NCBI GenBank assembly: GCA_010015805.1
Contig: ML978127.1
Span: forward strand, 1,426,001-1,490,000
DNA: 64,000 nucleotides
Direction of reading: 5' to 3'
From: Rhizodiscina lignyota
Taxonomy: Eukaryota
The notes below the pieces were generated by a model that was given only the letters and a program-made list of their open reading frames with translations, did no database searches and was not told the origin of the DNA. The translations under genes were made by a program, and so were the position numbers. Positions 1-64,000 of this stretch are shown here, piece by piece. Numbering within the stretch: position 1 is the first letter of the stretch; every line of letters begins with the position of its first letter.

Positions 1-941
1 AGCAAGCGTGTCGGTGTCGTTGGTGAGCTTGCTGAGGAGTTCCGGCATCTTGAGTTCCTCTTGACGAGCTGGCCCAAGACGAAGCTCTGAGAAAAGCTTG
101 AGAGAGCTTGGAGTAGCTTGGGAAAAGCCATTTCTGGGGTGCGTCAAGCTTTATCAAGCGTGTGTGCTTCCGCGCGAGACGGCCCTTCCCCAGCGCGGCG
201 CATTCCCGAGAGTTCGCTCGGGTTGATAGGCCGGTCGAGTCGTTAGCGGTGCCGGCTTGCATCTGGCGCGGGTGAGCTTTTTCTTGGGCTTTCTTAGGCT
301 CAAAAATCGCTTATCCCGAGGTCGTCAGCTGAGTCGCCAAGCGTCCCCAAATCTTCCCGGGCCTCGAAAGGCGGAGGGAGTTTCGATGGCATAATAGCTC
401 ATGGCGCGGATGCGGGGGACTGTAGGATTGTGGAGATCTCCCGTGAGGCTGTTTTTGAGTTGCATGCAGGCACCTTTACCATGAGGTTGGAAACCTGGTG
501 CATTAAAAGACTTGCTCAGAGCTCTTATGTACGGGCTGCAATTGACTCGGGAATAGGATGGAAATGAGGACCACCTACTTCCCAGCCACCTGACGTAACC
601 AGGCAGTTTACGACTCTCCAAGTCTCACACGAGAGATAGGATTCGTTTCAAAGGTGCAAAGAGTCCCAAGGGCCCTTTCCTATCACTTCCGGAGACATGG
701 TGCTGGGAAGCGTTCGCAGATAGACCTCGCGTGGGATCCACTCGCGCACTCTTTCCCTACACTGAGCCAATCTCCTCACCAGAAGGGCATTATCCGATCC
801 AGCGCTGTTCGTATCGGTGCTCACCGACATGAAATTACTACATTCGGTATCTATATCCCCACAATCAACCATGGGCCCCGCAGAGCCCCACGCGCCTCAG
901 GCGTCTAATCTGCTAGGTAATGCTGGCAATCTGGTATCTAT

Positions 942-3900
942 TCACGCGACAGCCCCTTGACGGGATGGTTCCAGATGCGCCGGACCGCTGCGGAGTTCTC
1001 CCTCCACCAGACCATACAGCGCATGCACGCCGGCGCCGTACATGCCTCTTCTGAGGACTTTGGCAGCGTCAGCAGCCGAATCATCGACATCGAGGCGTCT
1101 CTGCCCGATGTGCTTTCGAGTGGGTTCCGATCCAGAGAAGCTATCGACGCCAGGCCGGACGACTTCGATCCTTACTTTGGCCTCGCGCTCTTTATCCTCG
1201 CAGAAGACCCTGAGACCCACAACGCAGACTGCGTTCCATGGGTCGTTATGGTCGTCTTCGTCTGACTCGTCTTCGTGCTCACCTTGGCCGCCGTTGGGAC
1301 CAAGGCTGCCAAAGGCACCGAAAGCACCACTGCCAAAGCCAGACCTGCCTCTGCCACCTCCCAAATCATCTTCCATGTCGCTGTCCGAATCATCAGGCCC
1401 ATCAAGCTCACTATCCCAGCTTAAGTCATCGTCGCTGATGTCGCTGAGGCTCAAGCTCTTTCCTTTGGCATTCGCCTCAACAACGCTTGGGCGCTGAATC
1501 TTCACAGTCGGCAATGGACTCAGTGTCCCACGTCGGCTGGGAGGGTTGCCTCGGGAGAGTGTATCTTTCCTTGCTGCCGGCCGTCCTGGAGTAGTTGCGG
1601 CGCGCTGAGGAGCCATTGGTGGTGTGGCTGGTCGAGGCGACGAAGTAACTTCTCCGTTCGAGGTGATCGAGTGATGCAACTGACTCGGCCCAGGCGTAGC
1701 GGCTGGTGTGGGTAATCCGCTGATCACTGAAGGTTCCTCCCCATTAACCGCAATTCCCAGGCCACTCGGCTCATGCGTCTTATCAGCATCCGAGAACTTG
1801 AAGTTCTCTAAGCTCTTCTCAATCGATACAGAATCCGTAGCATTTTGACTCTGAGCAGCAGTAGCTGCCTCCGCCTCTCTTCTCTGTCTCTCCAACTCTC
1901 TCTCCTCCCGTTGCCTCATCTTCTCTTGCTTCCTCATCTCTATCTTAATGTTCTTCAACTTTAGCTTCTTATGCTGTCTCCTTCTCCCTTCGTGCATCTT
2001 CTTAGCCGTTTCTTTCTTCCTGTCCTTCTTATCCTTCTTCTCCTTCTCTGCCGACATCTTCTCCAGCTGGCGAAACTGGCCCTTTGCATGCGCTAGGTCA
2101 TAGCTGAGGCCGATGCTGAGCATCTTCTCACGTCGGTTGTGGCACGTGCGGCGCACAATGTCCTCAGGCGTAGCGTCGTTGGGGTACCGCTTCGCCGTGA
2201 CTTTGAGTAGTATGAAGTAAACTCCGGCGTCGAGGTTGAGTTCTGTGCTCACGCTGCGACGCATGTAGTATGTGCTGTTGCTCCGCACAATATAATCTTC
2301 CTCCCCTTCTGCGTGGACGCGGAATTGGAGATGGAATTCATACTGTCCTTCTAGACCGCGGAAGTACCGGTCGTCGAGCTGGGAGAGCACGAATACCACG
2401 TGAGATGCTTTCGCTAGGGTCACTTTGAATTGAGTTTCGAGGTAGTCGACAGTCCAAGGGACATTAAGCGAGGTCCAGCTCTGAGTTACGGTCCACTCAG
2501 ATCCGAACAGGCGCGTTCGATCGAAATGCTGGTAGTGTCGGAGGAGGTCCTTGTAGGATATCCAGAAGACCTAATTCATCTGTTAGTATTGCCGCAAAAC
2601 TATAGTCCAATAAAGTCCAAAAACATACGCCATCGTCACCAAACTTATGCTTAAGTGTTTGCATCCACTCTGGCGTCCATTCAGCCGACCCGTCGCTCCA
2701 GGCTCCCGTCCATTCACTATTGCCCCATGGATTGCGCAGCTTGAGCAGCTTCTCCCCATTAATCTCCCTGGCCTCCATGATGGAATATGCGTGCTTCTCG
2801 AGGATGCCCTTTCGCTGGCCATGTTTGCCTCCCATCTGTCCGCAGCCAAAGAGGAATTGCTTGTTCACGTTCATCAGCTCGTCGTACCAGAACTTCTCTT
2901 TGTCCAGGATGTCGGTGGAGAAGAGCTCGGTGGTGACGCCTCCAGTGAGGTCTTCGATGCCCTCGCTGTTCCATGATTAGTATCTTGCCATCAAATGCTC
3001 AAGCATGAGCGAAGAAGTTTACACACCCAACAAACCCACTCTCCAACGCACTGAAGTCGCCATGTGCTTTCGCATACGCCTTTTCCAGTAACGGTAACCA
3101 TGTCTCGTTCGCATCGCTGCACTGCGCAAAGTACAACGCTCTGCTGCCCGACTGCATCACTGTACGGTACTCGTCCTCTGGACTCGTCCGGTTCTGCAGC
3201 TCCAACCACTTGTTCCGTTCGAGCAAGCTTTCATCAAAGTCTTCTTTGATGAGGTAGAGCTTGTCATCGATGACTTCGGATATCCACTCCCCGTCCCTGT
3301 GGAACACGAAACCATAGACACCAACCTGCTCATCTCTTGCTACGCAGACGCGATCAATCAAGCCCGGTTTATTCGACAGCGTCGTCAACGCCGCCATGAG
3401 CCAGCAGTCCCCCTCTTTTCCCTGCCTGACATCGTTCGCCGTCGCACCCTCGATAAAGAACCGTGGGTTCTCAAAGATATCCTCCACTCTCTTCACACTC
3501 TGCGGTCTCAGATCCGTCGATGTATCTGCCAGTCCCATCAAGCAATCTGGCGGATTTCCAAACCGCAGCCAGCGCTTGAAGTCTGCTTCGATGTCAAAGT
3601 GTGGATCACGGTATTTCTGGTTCAACCGATGACACTCCTTCACAATCTTCTCCACCTTGCGAATACATGCCTCTCTTGCTTCTTCGTAGCTGGCCACAGC
3701 GTTCTGCGCTTGCTCGTCGAAGCCGTGTCCATTCGCTAGCGAAGGAGCGAATCGTGCCGCCGGTGTCTGTAGGGATGAGGATGTGGTGGAGAGGGAGGCG
3801 TGACCCGAGGCGCGCTTGGCGTAGAAGTTGTCCGGAAGAATGGTGTATGCTTTGCCCGGGTTCTTCGACGTAAAGCGCGCCCAGAATACGTCGATTGTCT

Positions 3901-4084
3901 TCTGCGGAGCATGGTTGGTTCGGCGCTTCTTCTTGTTCGCAAGAGGAGCGGGGGACTCGGGCATATGGATCGAGGGTGCACGAGACGGTTGAGGAGAAGG
4001 CGATGGGCCGCGAGAAGGAAGGGCTCTTGGGATCTCAATATCTTGACGATGATACTTCAGCGAGGGGAGGGCGTCGGTGGTCAT
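942..4084 (-). CDS. Calpain-like cysteine protease (CysPc domain) with long charged/low-complexity C-terminus; 3 exons
   Basis: Catalytic Cys motif QGKEGDCWLMAAL, WLPLLEKAYAKAHG, HAYSI and LRNPWG motifs spread over ORFs 2999-4084, 2497-2874 and 942-2423; joined by GT-AG introns near 2968-3026 and 2573-2628. Confidence 0.9.
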
Positions 4085-5039
4085 TGTGGCAATAGAGGAT
4101 GGCAGAATCTGTGAGAGGTCTTGGGACGTGGCGGGATACGGGGACGAGGAGATACAACGCTACCAATACGATGGCGCGATTTGGAACGAACAAGCGACGC
4201 TGCGAAGCGCAATTGAGAGAAATAGGAGTTAGAAATTAGACATTACGAGATGGTAAAAGACTTTATACAAGCGCCTAGCGCTTCGCGTGCAACCTACTGG
4301 GCCTGGAGCTGGGCTGAGGCCAGGGTAGTGCGATAGTAGAAGTGTCACCGACACAGTCCAAGCAATAGAAGATGCAGAAACGGAAAACTACCGCGGAGCC
4401 TCGAAGTGGGGCGCGTTTGGGGGCGAGAAGAGCGGACGGTGGCTGGTAGGGCTGGCCGCACGCTGGCCACTGACGGCGGGACGAGCCGATCTTACTAACG
4501 AAAGGATTCATGTCAAGGCACCTCCTTTCAGCTAGTAAGAGGTGTGAGGAGTGTTGCATGTCGAGTTGAGCGGTAGCCAATTTCGAGGTCTGCTATACGC
4601 TGTGGTGATGCAGTTGGACACCGCTTGGAGTTTCTCGGCGCCCAGCGCTGAAGGCAGCAGACGTGCAGTCGCGTACCGGTGAGTATCATGACGCCCATCT
4701 CTTTCTCATTGATGCCGGTGTGGGTTGTGGGAGAGCCAGAAAGAATAGCTTCAGTCATCAAGAGCTTGGGATTGACTGGAAGATTGGATTCCCTTGCTTG
4801 GATGAGAAGATGACGGAGCAAGCCGTGGAGAATTACACACAAACTGTAGCGATGTTTAGATATCTGGCTCCAATGTGGAAAGGAGAGAGGTGCTCCATTC
4901 TATTTCCATGATCTGCAGTCTGTCCTGATTTGATTCCATTCTAGTGTGTCAGATGTCCATCTGCTCTCTGCTTTCGTTGCCATTCTCGTTCGTTGCAACT
5001 ATACCGCTTCGTTCTTCAACCTTTCCTTTTCTTTCCCAT

Positions 5040-5818
5040 TCATGCTTCGCCCTTCTCGGAAGGTTCTTTGTCTACATCAGGCACTTCGTCCGGCTTCTTG
5101 TCGCCTGTATCCTCCTCGCTCTTATCACCCTCACTTGTATCCTCCTCGTCGACCGCAGGCTTTCTGTCAGCCAAAGCCTTCTCGTTAACCACAAACTTTT
5201 CGCCAACCAGAAGCTCTAGTGACTTGCCAACGACCTTCGGCTCGAGCAAAGTTTCGACAGTAAGAGGAGAGGGCAGGCCGACCTCAAGCTGCTCCGCCTC
5301 CATAGTAACTTTCTCTATAAGTGCTTGGATGCGTTGCTTATTCTCTGCATTCAGCCCCTCATACGCCTCAATTCCGAGTACCACCGCGTTTATCAAGCGT
5401 GTACGAGCTTTCTGATTGGAAAGGTCTGTCGGCGGGGCTAGAACTTCCTGTACGCTTGACGATTAGCATGTGTCTTCCGTTCGCACATGGTCGCTGCTCA
5501 TACCTCTGCCGCTTTCTCCAAGGCCGCCTTCTCGCTCTTCAGGGCTTCGATCTTATGAATGAACATATGAGACACTGCCGCAAGCCGCATTATTTTATGC
5601 TGATCGTGGATTATTGACTTCAGAGTCAGAATGCATTCTTCGGCCGCGGCGTCCCGTGCCTGCATCTCGGCATTCTCGCGTCGCAGCGTGTTGAACCGGT
5701 TGATTGCGAAGCCGAGGCCGCAGAGTATCAGTGTGAAGCAGATAGCTTGAGCCAGGTCCTTGCTCGGCACGATATCGCGCCAAGATTGGGCGAGCGTTTC
5801 CATAATACTGCTGTTCAT
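5040..5818 (-). CDS. Orphan small protein: N-terminal TM helix, coiled coil, acidic C-terminus; 2 exons
   Basis: ATG at 5818; intron 5448-5503 (GTATGA...GCTAAT...CAG) joins ORF 5498-5905 in frame to ORF 5040-5396; TATA-like element about 75 nt upstream. Confidence 0.65.
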
Positions 5819-6129
5819 TGTAGTGGAGTGTGTGGAGTGGGAGGAGGTTGGAGTATGATAAGTCGGCGGTCTCGGAGGCTTCAAGGAAGGTTTATATAGC
5901 CCCAAAGGCGTGTTCCTATGGTGGCCAATGTCTCAAGAGATGGTGAATGCTCTTAGCGCCGTGTTGAGCTCGTGAATAATGGCGGTTGTCATGCTCAACA
6001 CCAAGCTTGAAGACAGTTGAAGATCACTGTGTCGGCGTCAGTAACTTAAGGAGACTCTGCTCAACACCACACCCGCTGTAATTCTTCCGTTAATTGATGC
6101 AATGCGACGAACTCTACGCAAGTAAACCG

Positions 6130-7075
6130 ATGCTCTCCAACAGGTTCGGAATTGATGTAACCCTGCTCAATGAATTGTGGCGAACTTCGCGAACTGCGAT
6201 TACTGGATCCTCTGTGTATGGGCGACTGCTGCGCTCCTGTTAGAGAAGATTCTCTAAGTGTTGCAGTTTGCCTCTCTTCTAACGCAATCGGACCAATACA
6301 CTCCAACAGCTTCGGTATTGAGTTAAGTCTGTTCGAGATAGAGTGGCGACTATACTGAGTTGCAAATGCAGGGCCCTGTGTGTGTAGTTGGCGCATGTGC
6401 TCCTACAAGAGAACTCTCTCTAGGTGTTGCAGCATGAGTTTCTTCTGGAGCAATTGAACGAGTCCATTGCAACAGCTTTGGTGTTGAAGTAAGCCTGCTC
6501 GAGATAGAGTGGCGAATATACAGAGCTGCGGTTTTTGGGTGCTCTGTGTGTAGTGGACTCGTGCGCACCGGCAAGAGAAGACACTCTAAGTATTGCAGCA
6601 TGAGTTTCTTCTGATGTAATTGAACCAATTGAATACAAAAGCTTTGGCTTCGGGGTAAGCCTATTCGAGATGGACTGGCGAATATACGGAACTGTGATAA
6701 CTGGCCCATCTGTGTGTAGCGGGCGCGCAGCTGACTACAAGAGAAGGTACTGTGAATGATAAAGTTTGCCTCTCTTCTAGAGCAATTGAACTATGGAATT
6801 GCATCGGGTTTAGGGTGGAAGAAAGTCTGCTCGAGATAGAGTGGCGTAATTGGATAGATCCAGTTTGGATTTGGAATGAGGCTGCTCAGGGTACAGCCGC
6901 GAATATATACAACTTGGATCAGGAGATATATACTCTGAGTGGACTCCTTGGCTCTAACGCATGAAGAAACTGTACAAGTTAAAGCTTCCTTTTCTTCGAG
7001 CGCAATTGGCTTGCTTGAATGCATTAGATTTAAATATGCAGTGAGCTTGCTCGAGGTGTAATGGAGAACATACAC
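6130..7075. repeat. Degenerate tandem array with 166-bp period (about 6 units)
   Basis: Anchor CGAGATAGAGTGGCG or variants begin at 6168, 6334, 6500, 6666, 6832 (each 166 apart); a further copy at 7052 follows a ~54-bp partial duplication. Confidence 0.85.
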
Positions 7076-7438
7076 AAATGCGAAAGGCAGTAGGCGAAGG
7101 GGAGGACGACGTCGTCTCGGCAACTTCGGCAGGTCAGGCTAACATAGGTAATGGGGTTCACGCGCACATATATATATAGATTACGGTGTAAGACATTTCT
7201 TTATGCACGAGTGTACCACAAACTTCATCGATTGCTTGCTGCTATCATATATGGGCGATAGCGCCCTATTCGTGGTATTTGTGTATTGTGAAAACAAAAG
7301 TCCACCTGGGACCCGCCAGTGACAAAACCACGATCCTCTCCACCCCCGTACCAAAAAACAGCAAGCAAAAGCAGAGTCCTTCGAAATCCTCCATCTCCCC
7401 TCCAGTCTCTCCCCGAGTGAATCTAGCGCGTCGGCAGC

Positions 7439-8039
7439 TCAAGTGTGGCGGTGATTGAGGATGGCGCCGAACTCGTGGATGAGTTCTGCCATGTCTGCGG
7501 ACTGTGATGGAGTAAGTTAATGCCGTCATACATGCAGAGGAGTGAAGTCGAATTACCTGGGAGTCCTTGGTCTCCTTCTCCATCTTCTTGTGGAGCTTGT
7601 CGAGGGCAGCTGCGTCACTCGCGGTGAGGGAGCCCTTCTTGTGAAAGTCGTAGCCGAGCACGAAGAAGACGAACACGAATACGATCAATGTGGCCACGAG
7701 AAAGACGAGGGTTTCGACAATGGGCACGACCTTCGTGAGTCCTTGGGCGAGCTTCGCGAGTCCTTGGACGGCCTTCGCCGTGAGATTGTGCTGCTGGTTC
7801 ATTGCGCTGGTCGCAAGTTCGAGGCGTTTGTCGATTACGCTTAATAGCTCCATGTAGTGTTCCTGGGCGCTATCCGGTCTGAAGCAAGAAGTTCTTCAGT
7901 GTCAAGGATGTACATACCGGCGGGCCTGCTCGAGCGTCTCTTCCAACTTCTGTATGAGGAACATGGTAGTGGTTGTATATTGGTTGAGATAGTGTTGTGT
8001 GATGAAGGTGCTAAACGCGTCGAGAGTTGCGTTCGTCAT
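7439..8039 (-). CDS. Orphan small membrane/coiled-coil protein; 3 exons
   Basis: ATG 8039; GTATGT donor near 7918; hydrophobic helix LVFLVATLIVFVFVFFVLGY; second intron GTAATT...CAG leads to SADMAELIHEFGAILNHRHT*. Confidence 0.6.
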
Positions 8040-8483
8040 GGAGTGGAATGAAGGAAAGATGGAGAGAAGTGGAGGGTGGGGCACCTTTTATGCTCGAAGG
8101 CCTCTAAGGCAGCAGCTTGGAGGTTGTCATTCACAAAATGGCGGGGCTGGGAATAGAGTTTCAGAAACGCCCCGTGACTCTTCACTTGAGTGTTGTAGTC
8201 GGCGCTTGCATATGGGTAGAAGCGGCACAACTAGATTGAAGTGAATCAACACCAAACGTCAACCCTGGCTCTTCAATCACATGAATTAGATGAGGAAACT
8301 CTGGAGAAGGTAATAGACTTGAAGCTCAAGGAAAATATTCCTTAGTGGTGAGAATGATGTTGAAGACCGAAATATAATGGCCAAATCCGGTAATGTACCT
8401 CCTCGCTTCACTTGAACTCCACTCTTTTGGCGATATATCTACAGCACCGAACCGAACACGCGCCTCGGATGCAAGCTTATCCC

Positions 8484-10102
8484 TTAAGCAAAAGCTCCCT
8501 CTCTAACCTTGTACTTCAAGTAAGGTCTTTGCTGCGGTCTGGTCGCAGAATGCGCGTTACGGTTGACCGGTGGAACGGTTCCAGGACCACCATTCTTATC
8601 CGAGAGCTCGTACTCGAAACAAGCAAGGAACATCGCAATGATAACGTTCATCTCAAGTTTCGCAAACTGTTGTCGGGCATCAGTCGGGTATTCTCATATC
8701 ATGTGAATCTGTGAGATTGGGCTGTACTGACCTTCATACCGAGACAAGGGTGTCTGCCTGCTCCCCATCCAGTCCAGCCGTATGGTTGCTTCTTGTCCTC
8801 TCCTCTCTCATATCTTGAGGGGTCCCATTTCTCAGGGTCAGGGTACATCTCAGGATCGAAGTGGAAGTCGTTGAAGGAGAGGGTGACGACAGCACCATTC
8901 GGAATCACCTCGTCACCGATCTTGACATCTCTGCCCGTAATATTGCGCCTAAACGCCGTGCCCAGCGTCTGGATACGGATTGAGTCCTTCAAACACATGT
9001 CCAGGGTCGGGAATGAGCTCTCCCAAACGTCCATATCCAGGGCGCAGAGCTGGTCGATCAAAGGAGCAGTCTTATCCTCCACGTGTTTGGCGCAAGTGTC
9101 ATACAGTTCCTGGCGGATTTTATCTTGCCACTCTGGGTTCGCGGCAAGGTAGACGAGCAGCCATGCAGCGTTGACACCACTGTTAAGAAGTCCAGCGAAA
9201 AGCCCACCGATCACGACTGTCAAAATGGCCATGGTATCATCACCCATGTCCATCATATGTTGCAACGGATCGTTCTCGCGCCTCCCCGTCTTCTTTCGGT
9301 CGTCCATGATATTCTGGATGATAGAGTAAAGCCGTCCACCCGCGATTGTCCGCCTGATCATTGCTGGGCCAGGGAACCATGGGAAAATGACGGTGGCAGG
9401 CGTGGTACTGTCCTCAATTACTTGGTAAAGCTGGAGGACTTTCTCTCGCTGGACGTCATCCTCGGCTAATTCGTTGCAGCCAACAGTTCTCATTGTGAGC
9501 TGGAATACGATACGGTATACGCTCTCAAACGGATCCGTGATCTTTACGTTGGCGTTCGCAAGCTCCAGCAGACGAGCCTTGGTATCACCGCAAAGGAGTT
9601 TCGTTCCATTCGAAAGAATATCTCTCTTGAGCATGTGCAGTAACCGCGAGCTGAAGTGCTTCGAAAAGGCCGATTCCGTTGGATCGTAATTCGGATCTGA
9701 GCCCTTCTTGGGGGGAGGGCCGCCGTTGAAGAGCGCAGCATATCCCTCGGCAAATGCAAGCTCCTTCGATTCGAAGAATTTCTTGCGCCCGTCTGGGCCG
9801 CTCAGGCCCACGACGTGATATTTCCCTACAATGAAGCTGAAGTTGCCATTTGGGCTACTTTTCTTCCCCTCGAAGAGAAAGTCCTCCCGGTGAGTAAAGA
9901 ACTTCAATGCGCCGATGATTGGCAGCGAATATTTTGAAAAGGGCCGGGGTGCATTTGAGGGAATAGAAGGATTGTAGTTGAAATAAAGAACGCCGATCGT
10001 TACAAGGAGAGTGGTAATGACGAACGACGGGACCAAGACAAGCCATTGGTTCTCTTGTGCTGGTAATGGAAGCGCCGCAGAGATGCTCTGCAAAAGGCCC
10101 AT
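8484..10102 (-). CDS. Cytochrome P450 monooxygenase; 2 exons
   Basis: N-terminal TM anchor, I-helix GGLFAGLLNS, ExxR-like KDSIR, PEKWDPSRY, heme motif GWGAGRHPCLGMK|FAKLE completed by an intron near 8668-8731. Confidence 0.93.
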
Positions 10103-11451
10103 TGTGGTGGAGTTCTTAGAGCCGCGATTTGGAATGCGTGGAGTTCTACTTATCTGGAAATAACTGGAAAGAGAAGGGGGTCCGCAGATGCATATATCCC
10201 CCGGGGAAAGGGCCAAGCGCCAGATTACCTATACGGGGACATCATGACAGAGAGGGTACAGTAAGCAAAATTGTGAAGAGCCAGCCTTGCCACGCAGTAA
10301 GAACGCGTAAAATGCGGGTGGATACAGAGAGTTGAGGCAAGGTTTCACGTCAGATGCACTGTCTCGGATGGCGCTCGAACCGAAAAGCGATCGGCGACAT
10401 TGACTTGCCGCAAAGGGGAACGGTCGACTTTATCCAACCGCAAAGCCACCAGTCGCGCTGATATTCTTGCCCTTATAATGCTCGTTCTTGTAATAGCGGC
10501 TAATTAAGCAGTGCCACTTAAAGTCCACTCGCAATCGCGTTCGCATTCACGGTTATCTACAATGCATCTTCAGCTCGCCTTCGCTTTCTTTCAAACAGAA
10601 CTTCTCAATGCTGACGGTGCAGAGCCTCAATACAGTCCACCTACATTCATCCATATGTGTCTTCGGCCAACAGAGGAGGCAGCCGTGGACCTGTGGCTGA
10701 GGACACCCAAGCCCACGCCCCCGAATGAAGAGTAACACTGCAACCGCAAACAACGCAACAATTATCGCTGCAACGCCTGTACCAGCAGGAGCTTCTCTGC
10801 GGCTGTTATGAGCTGATACCATCGAACGAGCTGTTAGCGTAACTGCTTACAGCCTGCCACATCAACCAGGAACGGCCAGGGTTGTTGCGATGGATCCATC
10901 AGATGTCGCTCCAAATATTTTCTTTTTCGATCATTCGACATTGATGCCGTGAACATCGCTGCATCTCAAGCGCAAATGCCGAGAAAATGATAGGTTAATC
11001 AGTCGATTGAGCGTTGTCTCTTTCGAGGATGCCAAGCTCATCGCAGACTGCGGATTGTTGAAGTGTGCTTGGTGGAGTCTGCGAAATCATATGTATGGAC
11101 TTGTACGATGCCTGCTTCATGGCCCGGAGGGTTGTCAGCACTCTAAAATTCCCTGCAACTACTCCCGACCCTGTAACCACTACCGAGAGAAGCTAACGAG
11201 GAAGAATACCAGATTCCTTGAAGAAATTCAGACCGTGGAATTTCTGGATCCCTGCGTCACGTGTGGAATATTGCATCGTAGTGCACTAAGATCATGAGGC
11301 TCGAATAATCATACACAATGGATAGGATGATTTCCGCACGGTGCGGCCGCTTCAGGATTCCCGGCGGCCCGCGAGGTTACAGTCTGAGTCCAAATCCACG
11401 TTCGTCAAATGCAGCGCCAGCCATGTCTCTGAATGGTAACACCACAGTTCC

Positions 11452-13514
11452 TCATCTCATAAATCCATAGTATAACTTCGAATACCGTACTTTGTTCAGC
11501 GGGGAGCTCGCTGTCCCAGTGATCCTCACGTCGCCGTACATCCACCCTTTATCGCCCCAATAGATCTTCTCGCAGTTCATATCTTCAATCAACTGCGCTA
11601 AAAGCTGCAAGTCGCCGTACGTCGATGGTTGCGCGCCTTTCGGATGGTATCGTGCCATCCCTTCCGCCGCTGCGGCAAGCACGAACAAGAGAAAGGTGAG
11701 AACGATGAGTGGAAGGAGGTCGACCACAACCACGTAATTCACTGACAAGGCATATGCAAATATCCATTGCACAAGACCCTTGAATGCGAAGAGCAGTAAA
11801 GCTGGCCAGTCCAGGAGCGTCTCCATGCACCAATTCGGGTCGACCTTCGTACCATTATTGCGTGACGCTCGCCGCCAAGCTCGCTCGTCCCGTAAGACAT
11901 TCGTTAGCAGCTCGCAATAATGTAGTCCTAGGACAAGGGGTGCTTGGAAGCAAGATTGGATAAAGATACCAAGCAATTCGCGCTTCTCGGATACGGTGAG
12001 ATCCGCGAATTTGAACCAGATTTGCCCGAACCACGCCCAGTAGCCAGCGAGATTGGCACCTGTGGTACTCCAGATCTGCACATAAGACTCCTCGGCTTGG
12101 CCTTTGATAGCCGATGCGACAGCTACGATAATGACGAAAATGGCCGAGAGAGAAAAGAGGAGCCAGAGTGCTATGTTGATGCGCCGCACAGCTGCGACAA
12201 CATCGCGAGCAGAAGGTTGCCTTTTGTTCGGACGAATTAGCGTCTGTCCTGGCTTGCTGGAAAGCGTCTTGAAAGTTTTCGCGCTGCTCGAGCTGTGTTG
12301 AGTGGACACGGAGACATCCGACAAAAAGGTCGCTGCCTGAGCAGGGTATGTTGCTCCTGGTTTTTCGAGCCTGATTGTTCTGGAAATTTGCGTCCAAGAC
12401 CGACTCAGGATACCGCACTGTGACTTGTTTGCAAGCCCTGCACAACCCGCTGGGCTTTGCCCGCTTGACCTCAAAGCCACAAGTGGATTTGAGCTCCAAG
12501 TCTTCACCAGCTTTGGATTTGCGAGAAGGCTCCACATTGAGATCATGAATTGAATAAAGATGGCACATCCAACCACGAGTAAGGCCATGCCACTGATGTC
12601 AATACCGTATTCGGGGCCATCATACGGGGCACTTGAGATATCATCTTTGCCTTCCGAGAATCCCAAGACTTGAATAGTGGTGGTCAAGAGCGCTAATGAG
12701 CCGTATGCAAACACCAAGGATGCCGCTGAGATTACGTTGGTGTACCATTTGTTCGGCGCGTGAGAATGAGACACTGCGAATAAGCGTGGGTTCGAGTTAA
12801 ATCGCAGCCTGCCTTCTTCCCATAAGGACCATCGAAGGGCGGTCGAGTGGACCCGCCCCATACAGTCGAACACAGCGGTTAAGGCGTAATTCAATAGCAA
12901 TCCTATCAGAATTGCGGCAGCATGCGAAACTTGAAGCGCTCTATGACCGGATAGGTAGTAATCGTCCGGACTTGGCCACGACCATGCTGTCATTCCAATC
13001 GATGCCATGGTACCTTTAAGAAACGCTGGAGGATGCAATGCTCCAGCATTGACAAGATAAGCACCAAAGCCTATTGCGACGATGGCGATAATAGCAGCAA
13101 TCCCAAGTCCGAGAGCGCAAAGATTCCGCGCTGCACGGCGAGTCAATCGATTTACTGCTGGCGACCCCAATTCAAAGATTGTCGTGAAAGGGCCCACATC
13201 ACCATGTGCGTGCATATTGTTGCCCGATTCAGATCCATCTCCGCGAAGTTGCTTCCCTTTGGACAGAACGCCCCAAAGCCATGGACCTGCGCCCAGCTGC
13301 TCTGGAGAAAACTGGCCATCCGCTGAGGTGAAGCTCGAAGAGCATTGATGGTTTCCGTCAAGGCAGAATTCAGGATCACACTCTGGGTGGGGATGTGATA
13401 TGGAAATTGCGCTTTCGTCCCTTTTCGCTGTTAGGACCTTATGGAGAAGGCGGTGAACGGTCTTCCATACCTCGTGATGCTGCGGCTAGGCTGTGAAAGG
13501 TATGCGTTCGCCAT
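11452..13514 (-). CDS. Polytopic membrane protein of unknown function (about 10 hydrophobic helices); 2 exons
   Basis: 587-aa ORF is open upstream to a short intron (about 13421-13470, GTATGG...CTAAC...AAG) and ATG 13514; C-terminal GAQPSTYGDLQLLAQLI...WGDKG resembles an uncharacterised fungal family (from recall, not searched). Confidence 0.8.
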
Positions 13515-14689
13515 GTCTCTACTCTTGACAGAGCATTACCTTGAGGCCGGGTTCAGCTCAAACTCAATCAGGAAAGTTGCTGTGCCAGAACCCGACACTG
13601 CGTTCCCTGCCGAATAAGTTATATCAACCGTGGCATCGCCCTTCATCGCTTTCCCTTGTTGCCTCTCTCATTCTTCGGCTATCAGCCTTCGATAGCAAAG
13701 TCTATGTACCTAGCGTTAATGGCATCTTGAGCCCAGACTTCGTCATTCACATGCTAAATGTAGGTCTCAGGGGCATGCGAGAGCTGATACCAGCCCAGGA
13801 AGGCCGGATGTCCTGTTAGAGCCATTCTACGCTGCGTAACCGCAAAACACGCGGTTCAGAAAACAGCAATAGTCAACTTGCTGACAGGAAGGAGTACAAG
13901 GCTGTGAAGAGTTGGAGCAATGGGCACTGCGGATGGGTGGAAGCAAGCTGAGGCCCCCACGCGTCAATTTTAGTGGCTTCACTGGGCAACTTGGCTTGGC
14001 ACCGGAAACTTTTTCAATTGGCCAGGCCAGACTTCAACCCTTCTCCATATTCTCCCAAAGATGACCCATCACCTCGTCGCCTTACTGCAATGCCGTATCT
14101 GCCTTGAGCGTTGCTATTGTTTTAGGTTGCGTTCGAAGCGCGTTCGAAGCGCGTTCCGCTGGCATACCATTCGCAATGGCGTCAAAAAGGCGCTCTGCGC
14201 CTTTACGTTGACTGACGACCCTTGCATCAGATATCCCAACGTCAACTCCCAACTCTCTAAGGAAAGAGAGTGTACAGCTCCCAAGTTGTCTTGACCTGGC
14301 AGTGCAAGACTCCATATAGCATGTGGAAACTTTCGCTCCCCGGAACTCAAGCTACTATTGGTCCCTCCCAGCACAAGAGGCATTTCTTAGCAGGGTGCAG
14401 AATCCCAATGTTTTCAGCTCCAACGTATTCTCCGCAACTACGGAGTAAGCCTCGCGTCACTTCCTTATCGACCGGCTTTGGCGAAGGTTTTGGATTCCAA
14501 TCGCAGCACGCGAACGGTTCATGATCGTGGTAGGGTGGTTGTATCTGTTAAGGGTATAAGAATTGCGCAGAATCTTTGATCAATTGAACCACACTGCACA
14601 CCACTCAATTGACTCTTCAACTTCTACTACAATCTTCTACAATTGTCCCAATTGGCCCAATTGTGTCTATCAATCATCCTTTTTCAGCC

Positions 14690-15691
14690 ATGCAGTCACG
14701 AATCGGTGTCATGTCCACTGGGCTTATCGTTGTTTCGGCCCTTGTTCTTCCCTTTGCCGGAGTGAGCGCGGTACATGGTCCCCAGTCGGGACTGATTGCC
14801 CACATCGATGAAGCCTGGAGCAGCAACACAGGAAGCGATTGGAATCTTTGCGGGCCGTGGGGAAATTGTGCACCTGTTTCGCATCTCTGCGGAACATTTG
14901 GCTGCGCCCCAGCCGAGAGCGTCTGCCCACCATGGGGATGCGACCAACCGTATTCAAGCCAATTGCACACAGAGACGAAACATGCTAATATTTGAATAGA
15001 GACTCCGCTCCCTCGGGATCAGATAACCCAAGTAAACCAGAGTTCGCCGAAGCGAAGAGCGACCAGCGTCCCCTCACAAATCAAGACCAATTCGCTCAAT
15101 CCGGAAATGCCGCTCGATGCCCCTATCCATGGGGATGTGGCAATACGTATGATGCATTTTCAAATGTTCTAATCATTTTCCAACTAACTTTCAATAGAGC
15201 TGGACTAGCTGGACCTCAGATTATTAACGGGCCCCAACCCGATGCCTGTCCGTACCCGTGGGGTTGCGGTAGCACGTAAGGTCTCGTTTCAAATGTTCAG
15301 TTCATGATTCAGCTAACTTTTCAATACGCTAGCCAACAGATTATGAACGAACCCCAGGATTCCGGATGCCCGTATCCATGGGGATGTGGTAGTGGTAGTC
15401 GGTATGACGCCCTCAAATGCATTCTGGATTTGCTTAACTAACATCAACAACGCTCAGCGCTCGAGCCAATCCTGAGGCTCAACCATCCTCGGCGCAATCC
15501 GGGAGCTCAGATGGATCCCAGCCAGCTCCAGCACAGAACCAATCCGGGATCAGTAATCAATTAAGCATCTGCGGTCCATGGGGTTGCATGCCACTGTCAG
15601 TGCCATTTACCTGACGTGGGATATCTGACAATTGACTGTTCATAGTGCCGGCCTCCTCGAGCAGCGTGATGGAGCCCACAAGGTCTTGTAG
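14690..15691 (+). CDS. Secreted-type multi-core repeat peptide precursor (245 aa; seven C-x(4-5)-C cores, CPYPWGC x3); 6 exons
   Basis: Exons 14690-14949, 15000-15146, 15198-15275, 15333-15401, 15458-15595, 15646-15691; five 50-57 nt GT-AG introns with branch sites, all phase 2, give one open frame; hydrophobic signal-like N-terminus GLIVVSALVLPFAGVSA. Confidence 0.85.
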
Positions 15692-16026
15692 ATCTACCTC
15701 CCCGATCGAGAAATCAGACTCTGGTCTCGTTTAGAAAGCTTCATTTGACCTTTGAAATTCAAATTCCTCTACAGAAATCTATGACAAGTCTGTAAGAGCC
15801 GTTTGAAGGCCGTTTCTCATCTAGCGCCTTCCATTATTCTTTCTTAGCTGTGTTTCTAGGTTCATCACTCCCTTTGTACGTGTTGTACGAATTACAATAG
15901 GCCTACTACGTTCAAAAGTCATTCCTTGCATCTGCGCTTGCATGCTTATAACGAGCTCCCTTCTAATTCAAGGAGCAGTCTAGAGAGTATTCAGCCTACT
16001 CATTCTCTCCATGTTCCCCACGTTTG

Positions 16027-17337
16027 TTAATGGTGAAAGCGTATCGGCTGTTGAGCATGTTAACAAGGGTTCCATGTTTGAATTTCGGTCGGACAGCGAA
16101 CCTTGACCTCTTCGACTCCGTCAAATAAGCAACAATCCCGGATAAAGAATGCTGGGTACGATGACGAGATCGGTTCGTATCGGTTGGAAGAGGCGATCGA
16201 GTGCGGATATCCAAAGTCAAATGGAACAACGGCTTCGATTTTTTCGATGTCGGCCTCCGAGAGATTGATCTTGAGAGCATCGATGTTCTTCTGAAGATGC
16301 TCAAATTTCCTTCCTCCGATGATCGGGATAACATATGGAGCCTAACAGCGTTCAGCATGAACCATAATAGCAAAAGAGAAAAAGTCCGCATACTTTCAGC
16401 ATACAATAGCGCAGAGCCACACCCAAGGCATCCGATCCTTGATTCTTACCAATATCCTCCATCACAGCGCCGAACTTCTTGTATGTCTCAGGCGATGCTC
16501 CTCCCAAATCATCTGTAAAGGATCTCCCACTCTTCTTCTCCGCGGTAGTTTTATCTTTGAACTTGCCGCCGCCAAGCGCACTCCACACTGTGATCCCCAT
16601 ACCTTCCGCTTTGCACATTGGAACAACATCCCGCTCAATCTCGCGATCAACAGGATTCCAACGGCCCTCGTACACCACGAATGGTGTCAGTGCGTGTTGA
16701 CGCGCGTACTCATTTGCTTTGACAACGACCCAGGCAGGCCAATTACAGACGCCAAGGTAGAGGGCTTTCCCATCGCGGACAACAAGATCAAGAGATTGCA
16801 TCAGCTCAGGGATAGATGCCGTATCTTCCCACCCATGAACGTACAGGACATCGACATAGTCTGTTTGCAAATTCTTCAAGCTCTGGCTCAGCGACAAGCG
16901 GAGACTCTTCTTGTTGGTGCCGCCATAGTTGGAGAGAATGCTCTCTTCGGGTTCCAAAAAGGCGAATTTAGGCGACACAGTGTATTTCGTCGCAATTACC
17001 ATCTGGTCGCGAAGGTTACGAGCAGTCATCCACTCGCCAATCCACTTCTCGGACTCGCCAGCCATGTACATGTTGGCCGTGTCGATAAAGTTTCCACCCG
17101 AGGCATGAAAATGGTCCATTATAGAAAATGCTGTATCTTTCGAGCATTTACCTAACAATCCCTTCCTTTGACAAAAGGTTAGCGCTGAATATAAACTCGG
17201 ACTAAGAATCTGTACCAGATTTCACCGAAATTCATCGATCCCAGACATATCGGAGAGACTTTGATGGAAGCGGAAGGACTGAGGATTCTATGGTACGCAA
17301 GAGGGGACTTTGCCTTGAGAGAACTGCTTAATGACAT
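16027..17337 (-). CDS. Aldo-keto reductase, aryl-alcohol dehydrogenase/norsolorinic acid reductase-like; 4 exons
   Basis: VSPICLGSMNFG, GGNFIDTANMY, VIATKY, LQTDYVDVLYVHGW, YLGVCNWPAWVV, PIIGGRK motifs; introns near 17214, 16373 and 16102. Confidence 0.92.
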
Positions 17338-17735
17338 CTCGATAATGCGGGTTGATCTGATTGAACCTGAACACACGTGTGGACGTTGAATTTAATTCGA
17401 AAGCCATTGTGACTACTATATAACCTGACTGGTGTCCTTTCTTCTAGCAAGTCCGTCCCTTTTTAGTCCGTCGAAGAATCGTTTCACATTGCAGATGGAT
17501 AATGACGCCCAAGAGGAAAGGTAATTGAGATGGAGATATGCATACATTATTCGGCCGAATGCATTTAAAAGTCACGTGCTTGGCTGAAAAGGGAATGGGG
17601 GCGGAGATTTCTGTTGCAGGAAATGTTGCTGTCCCTGCTGTATCCGAGCTGACCATTTCACATCGTGCGGGTCCTGAATATGTGTCAAATCGTAAGATGA
17701 ATCATCTCCGACAAGGGAAGTAGCAAGAAGGAGCT

Positions 17736-20120
17736 ATGGAAGACCATATGTCAAGACCACCAAGCTCCTCCTCCGCAATAGGGTCACGAAGGAAGGTTCG
17801 GAAAGGGACACAAAGTTGCACTGAATGTAAGTCACCTCGTCCTTTTTGCGAATCGACTTGCTCCAAATTTCTCTTGGTTGGGGTTGTGTCTCTGGAAACA
17901 GTCGGTTTAACTTCCGGAATTGCTTGACCTGCGTGGCTCGGATGCTGAAGGGATCGTCTCCTCAGGCCGTAGACGGAAGATACGATGCACATACTTACCC
18001 GGAAGTCAAAAATGCGCACAGTGCTCAGCGAGAGGCGCTCGATGCGTTGACCAACGCGACGAACCATACGATGATACCGAGGAAGAAAGAAAGCTCCTGC
18101 GGGAGCGAGTTGCACGCCTTGAGGCTCTATTGGAGAAGAGCGAGTCCAACCCTTTGAGGCGTGTTCGGACGAATGCACCGTCGACTACGGAGTCTTCCGA
18201 TGTTATTGATGCAGACATTGGTACTCCTTATGGCGGCCATGATCGTCGCATTCCTCTCGTCTCGGTCCTTGATGAAGCTGAAGTACGTATGAGACCATTC
18301 CACCTATGGAGCTTCTAATTGACTGGGTAACCTTGTAAGCTTGTAATGCGTCCAGGAAATGATACGGATCGCCAATGTAAGGACAAAGCGCAACATGCCG
18401 CCGTAGGCCAAGGCCGCCCTTTGGCCGCTCCTGGATGCGGCAGGACAATACCTGTGTTTCATTCAAACGGCGAGCATGCAGAGCCTTCTCGACACATCCA
18501 AGAACACAGTGCCAAATCCAGAGAGCTTTGCAGCACACTTAGATCGTGTCTACCTTCATTCGATGCCATCATATCTGCGTTTTCTGAAAATGGAGGTTGG
18601 TGGAGCTCCTTCTGCTCGAAAGTTGTTGGCGTTTCCAAGGCATCCATAGAGAGTTTGAGCTCATTTGCCATCCGGTCCTATACCAGCAATGATCCGACCG
18701 TAATTGGCGAAATCTGTGCAGCTTATGCTCGCTGTAACAAGGACTATCACCATCTTTTAACTCTGGTGGAGAAACTGGTCGTCTCAGATCCTACATATTC
18801 AATGAGCACAAATGGGATGGAGTGCATTCTGCTATTAGCCAAGGTCTATCTTGACACCGGACAACCACGACGAGCATGGCTCATATACCGTAAAGGTATC
18901 GCTCTTGCTCAGCTTAATGTACTGTTCCCATTCTATCCCCTTTGCGTACATCGCTAATCTACTGAAAATAGGGTTTTAATCGTCCCAATTCCGGTACCCC
19001 CAAAACCCGAACGATTTGGTACAGTATGTACCTTGGAGATCGCTTCACAAGCTTGCTCTTAGGACTTCCGTACGGCGTTACCGACCACCATTTCGTGTTC
19101 CACGAACAAGAGACTGAACAACCATACGCGGTCCTTCAACATCGGTTCCTTCACCGCTGCGCGATATTGGCTGGCAATATTATCGATCAGCACAACATGC
19201 CGGGACCTCCGTTACATTCTGCTGCCATGGCTTTGCACGAGCAATCCGTTTCGATCGAAAGTTCTATGCCAAAAGATTGGTGGAATTTGCCCGCCGTACT
19301 GAGCGGGTCTCAACAGGAGCAAGACGAGGTCAGACAGCGTGTGCTGCTTCAATGCTACCTTTTTCACATTAGGATATATATTCACCTTCCATTCATGGGC
19401 AGGTCGTCGCCCTCACCGTCCACTGCAGCTCACGAGCAAAACCGACAGGCCTGTCTGGATGCTTGCCGCGATTATTTGCGTTACAACAACTACCTTCGAA
19501 CAGAAATTGACGGAAATCGCCTTTATGAGTGTTCGACGAACGAGTATGTTGCCTTTCAGGTCTCTGTGATCTTTATTGTTGGTACGTCTGGTAAAGGGAG
19601 TAAGACATCCCCAGAAGATCTTCAATTGATCAGGACTTACAAAGATGGGCTCCGTTTGGATGAGGGACAGGCAGGGTGCGTTATGGCTACGCAATGCCGC
19701 CGTGTCTTGGATGTGCTTCTTGGGGAGCAGTTTGAGCAGTTCGAGAAGGACAATATCTCCGAGCCAGACAGGATCATGATCCCGTATCTTGGGACCATAT
19801 TAAAACGGCCGACTGTACTGAAGCAGTCGCCCATGTCTCAGGATCAAGAGAGCACCTTAACTGATACGACATCAACACCGGGACTCAGTACGCACTCTCA
19901 GGACCTCCGGCAGCTTGGCATTGTAGACGCACAGGCTATGAACTACGGGCTATTCCACCCACAGAATGATATGTTCAGCGCTTTGCAGTGGGAGCTAGAC
20001 GGCATTGGTAATGCTACCGCCGATGTCATGACTTCATGGCAGGATGAGCCACTCATGGATATTGACATGGAATGGTGCCCATTTTTGGGAGCAGGCCAAA
20101 ATTCCACAGAGAATCCGTGA
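17736..20120 (+). CDS. Zn(II)2Cys6 fungal transcription factor; multi-exon
   Basis: RKGTQSCTEC|RRRKIRCTYLPGSQKCAQCSARGARC formed by intron 17827-17965; downstream fungal TF middle region in ORFs 18346-18957 and 19026-20120; start could be 17748. Confidence 0.92.
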
Positions 20121-20187
20121 AATCCGGTAACCTCTTCAGACCCGGATTTCAAATTTGAGAGCGCTCCACACTTTCTGTTATCAACGA

Positions 20188-22180
20188 CTATAGCTTTGCA
20201 GCGGCAGAGCTCTTTCCCTCTTCCCTCAAAGCTTGAATAACCTCCGTGGCCCCCCTCTCCCCGCTTCTTACAGCGCCTTCCATATATCCCTTCCATTCGT
20301 ACGCGGTCTCTGTTCCAACAAAATGGACACTTCCGTGCTTTTCTCTCAACGCACTTCCCACCTCGGTCATCAACCCAGGTGGCATCGCAGGGCAAGGGCA
20401 GCCCTGGCTCCATGTGTCCTTCCACCACTCTTGCTCGATCGTCTCGATTGGTTCCGGAACCTTGTCCTCGCCGCCCACAAACGGACCGAATGCCCGGCGG
20501 ATGTGGTCGACACCAGCAGCACGGCGCTCATCTTTGGAAAGTCTCGACCAAGCACGTCCAGCATCTGAACTTATCAGCACAATACAGACTACGAGATTTG
20601 AGACGACTCACCTCCTTCCGAGAAACATGTCAAGGCGTAGAGACCCTGAGAGTCGACTGATGTGTCCCTCGTAACACAGAATGTCCCATACGCCGACTGA
20701 AGAAGGCCGCAGAGACCAAAACGACGCCACCAAGGCTCTTTCCATGCAATGATCATCTTGGCGGTGTAGCCATGAACGGTGCCTCGGGAAAGTTTGAATT
20801 TTGTCTCGCTGAGTGGCGGCGAGAACGAAATTTCGTGGTAGACGGGGGTAGGCACAGAGACAATGACCCGGCGAGCAAGGAAGCTGCCACGAGCTGAAGT
20901 GACGTGAACACCTTCGGAAGTCTCCTCAATGTTGCGAACAGGAGAGTTAAAGAGGATGGTATTCGGGCTCAAGGAGCTGGCTATGCTTAGCGAGAACGAC
21001 TGAGTTCCTGCGACCAGTTCAGTATCACCTCAATTCCAGTGAGTGAGGGGGATTACCAGCAACAAGACGCAGATACTGCCCACCATCTCTCCGATCGGAT
21101 CGCATGGCCATGATCCCGCCTCCACTCTTGCAGTAGTCGAGGAAGAAGAGACAGCTGACTTCACGCGCCTCCAATCCAAGCATGGCTTTACACCAAATGT
21201 TGATCGTTCCGTGCGCAATCTTACCGCCTCCTTCAGATGTAACGAACTCTTCCATCGACATCTTGTCATAGTCTTTGCCTAAGGCTTTGCACGATCCCAC
21301 AGGATCCGAAACATCAATCTTGTGGCAGAGGCTCTCAAACAGGTCGCGAACCTGTACCATATTCGCAACACCACCCTTCTCACCCTCTTTCTATAGTCTC
21401 GTTAGCTTTCTCGACTCGCGGATACAATGAAGCAATGGCACTCACCTCCGGTACTCCGCCGTACGGAAATGTATGAAAACTCCCATCCGCAGGGTCCTCC
21501 ATCACAATTCTACCCATCGTATTCTGCGTCACAGTCTTGAGCCCGTACTTTCTGCACAGTTCATACATGCGGATCTGATTAGTGTCATTAATCCACGCCG
21601 CGCCCACGTCCTGCTTCCCACCTGCAATATCACGTGACCAGGTCTTTCCGCCAACTCTTCCTCGTGCCTCCAAAACGACGCAGGAATAGCCTGCCTTTTG
21701 AACGTCTAGTGCGGCTTGCAGCCCGCTGAGACCAGCACCCACAACCACGACATCGACTTTCTTCAATGGAGCTTCGGGAATCGCTGCAATGGCTTCGACC
21801 TCGAAGAGCATTTCCGGGCTTGCGAGCGCCGGCACGGGGATCAGCGTGGTAGCAGGCAAATGGCCCTTCAGAAATTCGGTCGTCGGCTTACGGTGCACTC
21901 TGTTGTTTGGGTCGTAATTCACGACGAGGTACGTGAGCTTCAGGATGTCATTAGGCGTTGCGCCGGCCGCGTCGAGGCATTGCGAGAGATTACGATACGC
22001 TTGTTCGACTTGCTCGGACTGATTGGGCGAGAATGTGCCATCTTCGTTGGCGCCGACTTGACCGGCGAAGGTGATGATTTTGTGGGAGGTAGTCGCCGTG
22101 GTTATGTGGGAGTAGAGTGGCCGCTGGTCGCGGACGTACCATGGTGCGAGACTTGTTATACCTGATTTAGGAGCAGACAT
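20188..22180 (-). CDS. Fusion of N-terminal RidA/YjgF/YER057c domain and flavin-containing amine oxidase; 4 exons
   Basis: N-terminus FAGQVG...DILKLTYLVV...LPATTLIPVPALASPEMLFEVEAIAA (RidA fold) runs without a stop into VVVVGAGLSG, LEARGRVGGKT, DVGAAWIN; C-terminal VHFVGTETAYEWKGYMEGAVRSGERGA. Confidence 0.92.
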
Positions 22181-22863
22181 TTTGATTGGTATATGTGAAA
22201 AGTATAAACAGTAGAATATGAAAAGAACGAGAAGCTGTGAAATGGACGATTTGTACTAGAAAAGAGAGGTGAAGCTTGCAGAGATTGGACCCAACAGTTG
22301 CTATCTGATATGCACGCTTACGTTTCAGAAGAGTCTCAATTGCACTTCTGGGTAGATATACCAGTAACAGGACGCTCTAGTCCGACTCCTATTCCGCTTT
22401 GAAGCTGAGATGCTGGCATTGCGGGGTTCGAAGCTCGTAGTAACGTGGCTTCGGCAAGATCGGAGAGAAAAGTTGTACCCGGCGCTGTCGGCTGTGAAAC
22501 CATTGATAAACGAATCTAAAATAGGAAAGAGAGACTTGACAGGCACAGAGACGCATATATTAGTGGAGTAAGATATCTTCTTTCCACAAAGAATCCCTCG
22601 CTAACATATCGATCCATGCTGAACTCGATATTTGGCTTCAAATCACAAGGTGCGTCAAAATCACCCATTGCAAGTCACCGCAGAAACATACGCGAAAGGA
22701 CTTGTATTGAGGCGAGCAATTGGGTATAATACAATATCCAATCCGACTCCAGCTCCATCGCAATGCTTCTTTAACGAAAGACGAAATTCAAATATTCCTC
22801 AGCGCCAAAATAACCCCGTGCCGTGTCCTTTTCTGCTTGTCCTTTTAGCAGCCGTTTACTTTT

Positions 22864-25800
22864 CTACTTTTCCGGCAACTCCCTGAAGACCGTCTTGAAA
22901 ATATCCTTACTCTTATATAAATTCAGAACCCTAAGCCTCTCATTGTTTAAATGCGCACTGTCGCTCGCCTGGCCACATGGCAAATGCGCGGCGGGTGCAC
23001 CAAACTCCTTCTCCAGAAAACGTATCGCAGGAATAGATCCACCCTCGCGAATGTAAAGCGGTTTCCGTCCCTTTGGTCGAGGATCTTCAATCATGCTTTG
23101 GAGCGGGCTGGTTGGGTCACCGACCCTTTCATTCGGAGGCGTGACGCTACCGCTTGCGAGTGTCGAGGATGTTGCTGGTGTAACTCTCTCGTCGCCACTC
23201 AATTTGCGAAGTGGCAAGGGTTTGCGCGGAGCCATAGAGCTGCGACGCCGAGGCTGAATAGGTCCCCAGACGTGCATGATAGCATTCTCAAGAGTGTGGA
23301 AGATCTCATTGTTGAAGTCGCCGAGCCATGGCTCGGCCTGGTGATCGATTGTGACGGTCAGGCGATTCTTTGATTCGAGCTTGTCGAATTCTGAGTGAAG
23401 GAAATCGATCAGGCTTGCGGCAATGACCTCCGCCTCTTGATTTGGCACGAGGCGCATAGAGAGGGCAGCTCGCGCCAGGCGGGGAATGATTGTAGAGTTC
23501 TCCGGTCCAGAAGTCTGAAAGCGGTGGATGGTTAATGACGCTTCTCGCCAACGTCGCATGAGTGAAGCAGCAAGCGCTTCTGGTTCTCCAAGGTCAGGAT
23601 TGCGCTCGAGTAAGGTGAAAGTAATATCGTCGTAGAGTGCTTGCTCGTCTTCCGTGAGAGGCAAGACCGGATCGTAAAAGCCTGGTATCTCAACGTGGCC
23701 ATTCTTGCCAGTCAGCTTAGCCAGCAGCATCACCAGATCCTTCAGCGACTCATCAAGCAGTGCGCTTCCATCAACACCACTATGAAGATCAGGATGTTGA
23801 CTCTCAACCTGGACAGTCGCATGGATCACGCCTCGGAGACCATACGTCAAGCATGGCACATGGTCATCAAGCCAATAACTGTTGGCGAGCAATATCCAGT
23901 CAACATCGCCGATGAGATGCTTATTCTTCCGGATTGCGTCGGCAAATCCTCTAGATCCACACTCTTCCTCTCCCTCAATGAGGAAAGTAACATCCGAGTT
24001 CAGGGATTTCTCAGCTACTAACTCAGCCACCGCATAGATTGCAGCCATGACGGGACCTTTGTTGTCAGAGACACCACGTCCGTAGAAGTAGCCATCAATG
24101 CCTTCCATCGAAAACGGATCAATGATCCATTTCCCCCTTTCATTCTCTGCAGCAATCACATCATAGTGACCATAGAACAGGATCTTTCTCCTCGACTGTG
24201 ACTGTGAGGGATTGCCTCTGAACTTTGCCAAGATGATCGGATTCAGCGTATCCTGTGTTGCAAGCATTTCGGTTCTGGCCCCGAAATTCTTGAGCACGGA
24301 TCGGAGGAATGAAGCGCCTCTGTGGCAATCTGGTTTGTATCGTGGGTCGGATGAAACTGTTCTGTATGAAACGAAGTGCTTGAGCGACTCGGACAGCTGT
24401 TCGTTGCTTGTTCTCTTTGGCTCGGTCGATGCTTCAGCACAGTCTGCGATATCCCAAACAGCAATGCTATGGTCATTGCCTCCGGTAACAAACAGCCTTC
24501 GTTCCTTGTGCTCGATGAAGGCCGATGCCAAGATGCGTCCTTCGTGAGCACGATAACAACTGGCCGATTCATACCGGCGGTCGAACTTCTCTACGATCCC
24601 ATCAAGGCCTGCGGAAAACAGAAAACCTCCTCCAACAGCTATAGTTAGGACATCTCCCACGTTGGCCTTCAAGCTGCGGAGAAGCTGCTTCGTTTCGAGA
24701 TCCCAGACGTTTATCTCGCCATCAGTCCGGCCACTGTAAAGGAACGAACCGTCAACCGCGATTGTAAGCACAGACTCTCCCTCTTCTCTGCCATCTTCGA
24801 GCACGAACAGTTCAGATATTGCGCCTGAATTGTGCTCATCCAGTGTCCAGACCTTAATAATGCCGTCACCTCCACCAGAGATGAGCACTTCCCGAGCATT
24901 CTCTGATACAGGACGAGCAAGGGTCATGCAGTAGACGTATCCAAAGTGAGCAAACTGCTGAAGGTTTTGCTTCGGGATCTGCAAACTCTGACCGCCAACA
25001 GCATGACGGGCATAATCTTCAGGATCCTGCGCTGGTGGCGTGCGGGTACCTCCAGGGCCAACAGAGTCAAAGAAGCGGTGGAATGAAGGGTGAGCAGTTG
25101 GGCTCGGACGAGTTTTTGAATCCTTTCTTTTCAAGTCGTACCACTGAATGCTCGTATTTTGCGCACCAAGGTAGACTGTTTGTAGGAACGAAGAGTATGC
25201 GACGCAGAAGACATCACCAACATCAAATGTGGAGTAGAGAGAGTAGACACGCTGGAATGTGCTTGTGTCCCACACATTCACGATACGATCTCCTGCACTT
25301 GAAAATAGATGTCTTCGATCTGGGGAGAGATGGAGAGCTAGTACACTACTCCGGTGGGCGTAGATGACACCAGATCGCTCAAAGGTGTCGATGGAGTACG
25401 CCTGTAAGAGTAAGTGGCTTGAAGACCTCCGAAAGTGGAACAATCTACCAATATTTGTCCTTTCTGAGTTCCTGCAAATATTCGGTCCAACGATACAGCT
25501 AGGGCGAGTATAGAGGTATTATGCCTCATGCGGTGAGCCAGGGATGGCCTGCTGTCGCGTGACGGTCTTGTCTGGTCCATGAAGGCATTGCCATTTCGTT
25601 GTGACTTCTCGAATGCACCTTCTGTGAGATTTGAGGCATCCACGCCTCTGTTTGAAGAGTTCATGAGCCGCTCTTGAGAATCATGGTGGTTATTGTTCAT
25701 TGCTTCTTCCGGAATAGCTGACGTTTTCTCAGGTGGCGCCAAGCCACCACTGCTTTTGGATCGCGACGATTTATCCTTTTTGCCATCACAGTTGCAGAGA

Positions 25801-26087
25801 ACAGAATCGCACTGGCGTGATATGCACATCGGGTGAATCGAAGCCTTGATATTTGGCCGGTCGATGGCGGTGCAGCAGGCAAATCGGGCGCAGATTGATG
25901 TAAAGGACTCTTGTTCCGGGTCATCCACATCAATGACACCCCCAGGCAACTGCCTCCCACACTGCTGTGCGCTTGGAGAGAGTTCGGAATCGCTCTGATT
26001 GTTGGTAGACTGACATGAATGTTCAGGATTCGGCGGAGCCTGACTATTTGATATCAGTCTAGATACCCTTTCATGAAGGGCCCCCAT
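22864..26087 (-). CDS. DUG2: WD40-repeat + M20 metallopeptidase, Dug2-type glutathione-degradation di/tripeptidase
   Basis: WD repeats (LFSSAGDRIVNVWD, ISGGGDGIIKVW) followed by LFYGHYDV, YGRGVSDNKG, IEGEEECGS, DLHSG, IREGGSIP, AHLNNE; intron near 25406-25449; true start uncertain (26087 or a downstream ATG such as 25700). Confidence 0.9.
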
Positions 26088-27557
26088 GGCGGTCTGATCG
26101 CTGACTCCTTGCGATGGCGAGCTTGCAACGAAGTATTGCGAACACGTCCCTGTATTTGGACTCCCAGACCGCCTTTTGTCGATGGATGTACGGGCAGCTA
26201 TACGAAAAGAAAGTTTGCATCAAAACTTTCAACTTGTATGATTTTTGATTCGAAGTTTCTAACACCACTGTTCTCTCTACACACTTTCCTTTCAGCGCTC
26301 TCCATATGAGCCTGCCCGATCGCTCCTTTCAAACGTTCTCGTAGCGCCATATTCACAGCGCTTTATCAGAGAATCAATATTTTCCGTTTGTGGTTGTACA
26401 GCAAGGGCTGCATGCAATGCACGATCTTATGCGTGTTCCCTCTTCCCCGTCGATGTCGTGCACGGCTAAAATTCAGTCTCAGCTCTCCCTTGAACCTCTA
26501 CTTTTTTAGCCTGAGCCTTTCTTTGACAGATGATATGGTAGTTGTATATGAAGTAGGGAACTCTCCTAACTTACCACATTCCTTTTCTTTCTAGTGTCAA
26601 ATCTGGGATTGTGTAACAATTAGAAAGCATCTCCAATGTCTTGGAGCGCTTTGCATATCCTCATTGAAGATCCGACCTTCTCAGCATGTATGATAGGTTT
26701 CAAGTTCTTTATTCTACAAGTCAATTAGATATTTCTTGAGGGTCCGGCTAATCTAGATTGCTTAAGACTTTCCATTCATCAGCAGCCTTGAAGGCGCAGT
26801 AACTGATATCACGATCTATGAGAGAACATCACTTCTCAAACGCGGCACCGCTGGATCATAGACCTCTCAAGCCACAGCCACAAGTTTGATGGAAGATTTA
26901 GCTGAGTCCGAGGTCTACCGAAGCGCCCGTCTGCACTGTATTGTGCCAGGCAGTGCCACACTGCACCGCGACGGAAGAGTGAGATACGACACGCACCGCC
27001 ACACATCGACGCGTCGGCCCCGTAATAATTGTCAGAAAGTGTGGCGAGTGACCTCGGCCACAGTCCCTGAAGGGCCTCCAAACGCCGATCTCAGCTCTCA
27101 TGATACCGGCCCAGACGCAAATTGATTTTCAAAAGGACTGATCCGATGAAATGCCTCGAAATGTGTCGAACATGGCAGCATCGCTACCAATCAAATGCGC
27201 ACAACCCGTGATTTGGCGTCAATTCGCTGCATGAAGCGCTTCCCTGAGCCCCGCGCGAGTAAACGCCTGCCACGCCAACCGCCGCCAACCTTTCATAAAG
27301 CACCTGCAATCCTGCCTGAGATCGTCATCTTGCGCTTTCATAATGGTCGCCATGCTCAAAACTCAATTTCTTTCATGACATTTGACAAGTCTTTGTTCTG
27401 ACCGCCTCGCGACAAAGCTTTAGTCGAACAAAGACGTGCATAGTCACACCGCCAGCCGCATCCTCATACGAATCTAAAGAGGAATTTCCATATTCCCTTA
27501 CCCGCAAAACCGGGAACCTAAACTACTTCTCATAAACTACTTCGAATCACAGTGAAA

Positions 27558-28915
27558 ATGTTTGGAGAAATTGGGCAGACAATTACGGTTGTCAACAAGT
27601 CAGGAAAGATTGTCAGCAATGTTCGTCCTCCCCAGCCATCTTGCCAACCAAACTGTCGCTAACCGCCATACAGAGCAAACATCTCGTCAACGTCTTCAAA
27701 GAAGCACGAGCCGCCTATCGGGAACGCAAAGCCGAGATCCATTACACACGCGACGCAGAGCACCAGGAGAAGCGAGCCCGTCATGAGCTGAAGCGCCTCA
27801 ATCTCGAAGAGCACGAGAGGCAGTCCTCTCGCTCTTCCAGGCACTCAGACTCCCCTCGCCGATCAAAATCTACTCGTCCTCCTACTCAAAAGCCACTCAT
27901 CGAACGCGGCTACTCAGACAGCTTCTTCGTCAACGATCCTCCAGCACCTCGCAACGGGACGACTCCACCCGTTTACTACAGTCCTTCCGATGGACCTTCA
28001 CAACCTCATCCTCCCAAGCGCTCGAATACGTCTCCCTTACAATTCGATCCACACCTTGCATACGGTGAAGACGTACAGCGTATGGAGATAATGCGCCGAC
28101 ACAGCGATGGCTCAACCCTCACCGCAACACACAAGCGCCGCTCCCGCTCTCTCGACGACATCGACATGGACCTCGCATATGGCGAGCTGCCTCCACCCCT
28201 TCCCGCACGTCGTATGGATGAGGAGACCGAGCTGCGCGGCAAGGTTACAAGGCTCCAACAAATCCTCGACGAGGCGAACTGCTTGCAGCACTCCGTCACC
28301 TCTACCATCGAGAATCTGCAGAAGAATCCCGAGGCGCTGGCCGCTGTGGGCCTGGCGCTTGCGGAGGTGTCGAATCTCGTGACGAAGATGGCACCAGGGG
28401 CGCTGACGGTGCTAAAGGGTAGTTTCCCTGCGGTATTCGCGCTCTTGGCTAGTCCGCAGTTCCTGATTGCAGCGGGAGTTGGCGTTGGTGTGACGGTGGT
28501 GATGTTAGGCGGTTATAAGATCATTAAGAGGATCAAGGATAAGAAGGAGCTTGAGAAAGAGCCGGCGTTCGAAGATGGCCAGATGATGGAGTTGCAGAGC
28601 CAGGGTTTGGGCAGTATCGAGAATTGGAGGAGGGGCATTGCGGAAGCCGAAGCTGAGTCCGTTGGCACAACAGTCGATGGCGAGTTCATCACGCCAATGG
28701 CAGGACGGAGGTTGCTGGAGGAAGGGACCTTGAAACCTGAAGATCTGAAGAGCTCGAAGAGCGGAAAGAGAAAGAGTAAGGAGCATGGGAAGGCGAAGAG
28801 CACGACGAGCAAGGGGAGCAAGAGCAGCTCGAAGAGCGAGAAGGACAGGAAGAAGAAAAAGGAGCCGTCGGGGCTGAGGATGCTGTTCAAGTCTCATTCG
28901 TCTGCCAAAGAATAG
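27558..28915 (+). CDS. Conserved-looking fungal hypothetical protein (coiled coil, one hydrophobic helix, Lys/Ser-rich tail); 2 exons
   Basis: ATG 27558 MFGEIGQTITVVNKSGKIVSN, intron GTTCGT...GCTAAC...CAG (27621-27673), then the 27641-28915 ORF frame. Confidence 0.8.
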
Positions 28916-29056
28916 AGAGCATGGCCTGGCCGGTTGAATTACTTGGGATATTCTGCACATGTCATTGCATTTGATGAGTATATATAAAGCATCAGCGCTT
29001 GGAGTTTTCATGATTCCACTCATGCCACAGCAAAATACCATGTAGACGCTTCACGA

Positions 29057-30435
29057 TCAATCAAAAACAATCTTCGTCCCTTGAAATGCCGCGCTGGCCA
29101 TTGCAGCGGCCTTCTCCTTCGCCTTCTTTCTCGCCTGCCATGATGGATGCAGCTCGCCCTCATCGTCTCTCTTCAGTGTCTTGCCTATTGCCCGCGGCTT
29201 CGTGATTGCCATTTGATTCGCACCCGAAGCATCTCTGTCCTTGTCTCTCCTTAGCCTTATGCTCCTGCCGAACTCGTCCACGCCGGATTCTCTCGCGCCG
29301 CGCTTCGGGTCCCAGTCTGCATTCCTATCCACCTTCTGATTCTTGAGATGTTTTGCCTTTGCACCGTATTTCTTCTCCCAGATCATTTGCCGTGCACGCT
29401 GACCACGGCGATTTTTGCGCGGTGCGACCATTTCTGCTAGGTCTTCGGGTTCAGACTCGGAGCCAGACCAGTAGCCGCCCATTGTGAGAGAAGGAAGGAA
29501 GTTCCGTTTGGATGGGGCCGCCATAGGCTTACCAGGCGCATTACTGGAGGGAGGTGGAGATGCGGAATCTGAGAGTTCGGGAGTAGGTGATCGCTGTGGA
29601 GATGGTGATTGGGATGCGGAAGGCTTGTACGATATCGGTGCTTTCTTGGAAATAGATGCTTTAGAAGGCTCATCTGGCTCGTTATCTTCCTCGTCATCTT
29701 CCTCGACGTCTTCCTCGTCGGATGAGGAAGCTAAACGACCAGCATACTCTTCCATATGGCCAATATCACTTCCTGAAGACAGATCCTCGTCAGGCATCTT
29801 CGACTTAATTGGCTTACGCACTTTCTCTTGCTGGTCCATATGCTCGTCTCCATCAATTGACGGACTCTCAACCTGTTCGCCTCGCCTTGCCTTTTTGTTC
29901 GCCTTTGGTTCTGAGGCCTCCAAGCCAAGTGCTCGCCGAACGTTATTTAACACCTCATCCATCGCCTCCTTCGTTGGATTGGCATTGTATAACCGCGCAG
30001 TCACATTTGCGGTCGCATTGTCGACCACAGTTTTAGGAGGTGCCCTCACATAGGGTGGGAGTAATGGCGAGCTCGCGACTTGTTTTACTCGGAGCAGTAC
30101 TTTGTAAAGATGATGTTGTGCTAGGTCGGTTCGACTGTCGAGATTCTACACCGCTGTCTATCAGTTACGACTCACGAATGTCGACACATGGAAATTCGTA
30201 CCTTTACAGCGCGAATCTCATCATTGATTCGCGATATTTGAGATTCATCCCCAGCCTTAGTGGCTGTCTTTAGCCTTCTGCCTAGCTTCTGTCGCTCGAA
30301 ACCTTGGGCCAGTTTGAGTGCTCGAGTTAGCTGCTTAATACCATTCTGAATCTCTCGTTCAGCCGCCTTGGAGCTGGCAGGGTTTGAGCTCCGAGCGTGC
30401 TCGTCATTTGCATCGCCTCTTTTCCGCTTTGCCAT
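29057..30435 (-). CDS. BUD22: Bud22 family ribosome-biogenesis protein; multi-exon
   Basis: LKLAQGFERQKLGRR N-terminus; KNRRGQRARQMIWEKKYG; C-terminal LHPSWQARKKAKE...FQGTKIVFD. Confidence 0.9.
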
Positions 30436-31351
30436 TGCGATAGCACTTCGGATTTTATGGGTAACGGTTTTCAACTTTCAGATATGTTCGCAACTTTGTC
30501 GCATTTTGGAGAAGAAAAGTTGTGGCCAATGGGCGTCATGCGGCAAGTGCCGCTCGGCTTTCTCCGAATGCTGTGGCTCCCTTTAACGATGAGTTCTTGG
30601 CGGCAACGGCTTTGCTTCATGACAATTCGTTATTTTATGTCATTTTCTTTTCTAGTAGAATGTAGATTTAAGCACTTTTTCTTGTTTTCACATGTTACCT
30701 TGAAATGGACACGGCGCTAGCGGCTTCAGGGCTTTGGCAATCCCGGAGTCGCTATCGTCATTTTCTTTCTGTGAAACAACTGTACTGTGAAAGATATGAA
30801 GCTCAATTATGGACTCACATGTCATGCTCTAAGGAGGACCAATGGCTACCCCTTCGGAGTACGATAAGTCCGGTGCAGCAAACGAAAGAGTGCTGGATTC
30901 AGGAGCTGGAGCGCTCTAGCTGCTGTGCTGTTCTCAACAATCGACCGAAATGGACTTCACTGGTACGCAGGCGCTAAGTTATCTAACGCCAGAAGCTTCG
31001 TGATTACTCTCCAACCCGCTGTATCGTGCCACGATTGTATGAGCTTGCGAATGATTGCCTCATGTGTTACATGCAAATGGCACCATGGGCAGCGATTAGA
31101 TAGCGGAAATGGTTCACGCGCCGACGTATTAGTGCTACTATCAAGAAGATCCCTTGATTGGAAAGTATAACAGGAAGGCTTTTCCCACTCTCCAGTCTTT
31201 CCTTATTCTCCAGCATAATTCTCAGAGCCTAACGCACTTCCACTTCTATCACTATCGCTTTGCACACCTCATATATCTCTACACTCGCCCTCTCCTTATA
31301 CCTTCCATTTTCGAGGACCCTAGCAATATATCTCTGTACCTTGACGCAGCT

Positions 31352-32734
31352 ATGGGCTTGAATAAGTTCTTCGGCAAGGACGGCAAGGCGCAACAGCCTA
31401 CGAAGGGCAAGCGAGCAGCCAGTGGGGCAAATGGTAAGAAGAAAGTGTCAGAGAAAGAAGCTCTGAGGCTCAAGGAGGAGGCAAAAGCCAAGGAGCAGGC
31501 AGTTCCTGAGGATGCTCCTCCTGCATACGCTCCAATTGCGCCGCCTAAACCCTCTCGTAAAGGTCCATGAGTGCAACTTCAATTAGCTGATACTTACATC
31601 TCTGTAGGCAAGCTCCTGGCACTTCCGGCACCCCCAACTCCAAGGTCGCCAATCCCTCGGGCGCAACTTCAGTCAACGGAGCAAGAACAGGACCTCCCCG
31701 CATTTGATGAACACCCTCCACGCCGACCTCCTCAACAGGGATTCGTAGTGGAACTTAGAGAACCTGATGCAGAATTCAATACATATCGGAACCGTCGCCC
31801 GAAGCCACCTGTTCATCAGCAGCCACGGCAACGCGGCGGGTATAATGGTGGACCGCGCCAACAGCGTGCACCATCAGCGCCGCCTCGTATGCGCGAAGAA
31901 GACCCGCATACTCAACAATTACAGCAGCAAATGAATGACTTCTCCTTCGAGGAAGAAGATGGAGAGGAGGAATCATATGCTCCAGTTACCATGAACCCCC
32001 GAATGCGACCAACTCCACAGATGGGTCGTAATCGACCTATGCAAAGGCGCAGGACGCAGCCACAGTTTGAAGGCTTCGACGAGCCCGACATGGCATATGG
32101 TCCAGGTGCAATGGCGCCATATCAGCAGCACCCCGGGCCTATGGCTCTATATTATCAACAACCCGGGCCTATGGTTCCATATACTCAGCAACCAATGCCA
32201 AACCAGGGATATGGACAAATGCCACAGCTACCACCGGGCATGAACCCCCTAGACATGTTCATGCTCCAGCACCAACTGTCAGATCCACAAGAAGCCATAT
32301 CCGCCATGGAGGACAAGTTTAAGCACCACATGGCAGAGATGGAGCGGAAACACCAACGAGCCCTGGATGAGATGGAGAGACGCCAGATGGAGGCAAAGAT
32401 GCAGCGAATGGAGCAGATTATGCAGGAAATGCAAAATAAACATCTCCAAGATTCGATGCAGCACAAGATGGATCTCCAAATGGCGACACAGATGGCTCGC
32501 AATGCGGAGATGACTGCGATGAAGGCAGATATTAGTGCGGGTAGGTCTGCTCAAGTGGCTGAGAAGGCTGCGAAGAAATCCAAGAAGAACAGCACCAATA
32601 ACAAGCCCATCACCATACAGAATACTGTCCATGGTGCGCAATCGACCCAGAATCAGGAGCACACGTCTGCGGGCTGGGGGTTGGGGTATGGCCTGGGATA
32701 TGGCCGCGGGTACGGCCCTGGTTGGTGGTGGTAA
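31352..32734 (+). CDS. Orphan low-complexity protein (MG start, Pro/Gln/Met-rich, coiled coil, Gly/Tyr/Trp tail); 2 exons
   Basis: ATG 31352 MGLNKFFGK; intron GTCCAT...GCTGAT...TAG (about 31563-31606) joins the 387-aa ORF. Confidence 0.75.
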
Positions 32735-33310
32735 TAGTGGTTTTTGCGGTGATAAAGACTCTGAAGCTTCTCTCTCTACTCCTCATATTGTTTACATTGC
32801 TTTGCCTTGTCTTGGTTCTGCCAATAGAGGAATGGGAACAAATGTATTTAAGGAAGCTTCGATCCTCGCGGTCTGCGGATGTTTGACGTCGCCGTGGATA
32901 TAGCTGTCAGCAATTCCTATACTCTTCGTAACTGATATGTAACTCCAATTGAGCGGTATCAGTATTCAGTACTCTAGGATCTCCCGCACAAGCGTTGCAC
33001 CTGCATAAGCTCAATTGACTCGTGCTTTGATTTAACCTCAAAATTAAAATTCGATAGTATAACTAACTCTACCTACTTTGAGTGGAGCGCCGTGCTCTAA
33101 ACACCGTTATGTCCGCTAAACCCAGCGTTGCATCGTTTTAGCAGTTGCTGACACTGGCCAATTTCGAAGCAATGTCAGATTTAAGCATAATTGTGGATCT
33201 TTGGTACGTACTTTCACAGAGTCGAAGCGGCGCAGTACCGCAGCGGATATGTCGGGAATGTGGTGTATAAATCAAGGGGCTCTTCAAAGATGGAGCATCA
33301 ACGAAAATCG

Positions 33311-33901
33311 ATGTCTGTTGCATCGAACATCATCAAGTCTGCAACTCGGCTAAGCAATTTCGGGAGTCTCTCCAAACCATCAAGACCTTTTGCGTTCCAC
33401 TCTCAGCAGTCCCTCTCTCGAGCCCGATTCTTCTCTCAAACAAACTCAAACATGGCACCACCTCCAGCAGAAGAGCTCTACACGAAGCTGACCAGCTATT
33501 GGGATGGCATCAAAGCCCTCAAGCCCGACTCTCCTCAGTCTGAATACGACAAAGTACTTTCGTACTGCACTCCCGATGCCACTTCCTACTTCGCCGGCAT
33601 GGGTGCACCTCCATCCAAAGGGCAAGCGGAATTCTTGGCCTCTTTGAAGAGCCTGACCCAATATTGGGCGCTGCTTGACCGTCGGATTGTCACTGAAGCT
33701 GCAACTTCCAACGGCCTTACGACTACGGTTATCGTCGAGATGGACAACCGCCTAAGGATCATGGGCGAGGAGCTGGACTTCCCGGAATTGGAAGTCGTCG
33801 AGTTCAATGGGGAGGGGTTGATTGCGAATTACAGACTTTACTGCGATCCATCCCCGATCAGGGACATCATCACCAGGAAAATGGCGGAGAAGAAGAAATG
33901 A
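33311..33901 (+). CDS. SnoaL/NTF2-like fold protein with possible N-terminal presequence
   Basis: Core LSYCTPDATSYF...KGQAEFL...VEMDNRLRIMG...EVVEFNGEGLIANYRLYCDPSPI is typical of SnoaL-like domains; alternative ATG at 33452. Confidence 0.75.
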   Translation: MSVASNIIKSATRLSNFGSLSKPSRPFAFHSQQSLSRARFFSQTNSNMAPPPAEELYTKLTSYWDGIKALKPDSPQSEYDKVLSYCTPDATSYFAGMGAPPSKGQAEFLASLKSLTQYWALLDRRIVTEAATSNGLTTTVIVEMDNRLRIMGEELDFPELEVVEFNGEGLIANYRLYCDPSPIRDIITRKMAEKKK

Positions 33902-34222
33902 TTAGTTATTTTTGTTTGAGCCGTTCAAATGTTCAATGTTGAGTCTGATGGATGACTGAGAATTGTGTGGAGCACATGTGCACAGTGCAGACTCGGGACT
34001 TAGCGCGAACGCGATACTCTACCAGGATACGCGTGCACGCCGACTTTTCATCTTGATGCGGCCCAATTTTAGAGACTTTCGATATAGAGTATGATTCTTT
34101 GTACTCCTAATAGACATGGAATAAGGTCGTTGTGTCAATTTTTGTTTTGAATTGTCTACTGCACGTCCCAGTGCTATTACAACTTAGACATCACCTGCAT
34201 ACGCATAGGACGCGTTGTGGAG

Positions 34223-35182
34223 ATGCCTCCTCATTTCCGGAAGTTCATTCGAGCAATTAGTCCCTACGTATCTCTTCCCGTGCGGCTATCGAGGCGAAAT
34301 ATTTGCATATCAATATTTCTCGTCATAATATCTTGTTCTTTGTTTTTCGTCTTCGAGATCTGGCCGGCTTTGATCTCACTTGGTCACGAAACCAAGTTAT
34401 TCGACGAAATCAACAAGCACGAGCAAAGGGAGTTCACACGAAAATACACGCCTCAATGGAACGACAATCCCATCTTCGGTGGCCCACCTCCGCCTTGGAA
34501 CGAACGACCACAGCGCTTGATACAAGATGTCATTCAAGTCACCACTGAGACTTACTCAGGTTCAATGACACTCTATCCCGACGGTACAGGGATGTATCCA
34601 GTCCAAGAGTATTGGGTGTATGTTGGCGGAACACCTCCAAGTCCCTCAGAACCACTGTGGAAAAGGGCTTGGAGAAAGCTAAGCGTTTTCTCTCTTCCTG
34701 GGGGTGGCTGCGTCGATCCCCATGAGACTTGCGACGCGTTCAATCGCGCATTTGACCGATTCGTCGAGCTCATGCACACTAAAACGGTATGGCCATCTCG
34801 AGGACTTCTCCGATTTGTCGATTGCGATAATTCTCCCATTGTTTGCGATAGATGGCAGGTGGACGCAGTTATGCTCGCGCACGTCAAGATGGGCCACTGT
34901 AACATGCTTTTCAAACCCGAGGTAAGGTGGATTTGTGATGTCCGGTGGACTTACGTTGGTCTGCCGCTCAAAGAAATGCCATTCCATCGGTCACAGAAGC
35001 TCCCTGACGGCCGAGTCGTTCCGATATTCCCCAGCGCCTTTGAGCAGCTGTATTCCGTTATGGCCCTCAATGGCGCTCTGGATGCGCTGCAGAATACTAC
35101 AAAACCTCCTCTTGTGGAGTGGACATATCCTAATCCGGACACTTTGAAAGATGATCAAGACGCTGCGGCTCTCGCCGCCTAA
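34223..35182 (+). CDS. Type II membrane protein with Cys-containing lumenal domain (possibly thioredoxin-like fold)
   Basis: Single 320-aa ORF; TM helix ICISIFLVIISCSLFFVF; EYWVYVGG, CVDPHETCDAFNRAF, FVDCDNSPIVCDRW. Confidence 0.65.
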   Translation: MPPHFRKFIRAISPYVSLPVRLSRRNICISIFLVIISCSLFFVFEIWPALISLGHETKLFDEINKHEQREFTRKYTPQWNDNPIFGGPPPPWNERPQRLIQDVIQVTTETYSGSMTLYPDGTGMYPVQEYWVYVGGTPPSPSEPLWKRAWRKLSVFSLPGGGCVDPHETCDAFNRAFDRFVELMHTKTVWPSRGLLRFVDCDNSPIVCDRWQVDAVMLAHVKMGHCNMLFKPEVRWICDVRWTYVGLPLKEMPFHRSQKLPDGRVVPIFPSAFEQLYSVMALNGALDALQNTTKPPLVEWTYPNPDTLKDDQDAAALAA

Positions 35183-36509
35183 CATGGCGTGGACAGGCCG
35201 GTTACATCTAATCGAACAATGGACCAAACTGCGAGCGAAATGGGTAGAAGACGACTTGGGAGCCATCAAACACCAAAGTGCTCGTGCCGTCTATGAAATA
35301 CTCTTGTAGGAATTTCGTAAGCTAGCTCGACGATATCATGAATCCGATAATGAGCTCACTATGTCAACAGAGAACCCGGGTCCCGGAATCCTCATATTCT
35401 CGAGTGTCGATGCGCAGATAGGATATTCTGGCTCAACCACACTTGAGAATATGTTCTGCAGCAAACGATGTGGTTATTCCAGACTTCAAGTACTTATATG
35501 CCCCGAGTTGATTCCGTAATTGAAGGTGCTCAATTGGCCAGTTCTTCATTAAACTAAAGCTACGATCTGTATCGGGTTGTTCAGCGATCAAACCCTAAAA
35601 TTCGGCCGTGGGTAGGCTAGTCAAATGGCTCGCAGCGTGCTGGGCTGCTAATCTGGCATTATCACAACGACACTTGGCCGGGGGCCAAATCTGGGAGCCG
35701 ACATGGTATACCTCGAACGAAGGCTTCAACTCGACCCAAGACTTGTGACAAGAACATCGCGACTATTAATTGTCATCAGCAACTCGACAATCGGAAACTA
35801 CCGTATATTCGATACTCAACAATACAAGCAAATGGGAATAGATATTATCGCCGCTGCTCTCTTTCAAGCATGGACCTGTGACGCCAAGTCTCACTTCCCT
35901 TCGTTGAGAAGCTCTATCGCGACCTCACGATAATATCCCGGGCACTTTGATTATCAAGTATTAACCTTCCGACCTTCTCAGAGAATCGATCTTCCTCGCA
36001 GCCCGTCCCCAAGGTGGCCCGTACGTGTCCTTGTACAGCCATGCGGAGAATGTTCCATCGAACAACTTGGCGGAAGCGCTGCCAAGTCCCGCCCTCCGCT
36101 GTGCTACTGGCGGGGCTCCAATCGATCGACGACAAGCAGCGCTCTTGCAGCCGGAAGCAGCATCGGTATTGTGACCTCTGCGCTGTGAGTGGTCAGGCGG
36201 CGTGGACGTGGTCCAATAACGGCGCGCTCAGGCCTGCACGCCAATGCTGTGATTCTGATATACAACTTCTTGGGCTTCTTGGGAGGCGGAATCTTCATCG
36301 CTCTTCCGGGAAGCTTGTAAGGGAGATGGTGAAGTGGGTTTGATATAAAAGGCAGGTCATATCGTGGAAACTCTGCGGACCTTCTTTACTTCTGAGACCC
36401 TGCACTTTTAGTATTGTCTCCCTAGTCAGTCCTACTGTCCTACAGAGTGCAATATTTCTTTAGCTTTCTATAGTTTCCTCAGTCTCATCGATCGTAACTG
36501 CTTGACATC

Positions 36510-38057
36510 ATGTCTTCCAACGAGCCCGCCGAGCCTATTGCCAACGGCATCATCCCCGTCGCCAAACAAAGCTTCGCAGACCTCTTCCGCTGGAAGATGA
36601 GAGTCGAAGTGCTGAATGAGTACGGCGAGAAGCGAGCAGAATGGCAAGACCCGCCACCAATTAGGAACCCAATCAGTCTCTTCATGCAGCTATCCGCAAG
36701 GGATTGGATCTTCTTCCTTGTGGGCTTCTTCGCTTGGGTCGCCGATGCGTTTGACTTCCACGCCTTGTCCATCCAGACTGTGAAGCTTTCGGAATACTTC
36801 CATACTTCAAAGACAGACATCACCACGGCCATCACACTCACGCTTCTCCTCCGCTCCGTCGGCGCTGCCTTTTTCGGATTGGCGGGTGACAAGTTCGGCA
36901 GGAAATGGCCCATGGTCATTAACATGATCATCCTTGGCTTTCTGCAAATCGGCACGATATACAGCACCACATATCAGCAGTTCTTAGCCGTGCGAAGCCT
37001 CTTTGGTCTCTTCATGGGCGGCGTGTATGGCAACGCGATCGCCATGGCCCTCGAAAACTGCCCGACGGACGCTCGTGGCCTTATGTCTGGAATCCTTCAG
37101 CAGGGCTACTCGCTAGGCTATGTCCTCGCCGCGTGCACAAACCTCGGTGTCGGCGGCGAAACCGAAACATTCAAGACCGTCTTCTGGGTGGGCGCCGCAC
37201 TCTCCTTCGCCGTCGGCATCATCCGCGTCTTCTTCCCCGAGTCGAGACAGTTCATCGAGGCGCGCAAGGCCGGCAAGAAAGCAACGGCGCCGTCCGCCTT
37301 CTGGCAGGAGACCAAGGCGATGCTGGCGAAGGAGTGGAAGATGTGCATCTACTGCATCATCCTCATGACATGGTTCAACTATTACAGCCACACGTCTCAG
37401 GACAGCTACACGACCTTCATGCTCGAGCAGAAGGAGCTCGACAATGCCGGCGCATCACGCGCTTCCATCCTCATGAAGGTCGGCGCCTGCGTCGGTGGCA
37501 CCATCATCGGGTACCTGTCGCAGTGGATCGGGCGTCGACGGGCGATGGTCGGTGCGGCGCTGATTTCCGGATTTCTGATCCCGGCGTGGATCCTGCCCCT
37601 TGGAGAGCGAAGCCTTTCGGCATCCGGCTTCTTCATGCAATTCTTCGTGCAGGGGGCATGGGGCGTGATTCCGATCCACCTGAACGAGCTGTCGCCGCCT
37701 GCGTTCCGGTCGAGTTTTCCCGGCATCACGTACCAGATTGGGAATATGATCTCGTCGCCCTCTGCGCAGATCGTCAACGCCATCTCCGAGAAGACGTACG
37801 TTACGGCTCCCTACACTGGTGATACAGTGCAGGCATATGGCCCTGTGATGGGCGTTGCGACTGCGATCATTGCCCTTGGTATAGCTGTCACGGCGGCGCT
37901 CGGGCCTGAGAAGCGCGGAAGACACTTTGAGACTGCTAGGATTGCCGGTACGCAGACGATTGAATATGTCAAGGACGTGGAGAATGATGCGGAGAGCACC
38001 AAAGGGATCGGAGCTGAGCGTATCGAGATGAGCGACAAGAAAGACGAGGCCAAGTAA
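36510..38057 (+). CDS. JEN1: MFS carboxylate/H+ symporter, Jen1/Jen2 family
   Basis: About 12 TM helices; GDKFGRKWPM; ARGLMSGILQQGY; Jen signature NYYSHTSQDSYTT (NxxS/THxS/TQDxxxT); Jen1 vs Jen2 subtype not resolved. Confidence 0.9.
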   Translation: MSSNEPAEPIANGIIPVAKQSFADLFRWKMRVEVLNEYGEKRAEWQDPPPIRNPISLFMQLSARDWIFFLVGFFAWVADAFDFHALSIQTVKLSEYFHTSKTDITTAITLTLLLRSVGAAFFGLAGDKFGRKWPMVINMIILGFLQIGTIYSTTYQQFLAVRSLFGLFMGGVYGNAIAMALENCPTDARGLMSGILQQGYSLGYVLAACTNLGVGGETETFKTVFWVGAALSFAVGIIRVFFPESRQFIEARKAGKKATAPSAFWQETKAMLAKEWKMCIYCIILMTWFNYYSHTSQDSYTTFMLEQKELDNAGASRASILMKVGACVGGTIIGYLSQWIGRRRAMVGAALISGFLIPAWILPLGERSLSASGFFMQFFVQGAWGVIPIHLNELSPPAFRSSFPGITYQIGNMISSPSAQIVNAISEKTYVTAPYTGDTVQAYGPVMGVATAIIALGIAVTAALGPEKRGRHFETARIAGTQTIEYVKDVENDAESTKGIGAERIEMSDKKDEAK

Positions 38058-38409
38058 GCTGGACAGAGATCCTGAGTCTCATGACGGTGATGTGGTAGAG
38101 GATTCATGAATGCAGCATGCGTAACAGACGCTCAGTCTCTAGTGTTATTCCGACTCACTGCTCCGAATGTCATGTCGTCAACAATCTGTACCTCAGCGCA
38201 AGAGTGCGCTGGCCAGGCAGCAAGCGAGCTCAAATTAAGTTGTATTAAGGATAGTTCATAAGCGTGAGCGTCGGTAGTCTACAAATCCCCCATCGGTATC
38301 TACATGCTGTCAGTTTTATTTATGTACAGTCGTAGCAATCATAATGTCATTAAATGCCGAAGAATGCAGATAGGGTATATCCTCCCCATACGCTCTTTTG
38401 AGAAACTTT

Positions 38410-40192
38410 TCAGAAATGAGAATCGACAAGGTCCTGCCCAGACTGGATCGCCCACTCGACGATCTCGAAGCCACTGATGGCGCTGGCGTAAAACGTCTTT
38501 TTCTGGCCCTGCAGCTTGTTGAATTTGTCGTAGAAGTTGTCCTTTAGTGGCGCACTGTCGAAATGTGGGAAGTAGTCCCACTTCCGGAACGCCTTGATAT
38601 CACTCTCTTTAACTGCCATACTCATCGCCGTTGCGTTTCTAGGATCCTTGTTGAATTTTGACAGCGTCGTCCTAAGAAGCTCTCTTGCGAATTCTTCGGC
38701 CTGGAACTTGCGATACGGACCGAGGGACCACCACGTGATAACGTCAGAGGAGGCTTGGAGGCGTAAACCGGCGACTGGTTCCCCGTCCTCTGGAGGCGGG
38801 ACTGCGACAGAAGAGGTGGCAGCCTGTAGCTGGATTCCATTGGGCAGATTGAAGTTGACAGCGGAGGCGTAGTAATTCTGAATGCCGACTTCGGAAAACA
38901 CTTCCTCCTCCGATCCGGTAAGCTTGAGACCGACGGCCTTGAGGTTGGTGAGGCTCGGTGGAAATGCCAGAATGACCGAAGAGCAAGCTTGTCCATTGTT
39001 ACCATAATGCCACCAATCCGGAGCTATGAAGCCGCCGCCCCAGCCCCAGCCATTCCCACCTTTAGAACCATAGCCACCCCCAGAATGGGGCTCTTTCTGC
39101 CCTTTGAACTTGACGACTGGCAGCGGACCAGACCGATCTGTGCGGATTAGTCAGAGTGAGCTGGTGAACGTGACATGAGACATGAAACTTACCGATTCCA
39201 GTGATCTCAGTATTCGTGTTGATGGGGCCTTTGATGAACTTCGCGGACCACCTCTCCCAGACAGCGTGGAAGTCTGTCGCCATCAGCGAGCTGCTAATTA
39301 GTTTTTGAGCACCATCTGTACCTGTGATGAATACATCATGGACACCAGCAAATGCCGTCAGGACGTCGGGAGTGATGTACATGAGAACGTAAAGCTAATA
39401 GTGTTAGCCTCGTCAGCGAAGAAGAGATCGTGTACGTACGGCTGGCACGACCCGAATATCTCCGTAGCCAAAGAGGGCCAAGGGCTCTACCAGCAAGACC
39501 GGGAGTGCTGTGAAGTTGTTCTCCGCAAACCATTGTGTGGCTGGAACCGTGAATTCATCCGGCACGCCTTTCTGTATCACTTGGTGTTAGTTCTGCGTGG
39601 GGAATTCCCGATATTTCGACGTATCCTACTTTGAAGTTGGGCACACGGATGGGCTGGAATTTCTCCTCCCAAAGAGCGGCATATAGTGGAATTTCCTTAG
39701 CGACTTCGGCGGCGAATGCAGCTGACGGTGTTGGGAATGGCTCGGTTTGGCCAGTCGTGACGTTGAAGGTGAATATCTCCCTGGCAGTCGGGCCGGACAC
39801 AGCGAGTGAAAACGGCTCAATGGCCACTCCAGAAGCATCAATTACCGGTAACGTGTTTGGCCAAGACGCATTCGAGAAGAAAGCCGCTCCAAGTGGATGA
39901 AAGAGGCCACTGCTGCGGTCAGCCAAGTCTCATTCTAACTTTATCTCGCACCGAATGCGAAAAGCAAAAACACCCACTCTTCGTAAAAAGCCTGACATTT
40001 TCCACCCACGTGAGCTTGCTTTTCGAACACCACGGTTTCATAGCCTTTGCTCTCGAGCTTGCTCGCAGAGATCAGGCCGGCAGGGCCAGCGCCGACGATG
40101 CACACTGGCGCCTTTGGTGGTTTCCACGGCCACGCAGCGGCTCCCAGCGAGAAAACCGACAGGACCAGAAAGAAAAGGACAGGGATCCTCAT
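38410..40192 (-). CDS. Secreted FAD-dependent oxidoreductase (amine-oxidase-like); multi-exon
   Basis: Signal peptide MRIPVLFFLVLSVFSLGAAA; CIVGAGPAGL and FEKQAHVGGKC dinucleotide-binding motifs; C-terminal WDYFPHF...LQGQKKTFYA...FEIVE; several GT-AG introns. Confidence 0.85.
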
Positions 40193-41663
40193 TGCTGGGC
40201 CGGAAGTCGATTGGTGTTGAAGAAGAGGTTGTTGAAGGAGAACGCACGCGGATGCACCAGCCTCCGCCCTTATACTTCGGAGGAGTGTTCATCGTGCCTG
40301 CCGTCCGTGCTCAAACTCAGATCAATTTGCGAGCACAGTGAATTGTTCCTGCCATCTGCATTATGTGTTGGCAGGTGCGCGAGGAGTTTAGCATGGTAAG
40401 CTTATTTAGCTCCCGCCAGGTCCTGGCAAGCACGCTGAACACATCACGCTGCCGGTAGCGACGACTCAGGCAGCTGGCGGCACAATACCGCGGTACGTGG
40501 GCGCCATGCCACGGGCACTGGGACTTTACGAAACGCCCATGCCTCATAAGGCCATAGCATGGACGAGACAGGGGCGGCGCGAGTCGCTTGCGCGAGGTGA
40601 AGTATTCAGCCAGCTCGGCTTTCAAGGGGAAATAAGTACCATGTCACCGCAGTGATGACGTCTGTCGATCGCGGCGCGCATGAGAGTTCGCTGGCATGAC
40701 CATTGCGACAGCAGCCAATGCAGCTGCATGGGAGCCAAGCAAGCTGCCGAGGACAGACGAGGGACAACTGCATTTCGTGCAGCTCTGTACCATGCTGAAC
40801 AACCAGCGGTGAACAGCAGGGGAAAAGTCCGACGTTGATGTGCATAACTAGGCGCTGTCGCCTCAATTCCAATGCGGCGGCTCATAAGTGGAGATCGGAG
40901 TTTTCGCTGGGACCCAATCCGGGTGGTTGGGTAGCTACGAGGGCCGTGCCGGGGGTACCAAATTTCGGCGGCAGGGCTGGCCGTGATTCGCCGTCGCCAT
41001 CCTACGTTTGGTGGTAATGAGAGCACAATTTTATTGCTTAGCCGCGCACTTTAGGCTGGCTGGAATCGATAGGCGTTAATTGACGAAGTGTCTTGCGCAT
41101 TGATGTTTATATTTGGTCGTGGGATGCACCATGACGCTCGCGACTGTGTCTCCGTTAGCGCTGTGCACAATCTGTCGCAGGCCTGATAAAAGGACGACCG
41201 CAAGCTTTGTTTTAATCTGCTCTGTCGCAGCACGTCCGAGCCAGTATTTCCGAACATGTCGCCAGATAATCCTCGTTGACGTGGCGGAGGCGGTGGATGA
41301 CAGTGTCGGAAAGTTTGTGCGGAGTGCAGCAAGCTGGCACGAGAGGCTGGCCGCTGGGGCGTGGCAGGCGTTGACTCGATTGCTCGCGTGGGATCCCTTG
41401 CATCAGGAACAATAGCGTGAGGGAGGAACATATTAGATACTTTCGGGGTGCGAACCCAGAGTACGGTTTATGTACATGTAGACGTGCATTTTATTAGTGG
41501 TCTGGCCTGATTCTTTTACCAGTGCGCGGTTGTTATCCTGGCACACCAGATCAGCACAATCGTCGTGTCATCTCCCCACAGACGAACCAGCTTTCAGAAC
41601 CCAGAGCAGCCGCGAAGCCGCGACTTTGAGATGCATATGAAATGGCAAAGAAAACTTAAACGC

Positions 41664-42967
41664 TCAGACGATTGTTTCTTGATTCTCCCACGGTGTTACT
41701 GTTGAGTATCGACTCTTGTCCATGCTACTTCGGTGATCAGATTTGGCAGTCCCAGGGCTGAGGCCACCGGGGGCAACCATGGTGCCACCGTCGCTTGATG
41801 TCAACGCATGTGTGTCTAGCTCCAAGTCGTTGTGCATGGGACCTTTCTGTCTTCTGCTTCCTACCGATCCAAATGACCTAGAACCCTGGGGTGTTCCACG
41901 AGTTCGTGCTCTGAATAGGAGAGGTTTCAAGGCGGGAATACAACCACAGATCACGCCTACGTTCGTCTCGACGGCAGTCCAGACCCAAAGCTCGAAGCCG
42001 TCCCAGGTGACATCGTAGGTGTCGTAGACGACGTAATGGACCCAGTACGCCCTGAAGCTTCCAGCAACGATAATGAGGGCGCCGACTCCGAAAAGCGCCA
42101 TGAGGCCAATTCGCTGGAGCGCTGGGAGCTTCAAGTGGAATAGCGTCGGCATTGGCAGAGCGTAAATCATTGCATCGGTAAGGACGTTGATAACAGTCTG
42201 AGCCACAAGCGGCGGACCTTCGGGAATGCAGTCTCCTGGGTCGGCAAGGAAGTTCCAATAGCTGCTTATCGGTCTATCGAAATCAGTCAAGCAAGCAGTG
42301 AGACCGAATGAGTTTCGACTTACACGCATTGTGTGAACAGCAGAGCCAAGAAGACGATTCCACACAGCACGATGAGCCCAAACGTCCCCCAGACCAGCCG
42401 TCGGAAGAGCGATTTTTCTGGCGCAATTCTCAAGTAGCTCACTAGGATCGACATCTTTACAAATGTCGAGGCAACGACGAAGAGAGCTTGGCCTGCCATT
42501 GACGCCTGGACATGGTTAGAGCGTGCATGCTTTCAATATCGTCCGACGTACCTGTCGCCCAATTTCGAGCTGTGAATACGGAGCGTCCCAGACATGAACG
42601 TTCCAGCCATACCGTTGGGTCGCTAATATTCAGGTCAGTCACGTCGGGGAAGTGGTGTGAACGACAATACCTAGAATGACCAGGACGGTTGTTCCGATAG
42701 AGAAGACCTGATCGCCGTTAGAGAGAGGGAGAGAGGATAACGAGGCAGCGCAAATAGAAGACATACTGCAGCGAAAACCATCAGGTAGTCATCCCACCAA
42801 CTCTTTCGAAGCCATCTTGTCCGCACCCAGAGTCGCAACGAGATGCAGATTAAAGCCAGCGAAAGAAGCGTTAGATCGACAATCATGAGCGCAGGGCCTC
42901 GAGTGACCGGGTGTGCATAGTTTGGCTTTGGCCATGTTGCCAAAACAGCTGGTGGTGGGAACCGCAT
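41664..42967 (-). CDS. Pth11-like (rhodopsin-domain) integral membrane protein without CFEM; multi-exon
   Basis: [19 protein letters not shown]...[42 protein letters not shown]. Confidence 0.9.
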
Positions 42968-45900
42968 CTGGTGAGCATCTGTTAACTCTCGATTGTCGCG
43001 TGGAAGTGTTGAAGAAGCATCACGGGACGGGACGTACTGTGAGACCTAGTGCTATGGTTATATCCGCCGCAGGTACGCTGGGGCCCCTAATCTATCACAG
43101 CAGGTCTCCACTTTGTGGAAAACGTGATGAGGGGATTCCTCCATTGCGACGCGACGGATGGCCTTTGCGACCGACGACGCGGCGGGCCATGTATTGGATC
43201 TGTATGGAATAGCAGACGGCCATCCTCAGGGTTTGCGTACCGAGCTGACAATGAGAGCAACGAAAGGCGAGACCTGCAAACTCTGCAAATTTCATTTGAC
43301 TGATTCGGGATGGCTAAGAATGGCAAAGAAACACCAATGTGCTGTTGTGCACTTTGGTTGGGTAACGGCCACAGCCATCATGGACAAGGAGTTTATGAGC
43401 GACATCCAATCAGTGTGCAAGGCCGAGGGGTCTTCAAGATTTTAGCCGAATCTGGGCCCAATCGACGCACACACTATTTTCAGTGTGAATAATGAGGAAC
43501 TGAAAGCTGACTGTGATAGGTTTAGATATGGGTACGGGAGAAACTCGTATTGTCGAGGTTCCTGCAGTAAGGACTGGATGTGATGATGGGGAAAGGCCCC
43601 AGACTGTCGACGAATTGCCCCCCTGATTGACGAGGCCGGAGTTCACCCGGCCTTCTAACCGCAACGACAGGCAACGCGGCGTTCTGACAGCTACCATTCG
43701 CGTCAGTCGTCTATCACGCGATGCAGATCGAACTATAGTCGTCGATAGTCTTTGGGGGACGTTGGACCATTATCACGCTACTTATGTATTTCGATCTACA
43801 AACGTCGCAGCAGGTCTTGTATGCAGTGGAACAATGGAAACCAGTCCAGATACAAACATGCTTTCCGCCTAGAACTTGAAAAGGGTGCTACACCCCGCTT
43901 AATGTAAGAAAGCAGTACGACTTTCCACCATCGCGCGTATGCGAAATCGTCACCTTTATCACCCTCACTCGGCGCACTTAACGGCAGACATTGGGAACAA
44001 GAACGATGAGGCGAGCCGGGGAGTCCTCCAACCGAAGGTTGTTGGTGCACTAAAATCCGAGTTGGGGTCGCGAGATAGGGTAACAGTATCGACACCTCCT
44101 GGGAAACTTGCTACGCAGCATGCGGATGTAGACTCACCATCAGTATCCTTCGTTCGATCGCGATTCAATCTACTGTCGAGGCCACCATCAGAATCATCGT
44201 CAGGAGGTCGAGGAATAACATGCCGGATTCCGATCGAGCGCGCGGTCAAGCGACTCTACGCTTGGGACAGTCTTCAGATAGAGCCTTCGGGCCATGAGCG
44301 AGAATCTAGCTTGTAGTAGCCACTGTAGAGTAGAGGGCTCTGAAGCTGCTGAACAATTTGGGCCCGGAGAGCCGTCAGCAACTTTAGCTGCATGCCTCAC
44401 TGTTGTCTCCTCTGAGTACACTGGTCCTCGCGATGAGCCAATGTAGAGCTGGTTTCATCTATACGATGGTGGCGAAACACATTATTCTCTTCCGGAGGGC
44501 AAGACTGGAGGCTTCTCAAGCTGCACCAGGCACTGGAACGGACGCGATGACTAGCAACGCGCATATCGCTCAGCTTGGAGGCAGTTTCCAGGCTACAGGC
44601 AGCGTGTTTTGTTTGGGCTGGCGTCCCAGACACTTCACCGTAGTGGAGTGATTCGGAGATTGTGCGAGGACAGAGCAGTCTGGCTGAGTGTACGCAAGAT
44701 CAATGTCGGACGAGCGTCTCGAAGGCTTGAATAGAGGTCACAGGAGATCGTGGATGGTACATCTTTGATGTGAGCAACGAATACACAGCTGACCAGTCGG
44801 ACATGAAACACTGAATTCCCCGGGCGTCGTCGCAACCTGGTGTCCTAAAATTTACGCGAAGCAAATTAGCGTAGCTCCACATTTTCATGCTTGCATCCAT
44901 GGACAATTTATCCGGACGAGAGCACGCCCAATGATGAGAGTATTCTCACGGTGAATGTGCCGTGCATTAAGCCAGTGCTTTTGCTTTTATGGCGTAAAGG
45001 GTGATAGACATGCCCTTGGGCAACAAGCCATGCGACAACGGCATGATAGTGCCCCTTGTCGTGGGGAACAGCCCGGAAAGACGGGTCGTAAAATTTGACA
45101 GGTCTACCCAAGGGTGGCAAGCGTTGAGGTTGGCTTCCGGCACAGAGGAACGCTAGTTCGGCGTAGAACGTCGTAGAAACTGGCCAAAAGCCCCAAGCTC
45201 CTCTGTCGCTACATATGTGGATGCGTTGATAATTGAGTGCAATGGATAAATTTTAAGATCGCAGGTAGTGAGAGGATAAACTCACTATCAGTCTATCGGT
45301 CACATTTCTGGGCACGGGCACGGCAAGCATATTTACTCCATACAGGGAGGAGAATCGATATGGTGGTGTGAGGCTCATGTAAAGAAGCCGCTTATAGACT
45401 ATTCGTTCGGCTGACACATGCTGAAGATGTGAATCTCGGCGTCGATGCGCAGTTCGGACCGGGTCACTTTCTCCATATGGCGGGTGCCAAAGCCAGAGTC
45501 CTGGGTTGGGATGAGAGCCAATGGACCAATGACCGAGGAATGTGAGCCAGCCCCAGTGGCGAGCCTGTGATAGAGTAGAGATGCTCCGGACGTAGCTAGG
45601 GTAAGTTGAAAGCGATACGAAAGAAGTTTGAGTTGAGCGAGCGGCAGCCAGCAGGGAGCAGCTGTGACAGTAGGAAAAGACTGCATTGCACGTTATGCGA
45701 GAAGTGACTCTGGAAAATATAGAAGCAGAGGAGGAGAGGACGGAGCATTGGAACCTGAATTCGGTGGTGGCGGCGTCATTATCGATGTCTTTTCGCAGGT
45801 GAAGTCGCAGAGGGAGGGCGCAGTCCTGATATGCATGTCAGAAGCACGCTGAACCAAAGGTTTCATGAAAAATGGTATTAGTGATCTTAGAAATCGCCAT

Positions 45901-47557
45901 CCGTATGCCTTGGAGCCTACGTGTAGGAGTGTTAATGTCGCCGAGAAAGAGACGCTGACTCCAGGAATGAAATTGGACCCGGAGGACGTTCGTCAGAACA
46001 GTGGCGTTACTTCGGTCTATCAGCCACAACTCTACTCTTTCCTTAATCGTCCAACCTCGGACGCCCTTCAGCATTTGCCTTATCTTACCTGTTTGCTTCG
46101 ACCGGCGATGTTGGCTGCCACTTTTCATTATTTTGCCATTTCTGACAAATGTATTATGCAGGCTGTTTGAAAGCGAACCCGTGCGTCGCGGCCGTGACAT
46201 GCGATTTTGCCATGCCTCCGCAGCTACTCGATCCTCGCCGACTAGTCAGATATGCACGTCTTGACCGGTGAACGTGATTATTCATTGCTCAGTCCACTAT
46301 CTCCACCTCGCAAGTTCGGACGCCTCCGAAGCTGAGCGGGTGAAACGGTTATGCTTAATGTCCTGACATGGGCTCTGCACGAATCGACAGTATCAATATT
46401 TCCAATCTGCATGCTACACTCACAGCCCCAACGCCAACCGAGAGGAGAAAGAGCAGGGTTTCGATGTCGTGCAACATTAAGCGGGTGCGTGGCTGTGGCT
46501 CAGTTGTCCTCCAGAGTGGAAAACTCGAATTGCGCCACAACGCCTTTGTCGCAACCAACCCTGTCTCCGCACTTTTCTGCACCTCATCGAATGTCGCGGG
46601 AGAACGGAGCCACAGGAGCGGTCTAAGGAGGCTCAAACTGCGGAATAGGGCGCTATGATTGGCAGACTCGGGGCTCTCTTGACTGACTTCATACGTTTTT
46701 CACCGAATCCACATGAACGATTGAACAAGTCTCCATCCACGCTCTAACCCACACCGGTCCCCACTTCAGGTATCGTGCAGCTCCCGCGCAGGGTCCGCGC
46801 CACGGCAAGGCAGCGCGAAGAATTCGCAACGTCTGTCATCCCGCAGCGCATCGCTGCAGCAGAGTAGGTACCTACTTTTGTCTGTCCTCTGGTGGGGCCC
46901 CCAATTCGAAGTCTCCAGACGCTTCGAGGGCCGTTAGCTCTCGTTGGCGCCGTCCATGTCTCCGTTTTGCTGCCTTGGCCAGTCATTCCGGCCACCCCGC
47001 GCGATTGGAGGACGGGAGGTGGATGCCTCAGCCTCTCTGCAGCGCCCGCAGCAAAAGGCCGCTAAGACGCCAATCATGGCGATGCACCTTTGACATCTTC
47101 TGACTCCCCTCCCCTCTCGGTATGCGCTCTTCGTCCCTGAGCGAAAACTTCCGTTAGAGCTCGCGCGCAAGGTAGGGGTTTGAGATATGTCATGCGCCTC
47201 GGTCGACTGTTCGACTCACGGCCCGCGCGCAATGCTCCGGTGTGTGGAGTGGAGATCTTGGGAGCCTACCGCGTTTCCTTTTTTGGCTCACCACCTGTAG
47301 GCATCAAGTGTGCCTGCCTTGAGGCACCTAGGTTATAAGTCTGGGGCTGCGCACCCTCATTGCACACTCGTTCCTTCAAGTCAATTCATTCATCGTACTG
47401 GTTGCGCTCCCAATTCATTCCAATTATCCACATTCTCGTGTGTGGAATAACATTCGCACGCGGACAGACCTTGTCGTCGTCCTATATCACCAACATCTTC
47501 CTGTCGCCGACGAAGTCCGCCAATTGGAACATCCTGAACGCGATACTATCCCCAACA

Positions 47558-48421
47558 ATGCCGTCCACCCACCGGCCCTCCTCTGCGCCTAGCAGCGCAC
47601 CCTCCTCACCTTCCTCTCCCAAGCAAGTCAACTTCGCTGGCAAAACTGGCGTGACTGACGTGTTGCGCGCTGCCTCGACCAAGGAGCATTGGACGTTTTA
47701 CGAGTTCGAGAGACACGCCGCAGAATGCCGCTCCTGCGCAGATCCCTATGCGCGCTATAAAGCTGGCAAGCGGCTTTGCAGAGATGGTAACATGTTCGCG
47801 GCGGACGTTGATACGTACATCTACTGCAAAGAGGGCAAGGTTTATAGCAGAGTTCGAGACAATGGCCAGAAAGTCCGAGTTGAGATCCCGTCTGGGTATG
47901 ATAGGACGAGTTCGCTGTTGAAGGCCATCGAAAGGGGCTCGAAGAGCAGACATCCATTCCTCAGCGCTGAAAAGCCGAAGGAACAACCTGCATCACCACG
48001 CGATCAAGCACCAGTTTCACCGCGCGGACATCATTCACCGAATCTGGAACGTGTAGTGCCAGTAATGGCATCGCCTCGTGTACACCATTCACCAACAATG
48101 GAGCGCGTAGTTCCAGTGCCAGTATCTAGACGATACAGCACTACACTACCAGCGCGACAACCCGTACAACCACCTCAACCGTACGCATACCCAGAATCAC
48201 TAGACTGGCGCTATCCATATGCACAGCGACCATTTTACGAGGCAGACGAAGGCGCGTCGACACGCGGATCACTTTATGAGACTGACATTGCACTCATGCA
48301 AGAGCGCGAGAGAAGGGAAGCAGCAATCGCGTACAATTTGGAGGTTCGCGAACCGGCGAGACATATCTCTTCGGGCTCGCGGCATCACCGGCCTCACAGA
48401 CACTCTGGGATTTTCTGGTGA
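47558..48421 (+). CDS. Hypothetical protein with Cys/His motif and SP-rich repeats
   Basis: Open 287-aa frame from ATG 47558; HAAECRSC...LC motif; TATA-like TTATAAG at about 47333. Confidence 0.75.
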   Translation: MPSTHRPSSAPSSAPSSPSSPKQVNFAGKTGVTDVLRAASTKEHWTFYEFERHAAECRSCADPYARYKAGKRLCRDGNMFAADVDTYIYCKEGKVYSRVRDNGQKVRVEIPSGYDRTSSLLKAIERGSKSRHPFLSAEKPKEQPASPRDQAPVSPRGHHSPNLERVVPVMASPRVHHSPTMERVVPVPVSRRYSTTLPARQPVQPPQPYAYPESLDWRYPYAQRPFYEADEGASTRGSLYETDIALMQERERREAAIAYNLEVREPARHISSGSRHHRPHRHSGIFW

Positions 48422-49764
48422 ACTTTGTCTATTCTGCTTGTATGATGAAATTCTTCTGAGCGTTCTGCATTCTGTCTGGAGAGGGTCACCTGCAAGGGTA
48501 TGGACATGCGTAGGCTTGCGCTCTCCACGTCTGGGAATGGGTCTTCTGGAAAAGGGCATACATCCAAACGTGACACAGGAGTCATAGACGGCTCCTTTCG
48601 GGACACAAGCACACGAATTATTCGGCTTAGGTCTAGCATACGTAGCTACACTGGAATGAACACAGTTCCTCCCGATTTCCTCCACTTCCAATACATGCAG
48701 TGACTCAGTACCACCCTTGTGCCAGCGACCTGGAACACAAGGCAGAGGCAATCGCAAGCTAGTGGCGAATCGGTAGGCCTCCAACGTCAGCATGCAATGC
48801 AGCTCCACCGGGCTTGCATGCCGTCCTGCGTATGCGGATGCCGCAGCCTTAGGGATGCCTAGCTGGTGGGCAGGATCTGAGGGGCGCAAGCGCGCCGATG
48901 GAAAGCCGAAACCGAGTCAGACTCAGGCTTATGAGGCGAGAGGGTTAGGCCTGGAGACTCAATCGCGTTCGACGATGGCGTACCGCGTGCTGGAGACGGG
49001 GCGTAGAGTCACAACGGGGTTGACACTGCGCGGAGCCTTGTCGATGAGTATCCGTCGATCTGAATCGTCATAGTAGGGTAGATTAACAGGCTGTGACAGT
49101 CATCTCGATGTCGAAGGGCGCAAGACGATAAAGGAAATAGCCGGTCTTCCACGAGCCCAGGCATTGGATCATTGAATCAGTAATGCCACTCTGGTCTGCT
49201 CTGTAGCCTTGCTCTTTCAATGATTCTGTCTCAAATTGCCGGATAAAAGCCGCAATATGGGAGTAATCAACGAGAAAGACGAAACATCCTGATAGGAAGC
49301 AGTATTATAGGATTGCAATAATACAAGACCAGTTAAATTCATTAGGCTTCCCCATTTCAATGTACGAATTCGCTAGAATGATGGCCGATTCTGATCGCAC
49401 TCGCTTGCTGCTTGAGTATTTGAATGCCTGAGACGCGTTGCAAGGCGCAACGGAGATCATAACTGAATTGATGCCGACTTAGTGAGACACAAGAACACAA
49501 GAAGTCTTTGGTCTAGGCGATGGCTGGGCAAAGCGAGGGTAAACCTGTGAACATTAGAGAGATTAAAAGTAGCGTCTTGAGTTTTCTTGTTCGCGAAGCA
49601 ATGAACTGAGACGAAGCGAGCGCCAAGCCACGTCAGCTGCCGTCCCACCTTTCCCAATTCAGTTAATTGTAAACACTGGCCTTTCATTCAAAGCAACCCA
49701 ACGTTCAATTCGCATTCTTTCGCAGCATTCCTCTCGTTTCCAAAGCAATTGAAGACATATCCAT

Positions 49765-52221
49765 ATGGCGCATGACTCTCGTGACGAGTCTCGCCGCCAA
49801 CATGACGATCAAGACGCAGAGCGCCGACGAAGACGGCGCAAACACCGTACTACAGAAAGCCAAGGCGAGCTTCTACCTAGACACGATCGCAATAGCTCTC
49901 GCCAGACTCCCTCCTACGATGCCACATATTCCTATGATACACAGGAGACCCCCAGTCCTAGCCCGCGCAAAATCCGCAGCTCACATCGTCAAGGGGATGG
50001 ATCAGTCGATGGAGGAGCCCTCTCGTTGAAAGGATTGGCGCAATTGGACAAGCATAACGAGCGGAAAGGGTGGTCTGGTCAACAGTATGATGAGCAATAC
50101 CTTGAGGAGGTTCGTGAGCGGGAAAGAAGGCTAGAGAAGGAACGGCGTAAGGAGGAGCGGCGGGCACGACGGGCAGAGAAAGATGCACAGAAGGTAGAGG
50201 TCGAAAGGGCCGAGGCCGCTGCGCAAGAAGCGCGAGAGCAAGAAAGGCAAAGAGAGGCTGAGAGAACGCGAGCCCTCGATAAGGACAAGTGGAGGAGGCG
50301 GCAAGAAGAAGTGGACAGCCAGGAACAGTACGAGGAGTATGAGTACGGGAGTCACGAGGAGGATAGGGTGAGGGTGTACAGAGACGAAAAGCATCGCAAA
50401 AGAAGATACACAGAATCTGAGAAAGACGAAAGGAGGAGACGGAGAAAGCACGATCCCGACAGAAGGGATAGGCACGACCGCAAGAAGGCGAGGGTGTTGA
50501 GCGGCCAACAGCTCGAAAAGGGCGACAAGGAGGAATATCAGTATCGGATGAAACAACGTGGGGGTGCCGGGCCATCAGAACCGCCATACAACGAGCCATG
50601 GTGGAAAAGGCGGAAGAAGTGGATCATTGGCGGCGTCATCTTCATCATCGTCCTTATTGTTGCGATTGTCGTTGGGGTGGTCGTCTCGCAGAACAAGAGT
50701 AGCCCAGTCGAAAGCCAGGCAGCTGCAGACACGCCAAAACCGAAGAATTCAAACCTCAATGGCGTGTCAGAGGACAACTATCCAAAAGGTACATACTACG
50801 ATCCATTCACTTGGTTTGATACGGCAGACTTCAACATCACCTACACAGACCAGCTTGTCGGAGGTCTTCCGATCATGGGTTTGAACTCGTCCTGGAATGA
50901 TGACGTCCAATGCAACCCTACTGTTCCAGCTCTGAAGGATACATTCGAGTATGGCAAGATGCCCATCCGTGGTATCAACATTGGAGGCTGGTTGAGCATC
51001 GAGCCGTTCATAACCCCTTCATTCTTCCAACACTACGACTCGCACGACAATGTCATCGATGAGTGGACATTGACTACAGCGCTTGGGTCCAGTCGTGCCG
51101 CTCAAACCCTCGAGCAACACTACTCTGCTTTCGTCGACTTCCAGACATTCGTCGATATCCGTAACGCTGGGTTCGACCATGTCCGTATTCCCTTCTCGTA
51201 CTGGGCTGTCACTACTTACGAAGGAGACCCCTACGTCCCGAAAATCTCATGGCGATACCTTCTCCGCGCCATTGAATGGGCCCGCCAGAATGGCCTGCGT
51301 GTTAATCTCGACTTGCACGGCATCCCTGGAAGCCAAAATGGGTGGAACCATAGTGGTCGACAAGGCGTCGTTGGCTGGCTCAACGGTACGGATGGTACTT
51401 TGAATGCCCAGCGCTCCATTGATATACACGATCAACTTTCAACCTTCTTCGCTCAACCTCGGTATAAGAACCTCATCACGATGTATGGGCTCGTCAATGA
51501 ACCGCGCATGGTTGAGCTCAACACCGCCGACGTTCTGAATTGGACAACAACCGCAATCAAGACAATCCGTGGAAACGGCATCGACGCAGTCATAGTCTTT
51601 GGCGATGGCTTCATGGGCCTGGATAACTGGCAAGGCAAGCTTACAAACGAGCAAAATCTCCTCTTGGACGTTCACCAATACGTTATTTTCAACGTGGACC
51701 AGCTCACGCTCAGCCATTCCGACAAACTCAACTTCGCGTGCAAAGGCTGGACGGCACAGATGAAGCGCAGTATGGACACCTCCACTGGCTTCGGACCGAC
51801 CATGTGTGGCGAGTGGAGTCAAGCTGATACTGATTGCGCATTGTATCTGAACGACGTTGGCATTGGTAGCCGCTGGCAAGGGACGCTGAACACAGGCAAC
51901 GCATCTACGTCTGTTCTCAGTCCAGTTTGCCCGACGAACAACAACCCTCAGTGCGAGTGCAATGATGCGAATGCTGACCCATCCGACTACTCTGATGCAT
52001 ACAAGAAATGGCTGCTGGACTTTGCAGAAGCCCAGATGGACAGCTTCGAACAGGGCTGGGGATGGTTCTACTGGACGTGGGATACAGAGCAGAGTCCGCA
52101 GTGGAGCTACAAGAAAGGCATGGCAGCTGGAATATTGCCGCAGAAGGCATACCAGAGGACCTTCCACTGTACTCAGAGTGTTCCTGATTTTGCGGGTATG
52201 GGTCTTGCAGAGAACTATTGA
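49765..52221 (+). CDS. exgD: Membrane-anchored GH5 glucan 1,3-beta-glucosidase (ExgD/Exg2-like)
   Basis: Charged cytosolic N-terminus, one TM helix, RGINIGGWLSIEPFITPS, DHVRIPFSYW, DLHGIPGSQNGWNHSG, acid/base NEP, nucleophile GEWS, GWFYWTW. Confidence 0.9.
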   Translation: MAHDSRDESRRQHDDQDAERRRRRRKHRTTESQGELLPRHDRNSSRQTPSYDATYSYDTQETPSPSPRKIRSSHRQGDGSVDGGALSLKGLAQLDKHNERKGWSGQQYDEQYLEEVRERERRLEKERRKEERRARRAEKDAQKVEVERAEAAAQEAREQERQREAERTRALDKDKWRRRQEEVDSQEQYEEYEYGSHEEDRVRVYRDEKHRKRRYTESEKDERRRRRKHDPDRRDRHDRKKARVLSGQQLEKGDKEEYQYRMKQRGGAGPSEPPYNEPWWKRRKKWIIGGVIFIIVLIVAIVVGVVVSQNKSSPVESQAAADTPKPKNSNLNGVSEDNYPKGTYYDPFTWFDTADFNITYTDQLVGGLPIMGLNSSWNDDVQCNPTVPALKDTFEYGKMPIRGINIGGWLSIEPFITPSFFQHYDSHDNVIDEWTLTTALGSSRAAQTLEQHYSAFVDFQTFVDIRNAGFDHVRIPFSYWAVTTYEGDPYVPKISWRYLLRAIEWARQNGLRVNLDLHGIPGSQNGWNHSGRQGVVGWLNGTDGTLNAQRSIDIHDQLSTFFAQPRYKNLITMYGLVNEPRMVELNTADVLNWTTTAIKTIRGNGIDAVIVFGDGFMGLDNWQGKLTNEQNLLLDVHQYVIFNVDQLTLSHSDKLNFACKGWTAQMKRSMDTSTGFGPTMCGEWSQADTDCALYLNDVGIGSRWQGTLNTGNASTSVLSPVCPTNNNPQCECNDANADPSDYSDAYKKWLLDFAEAQMDSFEQGWGWFYWTWDTEQSPQWSYKKGMAAGILPQKAYQRTFHCTQSVPDFAGMGLAENY

Positions 52222-54533
52222 CATCAGCTTCTTAGCGAGGAGATGTACAGATAGAGCTACACTCCAGGGCGTTCTTGGTTGCTAGGGTAAAAGGTAATGT
52301 TACTGTGATGTACGTCTCATCGCTGAGATGACTTTGCTCCTAAACAGAAATGGATGAAAGTTCTAGACATATATTCCGTAGCATATAAGGGACATGTACA
52401 GGGTTTGACCCTAGCGGCCCCAGTAAATCTGTCCGATTATCGCGGGCTCGGCTAAATATATCGGCGTAATCGCTGGCTTGTAAACGCCACGACTCAGGCA
52501 CGTCGGGACGAATTTTCACTCCCCTTCAACCTTTGCTCCATTGTCGCCCGAAATGCTGCTCTGGAAACCTCGAATCCGTTTCATCCTTCTCAATCTTGTT
52601 TCAGTCCCTTGCCCCTTTCTGACCACACGTGGCTTACTCGCGATAACCCTCCGCCGTGGCTTTCGACTCTTCGCGGAGGATTAGAACCCCCCGATCCAAA
52701 AAGTTAAATTCGTCCTGCATCGAATCAGATACGAACTCGTTTTGCAGCCCGTCTGCAGCCTCGGCTTTGTCTCCCGATGTTGCAGTCCAAGCTGCTTTGT
52801 GCTTGATTCAAGACCTTCTCACCTTCTCTATGAAGTGCGCAAAACTGTTCCTTGGTTTCGCATGCTCTGTTGTCGGTCTTCTCGCCCAAAGACAATTCCT
52901 GAGTGAACATCATATTGATCAACCAGAATTTCTTGTCAGACGAAGGGGAGAGTGTCGGAGAGATTTCTCGAGTCAGTATCAAGAGCAGCATTAACAAGCC
53001 CTATGCCTGGAAAGCTTAATGGGCCACTAGAGAGGAATTGCTAGAACGCATTTCATCCGTGCTTTAGACAAGTCTCCATTTTTCTGTCAAAAGGTCGCAC
53101 AGATCCACTTTTCGGGTGAATCGACAAGAGTGTCTGGAGATGCATCCAGACGATTCTATCAACGTGGACTAAAAAATCTTGTGAAATAATGGCCGGCGCC
53201 GCCCCAGCTCAGCCATCACTAACACAAAGAGTGCATAGGATCCGCCGGACCGAGGGACTGTCAACTACTAGAGGACCATACAGGCTTGCAAATTCGGTAT
53301 CTGCACGCTGGGCCGCTATTCTATCATCGTTCAGCCAGGCCCAGATTGCCGAGTGCCAGTTGGGGAATTGCTGGACACAACAGATGTGATACACGCGCTT
53401 GCAGCCGCCACGTGAAGTTAACGCGCTACGAACGCACTACCCACTGGGATGTCCGCGCCCCTGACAGTCGTAGGATTCTGGACTCAGGCCAATAGTCTCC
53501 TCGCGATGAGAACGAGATTCCGGTGATGCTAGCGCGTGGCTTGCTGAATCAACGACGAAAGAATGTCATTGTCTTTACAGTGACACGAGAGCGGGGCCCA
53601 AAATGGTGCTCCCGCAGCCGACGACATGAAAAATACATCCGGTTCCATTGGTGGCTAACCATTACGTACTCCGCACCTCTTCGATTTCTTCTGGTGAAAT
53701 GCTCAATACAATTATTACTTTACTTCCCTGCAGTACGTATGTCAAATCTGCCGCAGGTCAAAACTGGTCGCGATCCCCGCCACATCGAGGATCATGGCGT
53801 TAATGCAGCGACGTTAATCTTTCTGGGGTACAAGGGTTCTCGACTCCTCGCCAAACCCAGCTGTGCCAAGCATCCGAAGTGGACGGCCCGGAATGTGGAC
53901 CTGGCGGCGGCCTAAATTCAAAATGACCTGCCCTAGGGTTCTGGCGTGTGGTACCGCGTCATTCATCACCGCATTAGACGAACGCTATGGTGCAATGCTA
54001 TTGTTTCCAGTGCAAGGAGTGCATGAATGGGCTGACGGTGGCCTTCCGTTCATGCTTTGATGTTATCAGGGTGAGCGTAGAAGCACTGGTCCGAAAGAAA
54101 AGGTACAGTATGGATGTAATTTCCAGAGTATTCCAAGAAAGTAACGTTATCATGTCTTCTTTATCCCAGTTCATGCATCGGATCCGCTGTATTTTTGGTC
54201 ATTACTCGTGCAGTACTGCCACAATTCAAACGTGTTTATTACTCAATGGGAAAGACTGCCCGTTCAAAGCCAGCTTGTGTATGGATGGCCTTGACTAGAC
54301 ATACAGGACGCTATCTTAATCCTGGTCTAGATGAACCTTATTGCCATCTCCGATGCAAGATAAAATGTGGGCATGGTCCTCAGCTGAGTCTTGTTCAGAG
54401 CTGGCCGTGACTGTTCGACTTTTCTTTCCTTGTTTGCGACCATCAGATTGCGCGGCGGACAGAATCTTTGCATTGTCTCTTAACAGAACTTTTCCTGTGC
54501 TAGACGAGCAGTGCAAACGAACTTGTCGTCATC

Positions 54534-57209
54534 ATGGCACCGAGGAAGGGCAAAGAGTCTCTCTTGGACCTTTGCAACAAGGCGACAATTCTTGGAAACA
54601 GCATTTCGGTGCGCATGCTCGAATATCTCAGCACTGCCAAGAACCATCCCCATGGATTCCGCGAACTTGCGACCGACTTCCTTGATATCAGCCGCATATT
54701 GTGGTCAATCGAAGCTGGCTTGACGGAAGCCTCTCGACAGAAGAATCAATTTCCCGTCGAGATGATCAACGAGCTCGACAGGAAATTCCGCGATACCAAC
54801 GACGTCATGATTGTTCTGAACCAAATGCTTCTCAAGTTCATCGACTATGAGAGGAAAGGAACCTTCGGAAGGCTGCAAAAGGGATGGCGAATGATGTTTA
54901 TCGATTCAGACATCGACAAGATGCGAGAATCTCTTGGCAAGTGTCGTGATGCCCTGAGGATGAGCGCAATGGTCTTCAGGTGGTCTCTGGGAGACGCGAA
55001 GGCTGATGCTTCGGTTGGCATCGGATACACTGGCCTCGTCGCTGCTCTTGAGCGTATGAACCAGGACAGACCGACTACTGTTATTCCGCCCCTTCAACAT
55101 CATATCCAAGAAACCTCAGAATTCCCGCCTCGACTTCCACCTGTGTCTCTGGTCGAGAGGAACTCCGCCTCTAATCTTGCACCAACTACTGACGATGTTC
55201 TTACCCCATCGCATGCAAGTGATCGACAGATGAGATATCGGGCTCCTAGTACGAGGTCCAGTGAACTAACGACACGTTCAAATCGAAGAGAAAGCGTCTA
55301 TCGCCCTCCTGAGATTATAGAGTCGTCTTCGGGTGGTGAGGATTCGTCGGATGATACTGGCACGGAATCGAAGACCCTGATCGAAGAGAGAATGAATGAC
55401 ATCGACCTCAACAGCAAATCTCCCATTCAAGTCATACACCTGAAGGCCGATCCAACCACCGTACCCCGATGGACTCCCAGAGGGAATGGTGGCACTCAAT
55501 CTGCTGGCTCGGCTAAATCTCTTCTGGAAGCTGTTCAACAAAAGAACCACAAGGGTGTCGAGCAACTGCTTGACAGTGGTATCAAGACGAACACAAAGAT
55601 CCTCAGAAGAGCCTGCCAGAACAAAGATACCGAAAGTCTTCGCCTACTCCTACTCTTCGGCGCTGACCCGAATGGCGTTGATAAAGAGGGCTTCACCCCT
55701 CTCCTCGCCGCGACGAAAGTGCCTTTCATTGAGGGTGCGAAGATGCTGATCAAGTATGGTGCGGACCCCAATCTATCTGCCGGCCCTGATTCTGAGACAC
55801 CACTTGCTGCCGCTGTCGGTGAAAACAAATTTGACCTCGTTCAACTGTATCTCACGTATGGTGGAGATGCAACATTGATCATGGCAAATGGCAACATTGC
55901 TCTCATCAAGGCCATAAACAGGACCATCTCGTCGAGAATCGTGGAACTCATGCTCGAATACGACAGTGATCCTAACTCCAAGAACGCAGAAGGCACCACA
56001 GCCCTCTTCCAAGCAATTCAAACAAGTCGGCTAGATCTCGCCACACTTCTGCTTGACCATGGAGCCGACCCTAATTTGCCTGGACCGAAACATCCTCTCT
56101 GGCCATCAACATATCAGCCCAAGTTTCTGCAGCTGCTTTTCTCACGTGGTGCAGACTACAAGAAGACGCCAGGGATTATGGAACTTGCTGCGAGCATCAA
56201 GCAAAAAGACTCCATCTCGATCCTGCTCGAAGCCGGTGTCTCTCCTAACACCAAGAAGGATGGGGTTTACACACCGCTCTGCTCTGCCATTCGCGACAAT
56301 AGCATTGAAATCGTCGCCCTTCTTCTGGCTAAGGGCGCCGACCCCAATCTTATGGCGTCTGAATATCCTGCCTGGAAATGCGTGACGCACCATCGCGTCC
56401 ACTTGCTACCGCAGCTCGTAGCCGCGGGCGCTGATCTTCACAAGCCCAAGGGTATCATCGAGACGGCCGTGGCGCACAACAACAAGGACGCGCTCATCTA
56501 TCTGTTGGAACAAGGTGTCAGCCCGAATGATAAAAGCCCCGAGGGTAACACGCCACTGACGACAGCCATCCGCGAAGATCGCGCCGACTTGATGGACTTT
56601 TTGATTGGCAATGGTGCGGATCCTGGTGTCAGGGGTCAGGACTGGCCCATCTGCATGGCTGTCAAGCGGCCCGCAATCCTCAAGAAACTCCTTCCCAAAA
56701 TCCCCAATCCACGCACTTTCAAGGGTGTCATGGAGATGGCTGTCGTCGCAAATGAGCTGGAAAGCATCAAGTTGCTGCTTGCCGCTGGCGTCAGCGTTGA
56801 GGACAAGAATGGTGGAGTCTTCTCCCCACTGACAACTGCTATCAGAGAGGACAGGATAGAAATTACACGCTTCCTTCTTTACGAGGCAGGTGCGGATCCA
56901 AATGCACCCGGCGAGCATCTGCCCATTATCAAAGCCATCCGGAGATGTCGTGGCAACGACCACGAGATCATCAATATGTTGCTCGACAAAGGAGCAGATA
57001 TCAACCAGATGTACCGTGGATGGAACGCCGTTCTGCAGGCCGTAGAAAACGGCGACAACGCTATCCTGAGGCTGCTTGTCGAGAAGGGCGGGCCTGTCGA
57101 CCTCCAAGTGAAAGATGATTCGGGGCGAGCAGTAATCGACGTTGTGACTGAACGCGGCGGGGAGGAAGCCCTTACACTCTTGTTTCCTAACGGGCATGCA
57201 AGGCAGTAG
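54534..57209 (+). CDS. Ankyrin-repeat protein with N-terminal helical (HeLo-like?) domain
   Basis: 891-aa single ORF; many ankyrin motifs (GFTPLLAA, ETPLAAA, GNTPLTTAI, LLxxGADPN) after a ~170-aa amphipathic helical N-terminus and S/T/P-rich linker. Confidence 0.88.
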   Translation: MAPRKGKESLLDLCNKATILGNSISVRMLEYLSTAKNHPHGFRELATDFLDISRILWSIEAGLTEASRQKNQFPVEMINELDRKFRDTNDVMIVLNQMLLKFIDYERKGTFGRLQKGWRMMFIDSDIDKMRESLGKCRDALRMSAMVFRWSLGDAKADASVGIGYTGLVAALERMNQDRPTTVIPPLQHHIQETSEFPPRLPPVSLVERNSASNLAPTTDDVLTPSHASDRQMRYRAPSTRSSELTTRSNRRESVYRPPEIIESSSGGEDSSDDTGTESKTLIEERMNDIDLNSKSPIQVIHLKADPTTVPRWTPRGNGGTQSAGSAKSLLEAVQQKNHKGVEQLLDSGIKTNTKILRRACQNKDTESLRLLLLFGADPNGVDKEGFTPLLAATKVPFIEGAKMLIKYGADPNLSAGPDSETPLAAAVGENKFDLVQLYLTYGGDATLIMANGNIALIKAINRTISSRIVELMLEYDSDPNSKNAEGTTALFQAIQTSRLDLATLLLDHGADPNLPGPKHPLWPSTYQPKFLQLLFSRGADYKKTPGIMELAASIKQKDSISILLEAGVSPNTKKDGVYTPLCSAIRDNSIEIVALLLAKGADPNLMASEYPAWKCVTHHRVHLLPQLVAAGADLHKPKGIIETAVAHNNKDALIYLLEQGVSPNDKSPEGNTPLTTAIREDRADLMDFLIGNGADPGVRGQDWPICMAVKRPAILKKLLPKIPNPRTFKGVMEMAVVANELESIKLLLAAGVSVEDKNGGVFSPLTTAIREDRIEITRFLLYEAGADPNAPGEHLPIIKAIRRCRGNDHEIINMLLDKGADINQMYRGWNAVLQAVENGDNAILRLLVEKGGPVDLQVKDDSGRAVIDVVTERGGEEALTLLFPNGHARQ

Positions 57210-57713
57210 GTGAGAACTGCAACCTCATCGAATATGAATAGCAGTCACTGACATCAACCCATGGCAGGAGCTTTGATCGAATATCTTGGTTTTCCTGGGG
57301 CGGCCTCGACTTCGGGGATCCTAGCAGCAGGAGAGCTTCGTCGACCAGCTGTGTCACCTCGTCAAGTTGTGCATTACCAGGAGCTGGACACTGATGAGTT
57401 CAATGTTTAATTTCTGGGGCGGTATTCTGAACGGCTTAGGGGACGGTAACCGGCTATAAATTGTAATATCACATGTCGCAACAATCTCCTTTGTGTCTTG
57501 CTTTTGGGGAAACGAATGATACCATGTAGGTGTTAGTGGAGAGTAGCTCAATGTCAACGAATTCAAACAACACTCGCCCCCACCCTATTTCGTCACGCGC
57601 TGCCTCTTCACGTCACAACAACACCTATAGCTACACATCTCCCGGACGTCGAGTTTCGCCGAAAAGAACACCAGTTTGATATTTTTCTTAACCTAGCGGA
57701 AGGTTCTGCCTCC

Positions 57714-57758
57714 AACCTCTTCAACCTCTTTAACCTCTTCAACCTCTTCAATCTCTTC
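57714..57758 (+). repeat. 9-bp tandem repeat (AACCTCTTC)x5
   Basis: Directly visible just upstream of ATG 57778. Confidence 0.85.
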
Positions 57759-57777
57759 ACCCGACTCCACCACCAAC

Positions 57778-59609
57778 ATGTCTCAACCATCTCTCCCCCC
57801 CGCTTCCTCCGGCCTCCAAGAATTGTAAGTCATCCTGTGTTTTAGAAGATTTGCAAAGCTCGATAAGCCACATGATGTAATCGAATTGCAACCGAGTGTT
57901 GTGTTCGAAAGCAAGAGTCGCAGCAGCTTCCTTCTCTGTTGGACACTGAACTCTGCTAACGTGGTGTTCGATATTCCAGGCCCACAGCGGCTGAGTGGGC
58001 AGCGCACTGCAAGAGGCAGGCGCTGTACATCACATACCTTCGCCGCCTGCTGTCGATTCACTCCGACCTCTCTCTTGCCGACGTGACAGCGCACGTCGCC
58101 GCGCTGTCACTGGAATCCCCAGTGCCGTCCCTGCCTCATACATATGAAGGCAACCCCTTGTCGCCGGTCCGCGTGCCGGCAGTCGAAGCAGCAGCAACCA
58201 GCACTGCGCAGCACCTTGGCCGGGCTGCAGCAGAGGCTGGCGAAAGCATGCAAGGCTGTTTGCACACGTTGTGCAACGACAACAGCACAGAGTCGGCCAG
58301 CATTTGCGCTGGAGGCGAGAACACAACTCGCCAGCTCTCTGCATCTCCTTGGGAGAGCAGCAACATAGGCACCAGCACCTCTCTGGGCCCTTCAACCGGC
58401 GCGACGACGCCTTTGACCTTCGGTGGGCAGGATGCCCAATCTCCCACCCTGGTGCCCGGCACGCTGCCGGGTAGTGACGACGATGCCGGCACTCCGGAGC
58501 CAATGGACATCTGCGAGGAGGATCGCAATCCTCCACAGCCTGTTGCTAGCATGGCAGCACATGCCATACGTTCAGGCCTGCAGAAGTCGCAGTGGTCGCG
58601 CTGCGAGAAAGAGTATGTGGTACGCGCAGGCTCGCTCAAGCTGTACCGGTCGTGCCGCAAGCACGGCCTTAGGTCTTCCGGTGCCCGTGCCGAAGGCCAG
58701 AAAGCAGTTTGGGAGCGTGTGAAATACTCTACGGCCAGCAGCACCTCGGCCAGGAGCAAGTCTTCGGCTTCTCGGTGGGTTCCTCCACCTCTTGCGGGCA
58801 CAAAGCGTGAGGCCCCTGAGGATGACTATCCTCCCCATGCTCGTGGTCCTGCAAGCAAGAAGCAGAAGCAGAAGCAGGAGGACGAGAACGGCAACGGCGA
58901 GTTCGATCACGATGGAGTTCCGGCCAAGGACCCAACCCTCGCCCAGGTCCTTTCGGACCATGGGTTCCATGACAAGTGGACAGCAGTATTCAGACGCGCT
59001 TCCAAGGCCTTGCCAGATGTTGCAACAGCGATGCGCATTAACGATCCGATGGAATTGGTGCGGGGTGCGTACAGATTCCACCAGTTGACTTGTCAATTGA
59101 TCGGTATCGCGGATTTTGAGATGGGATCCTCGTTAGGCAATCTACTCGTTGCGGCGCGCGACCTCTATGAGGGATACAAGGGCCCACTTGGGATAAAGCG
59201 CACCAACACACTTCTCAACCATCGATGGACCGCACCTCGCCTCCACTGGCAGCTCAAGCAATACGAGAAGGACATCGAACGCTTCGAGGATAAGATGCGC
59301 AACGCATGGCGCAACAGTCCGGACAGGACAAATGCTGCACTCCTTAAAGCCGAGGTTCAAATCTTCGAGATCGCTGGGGCCTGGAATATTATTCTCGAAT
59401 ACGGAAGCGACCAGGGCTGGCCCCAGAAATTGGCATCTCTGGCAGGGAAAGTGTCCACTCTCAAGAACAACTTGGGAGACAAGTTGGACAATATGGTGAA
59501 CTGGGATGAATTAATCCACAATGCACAGCACATCTCAATGAACTTCGACAAGTCCTCAGCATGGGCAAAGGATTTGCGGAAGCCCCTTGATGAGGAGTTC
59601 AAGTGGTAG
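57778..59609 (+). CDS. Orphan protein with disordered N-terminal half and helical C-terminal domain; at least 2 exons
   Basis: ATG 57778, intron GTAAGT...GCTAAC...CAG (about 57825-57979) splices in frame into the 508-aa ORF; basic NLS-like TKRE...KKQKQK. Confidence 0.7.
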
Positions 59610-60290
59610 CTGGGTTCCCAACGAGTGAGAATCTTGAGGTGGGATCAGGAGGTTGTTAACGAGCCGACATGCTGCCTTGCCAGAAGGCTTACGGTCGATC
59701 GAGGGTGGTCTAACGGAGGTCGTGGAGGACTTCGGTGGACTTTGAGTTACTGACTTGTTAGTTCGATTTTTATCGAACGCTTTGAAAATGGGGTTCGGGT
59801 TGCTCGGGTTGCTCGGGTTCTGAGGTTTTTGTTTGCAGCACAGCGGGTATTGGGAACGGGCTCACATCTTAGAGGCATGTATCTAATAATGACGAGAGGT
59901 TCGCAGTCTGGAGGGACAAGCTGGGTGAAGGAGAGTGTGGAAGCGTCTTTGACGTGGCCTGCTCCTTCGTCGAGCTTGTCAAGCCGGCTGCGTTCCTCAA
60001 TGTCGTTTGGGAATGCTTTCTTTTCGATACTCTGTCTTTTGCGTTCAAATCGACATTATCAATCAAAGATGGCTTGTGAAAAAAGCAATTCTAAGTCGAT
60101 GAATGGGCCTAAGAAGCCCTTGCGAGCCGTGACGAGAGCTCCCGTGCACGGCCCTCTTAAAGCTGGGCACAGCTTCCACTGCCCTCTCATCTTTACCTCC
60201 CCCACCAATCCGTAGAGCTACCCAAGATCGAGCTCTATTTACATACAAAACAATCATTGTAGTGCACAATTGAGACTCTAGCAGCCCAAG

Positions 60291-61117
60291 ATGTCCGTCC
60301 ACGCAATGTCGGACGACCAGGTACTCAATCTCACCCTCCGTCGAGCTCCAAGGCATCCATGAGTGCCCAAGAACAGCCGCTAACTCCAAAATGTGTATTC
60401 CAGGTCGCCGGCGAGCTCAAGAAGATGACTGCCTTCATCCGGCAAGAAGCATATGAGAAGGCCAAAGAAATCCAAATCAAGGCCGACGAAGAATTCGCAA
60501 TCGAGAAGTCGAAGCTCGTCCGCCAGGAAACCGCTTCGATCGACAGCTCCTACGAGAAGAAGTTCAAGCAGGCTTCAATGTCGCAGCAGATTACTCGATC
60601 CACCGTCGCAAATAAGAGCCGGTTACGCGTGCTGAGCGCGAGGCAGGAGCTGCTGGACGACTTGTTCGAGCAGGCGCGGAAGAAGTTGGGCGGTGCCACA
60701 AAGGACAAGAGCAAATATCAGGGCATGTTGAAGAACTTGATTCTGCAGGGGCTGTATGCGCTGGAGGAGAGCAAAGTGCAGGTCAGAGCAAAAAAATCGG
60801 ATTATGACGTGGTCAAGAAGGCGATCGAGGATGCGCAGAAGGAGTACAAGAGCAACATGGGCAGCGATGTGAAGATTGAAATTGACGAGGCGAACGAGCT
60901 TCCGGATGGATTGTGAGTTCAGACAGTCCTCAGTTTTCCAAGAATGGAAATGCTCACATTATGCAGGTCTGGCGGCGTCTCCATCGTTGGCGGAGGCGGG
61001 AAGATTGACATCAACAACACCCTTGAAGAGAGGTTGCATCTGCTCGAGACGGATGCCCTACCGTCTATTCGAGTCATACTGTTCGGCGAGAACGAAAATC
61101 GAAGATTCCACGATTGA
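60291..61117 (+). CDS. VMA4: V-type ATPase subunit E; 3 exons
   Basis: [47 protein letters not shown]; last exon [22 protein letters not shown]...[12 protein letters not shown]. Confidence 0.97.
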
Positions 61118-61554
61118 GCGGGTATAGCAGACTCGTCCCGTTTCCGCCATTGTAGAGAATGTGCCGCATTTGCCGCACCTGTGCCAAGGTTATCATCCTT
61201 CAGCAGTGTGCAGGACTGCTTCTTTTGTACTATTCTCTGTGGTCTTAGACTATTGAGAGCATGTAATATGTACAGCTACAGGGGTGAGATGCGGTGGCTA
61301 GACGATTTCTTTTCTCGCGGGTCTCTTTTCTTTGACGAGCGAGGCGCGCTTCATTAGATCAATATCACATACGCATTCGAGGTCCGGAGATTCGAAACAT
61401 GATAATGCCTCTTTCTGTTGCTATCTTGCCAAATGTGATTCGTTGTATTGGTCCCTAATAACGCTGGAGATCGCCGGGTTTCGTGAGACGTTCATCCGTC
61501 CCGTCCTAACCTCAACTCGTGTACTCTGCATGCCTAAAATTTGTAACGACAGTG

Positions 61555-62217
61555 ATGCTCGAGATCGCATGCTTCTCTCGTGAGGCTGCACTCATTGCGA
61601 AATCAGCAGGAGCCGATCGTATCGAATTCTGTGCCCGCTATGACCTTGGCGGGCTGACTCCAGCGTTCGATGATGTGTCCTTCCTTCACAGCGACCTCCA
61701 CATACCTCTCTTCGTTATGATCAGACCTCGCGGTGGGGACTTTACCTACACAGATCAAGAGCTTAGACACATGCAGCAAGATATTGTGCACTTCAAGAGC
61801 GTTGCGGATGGCTTCGTGTTCGGAATCTTGACCCCTGAGAAGGAAATCGATGGCGAGAAATGCAAGGCGCTGGTAGAACTCGCGGCACCAAAGCCCTGTA
61901 CATTTCATCGAGCCATCGACGAAACGAACAATTTGGAGAAGAGCATTGAGAGCATAGCTGCATGTGGCTTCAAGAATGTGCTGACGTCTGGCGGGAAGAG
62001 CAGTGCAATAGAAGGCGCAGAGACTTTAAAGAGACTTGTGATCAAGGGCCACGAAAACAATCTAGAGGTTATGCCCGGTGGCGGAGTACGGTCATCGAAC
62101 ATTTCTCAACTCAGAGAGAGGACGGATGCGACATGGTTCCATTCTGCAGCCATTCTCGAGGGTGGACTGCCGAGTTCTGACGAGATTAAAACGATGCTAT
62201 CATCCTTTCTAACATGA
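61555..62217 (+). CDS. cutC: CutC family copper homeostasis protein
   Basis: LEIAC, GADRIEFC, GGLTP, VMIRPRGGDF, GFVFGIL, TFHRAID, VLTSGG, MPGGGVRSSN. Confidence 0.93.
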   Translation: MLEIACFSREAALIAKSAGADRIEFCARYDLGGLTPAFDDVSFLHSDLHIPLFVMIRPRGGDFTYTDQELRHMQQDIVHFKSVADGFVFGILTPEKEIDGEKCKALVELAAPKPCTFHRAIDETNNLEKSIESIAACGFKNVLTSGGKSSAIEGAETLKRLVIKGHENNLEVMPGGGVRSSNISQLRERTDATWFHSAAILEGGLPSSDEIKTMLSSFLT

Positions 62218-62582
62218 CAAGAATTTGTGCTGAGGAATTCGAGATCTGGAAAAGAAAAACTTGGTCAGCGAATCATATTCCCCCTCTCAATGGGATGAGA
62301 GTTGGATTGTGTTTCTCCTATCGCTGTGTGGATAGTGGTCTGGTAAGCTTGATTAGTGCAGCTGTGCTTGTTTGCCAGACGATTCCGAGAACACGGTAGA
62401 GACTACAGTGACATCAGGAAAAGCGTCACTACGAATATTTGAGAGACCAGAAGCCGTGAGCGTGACTGCGTGGGAGAGAATTGCGAGTCTGGAGTTGGTG
62501 CGGAAGTAATAGAAGCAGATTCTAGGTAAGAGCGTTACAGGCGCAATGATTTTGTTTCTTCTACTTTCATTTCTACATACTA

Positions 62583-63930
62583 TTAGTGTAGAAGCATTTC
62601 TGCCAGATTATCCCAAAAACCTAAATCATAGACATTCTCCACACTGGCTAGCCTCCACACTCTACGCCATGAACTTGCGTCCACTATCCGCTCCATCTCC
62701 TTCGGCAGCGTCCGCGGCATCTGGCCATCAGACGTCTGCACAACGCATTGTCGCGGCCGCGTTGGCCAATAACATTCCCATTCGCGGCTTTTTGGAACAC
62801 CAACGTCTTGCCCCGCTTCCGGCGTTTTCAAGTCCGCAAGCCATACTACGCCATCTGCCATGTCTTCTCGCCAGTCCGACCACTTGCTGTTCTCGTTCGT
62901 TGTAGTTCCCGCCCAGATGAGATACACATGGTAAGCTAGTAATCCGAACGGAAGAGCTGATGTGAAAGTGGCGAGGAGGCCGACGCCGGCGACAGAAAGG
63001 CCGCCAATGTTGATTGCGATTTGGATATCGCGCATCGTGAACCAGAACCACGCCACTATCGGCGCAGTGATGCGCTGCCACGTCGAGGATACAACGATTT
63101 TGGACTCTTGAGATTCCGGATATACAGCGGCTCTGTACACTCGCACTTGTGGTGCGAGGACAATATATGCCAGATATGCGCCGTAAGCCACGAGGATGGA
63201 AGTCGAAAGAAGCAGTGCAAGGAACCATCGTAAGTTTCCGCGGCCGACGCAATTGTTGACCCAGACGCAATGGTGGTCGGAGCGGGAGATGCAGCTTTTG
63301 CAGATGGAGCAGTGCTTGCTTCGGGCAGGTTTCTGGAAGTGGCAGGTTCGGCATCCAGCACCTGGATGATAGAGTGTGTAGTCGTATGGGTAATAAGACA
63401 TTTGACGGCTGTGATTTGAAGAAGTGATGTACAGCTCTGGATTACATTTCACGCTGGCGCAAAGGTAGGTGAAGAGGTAAGGAAGTGGTAGCAGGATGGC
63501 TATTAGCATGTGGTGGAACCCCGATAGTTGGAACCAGATTTGGTATAACATCATGACGGCGCTGCCAGATATAAGTCCGAGGAAGAAGATCTGTCAATTG
63601 TGAGCAATACCAAAGCAATAGGACCAAGTGAGGCGCACCATGACAATAGGATGCTTCTCATATAAGAGGTAATGCCCTGTGCGTGACAGGGACGAAACCA
63701 ATCGGCCACCTGTGACCGTCTGGTCTATTCGGCCAAGGAGTCTTGGAATATGGATCCATAATACGCGGTGAAGAAACCCAATCGGGGTGTTTCTAAAGAA
63801 AATGAGCAATGAATTGCCTCTTTTGAAGATATCCAACTGACCGTAGACCTGGAAGTCGACCAAAGAAAGCGACAAAAGTCATGAATGAAACGGAGAGGAC
63901 GAAAAGAGCGATGTTGCGGAGACTCGCCAT
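62583..63930 (-). CDS. SWF1: DHHC palmitoyltransferase Swf1-like; 3 exons
   Basis: [55 protein letters not shown]-terminal [21 protein letters not shown] typical of fungal Swf1. Confidence 0.92.
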
Positions 63931-64000
63931 GATGGGAGTGTGAAGTGATACGGAAGCAGAACACTCTAATACATCTCCCAAAATGGTAATGAAGGACTTG

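Follow-up and report, generated by a model that had tools for sequence, protein, structure and literature searches.

A putative secreted protein of Rhizodiscina lignyota carrying seven cysteine-bracketed loops

Overview

The locus at 14690-15691 (+) of the window, by which we mean the whole 64-kb stretch of Rhizodiscina lignyota DNA that was analysed, is a real gene, annotated already and with no prior study. We propose, at a probability of roughly one half, that its product is an intact, disordered 'beads-on-a-string' secreted protein in which small disulfide loops are the working units. A first-pass annotation of this DNA had named such an unprocessed protein as its alternative and had favoured a new class of multi-core RiPP precursor. 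The anatomy it described (signal peptide, seven loops, selection on the repeated loop, no Kex2 site) has stood, its alternative fits the evidence better than the multi-core reading, and the new RiPP class gained no support, with no RiPP enzymes in the scanned ORFs and no motif common to the flanks of the repeated loop.

Gene structure and annotation

The features of the locus and of its upstream region, all on the + strand, are as follows.

14555..14561, +, TATAAGA, a candidate TATA-like element by consensus resemblance only, some 130 nt upstream of the ATG
14581..14663, +, five CAATTG palindromes (two as CCAATTG) in the promoter or 5' leader
14690..14949, +, exon 1: signal peptide, N-terminal module and three loops; 100% match to P0001
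14690-14770, +, signal peptide of 27 aa (predicted), ending VSA
14849-14869, +, loop CGPWGNC, exon 1
14888-14905, +, loop CGTFGC, exon 1
14924-14941, +, loop CPPWGC, exon 1
14950..14999, +, intron 1: 50 nt, GTATTC..CTAAT..TAG, phase 2; spliced in the NCBI model
15000..15146, +, exon 2: linker and CPYPWGC copy 1 (15118-15138)
15147..15197, +, intron 2: 51 nt, GTATGA..CTAAC..TAG, in frame, no stop; kept by NCBI
15198..15275, +, exon 3: spacer and CPYPWGC copy 2 (15247-15267)
15276..15332, +, intron 3: 57 nt, GTAAGG..CTAAC..TAG, starting with an in-frame stop; spliced in the NCBI model
15333..15401, +, exon 4: spacer and CPYPWGC copy 3 (15367-15387)
15402..15457, +, intron 4: 56 nt, GTATGA..CTAAC..CAG, in-frame stop; spliced in the NCBI model
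15458..15595, +, exon 5: low-complexity stretch rich in S/G/P/Q/A and C-terminal loop CGPWGC (15570-15587)
15596..15645, +, intron 5: 50 nt, GTCAGT..CTGAC..TAG; spliced in the NCBI model
15646..15691, +, exon 6: stop codon, preceded by the C-terminal tail with its HKVL end

Splicing of the six exons yields an ORF of 738 nt and reproduces the 245-aa sequence given by the first-pass annotation, confirming its model. The five introns are 50-57 nt long, all GT..AG and all phase 2, and each contains a branch-like CTAAT, CTAAC or CTGAC motif. Reading through intron 1 meets a stop codon, and the alignments to two relatives described below support the outer junctions: that of P0002 continues across the intron 1 junction, and that of P0003 extends 6 residues beyond the intron 5 junction. 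The upstream CAATTG cluster holds 5 of the 29 such sites of the window within 83 nt.

The gene had been described as hidden, which is wrong because it is annotated as the NCBI hypothetical protein NA57DRAFT_57377 (262 aa; P0001 here), a 100% match to the locus that carries the automatic UniRef name 'Secreted protein'. The NCBI model splices four of the five introns, and its sole difference is that intron 2 is kept, adding 17 aa in frame; its sequence suggests that intron 2 is probably removed as well, giving the 245-aa form. The available text of the R. lignyota genome paper (PMC7082219) does not state whether the gene models have transcriptome backing. A DNA sequencing run has a contig that spans the stretch in unspliced form and probably represents the source assembly.

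The pre-protein is acidic, and its predicted mature form has 218 aa and a pI of about 4.5. Judged by eye, the N-terminus has the anatomy of a signal peptide (Arg4, a hydrophobic run of some 16 residues, and VSA ahead of the predicted cut), in support of the earlier assignment, and the protein is probably targeted to the secretory pathway and secreted. The claim that it lacks Kex2 sites holds, with no dibasic pair (KR, RR or KK) among its 245 residues. Its tail ends HKVL, and no alternative downstream last exon ending x-E-L was found at the locus.

Cysteine loops and the repeated heptapeptide

As claimed in the first-pass annotation, all 14 Cys of the protein fall in bracketed pairs, seven of the form C-x4/5-C, and when the mature chain was shuffled 200,000 times this complete pairing never arose. 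The number of pairs expected is far lower (mean 1.26 and maximum 6 in 20,000 shuffles, versus 7 observed). The loops share the form C-[GP]-[PT/Y]-(P)-aromatic-G-C, and a regular expression for them, run over the six-frame translation of the 64-kb window, matched seven times, always in this gene and in the frames of the model, compared with 0.33 matches on average and at most 2 in 30 shuffles. The pairing suggests that each loop is closed by its own internal disulfide.

Three of the loops are copies of the heptapeptide CPYPWGC, which sit in a tandemly duplicated exon+intron unit with spacings of 129 and 120 nt. Intron 2 is part of a 74-nt repeat (D1) and aligns with introns 3 and 4 at scores of 17 and 9, which none of 300 shuffles reached. 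The copies had been said to differ at synonymous positions only, and the counts bear this out: synonymous/non-synonymous differences are 6/0 between copies 1 and 2, 1/0 between 1 and 3, and 5/0 between 2 and 3. The heptapeptide is thus shown to be under purifying selection, as previously proposed, and a repeated core peptide would equally be expected to show 0 non-synonymous against 6 synonymous changes. The accompanying statement that the spacers diverge freely is true only in part, since those ahead of copies 2 and 3 have Q-I-[IM]-N-x-P-Q in common and are identical at 23 of 30 aligned nucleotides. No flanking cleavage motif common to the three copies was found: the four residues ahead of them are NAAR, QPDA and QDSG, the immediately preceding residue being R, A or G, and GNT, GST or GSG follows. 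Tyr is the third residue of the heptapeptide, and a Tyr in the core is not diagnostic alone.

Relatives and predicted structure

A phmmer search of 1.84 billion representative sequences returned only three relatives, all on short metagenome contigs: P0002 (E = 6.2e-10), P0003 (8.1e-5) and P0004 (3.4e-4). P0002 and P0003 are collinear with the window protein, and the N-terminal module also aligns with P0004. This module, W-x-[LVI]-C-G-P-x-G-C followed after 6 residues by C-G-[TP]-aromatic-G-C, is present in all four proteins with invariant columns at W51, C54, G55, P56, G58, C60, C67, G68, G71 and C72. Loops 1 and 2 lie 6 residues apart in every case, and such fixed spacing suggests a small folded module rather than separately excised peptides. 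A signal peptide is visible in three of the four proteins, P0004 being an ORF without a start. Downstream, CPYPWGC copy 1 aligns with the CPPEGC loop of P0003, where the middle loop is single. A C-terminal [LI]-C-G-[PT]-W-G-C loop followed by a short tail is found in the window protein and in P0003 (CGTWGC); P0002 has CASGGC at this place, and P0004 is truncated. The set of loops conserved in the relatives is thus other than the triplicated CPYPWGC, and no loop is multiplied in them.

The distance between P0002 and P0003 is as great as that of either from the window protein, and only their N-terminal modules align (45% over 31 residues). Both of these full-length relatives end KSEL, a hint at possible retention of the family in the ER in place of secretion.

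Other searches added no further members. Word-indexed protein searches with exon 1 (longer lengths) and with P0001 (near lengths) matched P0001 only, and a protein search with a profile of alignment A2 found P0001 and P0003, P0002 and P0004 not being re-found. Among metagenome contigs, the A2 profile gave 90 pattern matches, none of them confirmed by tblastn, and a degenerate DNA pattern for CPYPWGCG matched once at each of 11 loci, none of them a relative. No Pfam match was obtained for P0001-P0004 or for the other-frame and opposite-strand ORFs of the locus, a sequence profile had no PDB match at E up to 10, and the full-text literature search returned no paper containing CPYPWGC or CGPWGC. 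A match to a characterised structural or effector family, which according to the first-pass annotation would have overturned its proposal, was found in none of Pfam, PDB and the literature. The protein belongs to a tiny family that has neither a name nor a known function.

Structure prediction gives the full-length protein a mean pLDDT of 38.4 with AF2, the N- and C-terminal loops being the only places where structure is predicted; the pLDDT of the ESM Atlas model is 0.40. Modelled separately, the N-terminal module reaches a mean pLDDT of 62.4 (69-76 over residues 21-50) with beta-hairpin strands flanking the loops, at only moderate confidence from an alignment of 6 rows. ESM Atlas searches with the whole protein and with residues 28-90 gave no usable feature match, all structure rows having a TM below 0.5, and the best Foldseek match of the N-module model to the PDB had an E of 1.7. 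The AF2 and ESM Atlas confidences therefore fit a mostly disordered chain with small structured beads.

Genomic neighbourhood

A P450 gene lies 4.5 kb upstream of the locus with a membrane-protein gene between them, and an aldo-keto reductase gene is directly downstream. Against the PDB the P450 has only generic CYP51/CYP3A similarity, and the remaining genes of the window are housekeeping in appearance. Three Pfam scans covered 26 large ORFs in 0.9-35 kb, 88 of the 171 stop-to-stop ORFs that lie in 4.2-22.5 kb and have 55 aa or more (the remainder mostly overlap named genes) and 27 large ORFs (23 within 36-64 kb). No DUF3328/UstYa protein, tyrosinase, prolyl oligopeptidase/Peptidase_S9, methyltransferase or other RiPP enzyme was found in the scanned ORFs, a survey in which short exons could be missed and which reads the neighbourhood of the family in this one window.

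Interpretation

Under the proposed intact-chain reading, the protein would enter the secretory pathway and act uncut and largely disordered, each of its seven loops being closed in the ER by its own disulfide, with W, F or Y as the aromatic residue that it shows on a Gly/Pro turn. The parts of the family follow a fixed order: signal peptide, N-terminal module (two or three loops 6 residues apart), linker, middle loop, low-complexity stretch, C-terminal CG[PT]WGC loop and tail. In R. lignyota the middle loop would have become CPYPWGC, and it was triplicated by tandem duplication of an exon+intron unit, giving more copies of a loop held by purifying selection. The loops may serve as repeated binding units in the uncut protein; it is no more than a guess that aromatic residues mediate their contact with some polymer or surface of the wood. 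It counts against this reading that secreted proteases would probably cleave the disordered linkers and could thereby free the loops with no dedicated pathway.

Several observations would equally suit a Kex2-independent multi-core precursor, in which an unknown or non-specific protease removes the linkers and frees the loops as disulfide-cyclised peptides, possibly cross-linked between Tyr and Trp. The protein combines a signal peptide with three identical heptapeptides under purifying selection (6, 5 and 1 synonymous, 0 non-synonymous changes), their number was raised by unit duplication, the linkers between them are disordered and probably protease-labile, a P450 and an aldo-keto reductase are encoded close by, and acalitide sets a precedent for a pathway of a precursor and one peptidase (PMC10840396). 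Yet the copies have neither a common recognition or cleavage motif in their flanks nor a dibasic site, the scanned ORFs include no DUF3328/UstYa, tyrosinase, S9 peptidase or methyltransferase, and the P450 is only generically CYP51/CYP3A-like and is separated from the locus by the membrane-protein gene, in a window otherwise housekeeping-like. In the relatives, moreover, the spacing of the N-terminal loops is constant, as in a folded module, and no loop is multiplied, the middle loop of P0003 being single. We consider such processing unlikely, and marginally more doubtful still the stronger proposal that the gene founds a Kex2-independent fungal multi-core class whose seven loops are all freed as six- or seven-residue disulfide-cyclised, perhaps Tyr/Trp cross-linked, signalling or antibiotic peptides. 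The KSEL tails raise a different prospect, namely an ER-lumenal or early-secretory protein with redox-active C-x4-C loops (a disulfide shuttle, buffer or chaperone-like protein) whose KDEL-type tail was lost or changed in R. lignyota. That two proteins as divergent as P0002 and P0003 both end in this way speaks for it, as does the placing of every Cys in closely spaced pairs on flexible segments, and KSEL is named beside KDEL as a replacement for the KTEL tail in a review of AGR2 (PMC10183570). However, the sample consists of only two such tails, the window protein ends HKVL with no downstream x-E-L exon, and Pfam detects no thioredoxin-like or other redox domain, making this explanation improbable.

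Much less credible is a divergent alpha-type mating pheromone precursor with Cys-bracketed repeats. Two-Cys pheromones exist in Dothideomycetes, as does a Cys-bracketed, Pro-Gly repeat in Xylona (PMC6339444), and the window protein likewise has a signal peptide and repeated Cys-bracketed peptides, but it has no dibasic site, X-P or X-A dipeptides precede only one of the three copies, and pheromone precursors have nothing that corresponds to its tail or to its conserved N- and C-terminal loops. It is just as hard to believe that there is no functional gene here, only a chance ORF or annotation artefact. Low-complexity sequence and the disagreement between the NCBI and first-pass models over intron 2 could be taken that way; against this stand significant homologues from independent samples, a Cys pairing that 200,000 shuffles never reached, synonymous-only changes in the heptapeptide, and five canonical short introns that restore one frame to a C-terminus matching that of the relatives.

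If the loops work in the intact chain as we propose, function would reside in disulfide-closed turns of 6-7 residues along a disordered scaffold, their copy number having been raised when an exon+intron unit was duplicated. Were they released, they would represent a route to small cyclic fungal peptides that is invisible to Kex2-based genome mining, both published surveys of KEPs requiring Kex2 sites in the text available (PMC7329392, PMC6339444). The searches made found no Pfam model, solved structure or paper for the loop family. In modest terms it is an orphan family that is well defined and offers peptidomics a clear target, with no demonstrated new pathway.

Comparison with known systems

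KEPs consist of repeats separated by Kex2 sites (PMC7329392, PMC6339444), and dikaritin-type cyclisation requires DUF3328 proteins (PMC7329392). The window protein resembles KEPs, including the ustiloxin-, phomopsin- and asperipin-type (dikaritin) precursors, in its ER signal peptide and tandem near-identical short motifs, and in having Tyr and Trp within the motif. It differs in that its repeats are Cys-bracketed and have no Kex2 sites between them (0 dibasic), for which reason it was not classed as a KEP. A dikaritin/ustiloxin-type cluster was likewise rejected: the core contains Tyr, but the three Pfam scans found no DUF3328 in the ORFs scanned near the gene.

In alpha-pheromone precursors KR and then X-A or X-P dipeptides stand ahead of each repeat; some Dothideomycetes alpha-pheromones have two conserved cysteines, and the Xylona repeat is Cys-bracketed and contains Pro-Gly (PMC6339444). 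The two-Cys alpha-type pheromones of Pezizomycotina (subgroup II, Le Marquer et al. 2019) are similar to the window protein in being secreted precursor-like, with Cys-bracketed repeats that contain Pro and Gly. Ring size and sequence differ, however, the window protein has conserved non-repeated loops at both ends, and the absence of KR and STE13 dipeptide signatures before each repeat speaks against a precursor of this type.

Contryphans are C-terminally amidated and follow the motif C-O-(D-W/D-L)-X-P-W-C (PMC5100318). CPYPWGC shares with the contryphans of Conus a seven-residue Cys-to-Cys ring that starts C-P and contains P-W and an aromatic residue, but in C-P-Y-P-W-G-C the P-W stands one position off and the last Cys follows a Gly, a difference of register on which contryphans were discarded as candidates. 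They come, moreover, from an animal venom and have no homology to the window protein, and the resemblance is at most convergent. As far as is known, each contryphan precursor carries a single peptide.

Acalitide (AcaA/AcaB) is a disulfide-bridged fungal RiPP made from a precursor and one peptidase only; its single 30-residue core with two C-x3-C pairs derives from an 81-aa precursor and is cyclised head-to-tail by the dedicated peptidase, and its disulfides are thought to come from general ER machinery (PMC10840396). The window protein is comparable as a fungal ribosomal product with putative disulfides and a minimal gene set, but bears no sequence resemblance to it and has no adjoining peptidase gene that we could see, and an acalitide-type RiPP was set aside on these defining features. 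The HKVL end also lacks the x-x-E-L tetrapeptide of KDEL-type ER residents. Cycloamanide/MSDIN-type precursors are short, with a single Pro-flanked core and a dedicated prolyl oligopeptidase, and do not correspond to a multi-loop precursor of 245 aa with no Peptidase_S9 in the scanned ORFs. With the orphan small secreted Cys proteins of fungi, the window protein has in common its predicted signal peptide, an even Cys count, the lack of a Pfam domain and a distribution restricted by lineage; unlike them, it places every Cys in local C-x4/5-C pairs along a predicted disordered chain rather than in a compact multi-disulfide fold, and one of its loops has been multiplied by exon duplication.

Gene structure and annotation

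Positions 14300–16100 were inspected by reading and a six-exon model was then reconstructed by script. The joined exons (738 nt) encode a 245-aa protein identical to the one proposed in the first-pass annotation.

Exons of the gene (script reconstruction) and the intron retained in the deposited model
14690–14949, +, exon 1
15000–15146, +, exon 2
15147–15197, +, intron 2, retained in NCBI model NA57DRAFT_57377 as 17 hydrophobic residues
15198–15275, +, exon 3
15333–15401, +, exon 4
15458–15595, +, exon 5
15646–15691, +, exon 6

The feature at 14690–15691 is real. It had been described as hidden, but exon 1 as a query matched an NCBI/UniRef protein of 262 aa with 100% identity (P0001, UniRef name "Secreted protein"); the gene is annotated yet uncharacterised, one of a very rare family that has no name. 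The genome of R. lignyota, a Dothideomycete in the order Aulographales, originates from the 101-Dothideomycetes study, with annotation by the JGI pipeline as described in PMC7082219.

All five introns (50, 51, 57, 56 and 50 nt) have GT..AG ends, lie in phase 2 and carry a branch-like motif (CTAAT, CTAAC or CTGAC) close to the 3' end. Read-through of introns 3 and 4 would meet in-frame stops, and alignments to relatives continue over both junctions at introns 1 and 5. P0001 is 17 residues longer than our protein because it retains intron 2, which is in frame and free of stops. Since intron 2 has full splice signals, aligns with introns 3 and 4 (scores above all 300 shuffles), shares in a 74-nt direct repeat (D1) that extends from codons of the heptapeptide CPYPWGC into the intron itself, and encodes residues that are hydrophobic in contrast to the remaining chain, we think that it is a genuine intron and infer that it is spliced out; given its alignment with introns 3 and 4, the deposited model probably includes 17 surplus residues. 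The contig of a single DNA run spans the locus unspliced, and ORFs in other frames or on the opposite strand at the locus had no Pfam match.

Five CAATTG palindromes (two as CCAATTG), of 29 in the entire 64-kb window, lie within 83 nt just 5' of the ATG (14581–14663), and a 14-nt string, CAATTGACT[C/G]TTCA, occurs at 14606 and again within intron 5 at 15629 (repeat D9). The cluster or the repeated string may represent a promoter element.

Cysteine loops and selection on the heptapeptide

The anatomy of the gene product set out in the first-pass annotation was correct. All 14 cysteines fall in seven C-x4/5-C pairs, an arrangement that never arose when the mature chain was shuffled 200,000 times; 20,000 further shuffles gave a mean of 1.26 such pairs and a maximum of 6. 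Six-frame translation of the 64-kb window yielded seven matches to the loop regex, all within this gene and in the frames of the model, compared to a mean of 0.33 (maximum 2) in 30 shuffles. The protein contains no dibasic pair, as had been stated, and one N-x-S/T sequon; its mature part comprises 218 aa (pI ~4.5).

The three CPYPWGC copies each form part of a tandemly repeated unit (spacer, heptapeptide, G-[NS]-x, intron), the units being 129 and 120 nt apart. Over the seven codons (4 synonymous and 17 non-synonymous sites) the copies indeed differ at synonymous positions only, with synonymous/non-synonymous counts of 6/0 (copies 1 and 2), 5/0 (2 and 3) and 1/0 (1 and 3), and all codons able to change silently have done so between the first two copies. 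From these silent changes, and from the identity of introns 2 and 3 at 38 of 51 aligned positions, we conclude that the tandem unit is old and the heptapeptide is kept by purifying selection rather than gene conversion. A stretch of 25 nt is almost identical in copies 1 and 3 (repeat D2) and could represent a short conversion tract. The spacers were thought to diverge freely, which holds in part, but those of units 2 and 3 share Q-I-[IM]-N-x-P-Q; no flanking motif is common to all three copies.

Two related metagenome contigs (L003:25–47 and L007:1501–1523, minus strand) carry an open frame ending ...TCPYPWGCGD then stop, with the heptapeptide at the C-terminus and, in L007, at least 60 open residues upstream; this is probably coincidence.

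Relatives and family architecture

A phmmer search with P0001 against 1.84 billion representatives (E ≤ 0.001) returned four proteins, P0001 itself among them.

Relatives of P0001 (phmmer)
P0002, 192 aa, E=6.2e-10
P0003, 248 aa, E=8.1e-5, two near-identical cluster mates
P0004, 182 aa, E=3.4e-4

All three derive from metagenome or run-assembly contigs of 1.3–1.6 kb and have uninformative names. Word-indexed and profile protein searches found no further relatives (the profile search missed P0002 and P0004), none of 90 pattern matches was confirmed in a profile scan of metagenome contigs, and a degenerate heptapeptide pattern at the DNA level gave 11 single-copy loci, none related. P0001–P0004 matched no Pfam family, and the family profile matched no PDB sequence at E up to 10.

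The family has a collinear order of parts, beginning with a signal peptide. The N-module, the N-terminal loops at fixed spacing, consists of W-x-[LVI]-C-G-P-x-G-C and C-G-[TP]-aromatic-G-C separated by 6 residues, with W51, C54, G55, P56, G58, C60, C67, G68, G71 and C72 invariant; such constancy of the spacing and of these columns points to a small folded unit. Two members have a third loop, CPP[WN]GC, where the other two carry non-Cys residues. A linker and middle loop follow, the latter single in P0003 (CPPEGC, aligned to the first CPYPWGC), then a low-complexity stretch, an [LI]-C-G-[PT]-W-G-C loop and a tail. Of the full-length relatives, P0002 and P0003, only the N-modules align, the two proteins being very divergent from each other, yet both end in KSEL, a tail reminiscent of KDEL-type ER retrieval signals; our protein ends in HKVL, and a search for an alternative last exon found none. 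P0004 is an ORF without a start codon whose stop lies 7 residues past P-P-W at the third loop position; its end coincides with the position of intron 1, and it may represent the first exon on a genomic contig, with the intron position conserved.

Predicted structure

The ESM Atlas entry for the protein has a pLDDT of 0.40, and the Atlas gave no usable neighbour. AF2 on the full length (6-row alignment) gave a mean pLDDT of 38.4 with strands only near the N-terminal and C-terminal loops, while the N-module alone reached 62.4 (69–76 across residues 21–50), with predicted hairpins that turn at the loop interiors; the best Foldseek match in PDB had E=1.7. With moderate confidence, these models suggest a disordered chain bearing small hairpin beads.

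Genomic neighbourhood

Of 171 ORFs with 55 aa or more in the interval 4.2–22.5 kb, one Pfam scan took in 88, together with P0001; the others mostly overlap already named genes.

Features around the gene (Pfam scans)
1–4 kb, calpain gene
8.7–10.2 kb, −, P450
11452–13485, −, 677-aa uninterrupted ORF between the P450 and the gene studied, no Pfam family, multi-pass membrane-like by eye
16.0–17.2 kb, −, aldo-keto reductase
17.7–20.1 kb, ORFs without family
20191–22255, −, amine oxidase with L-PSP domain
22864–25518, −, WD40 repeats then Peptidase_M20 domain, single 884-aa open frame
listed after WD40/M20 (22.9–25.5 kb), BUD22

Farther out lie an MFS transporter, a rhodopsin-like domain, GH5, ankyrin repeats, V-ATPase E, CutC and DHHC. 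Similarity of the upstream P450 to solved structures of CYP51 and CYP3A is only generic. One open frame (21380–22255) holds both an endoribonuclease L-PSP (RidA-like) domain and a flavin amine oxidase N-terminus, with additional amine-oxidase exons downstream, and may encode a fusion protein; the WD40/M20 frame could be a fusion or two same-frame genes without an intervening stop. None of the scanned ORFs showed a DUF3328/UstYa, tyrosinase, S9 peptidase, methyltransferase, PKS or NRPS domain; short exons could escape such a scan.

Interpretation

We favour, at a probability of roughly 0.5, an intact secreted disordered protein with disulfide-closed aromatic turns as its working units, one loop having been multiplied by exon duplication in the R. 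lignyota lineage. We prefer this reading because of the apparently folded N-module, the lack of a shared heptapeptide flank, the single middle loop of P0003 and the failure to find a known fungal RiPP enzyme in the neighbouring ORFs scanned. The protein would be secreted, disulfides would close within each loop, and the loops would serve in binding.

The same flank, middle-loop and enzyme evidence argues against a Kex2-independent multi-core peptide precursor, the RiPP interpretation offered originally, which gained no positive support and is an unlikely, minority possibility. The KSEL tails of P0002 and P0003 lend a slim chance to an ER-lumenal redox or chaperone-like protein, set against the HKVL terminus here. 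A divergent alpha-pheromone precursor is very improbable: two conserved cysteines do occur in some alpha-pheromones of Dothideomycetes, but KR/STE13 processing sites are retained in them (PMC6339444), whereas this protein has no dibasic pair. We give scarcely any credence to there being no real gene, and assign the remaining probability to functions outside these readings.

Comparison with known systems

No paper on CPYPWGC or CGPWGC was found in the full-text literature of the one library searched. With its unusually clear signature of selection on a seven-residue loop, the family is a clean orphan and a reasonable peptidomics target; the gene offers nothing so far to surprise a specialist. 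By definition KEPs have a signal peptide and repeats separated by Kex2 sites (PMC7329392, PMC6339444), sites which this protein lacks. Dikaritin-type cyclisation depends on DUF3328 proteins (PMC7329392), none of which was found among the ORFs scanned near the gene. The contryphan motif has the ring size of CPYPWGC but a different register and an animal-venom origin (PMC5100318). Acalitide is a disulfide-bridged fungal RiPP needing just a precursor and one peptidase, but it is a single 30-residue core, cyclised head to tail (PMC10840396).
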